Shown here piece by piece: positions 1-58,890 of a stretch of DNA of 58,890 nt. The position numbers were made by a program, and so were the translations under genes. The notes under the pieces were generated by a model. The model saw only the letters and a program-made list of their open reading frames with translations, made no database searches and was not told the DNA's origin. Every line of letters begins with the position of its first letter. Positions within the stretch are counted from its first letter, which is position 1. The DNA lies in the IMG/VR virus record IMGVR_UViG_2526164617_000008, one strand, 5' to 3'. Source of the DNA: a virus. Lineage: Duplodnaviria > Heunggongvirae > Uroviricota > Caudoviricetes.

Positions 1-9717: not shown

Positions 9718-10010
9718 AAATGTCTCCCTGTTTTTTTATGGCTTATGCAGTTTGCCATCCATGACGGAACGATACCGTATCCGCCTGTTTAGGTGTGGGC
9801 GATTGTAACAGCACGTCAACTGATGTCCAGACGCCCTGATTTGCTGATTTGATCATAGCCTGGTAATCGCCGCCCTGTAGGCTACTTGATTCTATAGAAA
9901 CAGAAAAAGGCAAACGCAGCCTTTTCTACATTTTCAGAGTAACTCCCGCCAGTTGCGAGCAAAAAAGCCGCTACGCTTTAGCTATACGTGCTAATTCAAG
10001 AGAAGAGACC

Positions 10011-10943
10011 ATGGACAACGACAAAATTGATCAACACAGCGACGAAATTGAAGTTGAGAGCGAAGAAAAAGAGCGCGGCAAAAAAATAGAAATAGATGAA
10101 GACCGACTCCCCTCCCGGGCGATGGCAATTCATGAGCATATCCGCCAGGATGGTGAAAAAGAGCTGGAACGCGACGCAATGGCGCTACTGTGGTCAGCCA
10201 TTGCGGCGGGTCTGTCGATGGGCGCTTCGTTACTGGCAAAAGGGATATTTCATGTCGAACTGGAAGGTGTGCCGGGCAGCTTCTTACTGGAGAATCTCGG
10301 TTATACCTTTGGTTTTATTATCGTCATAATGGCCCGCCAGCAATTATTTACCGAAAACACCGTGACTGCGGTACTACCCGTCATGCAAAAACCGACAATG
10401 AGCAACGTTGGCTTACTTATGCGGTTATGGGGAGTCGTGCTGCTGGGTAATATTCTCGGGACTGGTATTGCTGCGTGGGCATTTGAATATATGCCTATCT
10501 TCAATGAAGAAACTCGCGATGCATTTGTCAAAATCGGCATGGATGTGATGAAGAACACCCCCAGCGAGATGTTTGCCAACGCGATCATTTCCGGCTGGCT
10601 GATCGCCACTATGGTATGGATGTTTCCTGCAGCAGGTGCGGCAAAGATTGTGGTGATTATATTGATGACCTGGCTTATTGCCCTAGGTGACACCACCCAT
10701 ATCGTGGTCGGTTCTGTTGAAATCCTCTATCTGGTGTTTAACGGTACGCTGCACTGGAGCGATTTCATCTGGCCCTTCGCACTACCTACTTTAGCGGGGA
10801 ACATCTGCGGCGGCACCTTTATCTTCGCGTTAATGAGTCATGCACAGATTCGTAACGACATGAGCAACAAGCGTAAAGCAGAAGCACGCCAAAAAGCAGA
10901 ACGTGCGGAAAACATTAAGAAAAATGATAAAAACCCGGCATAA
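10011..10943 (+). CDS. yfdC: Formate/nitrite transporter family inner-membrane protein YfdC
   Basis: 310 aa, multiple TM segments; conserved position between mlaA and argW. Confidence 0.85.
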   Translation: MDNDKIDQHSDEIEVESEEKERGKKIEIDEDRLPSRAMAIHEHIRQDGEKELERDAMALLWSAIAAGLSMGASLLAKGIFHVELEGVPGSFLLENLGYTFGFIIVIMARQQLFTENTVTAVLPVMQKPTMSNVGLLMRLWGVVLLGNILGTGIAAWAFEYMPIFNEETRDAFVKIGMDVMKNTPSEMFANAIISGWLIATMVWMFPAAGAAKIVVIILMTWLIALGDTTHIVVGSVEILYLVFNGTLHWSDFIWPFALPTLAGNICGGTFIFALMSHAQIRNDMSNKRKAEARQKAERAENIKKNDKNPA

Positions 10944-11018
10944 ATGGCGAGGGTTTAAGCAATCAAGCGGCAGCGTACTTACCCCGCACTCCATTAGCGG
11001 GTATACTCATGCCGCATT

Positions 11019-11093
11019 GTCCTCTTAGTTAAATGGATATAACGAGCCCCTCCTAAGGGCTAATTGCAGGTTCGATTCCTGCAGGGGACACCA
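11019..11093 (+). tRNA. argW: tRNA-Arg (anticodon CCU)
   Basis: GTCCTCTTAGTTAAATGG...CTCCTAAGGG...GGTTCGATTCCTGCAGGGGACACCA; cloverleaf with CCU anticodon and terminal CCA. Confidence 0.9.
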
Positions 11094-11254
11094 TTTATCA
11101 GTTCGCTCCCATCCGTACCAGTCCGCAAAATCCCCTGAATATCAAGCCTTCCGTATATTCACGGTTCGTCATGGTTCGCGTCAGATCGTTGACAGCCGCA
11201 CTCCATGACGGGTAAAAAGTGGATAAAATAATTTTACCCACCGGATTTTTACCC

Positions 11255-12412
11255 ATGCTCACCGTTAAGCAGATTGAAGCAGCAAAGCCGAAAGAAAAAC
11301 CATACCGCCTTCTCGATGGTAATGGCCTGTACCTTTATGTTCCTGTATCCGGGAAAAAGGTATGGCAGCTTCGCTACAAGATTGACGGTAAGGAGAAAAT
11401 CCTGACCGTCGGAAAATATCCGCTTATGACTTTGCAGGAAGCAAGGGATAAGGCATGGACTGCGAGGAAAGACATCTCGGTTGGCATCGTTCCGGTAAAG
11501 GCGAAAAAGGCTTCGTCTAACAACAATTCATTTAGTGCGATTTACAAGGAATGGTACGAGCACAAGAAGCAAGTCTGGTCAGTAGGCTATGCAACTGAAC
11601 TTGCCAAAATGTTTGATGACGACATTTTACCCATCATCGGCGGTCTTGAGATTCAGGATATTGAGCCGATGCAACTGCTGGAAGTAATCCGCAGATTTGA
11701 AGATCGCGGTGCAATGGAGCGAGCCAACAAAGCCCGCAGAAGATGCGGCGAGGTTTTTCGTTACGCTATTGTCACCGGAAGGGCTAAATATAACCCGGCA
11801 CCTGACCTTGCAGACGCCATGAAAGGATACCGCAAGAAGAACTTCCCGTTCCTTCCAGCAGACCAGATGCCTGCATTCAACAAAGCACTGGCAACATTTT
11901 CAGGAAGTATCGTATCGCTCATTGCGACCAAAGTTTTACGCTACACAGCCCTAAGAACAAAAGAGCTTCGTTCCATGCTATGGAAGAACGTCGATTTTGA
12001 AAACAGGATTATCACCATCGACGCCAGTGTGATGAAGGGACGCAAAATTCATGTGGTCCCGATGTCAGACCAGGTGGTTGAACTTCTCACTACGCTAAGC
12101 TCAATCACCAAACCAGTCTCAGAGTTTGTTTTTGCCGGGCGCAACGATAAGAAGAAGCCAATCTGCGAGAACGCGGTATTGCTTGTGATCAAACAAATCG
12201 GCTATGAAGGTCTGGAAAGCGGTCACGGATTCAGGCATGAATTCAGCACGATTATGAACGAGCACGAATGGCCTGCTGACGCTATTGAAGTGCAGCTGGC
12301 ACATGCCAACGGCGGATCTGTGCGCGGTATTTACAACCATGCTCAGTATCTCGATAAGCGCAGAGAAATGATGCAGTGGTGGGCGGATTGGCTTGATGAA
12401 AAAGTGGAGTAA
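11255..12412 (+). CDS. intS: Tyrosine integrase adjacent to argW (IntS / P4-type)
   Basis: Phage integrase N- and C-terminal features (GFRHEF...HANGG...RGIYNH..Y); start taken at MLTVKQ, alternative upstream start at 11219. Confidence 0.85.
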   Translation: MLTVKQIEAAKPKEKPYRLLDGNGLYLYVPVSGKKVWQLRYKIDGKEKILTVGKYPLMTLQEARDKAWTARKDISVGIVPVKAKKASSNNNSFSAIYKEWYEHKKQVWSVGYATELAKMFDDDILPIIGGLEIQDIEPMQLLEVIRRFEDRGAMERANKARRRCGEVFRYAIVTGRAKYNPAPDLADAMKGYRKKNFPFLPADQMPAFNKALATFSGSIVSLIATKVLRYTALRTKELRSMLWKNVDFENRIITIDASVMKGRKIHVVPMSDQVVELLTTLSSITKPVSEFVFAGRNDKKKPICENAVLLVIKQIGYEGLESGHGFRHEFSTIMNEHEWPADAIEVQLAHANGGSVRGIYNHAQYLDKRREMMQWWADWLDEKVE

Positions 12413-12632
12413 TCCGGACCGTACTTCTTTATCCAGGCATAAAGGCTGTGGGTAGTGATATCGAGACGTGTTGCAACGCTGGCAACAGAATAACCGCGAT
12501 CAACAACCTGTTTGACTGCTTCAGTTTTAAACTCTTCGGGATAACGCTTACCGCTCATGGGCACCTCTCTTTAAGCCATCTTAAATGACTCTGAGGTGTC
12601 TGTTAAACCCGTGGCGATTCAAAACTGCGTGT
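12413..12632 (-). mobile_element. IS3-family fragment: left end plus 5' part of orfA
   Basis: MSGKRYPEEFKTEAVKQVVDRGYSVASVATRLDITTHSLYAWIKKYG HTH orfA N-terminus; abuts the integrase stop. Confidence 0.55.
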
Positions 12633-13111
12633 TACGTTCGCCCTGGACTGTTGCGATCGTGAAGCCATAGACTGGGCCGCAAGCACGGGAGGTTACGATA
12701 AAGCGACAGTGCAGGATGTCATGTTAGGAGCGATAGAAAAACGCTTTGGCGATAAAGTACCGGAACAGTCCATCCAGTGGCTGACAGATAACGGTTCAGC
12801 GTATAGAGCGCATGAAACACGGCAGTTCGCCAGAGAGTTGAATCTGGAGCCCTGCACAACGGCAATCAGCAGTCCTCAGAGTAATGGAATGGCAGAAAGG
12901 TTCGTGAAAACGATGAAGGAAGACTACATCGCGTTCATGCCGAAACCGAATGTAAGAACGGCATTGCATAATCTTGCAGTGGCGATCGAACATTACAATG
13001 AAAACCATCCGCACAGTGCGCTGGGTTATCGCTCTCCGCGAGAATATCGACGTCAGCGGGTAACGTTAACTTAAGATACACCCCCTGTCTGGAAATAAGG
13101 GGGCAAGAACA
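12633..13111 (+). mobile_element. IS2-like (IS3 family) fragment: 3' half of orfB plus terminal inverted repeat
   Basis: ...[16 protein letters not shown]...[13 protein letters not shown]...[12 protein letters not shown] parallels IS2 InsD C-terminus; IR-like ctgtctggaaataagggggca at the end. Confidence 0.55.
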
Positions 13112-13115
13112 ATGA

Positions 13116-13867
13116 TCAGATTCCCTGGTGAGTAAGAATTTTACTTTCTGAACTCCTCTGAGAGTATTGACTTGGAGAAACACCAAAATAACGTCTAAAT
13201 ACATAAGTAAAGTATGAGACACTGGCATAACCACAGACCTTAGCTACTTTACTAATAGGATAACAACGAGTGCTGAGTAAATATTCAGCCATTTGCATCC
13301 TCTCATCAAGTATGATCTTACTGAATGATACCCCCTCTTCTTTCAATTTCATCTTTAGTAAACTTTCGCTGAGATATAATCTTGATGATATATCCTTAAG
13401 ACGCCATGGTGCAGATAAATCCGTATGAATAATCGTTTTAACTTTAGCCCTGTGCTTTTCAAACATCCAAACAGAAATACTCCAAATTGTTTTTCAGAAG
13501 AAAATGCAGAGAGACATGTAAAAGCAATAGACTCATCAAAAATTTCTATGTATTCAGCACAGTGATTAGCCCAACTAATTAATCCTTTAATTAAACTGAA
13601 GTCAGCAAAGTTTATTTTTAAATAAGATGGATATTCCCTACAATCAGAAATATCCCTTAAGTTATTAGCTTTCAAATAGCGACTAATAAACTCAGCGCCA
13701 AAATCCGCCACTATCACTCTTTCAGGATATGTCAGGAAAAAATCTCTAGAGCTAGAGTCGACAAGTACAGATGAACCTCTCTCCAGAAACACACTCTCTT
13801 TTCCGAAATAAACATCAAAGGACTCCAAAATCAATATAACTGAACATGTAGTTGCCATATCATCCAC
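13116..13867 (-). pseudogene. AraC-family regulator (AppY-like prophage regulator), frameshifted
   Basis: C-terminal AraC HTH (13116-13466) and N-terminal domain (13355-13867) in different frames with about 110 bp overlap; IS1 begins 7 bp upstream of the start. Confidence 0.6.
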
Positions 13868-13888
13868 CCAATTGGTAATGACTCCAAC

Positions 13889-14392
13889 TTATTGATAGTG
13901 TTTTATGTTCAGATAATGCCCGATGACTTTGTCATGCAGCTCCACCGATTTTGAGAACGACAGCGACTTCCGTCCCAGCCGTGCCAGGTGCTGCCTCAGA
14001 TTCAGGTTATGCCGCTCAATTCGCTGCGTATATCGCTTGCTGATTACGTGCAGCTTTCCCTTCAGGCGGGATTCATACAGCGGCCAGCCATCCGTCATCC
14101 ATATCACCACGTCAAAGGGTGACAGCAGGCTCATAAGACGCCCCAGCGTCGCCATAGTGCGTTCACCGAATACGTGCGCAACAACCGTCTTCCGGAGACT
14201 GTCATACGCGTAAAACAGCCAGCGCTGGCGCGATTTAGCCCCGACATAGCCCCACTGTTCGTCCATTTCCGCGCAGACGATGACGTCACTGCCCGGCTGT
14301 ATGCGCGAGGTTACCGACTGCGGCCTGAGTTTTTTAAGTGACGTAAAATCGTGTTGAGGCCAACGCCCATAATGCGTGCTGTTGCCCGGCAT
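13889..14392 (-). CDS. insB: IS1 InsB
   Basis: 167-aa frame including the A6C slippery region. Confidence 0.85.
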
Positions 14393-14586
14393 CCAACGCC
14401 ATTCATGGCCATATCAATGATTTTCTGGTGCGTACCGGGTTGAGAAGCGGTGTAAGTGAACTGCAGTTGCCATGTTTTACGGCAGTGAGAGCAGAGATAG
14501 CGCTGATGTCCGGCAGTGCTTTTGCCGTTACGCACCACCCCGTCAGTAGCTGAACAGGAGGGACAGCTGATAGAAACAGAAGCCAC
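14311..14586 (-). CDS. insA: IS1 InsA
   Basis: 91 aa, zinc-finger CPSC...CSHC, GTG start. Confidence 0.85.
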
Positions 14587-15274
14587 TGGAGCACCTCAAA
14601 AACACCATCATACACTAAATCAGTAAGTTGGCAGCATCACCAGCCTTCTTGAGGCTACCACCTGTTTTCAGGTGTCATTCAGACGTGATTTGCCCCAGAT
14701 TGGGAAAGCACGCTTTTTTCTCAGCTATCGTCCTCTTATTTTGCCGTTACATTTCTTTTTGCACTCTAATGATTAATTTACAATAATAATATCGGTAATT
14801 ATTGAGTAATAATAAATTGATTATTGCAAATGTAATTTAATTCCATCTTCGCGTTATATTCCAATCTTTAATCTCCGCATGGAACAAGTTGCATGCGTGA
14901 CTATATTAAGACAACTTATAACCACCAAAACATTTGCTTTGCAAGCAAAAACAGTGACCATTGACTCTAAGAAAATTCCGATCTATTGTTAGGGTCATCA
15001 AAGTTACTTAACAGTATTCCGAAATGAAAATACAAAGCAAGCTAATTGTCTTATTAAACATTATTATTGCATTTATATTATTTGAGCTTTTAGCTCAAAA
15101 ATTTGGTTTGAGTACATTATTTTAAAGCAAGATAAACAATATCGGGCACTCTAGTTTTTATAATTAACAATTAAACGTCCATAAAATGTTATTTACTTTT
15201 CTTCGCTATTGTCATATCTTAATATAGTGGCTTACGCCACTCTACTTTCATCACATTTTGTACGTTTATGTACT

Positions 15275-15305
15275 CGCCATGAAGCTCTTTCATGGCGATT
15301 TTTTA
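15275..15305 (+). terminator. Intrinsic terminator in ORF-free AT-rich region
   Basis: cgccatgaagctctttcatggcg followed by attttttatt. Confidence 0.45.
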
Positions 15306-15390
15306 TTCTTAATCCAAGAACATACTCCCTACCTATAGCAAAATCACTTTTTTAACAAAAGAATAACGTATTTAGGTAATCATTACGAAT

Positions 15391-15972
15391 TTACCCTATA
15401 GGTGCTACTGGCCATTCAATATCCGGTGCAGTTGATGTATCAACACGGTTCAGCAACACCCGATACTTTTTCCAGGCTTCCAGCAACAAGGTTTCTTTCT
15501 CCGTTGCGATCTCCAGATCCACAGCATCCTGAAGCGGCGCTATATGCTCACTGGCTACCTGCATCAGGCTGTTTTTTGTTTCTTCCGCCTCCCGGATCCG
15601 GAACAGTTTTTCTGCTTCCGTATCCTTCACCCAGGCTGTGCCGTTCCACTTCTGAAACTCCCCTTCCGGGGATAACCAGGTGACATTTTCCGGTAATGAG
15701 CCGAGTTCAGAAATAAATAACGCGTCGCCGGAAGCCACGTCATAAACCGTTTTACCCCGATGATCTTCAACGAGATGCCACGATGACTCATCACTGTTGA
15801 AAACAGCCACGAAACCAGCCGGAATATCTGGCGGTGCAATATCGGTACTGTTTGCAGGCAGACCTGTATGAGGCGGAATATATGCGTCACCTTCACCAAT
15901 AAATTCATTAGTTCCGGCCAGCAGGTTATAAATTTTTATGGTCCGTGCTTGTTCACTCATTCTGAATGCCAT
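15391..15972 (-). CDS. tfa: Tail fibre assembly protein Tfa
   Basis: 193 aa, lambda Tfa-like, directly downstream of stf. Confidence 0.8.
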
Positions 15973-18900
15973 TATGCGAGCCTCACAATATAGTTAAATG
16001 CGATGTTTTTGACGGTGTTTTCCGCGTTACCAGCAGCGTTAACGGTGATGGTGTGTCCATGTGAACCAATCGCAACAGAGTGCGTATGAGCACCAATACC
16101 GACAGTATGCGCGTGTGCACCCGCAGATGCTGCTGTGCCGGACAGTGAGTGTGTATGGTTTCCTTCTGAAGATGATTTACCTACCCATTGGGAGGTGCCA
16201 CTGGTTAATGAGCCACTGATACCAACCTGATTAGTCCCGCTAACTTGAGTACTCCCTGCCGGAAACATTCCAGTAGGTTGACTCCCGCTATTCGTTCTGG
16301 GCCCAGTCTGACTATGTTGGTGGGCCCCAGCTGAACTTGTAGAGCCGCTCAGACTGTGCGTATGCGCCCCGGTGTTATTCGTGGATTTAGTGCCGTAATC
16401 AAACGACGATGTGGTTTTCGTCCCCAAATCCGTACTGGATGCGCTGGCGCTGTGGGTGTGCGATTTAATGCCATCCTGTTCCTGAGACAATACGGCACGA
16501 CCACTGGCGGGCTTGCCCTTAATCGTCCAGCCACGCATATCAGGGATCACGCCTGACGGATAAGCGGCTGCAAGTTTCGGGTAAGCAGATTTGTCAAAAG
16601 TCTGCCCCTGCATCAGGGCATAACCAGACGGAACGGTATCTGATGGCCACGGGATTGGTGCACCGACTGGATAAAACTCTGCAGGAGGATGAGCCGAGGT
16701 GTAAAGCTGCGCCCACGGCGACCAGTTTGCGTCGGTCGTATCCCGTCGTGAACGAATAAATGCCGGAGCATGAGCACCGCTTGTACCACTCCAGCCGATG
16801 AGTAACTCACCTTCGCCAACGGCTGTCATCCCTTTCAGGTGAATGATATTTCCATACGCTGTTGGATATCCGTTGTTATACACCTCGTATAACTCAAGAC
16901 CTGCTGCCCCCTGCGTATTGTCTGTCAGCGCGGCTACCCGACCTTTTGAAGCCAGATTAACTGATGATACTGCTGTTCCACCTGACGGTAGCGCCCCGAT
17001 CTCTGATGCCGTTGGCTTATTTCTGGAGTTATAGTCCCTTCGCCAGCCAGGTGAATAATCTGTTCCGTGATTAATATAGGTAAACTGGGCGTTGGTTGTT
17101 CCGCCACCGCTGGATGTGGTCGGAGTGGTAATGCGGATCGTCATCGCTGACTTTATCCCCATTACTTCAATGACAGCTCCGGCGAGATGAATATTACCGC
17201 AGCCAGTATCAGTAATGATTTTATTATTGCCATAAGACCAGGAACCCTTGCACATCCAGTATGGATGGTTAAATGCTCCCTGAGAATCCAGCCACTCGAT
17301 AAACTGTGCAGTCGTCCAGTTTCCTGTTGTTGTGCTTACTGACCCACCGAAGGCACGGCAGGCACCAATATTTTTCGTAAAGGTGTCTTTGCCAGGGATA
17401 TCCGCACCGTTCTGATCTTTCTGCAGACGTTTCTCAGCATTGTCATTGGCTGCTTTTACTGCCTTTGGCGTTGCCGCCAGCGTTTCAGACGTGCTGTTGG
17501 TCGCGCTGCTTAGCTGGATTATCCCTTTCTGTGCTGTCGTTGCATCCTGTGCGGTGTATTTCCCGTTAGCCAGGTCATACGCGGCCTTAACGGCTTTTGG
17601 TGTTGCCGCCAGTGACTCGGAAGTGCTGTTAGTCGCACTACTGAGCTGTACTATCCCCTTTTTCGTCGTGCTCGCATCCTCAAGCGCCACGGCGGATGCA
17701 ATATCCTCTGCCCGTTTTGCCGCTGTCTCAGCGCGCGTTGCTGCAGATTCCGCCGTACTTTTGCTCTGAGCTGCTGCCGTCGCACTACCAGCAGCCTCTG
17801 TCGCCTTCGTGGATGCCGTCGTGGCGCTGCCCTTCGCTGCTGACGCCTGTCTGGTCGCCTCATCTTTTGAAGCAGACGCCGATGATGCCGATGACGCCGC
17901 CGAACTGGCGGACGATGCGGCAGCCGTTTTTGAGGATTCTGCACGGGTTTCCGACGCTTTCGCGTTCGTTTCGGATGTCTTCGCTGCGGAAGCTGACCTC
18001 GCTGCTGCCGTGGCCTGCTCAGTGGCTTCGCCAGCCTTCGTTGTGGCTGTTGAAGCGGATGATGCGGCGCTTTCTGCCGATTTTCCGGCGGCGGTGGCAC
18101 TGGCTGAGGCCTGCCCGGCACTTGTTGACGCGGCGCTGGCAGACGACGCAGCCGCTGTTTTTGAGCCTGCCGCAGCTGAGGCACTCTGTCCCGCTGCCGT
18201 TTCAGAAGACCTGGCGTTCGTCTCGGACGTTTTGGCCGCCTTCGCAGAATTTGCAGCCGCCGTCGCCGAGGAAGCTGCGCTACTGGCGCTTGATGATGCG
18301 TTCGTTTCTGATGATTTTGCCGCCTCTTTTGAAGCCGACGCATCCCGGGCTGAGGTGGCAGCTTCTGACGCTTTCGTGGTCGCGGTGGATGCAGAAGTGG
18401 CTGCTGATTGTTGTGACGCTGCCGCATTCGTTTCTAACGTTTTCGCCGCACCGGCACTGGTAGCCGCCGCGCTTTTTGAGGACTCTGCAGCGGCAGCACT
18501 TTTTGAGGCTTCAGTGGCCTTTGTTGATGCCGTTCCTGCGCTGGAAGACGCTGACTGAGCCGACGAAGCGGCCTGTCCGGCTGACGTGCTGGCTGCACGT
18601 GCTGAATCTGCAGCATCAGTCGCATGGGTTGCCGCCTCACGGGCTGATGTGCTGGCATCGCTGGCTGATTTCTTCGCGGCTGCCGTGTTCTGTGCCACCG
18701 CGGACGCGTTACGCGCCACCTCTTCCACCATCAGCTCAAAACGGCGCAGTGCCTCCGGACGGGCATCATCCTCCGTCATGGCACCGAGAAAATCATTCAG
18801 CGTACCGGGTCGGGAATCTTCATACACGGTGATGGTCCCGGCATGTGACGGCGGGAATCCTTCCACCAACAGAATAACGCTGTACTGACCGTACTCAACG

Positions 18901-19061
18901 TCCATGCTGTAACGCCCGGCTTCATCCGGATTTTCTGAGGCCAGCGTGTTCACCACCACCGTGGTGCTGTTACGTTTTGCTTTCAGCTGGATTGTGCAGT
19001 TCTGTACCGGTTTTCCTGTGCCGTCTTTCAGTACACCTGAAATCTTTACTGCCATATTCAC
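15972..19061 (-). CDS. stf: Side tail fibre protein Stf
   Basis: 1029 aa; lambda Stf-like N-terminus [17 protein letters not shown], long Ala/Ser-rich repeat region, His-rich C-terminus. Confidence 0.85.
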
Positions 19062-19063
19062 CC

Positions 19064-19095
19064 CACAAAAAAGCCCGCCTGAACCGGCGGGCTGT
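19064..19095 (-). terminator. Intrinsic terminator downstream of lom
   Basis: Minus strand gcccgccggttcaggcgggc followed by tttttt. Confidence 0.5.
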
Positions 19096-19119
19096 CATAA
19101 CACTGTGTTACCTGGCTAA

Positions 19120-19636
19120 TCAGAATTTATAACCGACACCCACGATGAAACCGTCAGTGCGCCAGAGACGTGTTGCTGTGGCGACCGTCATCACTTCCGG
19201 TCAGCACATCGTGCGTTTTCCCCTTATTGTCAGTTACGCGGATATAATCCCCGGAAAAAGTCGACACACGGCTGTAAGCCACACCCGCCATCGCATACGC
19301 GCTGAACCATTCATTCACGCGCACAGACGGCCCCGCCATCACGCTGAACCAGCGGTTACGCACGGAATCTTCATGCCAGCGGGTATCGCTGTAACGGGTC
19401 AGCTGGCGATTCTTGTCTCCTGCATAGCTGAATGACGTCACCAGCCCCAGCGTATCCGTAAACTCATAACGGTATTTCACGTTAATCCCGTTCAGATCAT
19501 CACTGCCGGGAACGTTGGTCCGGGCATGAAGATACCCCGCGCTCAGCGTGGACTGATGTTCAGACGCCCATGCAGGCGCACCGGATACGGCCAGGCAAAT
19601 GGCTGCGGACAAAATGGCTGCACAAACTTTACGCAT
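19120..19636 (-). pseudogene. lom: Lom outer-membrane protein (Ail/Lom/PagC family) with internal deletion near the 3' end
   Basis: Signal peptide and barrel match lambda Lom to ...HSNTSLA; the conserved C-terminal DGFIVGVGYKF is in another frame about 30 bp downstream; about 104 bp missing. Confidence 0.75.
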
Positions 19637-19706
19637 AATTACCTCTCGCTTTTCTGCAATAAAAAAGGCGTCATTCCTGACGCCATTTATTGGGGTTATA
19701 AATATT

Positions 19707-22700
19707 TCAACGAATACTGATGCCGGAAGCCGCTTTTTTGGTCACAATCACCGTACAGTCGGTGATATTGCCTGCCCCCTGATTGCCTTTCTGGAAAATC
19801 TTAAACTCCAGAGTGACGCTACCACCACCACTAGGCATATCAATAACTGCACTGTAACTACCGGGAATGGCACCTTTAGTTTCTCTGGATGCGATTAATA
19901 CGCCGTTTTTGCGAACTTCAAAACCATAACCCGTGTATCGCGTGCCTCCTGGGTTATTTCCGCTCCCCGGATCGTCATACGCTATACCGTTAAAAATAAT
20001 GGGCGGAATAATAATCTGGCGGTCAAAGTTATGATCATCGCTTATGGTGACTGTAACCGTCCCGTTTGGTGTTTCCGTGTTACCCCACGTACCAGCCTGT
20101 TTCGGAAATGATTTGGATACAGCTTTAACGAAGTCACCTCTGACCTGAGTCGCCTCCAGCATGCCCTTAATCGTACAGTTTTCATTTACCGTGACATTGT
20201 TGAGCGTCCCGGCGTTCGCATTCACACTGCCACTGATATCCGCATTTTTAGCGGTCAGCTTTCCGTCCGGAGTCAGGGAAAATGCCGATGGATTTCCACC
20301 GCTGGTAATGGTGGGGGCCGTCAGGCGTTTCAGGAACACGTCGTTCATGAATATCTGATCGCCCTGACCAACAAACATCGGTTTTGTGTTGCCATTCGCA
20401 GGATTAACCATCGCAATCCTGTCCGCCGCCAGCAGCACCTGACTCTGCATGCCGTCAGGGGTGTTCTCAATACCGGCACCAATACCCGCGATATAAAGGC
20501 GTCCGTCCTGCATCTGCTGCAGCTTCACAGCCCACATGCTGTTCAGGTTATTATTTGTATCAACCTGAACCTTCTGTATCTGCTGAATTGCCGCACTCTG
20601 GTCTTCCAGTTTCTTATTGACGGTCTGCGTGATTTCATTGCTGACATCCGTAATGGACGTCCTGATTTCAGCCAGGTCAGGCGCAAGCTGACCGTTATCA
20701 ATCTGCGTCCACAGCTCCTGAGCCAGATGGGTTTTCCCTATCTCGCCTTTGAAAAAATCCAGATAACCGGATGCATCATCACTCGGCTGACCAACAGCCT
20801 CCACGAATGCCGATTTGCCAACGGTGTTCACACTGCGGATATAAAAGTAATAATCATGGCCCGGTTTGATATTGATACTGGCGGCTATCCAGTACAGCGC
20901 CGTGCCAAGATAGCGTGCTGTGGTTTCAACCTGCCTGATATCCGCAATCCGCTTTTCCGAGAACCAGAACTCAAACTGTACCGTCGGATCATAAACCGCA
21001 AGATGCGGCGTGGCGGTTATCTGAAAATAGCCCGGCGTCAGCTCAATCCGCGACAGCGCTGCCGGTGCGGCAATCCGGAACGATACCGACGCCGGATCGC
21101 CCTGCTGCCCCCACGCATTTACTGCCCGGACTGTCAGCCTGTAGTTCCCCAGCGCCAGTTGTGTGAAGCGGTAAGTGGTTTCCGTCGTCCGGGCCGTGCT
21201 GACCAGCCGCTCACTGCCGTCATCCGCTGTTACGGTCAGACGGAGCAGGAAGCTCACGCCCTTCACCACCTTCGGCGTGTCCCAGCGCGCCAGCACCTGA
21301 TATTCCCCGCTGTCTGCGGTGACTTCGGCAGTCAGGTGCTGCACCGCTGGCGGCGTGACACCATTCACCGTGCCGCTCTGGTCGCCGTCAAAGTGCGCCC
21401 CGTTATCCACGATGGCTTCTTTTTCCGGCACATGCTGCACGGCGGTGATGGCATACGTGCCGTCGTCGTTCTCACGGATACTCACGCAGCGGAACAATCG
21501 CTGGTGCAGCGTCGGCAGCTTCAGCCCCCACACGCTGTATTCAGCAACACCGTCAGGAACACGGCTCACTTTTACCTTCACGCCGTCGGTGACGGACTGG
21601 ACCTCCACGCTGACCGGATTCCCCTGCCCGTCAACCAGGCTTATCAGCGTGGTGCCGGAGGATGGCAGCGTGATTTCACGGTCGAGCGTCAGCGTCCGGG
21701 TCTGGCTGTTCACCGCCAGCACGCGCCCGCCGGTGCGGATACCGGCATAGTCATCATCGCAGATTTCAATGACATCGCCCGGTACATGACGAAGCCCTTC
21801 AGCACCCACGCTGAAATCCACGGTCTGCGTCTCCAGCAGTTCCGTTTTAATCAGCCACAGCCCGGCGCGGTGTGCCTGCCCCCGGCTGGTACAGCCAAAG
21901 GCATCCATCTTCGTGACGTTACGACCGTAACGGACAATGGCCTGCGTATCCTCCACAAGCTCTGTCGCCGTCTCCCAGCCGTTATCCGGGTCAATCCAGT
22001 TCACCTCAACGGCATTATGGCGGTCTTTCAGGGCGCTGAAACTGTAGCGGAACGGCGCGCCATCATCCGGCATCACCACATTACTGCGGTTATAGGCCCA
22101 CACCTTATCCGACTGTCGGTCCTGCACGAACGTCAGCGTCTGCCCGTTCCATACCGGCATACAGCGCATCGCCGAGCAGAAATCACTGAGCACATCCCAC
22201 GCCTTGCGCTGTGTGGTCAGCCAGGCATTACAGGTGATGCGCGGCTCCGTGCTGCCAAAGCCGTCCGGCACCGACTGGTCACAGTACTGGCCGATGACAT
22301 ACAGCGCCCATTTATCCACATCTGCCGCACCAAGACGTTTCCCCATGCCATAGCGCGGATGGGTCAGCATATCCCACAGACACCAGGCCATGTTGTTGCT
22401 GTATGCCGGTTTTAACGTTCCGTCCCAGATACCGCTGTATTGCCGCGTCTGCGGATTATAGTTCGACGGCACCTGCAGAATGCGCCCGCGAAGATGATAA
22501 TTACGGCTCACCTGCTGGCTGCCGAACTGCTCCGAATCCACCTGTACGCCGACCAGTGCCGTGTTCGGGTAGCACTGTTTCACATCGATGATTTCGGTGT
22601 ATGACGACCAGAGCGTTTTGTTCTGCAGCTGGTCTGTGGTGCTGTCCGGCGTCATTCTGCGCATCCGGATATTAAACGGGCGCGGCGGCAGGTTATCCAC

Positions 22701-23204
22701 CACCACCGAGGCCAGATACTGCGAGGTGGTTTTGCCCTTAATGGTGATGTCTTTTTCCGTCACCCAGCCACCGTTACGCTGTATCTGAACCAGCAGGCGA
22801 ACTTCAGACGGATTCCTGTCTCCCTTTGAGGTGGTTTCCACCAGTGCCTGTACACCGAAGGTAAAACGCAGTCGGTCAATGTTTGCCGACGTGATGGTCC
22901 GGGTGATCGGCGTGTCATATTTCACTTCCGTACCCAGCACCGTCTCGGAGCCGGAGGATTCAAATCCCTCCGGCGGTGACTGCTCCTGCTCACCTGCCCG
23001 GAACACCACCGTGACGCCGGAGATGTTGGTATTCCCCTCACTGTCCAGCACCGGCGTACTGTTCAGCAGCACGCTTTTTAATCCATCCACCGGACCTTCA
23101 ACCGGCCCTTCGCTGATGGCATCGATCACACTCAGCAGCTGCGTGGACTTCAGGTTGTCCTTCGCTTCGCGCGGGGTATGCCCCTTACTGCTGCCTTTAC
23201 CCAT
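19707..23204 (-). CDS. J: Tail tip / host specificity protein J
   Basis: 1165 aa, lambda J-like along its length. Confidence 0.9.
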
Positions 23205-23264
23205 TCGTCATGCTCCATAAACGATAAAACCGCCCGGAGGCGATTTCACATAAAACATTTTGCA

Positions 23265-23936
23265 TCAGCGACCAATCACCACAACCTGACCACCGTCCCC
23301 TTCGTCTGCCGTGCTGATCTCCTGAGATACCACACGTGACCCCACGCGCATTTCACCATACAGAACAGGCATAACATTGCCCTGGGCAACCATGTTATCC
23401 AGTGAGGAGAAATAGATGTTCTGCTTACCGTTATCCGTTGTCTGTGTGCGGGGAGTTCTGGCTTTCGGTGCCAGCATCTGAGCCACACCGCCGAGCACCA
23501 TACTGGCACCGAGAGAAAACAGAATGCCGGTCATACCACCGGCACCAATGGCAGCCCCCCATGCTGCAAGGGTGGCTCCGGCGGTAAAGAATGATCCGGC
23601 AATGGCGGCTGCTCCCAGGACAATCTGGAATACACCACCTGACTTGGCCCCGGCGACTCTGGGAACAATATGAATCACAGCGCCGTCAGGCAGAGCCTCA
23701 TGTAACTGCGCCGTTAATCCGGACGTGCTAACATCCTGCCCGGCAATACGCACCTGATACCAGCCGTCGCTCAGCTTCTGACGAAACGCAGGGAGCTGTG
23801 TGGCCATCGCCCGGATGGCTTCGGCACCCGTTTTCACACGAAGGTCGATGCGGCGGCCAAATCGTTGCAAATCCCCGTAAAGGCAGATGCGTGCCATGCC
23901 CGGTGACGCCAGAGGGAGTGTGTGCGTCGCTGCCAT
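23265..23936 (-). CDS. I: Tail assembly protein I
   Basis: 223 aa, MAATHTLPLASPGMARICLYGDLQRFG, lambda I-like. Confidence 0.85.
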   Translation of the reverse strand: MAATHTLPLASPGMARICLYGDLQRFGRRIDLRVKTGAEAIRAMATQLPAFRQKLSDGWYQVRIAGQDVSTSGLTAQLHEALPDGAVIHIVPRVAGAKSGGVFQIVLGAAAIAGSFFTAGATLAAWGAAIGAGGMTGILFSLGASMVLGGVAQMLAPKARTPRTQTTDNGKQNIYFSSLDNMVAQGNVMPVLYGEMRVGSRVVSQEISTADEGDGGQVVVIGR

Positions 23937-24577
23937 TTGTCGGTATACCTCTCTCGTTTGCTCAGTTGTTCAGGAATATGGTGCAGCAGCTCGCCGTCAC
24001 CACAGTAAATGGCGGCATGATTCGGCACCGATGAACCAAAACAGCACAGCAGCACATCGCCCGGCTGCGCCGCTGACAACGGCACCTGATACAGCCCTGT
24101 GGCCTCCAGATTATCCAGATAGAGATTCTGACCGTGACGCCACCAGTCATCCTCACGATGAAAATCCGGCATCTCAATCCCCGCCAGATGGTAAGCATCC
24201 CGGAACAGCGTGTAACAGTCCGTCACCCCGTGCTCAAAGCGCCGCCCGGTAAGATGTGGCACACAGCGGAACTTGTGAATCGCCCCCCGGCAGACCAGCC
24301 ACCACGGCAAATCACTCTGCACCTGCAGCCGCCGGTCGGCCTCACTCAGCCAGGGCAGACCACCGGGGTGGCTGTGGACCAGTGCCACAATCTCACCCTG
24401 CATCTCTGCCTGCAGCCAGTCTTCCGGCGACATACGGAAATACGCCTCCGGCTCACCGGAGATATTCACGCAGGGGAAATATCTTTCCCCCTCCGGCGTT
24501 CTTACCACGAAGCCGCACGACTCCGCTGGAGCACATCGCCGGGCGTGCGCCAGAATCGCTGATTCTGTCTCTGTCAT
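23834..24577 (-). CDS. K: Tail assembly protein K (MPN and NlpC/P60 domains)
   Basis: MTETESAILAHARRCAPAESCGFVV...; 3' end overlaps I. Confidence 0.85.
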   Translation of the reverse strand: MTETESAILAHARRCAPAESCGFVVRTPEGERYFPCVNISGEPEAYFRMSPEDWLQAEMQGEIVALVHSHPGGLPWLSEADRRLQVQSDLPWWLVCRGAIHKFRCVPHLTGRRFEHGVTDCYTLFRDAYHLAGIEMPDFHREDDWWRHGQNLYLDNLEATGLYQVPLSAAQPGDVLLCCFGSSVPNHAAIYCGDGELLHHIPEQLSKRERYTDKWQRRTHSLWRHRAWHASAFTGICNDLAAASTFV

Positions 24578-24582
24578 GGGAT

Positions 24583-25281
24583 TTACTGCGAAAGTTTGTT
24601 AATGGAAAGGAAGCCGCCAAAGTTGCCGACGTTATTGCGAAACTTACAGCCACTCAGGCATTTGCTGCATTTATCCTTCGTGATGTCGGACGTTGGCTGG
24701 TCATATTCATCCGCGACCGCCGGACCGTGATAACCGCACTCATCGCCGCGATAGGTCCAGGTGCAGGTGTTGGCCAGCATGATACGTCCCGGAAAAACAG
24801 CGCCATCTGTTTCCGTCGGCGTGGACAGTACAAAAGAGGCACTCACCGCGCTCAGTTCGCTGCACTGCTCAATGCGCCAGCGGCTGATCACCTCCTGCTC
24901 CGGATCGGCGTCACTGTTTCCGTTGACGAAGTTCACCGCATCCAGAAAACGGGCGTAAACCTTACGCCGGACCACCGTTCCGCCGACCAGACTCTGTAGA
25001 TCTTCCGCCATCCCGGTGACCATACCGTACAGGTTAGAAACCATCAGCGTGGGGCGCGTACTGGTGCCTTTGCCATTCAGTTCAAAACCACTCCCCTGAA
25101 TGGGATACGGCTGATACTGTCGCCCCTGCCAGGTGACCGGCTCACCTTTTTCGTTCTGCTCATTACAGAAAAAATAACGTTCTCCACCGACCTCTGTCAG
25201 ATCGATTTCCCAGAGCACCACGCTGGCCGACTGCTCCGCACGGGTGCATTCATTCAGTGTTTCCTGCCGGATATCCTGCAT
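24583..25281 (-). CDS. L: Minor tail protein L
   Basis: 232 aa, lambda L-like. Confidence 0.9.
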   Translation of the reverse strand: MQDIRQETLNECTRAEQSASVVLWEIDLTEVGGERYFFCNEQNEKGEPVTWQGRQYQPYPIQGSGFELNGKGTSTRPTLMVSNLYGMVTGMAEDLQSLVGGTVVRRKVYARFLDAVNFVNGNSDADPEQEVISRWRIEQCSELSAVSASFVLSTPTETDGAVFPGRIMLANTCTWTYRGDECGYHGPAVADEYDQPTSDITKDKCSKCLSGCKFRNNVGNFGGFLSINKLSQ

Positions 25282-25610
25282 CAGTTCACCACCTGTTCAA
25301 ACTCTGCGCTGAACTCAACACGCAGCATACTGACCCGCGACGACCATTTTGCGCAGGTCACCTTTATCTGCCGCCACTCATAAGGCGGCGTCCACAGAAA
25401 GGCTTTCCAGCCCCCGTGCTCTTCCAGAAACGACTCCAGTACCATGGCCTCCTCACGGGGGACAGAAAGCGTCACGCTGTACGTTTTCAGGTTGGCATTC
25501 AGCCCGGCAGGCGCTCGCTGGGAATAGCCATCACCAAAGCGCACCTTTCTTACAGAAGGGGCCGAAGCCACATCCATACCGGGTTTCACTTTCCAGCGGA
25601 AGGTTTTCAT
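25281..25610 (-). CDS. M: Minor tail protein M
   Basis: 109 aa, lambda M-like. Confidence 0.9.
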   Translation of the reverse strand: MKTFRWKVKPGMDVASAPSVRKVRFGDGYSQRAPAGLNANLKTYSVTLSVPREEAMVLESFLEEHGGWKAFLWTPPYEWRQIKVTCAKWSSRVSMLRVEFSAEFEQVVN

Positions 25611-28167
25611 CGTCCACCTCCGGAGAACAGGCCACCATCACGCATCTGTGTCTGAATTTCATCACGGGCACCCTTGCGGGCCATGTCATACACGGCCTTC
25701 ATCATCTGTGGACCTGGCAGACCATTCGTACCGTCGTTCTGAATCACCACGTGATTGTTCTGATTAAAATTAATGCCTTCAGCCCGCCGCATCTGCGCCG
25801 GACTTCCGGCACCGCCCACATAACCACCTTCCGCATAGCCGCGCATCAGCCGGTAGAGATTCCCCACGCCAATCCGGCTGGTTGCCTCCTTCGTGAAGAC
25901 AAATTCACCACGGTGAACAATCCCCGCTGGCTCATATTTGCCGCCGGTTCCCGTAAATCCCCCGGTTGCAAAATGGAATTTCGCCGCAGCGGCCTGAATG
26001 GCTGTACCACCTGACGCGGATGCGCCGCCACCAACAGCCCCGCCAATGGCGCTGCCGATACTCCCGACAATCCCCACCATTGCCTGCTTAAGCAGAATTT
26101 CTGTCATCATGGACAGCACGGAGCGGGTGAAGCTGCGCCAGTTCTGTTCACTGCCGGTCAGCATCGCCGCCATATTCTGTGCAATACCATCAAAGGTCTG
26201 CGTGGCTGCACTTTTAACCTGTGACATACTGTCCGTGGCGCTCTCTTCCCACTCACTCCAGCCGGACTTCAGGCCTGCCATCCAGCTCCCGCGAAGCTGG
26301 TCTTCAGCCGCCCAGGTCTTTTTCTGCTCTGACATGACGTTATTCAGCGCCAGAGGATTATCGCCATACTGTTCCTTCAGGCGCTGTTCCGTGGCTTCCC
26401 GCGCTGCCTGCCGGTCAGTCAGCCCCCGGTTTTTCGCATCAATGGCTGCCCGTTTTGCCCGTTGCTGCTGTGCGAATTTATCCGCCTGCTGCGCCAGCGC
26501 ATTCAGGTGCTCCTGATACGTAACCTTGTCACCAAGTGCAGCCAGCTGGCGTTTGTACTCCAGCGTCTCGTCTTTATGCGCCAGCAGGGATTTCTCCTGT
26601 GCGGACAGCTGGCGACGTTGTGCCGCCTCCTCCAGTACCGCGAACTGACTTTCTGCCTTCCACAAATCCCGGCGCTGCTGGCTGATTTTCTCATTCGCTC
26701 CGGCATGCTTCTCCAGCGTCCGGAGTTCTGCCTGAAGCGTCAGCAGGGCCGCATGAGCACTGTCTTCCTGACGATCGCCCGCATACACCTTCACGCCGGA
26801 CTGTTTCGGCTTTTTCAGCGTCGCTTCATAATCCTTTTTCGCCGCCGCCATCAGCGTGTTGTAATCTGCCTGCAGGATTTTTCCGTCTTTCAGTGCCTTG
26901 TTCAGTTCTTCCTGACGGGCGGTATATTTCTCCAGCGGCGTCTGCAGCCGTTCGTAAGCCTTCTGCGCCTCTTCGGTATATTTCAGCCGTGACGCTTCGG
27001 TATCGCTCTGCTGCTGCGCATTTTTGTCCTGTTGACGCTGTTGATCTACCCTCTTTTGGGCTGCATCCCGCTCCAGGCGTTTTTTTCACGATCATCCCAG
27101 TAACGCGCCCGTGCTTCATCGTTAACGAAATAATCATCCTTGCGCAGATTCCAGATGTCGTCTGCTTTCTTAAACGCAGCCTCTGCCTTAATCAGCATCT
27201 CCTGCGCGGTATCAGGACGACCAATATCCAGCACCGCATCCCACATGGATTTGAATGCACGTGCAGTCCTGTCTGCCCAGGTCTCCAGCGTGCCCATGTT
27301 CTCTTTCAGGCGGCGGGTCTGGTCATCAAACCCTTTCGTTGCGGCCTCGTTCGCCGCCTGCAATGCCCCGGCTTCATCGCCGGAACGCTGCAACTGAGCA
27401 ACATACGCAATCTGCTCCGCCGTCACGTTATGGAACTGGCGTGCCATCGCCGTCAGCCCCGACGTCGGGTCTGTGGTCAGCTTCCCGAAGGCTTCAGCGA
27501 CCTTGTCCACCTCCACGCCGGATGCAGAGGAGAAACGCGCCACACTCTGGCTGATGGACGCAATCTGAGCCTCACCGCTTACCCCCGCCTTAACCAGTGC
27601 GCTGAGTGACTCGCTGGTCTGGTTAAACGTCAGCCCTGCCGCCTGCCCGGCTCTGGACAGGACCAGCATACGATCTGCCGTCAGTCCCGCCTGATTACCG
27701 GAAAGGACCAGCGTTTTGTTGAAATCGGACAGGGTTGAGTTGCCCTGATACCAGGCATACGCCAGCGCACCGGTCGCCACCGCCAGCGAGGTGGCCCCCA
27801 CCATCGGCAGGGTGATCGCGCCGGCAAGCCCCCTGAACATGGGGATCATCCCGCCGAAGGAGTCCTTAACCTGACCACCCTGTTGCAGCAGGATCAGCCA
27901 GGGATTCTGCCCCCCTGCAAGCTGCGTGGCCACGTCGGTGAACTGTGCAGGCAGCATACGCATGGCGGCTTTATACTGCCCGACGGAAATCCCCGCTTTC
28001 TGTGCAGCCAGCGCCTGTCGGCTCAGCGACTGTTCAACGACTGCCGCTGTTTTTTTCGCATCACTTTCCGTACCGGAAAAATGACGCCTGACTCTGGCCA
28101 TCTGCTCGTCAAATCTGGCCGCATCCAGACTCAAATCAACGACCAGATCGCCTACCGGTTCAGCCAT
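25607..28167 (-). pseudogene. H: Tail tape measure protein H, split by a frameshift in an A7 homopolymer
   Basis: N-part (27046-28167) and C-part (from about 27085 down to 25607) are in different frames and together give about 854 codons; switch at coding-strand A7 run (plus 27079-27085). Confidence 0.8.
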
Positions 28168-28594
28168 ACCGGACTCCTCCTGCGATCCCTTCTGATACTG
28201 TCATCAGCATTACGTCATCCTCCGTCATGTCCGCCACATCCGGGGAAGCGGGGATAACTTCATTCCCGTCCGGGCCAAAGCGGACACCTCCGGCAAGCCC
28301 TGCCGCTTTCTGCATCAGCACATCATCTTCAGGCTCTTCGTCAGCCTCGCGCCGGTTCAGCAGACTGAAATCCAGCGGATGCATCTCCGGATCGCTGAAA
28401 AACAGGCTGAGCACGGTGTACGTCAGCCCGGAAAAGTGCATATCCAGCAGAACATCATGAAAATAATGGGTACTGTAAAAGCGGTGCCAGTCGGCATACT
28501 CCGTGGATGACATCCCGGCAAGCATGGCGCGCCAGTCGGGTCGCCCCATCTCACGCGCCAGTTTCAGGGCAAAACTCAGCTCACCGTCGAACAC
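28160..28594 (-). CDS. T: Tail assembly chaperone T frame (expressed as G-T fusion by -1 frameshift)
   Basis: 144-aa frame overlapping the 3' end of G. Confidence 0.8.
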   Translation of the reverse strand: MFDGELSFALKLAREMGRPDWRAMLAGMSSTEYADWHRFYSTHYFHDVLLDMHFSGLTYTVLSLFFSDPEMHPLDFSLLNRREADEEPEDDVLMQKAAGLAGGVRFGPDGNEVIPASPDVADMTEDDVMLMTVSEGIAGGVRYG

Positions 28595-28998
28595 TTTCCC
28601 GCAGAAACAGGCTCTGCAGGCCCGGCGTCCTCTGCCTGTTCAGGAGCATCATTCACCACAAACTCATACATACCGGACAGCCGGTACACCACGTTTTCAG
28701 CATGAGAAATTGCCTCTGTGGGCCAGGTGGTAAGCACTTCCTGCTCAATCTGTTTAACGGCTTCATTCATGGACGGCATCTGCGTCTTCTTCGGATGGTT
28801 ATGCCACAGGGACATCGCAACCACAAAAGCGCCGGTTCTGATGGCGTCTTCCACAGTAAACTTCCGGTTGCTGTCTGACTCCGCCTGTTCTGCCTGCCGT
28901 TTCATCAGGTCGAGATGCTCAATACGCTGCAGGGCTGACAGTTCAGAAAGCGTGACGGTCACACCGTTATGTTCAAATGATTCGGTTTTCAGGAACAT
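28576..28998 (-). CDS. G: Tail assembly chaperone G
   Basis: 140 aa, lambda G-like, ends ...SAGKCSTVS. Confidence 0.85.
   Translation of the reverse strand: MFLKTESFEHNGVTVTLSELSALQRIEHLDLMKRQAEQAESDSNRKFTVEDAIRTGAFVVAMSLWHNHPKKTQMPSMNEAVKQIEQEVLTTWPTEAISHAENVVYRLSGMYEFVVNDAPEQAEDAGPAEPVSAGKCSTVS
28594..28600 (-). promoter_or_regulatory. Programmed -1 ribosomal frameshift slippery heptamer GGGAAAG (G to G-T)
   Basis: Minus-strand G GGA AAG at the G/T overlap, as in lambda. Confidence 0.6.
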
Positions 28999-29013
28999 CG
29001 CTGACTCTCCGGA

Positions 29014-29754
29014 TTAACTGGCGGTGACGTTGATTTCTGCAACCGCAGCAAACTCACCATTACCAGATACGACCGGAATGTTGACCTTGCCTGCAGCAAC
29101 ACCTTTCACGGTGATGGTCATACCACTGACCGACACGGTGGCTTTTGTTTTATCCGCAGACACCGCACGGAAGCTCTTGTCGGTTGCGCCATCCGGCTGG
29201 AATGCCACGGTCAGCGTGGTGCTCTGCCCTTTCACTACGGAAGCACTGGCGGGTGTCACCGTCATGCCGGTCGTCGCCGTCACCGTGCTGCGATCTTCTG
29301 CCATCGACGGACGTCCCACATTGGTGACCTTCACCGTGCGGGTAATCACCTCCTTCGCCGTCACCGCCTTACCGATACTGCTGACCCAGCCACGGAACAC
29401 ATCGACCGTGCCGTTCGGGAAGCGGATTTTATAGGCACGGGTATCACCTTCATTAAACCACGCCAGCAGCGCCTGCTGCCCCTGCTCTCCGGGCATCCAC
29501 GCCAGCGTGAAGCTGGTATCTCCGGCAGATTTCTGCCCCTGCCCGGTCGCAGTCCAGTCTGCATCTTCATCATCGAGATAGCTGTCGTCATAGGACTCAG
29601 CGGTCAGTTCGCCGGGCGTCAGGTCTTTAACTTTTGCCAGACGCGACCAGTCAACGTCTGAAAGCGGGTTCGCATAAGGGTCACCGCTCCCCTTATAAAC
29701 CCACAGGGTGGTCCCGGCACCTTTCACCGGCATTGTAGGATTTGGTACAGGCAT
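29014..29754 (-). CDS. V: Major tail protein V
   Basis: Start taken at [14 protein letters not shown] (246 aa); ORF track extends 10 codons upstream. Confidence 0.9.
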
Positions 29755-29761
29755 AGCGTCC

Positions 29762-30157
29762 TCACATTTCATAGATAATGACATAAGTCAGATCGGCTGA
29801 ACTCCACAGGCCCGCATCATCGTCGCGCCGGTAGTCATAGCCGCTGGCCACCATACTGGTGATCAAATCTGACAGTGCCGGGATATCGCTCATCACCGGA
29901 TAAATCCGGGACTCCATCCACGAATCCAGCTCTGAATCCGGCACCTGAGCAGGCAGGAAAACTTCAATATGCAGCTCCGCCTGCCAGGTATCGCTGTCCA
30001 GCTCTTCGCCCGTGTATTCAGCGCCGGTGAGATAAACGGCAATTGCCGGAAAATCTTCCTCATCAAAAACAGCGGGGCGACCATCAAAAAGCGTCGCCCC
30101 GGTGTCATGCTTCTCCAGTGCATCCAGTACGGCTGCACGGAGTTCAGTATGTTTCAT
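29762..30157 (-). CDS. U: Tail terminator protein U
   Basis: 131 aa, lambda U-like. Confidence 0.9.
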
Positions 30158-30732
30158 CGCTTTATTACCATTCTCAGTTGATGCTGCAGCGCATAGCCCA
30201 GCTCTTTCGGAAGACGTTCACGCCGTATCCGTTCAATATTCTGTTTAAACGCCGTGGTCAGCGGCACCGCCATCGGGATTTTCACCACATCAATGGGGTA
30301 ACGGTTTTTCCCGGCCACACGCTGCATAACATGCCACCGGCCGTTTTTCAGTTGCTGAATAAACGCGCCGGGAATACGACGGTTACCCACCACAAGCACG
30401 CTGCCGCCACCTTTCAGGGATGAACGCTGCCCCTTTTTATGACGCCTGCGGCGGGACAGGACAACCCGCGCATTACCCAGCTTGATTACGGGCAAATCCC
30501 CCCGGTTAACTTTGATTCTGGCCTGCGGATTTTTGACCGTGGCCCTTTTCAGCCTGGCCCTTTCCTTTACCAGTTTCCGGCGTACCTTTGTCTCACGGGC
30601 AACCTGTGACGCAGACTGCGATATCGCGGATGAAGCAACGCGGTTAATGGCCATTGCGGCGGCACCGGGCACCGCCGTTTTGCTGATACGGCTGAGGTTT
30701 TCAACGGCCTGCTCAAGACCTTTTATGGCCAT
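30154..30732 (-). CDS. Z: Tail completion protein Z
   Basis: 192 aa, lambda Z-like. Confidence 0.9.
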   Translation of the reverse strand: MAIKGLEQAVENLSRISKTAVPGAAAMAINRVASSAISQSASQVARETKVRRKLVKERARLKRATVKNPQARIKVNRGDLPVIKLGNARVVLSRRRRHKKGQRSSLKGGGSVLVVGNRRIPGAFIQQLKNGRWHVMQRVAGKNRYPIDVVKIPMAVPLTTAFKQNIERIRRERLPKELGYALQHQLRMVIKR

Positions 30733-30743
30733 ACATCCCCCTT

Positions 30744-31097
30744 TCAGCGGCGACGGTTAACGGCAGGCGGTACGCCCCGTCCAAGCCAGAGATGACAACT
30801 TCCGCCATCATCCGGCGAAACCCGATCTACCCAGAAATTTTCCTCACCGATGGTCAGCGTGTCTCCACGCCGCAGCTGCCGCACCTCATCAGTCCGGACA
30901 AACAGGGACGGGCTGGAGCCTTCAACGCGCACGCCCTGTCCGGCATAGCTGATATTTTCAGGGTCATCAAAAACACCACGTATCACCGCACCTGACTGCT
31001 CACCGGATGTCATGGTGGCTGACGTTCCCATGTACCCGCGTATCGTTTCATCGGCGCGGGCAATGGCAGCATCGAACAGGTTATCGAAATCAGCCAC
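30744..31097 (-). CDS. FII: Head-tail connector protein FII
   Basis: 117 aa, lambda FII-like. Confidence 0.9.
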   Translation of the reverse strand: MADFDNLFDAAIARADETIRGYMGTSATMTSGEQSGAVIRGVFDDPENISYAGQGVRVEGSSPSLFVRTDEVRQLRRGDTLTIGEENFWVDRVSPDDGGSCHLWLGRGVPPAVNRRR

Positions 31098-31108
31098 AGC
31101 GCCTCCCG

Positions 31109-31507
31109 TTATTGCATTCTGGCCAGGCCGCGCTCTGTCATTTCGGCTGCCACACCGGCAGAGACACGAAACGCCGTTCCCGGCAGCACAAATGCCACAG
31201 GTTTATCCCGCGTGGCGTGAAGTGCATCAGTATGCAGCGTCACCAGTGCCACGACCGTGACCAGTTCAGCCGTATCCTGAATCACGGTATCCGGCTGCGC
31301 TGATACCACCTCATTTTCATGCCCGGTCAGCACATTTTCCCGGCTGAGAGGGGTGTCCTGACCGGCAGTTTCATCCGTGTCATCAAGCTCTTCTTCCAGC
31401 TCTGCCACACGAAGCGCCAGTTCTTCTTTCGTTCCCGTCAAACTGACATCGCGGTTCAATTGCTCACCCAGCTCCTGAAGACGGGCAATCAGTTCATCTT
31501 TCGTCAT
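31109..31507 (-). CDS. FI: DNA packaging protein FI
   Basis: Start taken at MTKDELIARL (132 aa). Confidence 0.85.
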   Translation of the reverse strand: MTKDELIARLQELGEQLNRDVSLTGTKEELALRVAELEEELDDTDETAGQDTPLSRENVLTGHENEVVSAQPDTVIQDTAELVTVVALVTLHTDALHATRDKPVAFVLPGTAFRVSAGVAAEMTERGLARMQ

Positions 31508-31548
31508 GAACTCCTCCACAGAGAGAAAATGGCCCCGAAGGGCCATGA

Positions 31549-58890: not shown

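What the first reader, a model, noticed from the sequence alone, without database searches (positions are those of the whole stretch)
14642..15390. 750-bp AT-rich ORF-free region with a terminator and a candidate 34-aa hydrophobic peptide
Between IS1 copy 2 and tfa there is no ORF of 60 codons or more on either strand, yet a clean plus-strand intrinsic terminator sits at 15275-15305, implying a short transcription unit. A 34-codon ORF (15024-15125, MKIQSKLIVLLNIIIAFILFELLAQKFGLSTLFF) is reminiscent in size and hydrophobicity of type I toxin peptides, though it lacks a convincing Shine-Dalgarno.
Basis: inference. Interest (0 to 1): 0.45.

Follow-up and report, generated by a model that had tools for sequence, protein, structure and literature searches.

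The report
Unannotated prophage YncL-like small membrane protein
The AT-rich stretch behind the tail-fibre genes of this E. coli prophage holds a real, unannotated 33-codon gene related to the stress-induced membrane peptide YncL, with its own terminator; it looks like an ordinary phage add-on gene ('moron'), and nothing shows it to be a toxin-antitoxin pair.

Summary
Window 14642-15390 is 31.6% GC, has no ORF of 60 codons or more, a strong plus-strand intrinsic terminator (15274-15304) and a hydrophobic ORF at 15024-15125. The peptide is 33 aa, not 34. ORF-freeness is unremarkable: 71% of shuffles also lack such an ORF.

The ORF is a real gene. It is intact in all 34 distinct full-length homologous sequences examined. 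dN/dS is 0.04-0.09 against three lineages, and randomisation gives P = 1e-4.

Its only family match is YncL, the 31-aa E. coli stress-response inner-membrane protein. Identity is 39%, HMM E-values run from 3e-6 to 7e-5, hhalign gives 90% probability, and 0 of 20,000 shuffles score as well. It stays below NCBI's naming cut-off.

The cassette follows tfa in lambdoid prophages at several integration sites. It occurs in 827 of 5426 complete E. coli genomes and in three cultured phages. No listed E. coli genome hit shows an annotated feature over it.

An 81-nt stem-loop, single-stranded stretch and terminator at its 3' end is more conserved than the coding sequence.

Best reading: a moron encoding a YncL paralogue. 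No antisense RNA gene or type I toxin family match was found.

The parts
13874..14641 (-). IS1 copy (768 bp) forming the left boundary of the finding. Relative to strain TUM9757 it replaces about 740 bp, including the upstream region of the AraC-family gene.
   Evidence: Terminal inverted repeats read; InsA/InsB ORFs; three-way alignment with IS1-free and IS1-bearing relatives.
14642..14726 (.). Segment A: an 85-bp piece shared at 93-100% identity with the ends of many other E. coli prophages. It is not part of the cassette.
   Evidence: Hits covering only query positions 1-85 in many genomes, for example O157:H7 next to NleG-type (DUF1076) genes.
14813..15390 (+). Segment B: the conserved module that follows tfa in lambdoid prophages at several integration sites. 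It contains the cassette.
   Evidence: 95.7% identity downstream of tfaQ at the ydfJ (Qin) site; 93.6% and 80% in prophages next to sitABCD; also present at the att-lambda and argW/intS sites.
14961..14989 (+). Candidate promoter (inferred only): TTGACT, 17-nt spacer, TATTGT, with C at -13. It would start transcription near 14994-14997, giving a leader of about 27 nt.
   Evidence: Consensus scan, 9 of 12 matches. The number of such sites in the region is not above chance. The hexamers are partly conserved: TTAACT in one lineage and TATCGT in another.
15024..15125 (+). 33-codon gene plus stop codon for a YncL-like single-pass membrane peptide, MKIQSKLIVLLNIIIAFILFELLAQKFGLSTLF.
   Evidence: Intact in 34 of 34 distinct sequences. 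dN/dS 0.04-0.09; randomisation P = 1e-4. 13 of 23 distinct substitutions fall at third codon positions. YncL HMM E-values 3e-6 to 7e-5; BLASTP 39% identity; hhalign 89.9% probability; 0 of 20,000 shuffles reach the score. Best 19-residue hydropathy window 2.54.
15226..15241 (+). Stem-loop SL1 (AGUGGC-UUAC-GCCACU), the first element of the highly conserved 3' block.
   Evidence: Fold. Two stem substitutions in relatives give G-U pairs on the plus strand but A-C mismatches on the minus strand.
15242..15273 (+). Conserved, mostly unpaired A/U-rich stretch, CUCUACUUUCAUCACAUUUUGUACGUUUAUGUAC. Its function is unknown; it could be an Hfq-binding or seed region.
   Evidence: The 81-nt block 15225-15305 is 93.8% identical in the 78%-identity homologue, while its flanks are 67-71% identical. 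Only 12 sequence variants occur across 58 loci.
15274..15304 (+). Intrinsic terminator of the cassette: a 10-11-bp stem, a 3-5-nt loop and a run of six T.
   Evidence: On the minus strand the same hairpin has no T-run after it.
15391..15972 (-). tfa (tail fibre assembly), convergent with the cassette; the right boundary of the finding.
   Evidence: ORF; annotated as a tail fibre assembly protein in all related loci.

Best explanation
Window 14813-15305 is an accessory prophage cassette (a 'moron') placed just past the tail-fibre assembly gene of a lambdoid prophage.

It is most likely transcribed on the plus strand, convergent with tfa, from a weak sigma-70/sigma-S-like promoter near 14961-14989. 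This promoter is inferred. The cassette encodes a 33-aa single-pass inner-membrane peptide homologous to E. coli YncL; the coding status and the homology are shown. It ends at the intrinsic terminator 15274-15304; that structure is shown.

By analogy with YncL, the peptide would insert into the inner membrane of the lysogen. When produced, it would partly dissipate membrane potential and push the cell towards a low-metabolism, stress-tolerant state. This step rests on published YncL work, not on any test here.

The terminator also keeps cassette transcripts from running antisense into the tail genes. The very conserved stem-loop and single-stranded stretch in front of it probably stabilises the 3' end. 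It may also yield a 3'-UTR-derived small RNA (inferred).
For: Coding:
- The ORF has the same length, start and stop in all 34 distinct full-length sequences drawn from 57 loci.
- Nei-Gojobori dN/dS is 0.04, 0.05 and 0.09 against three lineages.
- Against the most divergent lineage there are 18 nucleotide changes but only 5 amino-acid changes. Random placement of the same changes does this well in 0.0001 of trials.
- 13 of 23 distinct substitutions fall at third codon positions. Taken one at a time, 13 are synonymous in the ORF frame, against 8 and 2 in the other two frames.

Homology:
- YncL (NF000537) is the only NCBIfam hit for all four peptide variants, at 22.5-27.1 bits and E 2.8e-6 to 7.5e-5.
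- BLASTP gives 11 of 28 identities and 18 of 28 positives with K-12 YncL.
- hhalign gives 89.9% probability, E 1.7e-6.
- The alignment score is 60, against 20.2 +/- 4.1 for 20,000 shuffles; none reached it.

Moron features:
- GC is 24-33%, against about 51% in the tail genes.
- The cassette has its own terminator.
- It sits after tfa in prophages at four or more integration sites and in the phages mEp332, PhiR70_1 and ev099.
- It is absent from K-12 Qin, which has pinQ, ydfK and ynfT in that position.
- It is found in 827 of 5426 complete E. coli genomes, at 940 places.

Function by analogy: YncL production depolarises the membrane, condenses the nucleoid and lowers viability (PMC12542507). 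YncL is cleaved by RseP in vivo (PMC10470546). The Salmonella yncL transcript is the sigma-S-dependent STnc1110 (PMC5437024).
Against: - There is no Shine-Dalgarno sequence before the ATG, whereas K-12 yncL has AAGGTGG.
- The promoter is only a 9-of-12 consensus match. Such matches are no more frequent here than in shuffles.
- The YncL HMM score is below NCBI's 35-bit cut-off, so this is not an equivalog.
- Sequence diversity is small. There are four peptide variants, all from E. coli prophages, and no homologue turned up in the species-representative genomes.
- There are no transcript, translation or phenotype data for this locus.
- One strain keeps the 3' element without the ORF, and one frameshift variant exists. 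The gene is therefore dispensable.
Confidence: 0.7

Rival explanations
1. Type I toxin-antitoxin module. The peptide is a membrane toxin whose translation is held down by a cis- or trans-acting antisense RNA encoded in the same region.
For: - The peptide is small and hydrophobic.
- Its homologue YncL depolarises membranes and reduces viability when produced early.
- A promoter-like site on the minus strand (15215-15186) would give an RNA antisense to the 3' part of the ORF.
- A 25-nt imperfect inverted repeat (14887-14911 / 15217-15241, with a 12-nt perfect core) flanks the ORF. It would allow a 5'-3' fold-back like that of hok mRNA if transcription started upstream of 14887.
Against: - No hit to any type I toxin family in Pfam or NCBIfam at E up to 10, and none in PADLOC.
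- No terminator-like site on the minus strand in 14400-15700, and promoter-like sites are at the chance level.
- The minus-strand -35 is not conserved: ATGACA, ATTACA, ATAGCA.
- The inverted repeat is not maintained. Two of three variant lineages carry uncompensated disrupting changes.
- There is no Shine-Dalgarno sequence for a structure to hide.
- No antitoxin is mentioned for chromosomal yncL in the passages read, and I know of none (own knowledge).
Confidence: 0.1
2. The functional product is an RNA, not a peptide. The unit would be a small RNA gene, or a 3'-end-derived Hfq-type sRNA: SL1, an A/U-rich single strand, then a terminator with a U-tail. The ORF would be incidental or poorly translated.
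For: - The 81-nt 3' block is the most conserved part: 93.8% identity, against 82% for the ORF and 67-71% for the flanks, in the most divergent homologue.
- It folds strongly, z = -7.15.
- It survives alone next to tfaQ in an O169:H41 strain.
- Two stem changes are G-U-compatible only on the plus strand.
- The ORF has no Shine-Dalgarno sequence.
- The Salmonella yncL transcript was first catalogued as the sRNA STnc1110.
Against: - The codon-position bias and dN/dS of 0.04-0.09 cannot be explained by RNA-level constraint alone.
- No Rfam family matches.
- No convincing promoter lies directly upstream of SL1.
- There are no compensatory double changes, and only 12 sequence variants.
- The single-stranded stretch shows no better-than-shuffle pairing with the cassette's own start region or with K-12 yncL.
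- This reading is compatible with the best explanation as an added function rather than a replacement.
Confidence: 0.12
3. Non-functional filler. The region would be decaying AT-rich mosaic DNA at a prophage end, with a terminator that merely insulates the tail operon from read-in transcription. The ORF would be a chance open frame.
For: - ORF-free AT-rich DNA of this length is expected by chance.
- The region is a patchwork of pieces with different distributions: segment A, segment B, tfa fragments and IS1.
- PGAP shows nothing over it in any listed hit.
- The ORF is almost never called in a collection of 15 billion proteins.
Against: - Purifying selection acts on the ORF.
- The similarity to YncL is specific.
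- Substitution density in the ORF (0.225 per site) is about half that of its flanks (0.38-0.44).
- The frame is intact in every full-length copy examined.
Confidence: 0.06

Closest known systems
YncL (E. coli b4598, NCBIfam NF000537; Salmonella STM14_1932 within sRNA STnc1110)
   Same: - Size: 31 against 33 aa, both with a single hydrophobic helix.
- Shared residues: M1, S5, K/R6, V9, L10, N12, A16, L19, F20, L22, K/R26, F27, G28.
- YncL is the only family hit.
   Different: - Only 39% identity, and a score below the curated cut-off.
- Prophage b-region context rather than patD-yncL-ortT.
- No Shine-Dalgarno sequence, whereas yncL has AAGGTGG.
- A long, conserved, structured 3' UTR with no similarity to the yncL 3' end.
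- The regulation and activity of the phage copy are untested.
Type I toxins of enterobacteria (Hok, Ldr, TisB, Ibs, ShoB, DinQ, ZorO)
   Same: A short hydrophobic inner-membrane peptide. The homologue YncL lowers membrane potential when produced. The gene lies on a mobile element.
   Different: No sequence match to any of these families. No antisense RNA gene was detected. There is no Shine-Dalgarno sequence or structured leader to be regulated.
Phage morons such as lambda bor and lom, or HK97 gp15 (named from my own knowledge, not tested here)
   Same: An autonomous small unit with its own terminator and deviant base composition. It is inserted next to the tail genes of lambdoid phages and is variably present among relatives.
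   Different: The product is far smaller than known moron proteins. The promoter and expression from the prophage are not shown. Any benefit to the lysogen is unknown.
3'-UTR-derived Hfq-dependent sRNAs (for example KilS from the Rac kilR 3' UTR, which RIL-seq links to yncL; PMC8175672)
   Same: A stem-loop, an A/U-rich single strand and a terminator with a U-tail at the end of an mRNA, conserved more strongly than the coding part.
   Different: No evidence of processing, Hfq binding or targets. No Rfam family. No covariation.

Membership tests
YncL family (NCBIfam NF000537) | HMM score at or above the curated 35-bit cut-off (equivalog level) | tested here: not met
   22.5-27.1 bits for the four variants; K-12 YncL itself scores 68.6 bits.
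YncL family (NCBIfam NF000537) | Significant, composition-independent sequence similarity to YncL | tested here: met
   E 2.8e-6 to 7.5e-5, and the sole hit among 18,950 models. BLASTP E 2e-7. hhalign 89.9% probability. 0 of 20,000 shuffles reach the score.
YncL family (NCBIfam NF000537) | Peptide of about 30 aa with one transmembrane helix | tested here: met
   33 aa; GRAVY 1.51; best 19-residue Kyte-Doolittle window 2.54.
YncL family (NCBIfam NF000537) | Chromosomal position between patD and ortT | tested here: not met
   This gene lies after tfa in prophages.
YncL family (NCBIfam NF000537) | Membrane depolarisation and nucleoid condensation on production; stress-induced expression | not testable with these tools
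   Known for YncL from PMC12542507; needs an experiment for this peptide.
Type I toxin-antitoxin system | Small hydrophobic toxin ORF | tested here: met
Type I toxin-antitoxin system | Adjacent or overlapping antisense RNA gene with its own promoter and terminator | tested here: inconclusive
   No minus-strand terminator-like site; promoter-like sites at chance level; no Rfam hit. The candidate -35 is not conserved. Transcript data are needed to exclude it.
Type I toxin-antitoxin system | Membership of a described toxin family (Hok, Ldr, TisB, Ibs, ShoB, DinQ, Zor and others) | tested here: not met
   No Pfam, NCBIfam or PADLOC hit other than YncL at E up to 10.
Type I toxin-antitoxin system | Toxicity relieved by the cognate RNA | not testable with these tools
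   Needs an experiment.
Phage moron | Discrete unit at a junction of core phage genes, variably present among related phages | tested here: met
   It follows tfa at att-lambda, Qin, sit-linked and argW sites and in three phages. It is absent from K-12 Qin.
Phage moron | Base composition unlike the flanking phage genes | tested here: met
   24-33% GC against about 51%.
Phage moron | Own terminator | tested here: met
Phage moron | Own promoter, active in the lysogen | tested here: inconclusive
   Only a 9-of-12 consensus match at 14961-14989, which is not above chance.
Hfq-type 3'-UTR sRNA | Terminator hairpin with a U-tail, preceded by an A/U-rich single strand and an upstream stem-loop | tested here: met
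Hfq-type 3'-UTR sRNA | Stable processed species, Hfq binding, defined targets | not testable with these tools
   No transcript data are available. Pairing with two obvious candidate targets is no better than with shuffles.

The most novel reading that the evidence does not exclude
The cassette may be a dual-function prophage unit. Its mRNA would encode a YncL-like depolarising peptide that the prophage uses to alter host physiology, for example dormancy, stress tolerance, exclusion of superinfecting phage, or lysis timing. Its very conserved 81-nt 3' end would be released as an Hfq-dependent small RNA acting on host genes. This unit would sit in 15% of complete E. coli genomes while showing no annotated feature in any listed hit.
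Probability: 0.15. Interest if true: 0.65.

Novelty: new member of a known kind. Interest (0 to 1): 0.4.

Why it matters
YncL is one of the few small E. coli membrane proteins with a recently described activity: sublethal depolarisation and nucleoid condensation.

A selected, phage-borne paralogue carried by about one in seven complete E. coli genomes suggests that phages have taken up this kind of peptide. It is often present in two to four copies. It sits on culturable phages (mEp332, PhiR70_1, ev099), which gives a tractable system for asking what such peptides do for a lysogen.

It also shows a gap in annotation. The gene scores below NCBI's family cut-off, no listed E. coli genome hit has a feature over it, and it is nearly absent from protein databases.

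Tried and rejected
Searches that could not run or found nothing useful:
- tblastn of the peptide against phages and plasmids found nothing, even in phages that hold 99%-identical DNA. The low-complexity filter probably masks the peptide, so this is uninformative.
- Pfam, PHROGs and PADLOC gave no hit.
- Rfam at E up to 1 gave nothing in the region.
- phmmer against 1.84 billion representative proteins found only the peptide itself and one frameshift variant.
- A degenerate-motif scan of 185,579 species-representative genomes returned only 15 chance hits in unrelated taxa. I therefore found no homologue outside E. coli prophages.
- A family-wide YncL motif scan of viral contigs added only a mis-binned chromosomal yncL (L104) and one weak candidate (L103, 14 bits).
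- A full-text search for the peptide string found no paper.

Ideas tested and dropped:
- The 25-nt inverted repeat flanking the ORF could be a hok-like fold-back or the ends of a mobile unit. I rejected it as a constrained pairing, because variant lineages carry uncompensated mismatches.
- The in-ORF hairpin 15081-15099, flagged as terminator-like, is broken in the divergent homologue, so it is not a conserved structure.
- Pairing of the conserved single-stranded stretch with the cassette's own start region, or with K-12 yncL, is no better than with shuffles.
- A sigma-54-like TGGAAC...TTGCAT motif at 14880-14895 has the wrong spacing (read).
- I considered that the AraC-family neighbour controls the cassette. 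This is unlikely, because the cassette occurs without that gene at the Qin and sit-linked sites.

Full report
**What is there.** The finding lies between an IS1 copy (13874-14641) and the stop codon of tfa (15391-15972, minus strand). The 749 bp are 31.6% GC, and local windows fall to 24-33%, against about 51% in the tail genes. No ORF of 60 aa or more exists on either strand. That is what AT-rich DNA gives by chance: 709 of 1000 shuffles show the same. The plus-strand terminator is real. Its stem is 15274-15298, with 11 pairs, followed by six T. The last 85 nt fold at -27.1 kcal/mol, z = -7.15.

**Context.** In this window the neighbours to the left are mlaA, a yfdC-like gene, an integrase, an IS2 fragment and a frameshifted GadX/YdeO-like AraC-family gene. 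To the right lie tfa, a 1029-aa side tail fibre gene and a Lom/OmpX-like outer-membrane gene, as in the related loci. Related loci show the same stretch in the 'b region' of lambdoid prophages at att-lambda next to ybhB and bioA. It is also in the cultured phages mEp332, PhiR70_1 and ev099, between tfa and the AraC gene, which is followed by attP and int.

**The region is a mosaic.**
- Positions 14642-14726 are shared with the ends of many unrelated prophages.
- Positions 14813-15390 form a module that follows tfa at several integration sites. Identity is 95.7% at the Qin/ydfJ site, and 93.6% and 80% next to sitABCD. It is also present at argW/intS.
- IS1 has removed about 740 bp here relative to strain TUM9757. 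The module itself is 100% identical to TUM9757.

**The ORF is a gene.** Pattern scans of viral contigs, together with the annotated loci, gave 57 copies and 36 distinct sequences. All 34 full-length distinct sequences keep the ATG, the 33 codons and the stop. There are only four peptide variants.
- Of 23 distinct substitutions in the ORF, 13 fall at third codon positions and 2 at second positions. Taken singly, 13 are synonymous in the ORF frame, against 8 and 2 in the other two frames. About 7 would be expected from the observed transition/transversion mix.
- Nei-Gojobori dN/dS is 0.04, 0.05 and 0.09 against three lineages.
- Against the most divergent lineage (78% identity overall, dS about 1.0) there are 18 nucleotide changes but only 5 amino-acid changes. 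The same changes placed at random do that well in 0.0001 of trials.
- Substitution density in the ORF is 0.225 per site, against 0.38-0.44 in the flanks.
- Indels occur in the flanks but not inside the frame.

**What it encodes.** In NCBIfam the only hit at E up to 10, for each of the four variants, is YncL (NF000537). Scores are 22.5-27.1 bits and E-values 2.8e-6 to 7.5e-5, below the curated 35 bits.
- BLASTP with K-12 YncL (MNVSSRTVVLINFFAAVGLFTLISMRFGWFI) gives 11 of 28 identities and 18 of 28 positives. These include the polar positions S5, K/R6, N12 and K/R26-F27-G28.
- Profile-profile comparison gives 89.9% probability, E 1.7e-6.
- The similarity is not compositional. The alignment score is 60, against 20.2 +/- 4.1 for 20,000 shuffles with a maximum of 54.
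- Pfam, PHROGs and PADLOC give nothing.
- The peptide is strongly hydrophobic: GRAVY 1.51, best 19-residue window 2.54.

It is therefore a YncL homologue (paralogue), not an equivalog.

**What is known about YncL.** It is a 31-aa inner-membrane protein. Its levels rise on heat shock and in minimal medium. Its production depolarises the membrane, condenses the nucleoid and reduces viability (PMC12542507). RseP cleaves it in vivo (PMC10470546). In Salmonella its transcript is the sigma-S-dependent 'sRNA' STnc1110 (PMC5437024).

**Distribution and annotation.** The 311-nt unit is found in 827 of 5426 complete E. coli genomes, at 940 places and up to four per genome, always on chromosomes. No listed hit shows an annotated feature over it.
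- In a collection of 15 billion proteins, the exact peptide forms a cluster of two unnamed members. A frameshift variant, P0002, is the only other relative found.
- K-12 Qin lacks the cassette and has ynfT, ydfK and pinQ in that position.
- A degenerate-motif scan of species-representative genomes gave only chance hits.

**The 3' end.** Positions 15225-15305 comprise stem-loop SL1, a mostly unpaired A/U-rich stretch of about 32 nt, and the terminator.
- Against the most divergent homologue this block is 93.8% identical. The ORF is 82% identical and the flanking non-coding DNA 67-71%.
- Part of this conservation is owed to how the sequences were found. One scan was seeded at 15240-15264, and megablast needs a 28-nt exact word.
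- Only 12 sequence variants occur across 58 loci.
- There are no compensatory double changes. Two stem substitutions make G-U pairs on the plus strand and A-C mismatches on the minus strand. That is only two events, roughly a one-in-four outcome.
- The block occurs in the same number of genomes as the cassette, 827.
- In one O169:H41 strain it remains next to tfaQ without the ORF. The breakpoint lies exactly at the 5' edge of SL1.
- On the minus strand the hairpins are not followed by a T-run, so the block does not terminate the tail operon.

The architecture resembles an Hfq-type sRNA or a 3'-UTR-derived sRNA. No Rfam family matches. No clear promoter lies just upstream of SL1. Pairing with the cassette's own start region or with yncL is at shuffle level.

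**Type I toxin-antitoxin reading.** Size, hydrophobicity and the depolarising activity of YncL speak for it. Against it:
- There is no match to any type I toxin family.
- There is no minus-strand terminator, and promoter-like sites are at chance level (5 found, 3.5 +/- 1.6 expected).
- The candidate antisense -35 is not conserved.
- The flanking inverted repeat is not maintained.
- There is no Shine-Dalgarno sequence to sequester.

Without transcript data this reading cannot be excluded, but nothing positive supports it.

**Conclusion.** The best-supported account is a moron: a small, AT-rich, self-terminated cassette after tfa that encodes a YncL-like membrane peptide.
- Shown: coding constraint, homology, terminator structure, mosaic distribution.
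- Inferred: the promoter at 14961-14989 (TTGACT, 17-nt spacer, TATTGT, with C at -13), translation without a Shine-Dalgarno sequence, and membrane depolarisation by analogy.
- Unknown: the benefit to phage or lysogen, and the role of the conserved 3' block.

This is a new, unannotated member of a known small-protein family in a familiar kind of phage accessory unit. It is moderately interesting and readily testable on cultured phages.

Noticed in passing
window 13116-13867 (minus strand): The GadX/YdeO-like AraC-family regulator is broken here. It reads as two ORFs of 170 and 116 aa, against an intact 247-aa gene in TUM9757. IS1 abuts its start codon and removes its upstream region.
   Followed up: partly
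L001 5829-5892 (strain TUM9757; the segment missing from the window at the IS1 site): The IS1-free relative carries about 540 bp that the window lacks. These include what looks like the 3' 60 nt of a tRNA-Ser gene (serU type, identified from memory) on the minus strand. ARAGORN finds no complete tRNA there. It may be a relic attachment site of another integrative element.
   Followed up: partly
window 14642-14726: This 85-bp segment recurs at 93-100% identity at the ends of many other E. coli prophages, for example beside NleG-type (DUF1076) effector genes near uspF in O157:H7. It may be a recombination linker. Its function is unknown.
   Followed up: partly
window 15431-15629 (minus strand, inside tfa): There is a full-length match to Rfam family IS009 (218.5 bits, E 9e-55) within the tfa coding sequence.
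   Followed up: no
L005 about 4880-4990; L007 3892-3991; L101 2918-3000: At the Qin and sit-linked sites the cassette is preceded by a decayed copy of the 3' end of another tfa gene, in the same orientation. The module is thus bracketed by tfa ends. This suggests repeated recombination within tfa.
   Followed up: partly
L101 3001-3083 (E. coli O169:H41 2014EL-1345-2): The SL1-plus-terminator block sits alone next to tfaQ without the YncL-like ORF. The joint lies exactly at the 5' edge of SL1.
   Followed up: yes
window 14887-14911 and 15217-15241: An imperfect 25-nt inverted repeat (76% complementary, with a 12-nt perfect core ACTATATTAAGA / TCTTAATATAGT) brackets the ORF. Both arms lie in conserved blocks, but variant lineages do not keep the pairing. 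It remains unexplained.
   Followed up: partly
L103 about 3446-3544 (IMGVR_UViG_2225789004_000194): An AT-rich, unrelated viral contig holds a 32-aa ORF, MKKAITLILMNIISALFLFFLIIQNFGFWGHE. It fits the YncL motif used for the scan and hits the YncL HMM weakly (14 bits, E 0.03). It could be a distant phage-borne relative or a chance match.
   Followed up: partly
window 8962-12412 and IS1-type ORFs at 13889-14392, 44093-44596, 51677-52180, 55780-56283: The tail end of the lambdoid prophage is joined, through an IS2 fragment, to a yfdC-like gene and an integrase, as in E. coli F404, where the integrase is intS next to argW. The order tail genes, b region, integrase matches the vegetative phage map rather than a normal prophage. 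Four 167-aa ORFs, of which only the one inside the finding's IS1 copy was checked as InsB, occur in 59 kb. This suggests IS-driven rearrangement.
   Followed up: no
protein P0002 (two Logan contigs): A rare frameshift allele of the peptide, MKIQSKLIVLLNIIIAFILFELLAQKIWFEYIILKQDKQYRAL, diverges after residue K26.
   Followed up: no

Follow-up and report, generated by a model that had tools for sequence, protein, structure and literature searches.

The split tape measure gene H of a Shigella sonnei lambda-type prophage: an A7 tract that is A8 in intact relatives

Gene H and the prophage that carries it

The window, by which we mean the whole stretch of 58,890 nucleotides analyzed here, is the complete contig AKND01000037.1 of Shigella sonnei 3233-85 (GCA_000268005.1). 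A lambda-type late operon runs along its minus strand from 19.7 to 38.5 kb, with the genes Nu1, A, W, B, C, D, E, FI, FII, Z, U, V, G, T, H, M, L, K, I, and J. The homologue of lambda H, a lambda-type tail tape measure gene, lies on this strand at 28167..25607, with its start at 28167 and its stop codon ending at 25607. Its position between T and M is that of a lambda-type tape measure gene, where the G/T chaperone genes are followed by H and then M. Upstream, G (28998..28576) and T (28594..28160) together span 28160..28998 on the minus strand; their known programmed -1 site (G_GGA_AAG, 28600-28594) is preserved, with the GT fusion open throughout. Downstream, M (25281..25610, minus strand) adjoins H and overlaps its stop as in lambda. 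Over the full length of the gene, the DNA of H is 95.5% identical to that of lambda H (J02459, 10542-13103).

As recorded, H comprises 2561 nt (mod 3 = 2) and is distributed over two frames with a single break. The single continuous ORF of ~853 codons seen in relatives with an A8 tract is absent from the window. A sequence-only reading of this DNA had reported the split, and the record confirms it. The product of the 5′ ORF (27046..28167, minus strand, zero frame) is 373 aa long; its last 12 residues are out of frame (NAWSGMQPKRG*), up to a TAG at 27048-27046. Its C-terminal end is ...DDREKNAWSGMQPKRG, also given as ...YWDDREKNAWSGMQPKRG. The 3′ part (25607..27085, minus strand) consists of 492 codons plus a stop in the -1 frame, which is frame 2 of the reverse complement. 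Its open stretch extends from 27085 through 25607, starting with AAA AAA CGC (KKRLERDAAQ...), with KKRLERDAAQKRVDQQRQQDKNAQQQ... as its first residues. Precomputed Pfam assignments place TMP_2 on the 5′ piece and Tape_meas_lam_C on the 3′ piece. GenBank lists the two pieces separately, as EIQ42862.1 (373 aa) and EIQ42861.1 (414 aa), the latter annotated from the first ATG within the 3′ part (25607..26851, minus strand). The two frames overlap at 27046..27088 (minus strand), from a -1-frame TGA at 27088-27086, which includes the first A of an A7 run, to the zero-frame TAG. Any frame change giving full-length H must fall in this interval, as it is the sole stretch with both frames open.

Lambdoid similarity takes in the structural genes, continues past the lysis genes, and ends near 48,325. 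This stretch includes Rz (42486-42956), a lysozyme gene (42941-43438), a porin gene (44942-46084), Q (46273-46671), RusA and YbcO genes, and a NinB-like gene (47691-48146). Beyond ~48.3 kb, the window holds IS21 (49653-51595), IS1, and lacY (52329-53576) instead of a replication/immunity region; at the same point, intact relatives (L023) continue with P, O, and a repressor module. An IS3-family element (39788-41061) and an IS1 (~43.9-44.6 kb) are also present. Because of these IS insertions and the missing immunity and replication modules, the prophage is a defective remnant with no lytic cycle on its own, and H is therefore not under purifying selection. The earlier expectation that an inactive H would block tail assembly accordingly carries little weight here: the phage similarity already ends near 48.3 kb, and the element is a remnant irrespective of H. 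Strain-specific lesions occur elsewhere in the same remnant. In Ss046 and CP026802.1, 65 bp are missing inside tfa, which is frameshifted, and CP026802.1 has a G5-to-G4 change splitting J besides an A9 tract in H.

Length of the A tract in related sequences

The frame of H breaks at an A7 run of the coding strand (T7 on plus), 27080..27086, one base rightward of plus 27079-27085, where the sequence-only reading had placed it. The sole indel in alignments with relatives falls exactly there. The A7 run alone is unremarkable, because the 58.9-kb window contains 15 homopolymers of length 7 (and none of length 8 or more). The significant point, on sequence comparison, is that this particular run aligns with A8 in every intact relative.

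The earlier reading had proposed a comparison with the same prophage in related genomes. S. sonnei Ss046, six near-identical IMG/VR contigs, and E. coli ACN002 all have A8 and an intact H. Ss046 (CP000038.1) encodes an 853-aa H, and ACN002, the closest complete E. coli genome (97.7%), an intact, annotated H of 2562 nt. Scanned with a pattern open to any run length, IMG/VR yielded nine contigs, every one of them A8 (9/9). Six of the nine match the window at 99.9-100% identity across 1.5-14 kb (window 21021-39608). The run is the sole indel between the window and each of these six, and also the sole indel within the prophage when Ss046 is included, a change confined to a homopolymer. Equivalent pattern scans for the tract gave zero matches in GTDB species representatives and zero in JGI metagenomes.

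Because the 3′ piece is read in the -1 frame and the intact relatives are all A8, the window appears to have lost one A from an A8 tract. Restoring A8 in silico gives 2562 nt, or 854 codons including the stop, and a protein of 853 aa, the exact length of lambda gpH. The frame also closes if two A are removed. The sequence-only reading had joined the pieces by removing a single A; translation of the A5-A11 alleles shows that A6 instead opens the third frame, with a stop after 446 aa. Its estimate of ~854 codons, the size of lambda H, is therefore right with one A added and wrong with one A removed, and the A6 tract with a continuous frame that it named as the refuting result lies in the wrong direction, the closed frame being A8. 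At the level of sequence comparison, these alignments show A8 as the ancestral intact state and place the lesion at the run.

The A8 tract occurs solely in a rare H variant with a ~60-nt mosaic patch (...REKKRLERDAAQKRVDQQRQQ... vs ...REKARLALEAARKKAEQQTQQ... in lambda), and lambda has A4 at the tract position. By short-query megablast, the patch is carried by 1 of 5,426 complete E. coli genomes, namely ACN002. As ACN002 alone has this H variant, a census of A7 vs A8 is not obtainable from complete E. coli genomes.

Alleles were instead counted by exact protein look-up of H products across public contigs. The intact 853-aa product of A8 was found on 484 contigs for the window haplotype, on at least 1000 contigs for an S214Y/A728V haplotype (named Shigella sonnei or Shigella), and on 142 contigs for the ACN002 haplotype. 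The 373-aa N-terminal fragment expected from A7 was found on three contigs with the window protein sequence and on two with S214Y. The 447-aa N-terminal fragment expected from A9 was present on one contig of the window haplotype (CP026802.1) and on two S214Y contigs (Logan). Fragments corresponding to A6 or A10 were found on 0 contigs for both haplotypes tested. The 414-aa C-terminal fragment, which reports any upstream break, was found on four contigs for the window haplotype and nine for A728V. Overall, H is a single A8 ORF on >1,600 contigs vs split on roughly a dozen.

The three contigs with the 373-aa fragment of the window are the window itself, ERR13881969, and GCA_023621225.1. The latter two have an ACN002-like DNA background, with CGCTTGGAG adjoining the run and 62-64 differences in H. 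For SRR26135312, one of the two S214Y contigs, A7 was confirmed in its DNA. The A7 and A9 variants together account for ~1% of assemblies emitting these proteins, which is a lower bound because pseudogene-flagging pipelines emit no protein; they depart from A8 in both directions and occur on at least three haplotypes. A7, A8, and A9 are all found on otherwise identical or near-identical sequence. These counts show, as far as assemblies report it, that the tract is polymorphic in length and that it repeatedly gives rise to split-H annotations in assemblies of Shigella and E. coli.

Slippage mutation or sequencing artifact

The explanation we favor, to which we assign about an even chance, is a genuine contraction of the poly-A tract in H from A8 to A7. 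Replication slippage would have removed one A from what is the longest homopolymer of the region, and the A7 allele would be common by descent to two closely related 1985 isolates, 3233-85 and 3226-85. Translation would then end after 373 residues, with loss of the C-terminal 490 residues including Tape_meas_lam_C. In established lambda genetics, the tail initiator would not assemble after such a loss of the C-terminal part of gpH. The lesion would nonetheless be selectively neutral, since its host element was already a defective remnant. An incidental -1 slip at A_AAA_AAC might yield full-length gpH (K363N), at a sub-percent level at most, and some wild-type gpH might arise via transcriptional slippage. 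For this account to hold, we infer that A7 is present in the DNA itself and not only in the assembly.

The second assembly, S. sonnei 3226-85 (AKNC01000068.1, GCA_000268045.1), has a neighboring accession, stems from the same sequencing project, and is also A7. It differs from the window over 21,245 bp by 3 SNPs, one of which gives T301I in H, and by no indel. Because no indel separates them over this length, neither sister assembly shows scattered homopolymer errors there. A shared A7 with no unshared indel over 21 kb, in a gene that is unselected, supports a real mutation. So does the agreement of the window with other sources: apart from the run, there is no indel against the IMG/VR contigs over 18.6 kb, and none over 3.7 kb around lacY. 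Further support comes from outside this project, where A7 occurs on two other haplotypes (ERR13881969 and GCA_023621225.1 on one, SRR26135312 and one similar contig on the other) and A9 occurs in CP026802.1 and two Logan contigs. Against a mutation, A7 on the DNA haplotype of the window is confined to the two assemblies of a single project, GCA_000268005.1 and GCA_000268045.1, and the affected tract is the contig's longest homopolymer, the kind of site at which platform errors cluster.

These observations also lend weight to the principal alternative, a sequencing or assembly artifact, which we regard as a substantial possibility that falls somewhat short of even. The genome would then truly be A8 and encode an intact 853-aa H, with the same one-base under-call in both assemblies. 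Every near-identical prophage from other sources is A8, and the exact repaired protein is found on 484 contigs. With no homopolymer of length 8 or more anywhere in the 58.9-kb window, a true A8 would be the sole one. The contig also contains a second poly-A contraction: the IS1 copy at 6897-7662 has A5 at 7346-7361 vs A6 in Ss046, and the remaining four IS1 copies of the contig are all A6. In addition, the contig bridges five IS1 copies, while 20 of 22 contigs with this lacY are only 2-5 kb long and the three lacY contigs that were fetched run into IS1 at one end. Such bridging hints, by inference alone, at a 2012 assembly from long-insert data of the 454 type. 454-type chemistry is prone to homopolymer under-calls. 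A literature search by strain or accession for the sequencing platform of 3233-85 returned nothing relevant.

Homopolymer errors in this gene family do reach databases. The records of the plaque-forming phages PhiR49_1 and PhiR70_1 have H split at G runs, and CP026802.1 combines A9 in H with the G5-to-G4 change in J. The split H of PhiR49_1 and PhiR70_1 was also considered as an instance of a tolerated or programmed shift and rejected as such; the breaks are at G runs close to H nt 253 and 291 and are irrelevant to the A tract. Weighing against an artifact in the window are the lack of unshared indels between the two sister assemblies over 21 kb, the lack of any other indel over the 18.6 kb and 3.7 kb compared, and the A7 and A9 alleles in unrelated assemblies on other haplotypes, which make real length variation plausible. 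The sequence-only reading had offered an inactivated H or a sequencing error as alternatives. Both hold up, and we do not choose between them. A tail-defective score for this prophage hinges on one base of the contig's longest homopolymer.

Possible bypass of the A7 run and known systems

In the A7 allele, the zero frame reads GAA AAA AAC, which places the heptamer A_AAA_AAC in register and the continuation of H in the -1 frame. The heptamer conforms to the slippery pattern X_XXY_YYZ, and no stop interrupts the -1 frame between the run and the end of H. After a tandem -1 slip, reading resumes at CGC, where the continuation begins, and the product would be 853 aa long with K363N as its only change. 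A_AAA_AAC is also the heptamer used by IS1, where no stimulator is established (PMC4066793). In E. coli it belongs to the low-efficiency class, with >0.10% shifting in the absence of stimulators vs a background of ~0.055% (PMC4066793). Homopolymer indels with low-level compensatory frameshifting, and runs of 9 A or T as sites of transcriptional slippage, are both described in a review (PMC5009743).

These features bear on a third explanation, in which the split is functional: H would be expressed by recoding, through a -1 shift or transcriptional slippage, or the tract would act as a phase-variable ON/OFF switch of tail production. The register, the continuation in exactly the -1 frame directly after a -1-frame stop, the measurable shifting at the IS1 heptamer, the four occurrences of the identical IS1 site (CACTTAAAAAACTCAGG) in the window, and the existence of A7, A8, and A9 among assemblies all speak for it. 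The evidence to the contrary is more extensive, and we consider this explanation very improbable. A8, which needs no recoding, is found on >1,600 contigs vs roughly a dozen with a split H, so that the two-frame arrangement is not conserved among homologues, and A7 is conserved on no haplotype. For the 89 nt downstream, the fold of -18.5 kcal/mol is no better than the shuffle mean of -19.5 (z = 0.40), and an Rfam search of 25000-29200 gave no match. A_AAA_AAC is of low efficiency in E. coli (PMC4066793). gpH is a stoichiometric structural protein, and a sub-percent leak would give very few tails. A prophage lacking its early region has no phage life cycle to regulate, and as for a switch, ~99% of assemblies are ON in an element that is defunct. 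IS1 is likewise without a known stimulator, and a missing stimulator alone is therefore compatible with a weak site.

With neither a stimulator nor conservation of the split arrangement, the A7 frameshift is not programmed (the sequence-only reading had not counted it among known programmed events), and the A_AAA_AAC register is a by-product of the deletion. A sub-percent -1 leak at this heptamer is nonetheless conceivable on mechanistic grounds, by analogy with IS1. Nothing points to selection for such a leak: A8 is overwhelmingly common, and gpH is needed stoichiometrically. We think it highly doubtful that A7 is both real and leaky enough, whether by a ribosomal -1 slip or by RNA polymerase adding an A, to supply full-length gpH for occasional tails. 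Were this true, the A8 tract would be a natural dimmer of tail production whose length flips among A7, A8, and A9 across lineages of Shigella and E. coli. The remaining proposal, that A7 holds one A too many over an intact A6, has nothing in its favor beyond the coincidence of run and frame break and can be discarded, since 2561 - 1 = 2560 nt leads into the third frame and termination after 446 aa, all intact relatives are A8, and the A6 product is missing from the protein collection.

The closest known counterpart is lambda gpH itself (J02459 gene H, 853 aa). The window H shares with it 95.5% DNA identity over the whole gene, the position between T and M, the TMP_2 and Tape_meas_lam_C domains, and, once the tract is A8, its length. 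It differs in the ~60-nt mosaic patch with the A tract (A4 in lambda) and in the broken frame. The G-T shift of lambda (G_GGA_AAG) is located in the same operon, ~1.5 kb upstream of the A7 run, and is likewise a -1 event at an A-rich heptamer. Whereas the break in H is a private lesion, long-tailed phages conserve the G-T shift, which fixes the ratio of its products.

At the IS1 insA-insB′ site, too, this heptamer occurs in the same codon register, the following ORF is in the -1 frame, and no structure lies downstream. The IS1 arrangement, however, is conserved and needed for transposase, whereas the H heptamer would derive from a one-base deletion, is absent in almost all relatives, and its expression is putative. 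The ‘savior’ indels in the G run of herpesvirus thymidine kinase, and the poly-A pseudogenes that endosymbionts read through by transcriptional slippage (PMC5009743), also involve one-base indels in coding homopolymers that are potentially bypassed in part. Those cases have a measured product and a selective rationale, whereas bypass in H is hypothetical and its host element is defunct. Homopolymer contingency loci resemble the H tract in that its length varies in both directions (A7, A8, and A9) among related strains. In contrast to such loci, the H tract is short, ~99% ON, and located in a prophage remnant.

The split H is an ordinary one-base homopolymer change, a slip or a miscall. Its biological weight is small, amounting to either routine decay of a defective prophage or a routine draft-assembly error. 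The value of the comparison is corrective: the intact state of this tract is A8, not A6.

Tract length in H across S. sonnei assemblies

The A8 tract that keeps the tape measure gene H open in relatives is due to a mosaic patch of ~60 nt (27030-27090, minus strand), which reads KKRLERDAAQKRVDQQRQQ where lambda has KARLALEAARKKAEQQTQQ. Among 5,426 complete E. coli genomes just one carries this patch, whereas in S. sonnei it is the standard allele. The A7 form seen in the window is also present in AKNC01000068.1, a contig of S. sonnei 3226-85, whose assembly and that of the window are sisters from one project. Over 21,245 bp the two differ by only three SNPs (window positions 27266, 18813, and 18811), one of which gives T301I in the N-terminal fragment of H. 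In the complete S. sonnei genome CP026802.1 the tract is A9, leaving a 447-aa N-terminal fragment, and a G5-to-G4 change, at the place that corresponds to window 21112, splits J. Homopolymer indels in this genome number two within 21 kb, and the sequence is near-identical apart from these.

A shortened poly-A run was also observed in one of the window's IS1 copies (6897-7662, minus strand). Its frameshift motif (7346-7361, CACTTAAAAACTCAGG) carries A5 rather than A6; A6 is found at the same locus in S. sonnei Ss046 and in the four remaining IS1 copies of the window. Either the -1 frameshift site of this copy has been lost, or the contig has here a second poly-A under-call.

Other lesions of the prophage remnant

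The tail fibre assembly gene tfa (15391-15972, minus strand) retains in the window an internal 65 bp (15786-15850) missing from Ss046 and CP026802.1, and in both of these genomes the deletion shifts the tfa frame. This is one prophage remnant, with lesions that differ between strains. The Lom ORF (19154-19636, minus strand; 160 aa) matches Pfam Ail_Lom over positions 1-159 of 199 and appears to be truncated at its C-terminus; the Ss046 ORF is in the same state.

Elements flanking the prophage

A Mu-like prophage is represented by its right end (186-5456), with genes for a Gin-type invertase (390-962), a SASA/DUF6645 protein of 684 aa (1048-3102), and Mom (4396-5328); elements of the IS110 family and IS1 come next. 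A tyrosine integrase (11219-12412, plus strand) adjoins the tail-fibre end of the lambda-like prophage, with a transposase fragment (rve_3; 12709-13074, plus strand) and then IS1 after it. This position is at odds with the simple map of a lambda prophage. A rearrangement, or another element integrated alongside, is suggested by it.

At the other end, the prophage stops abruptly at about 48325, past a NinB-like gene, giving way to IS21 (istA, 49653-50822; istB, 50834-51595), IS1, and lacY (52329-53576). Together with about 2.3 kb 3' of it, lacY is flanked by IS1 at 51.7-52.2 kb and at 55.8-56.5 kb; in most other assemblies the contig that holds this stretch is just 2-5 kb long.

Comparison with lambda and plaque-forming lambdoid phages

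H is annotated as two CDS in the plaque-forming lambdoid phages PhiR49_1 (PV340568.1) and PhiR70_1 (PV340577.1). These splits result from one-base deletions in G runs, at about nt 291 and about nt 253 of H, respectively, and are probably sequencing errors of those deposits. Near the end of G, the window carries G_GGA_AAG (28594-28600, minus strand), the canonical slippery site of the programmed -1 G-T frameshift of lambda, and the GT fusion is open through to the T stop.
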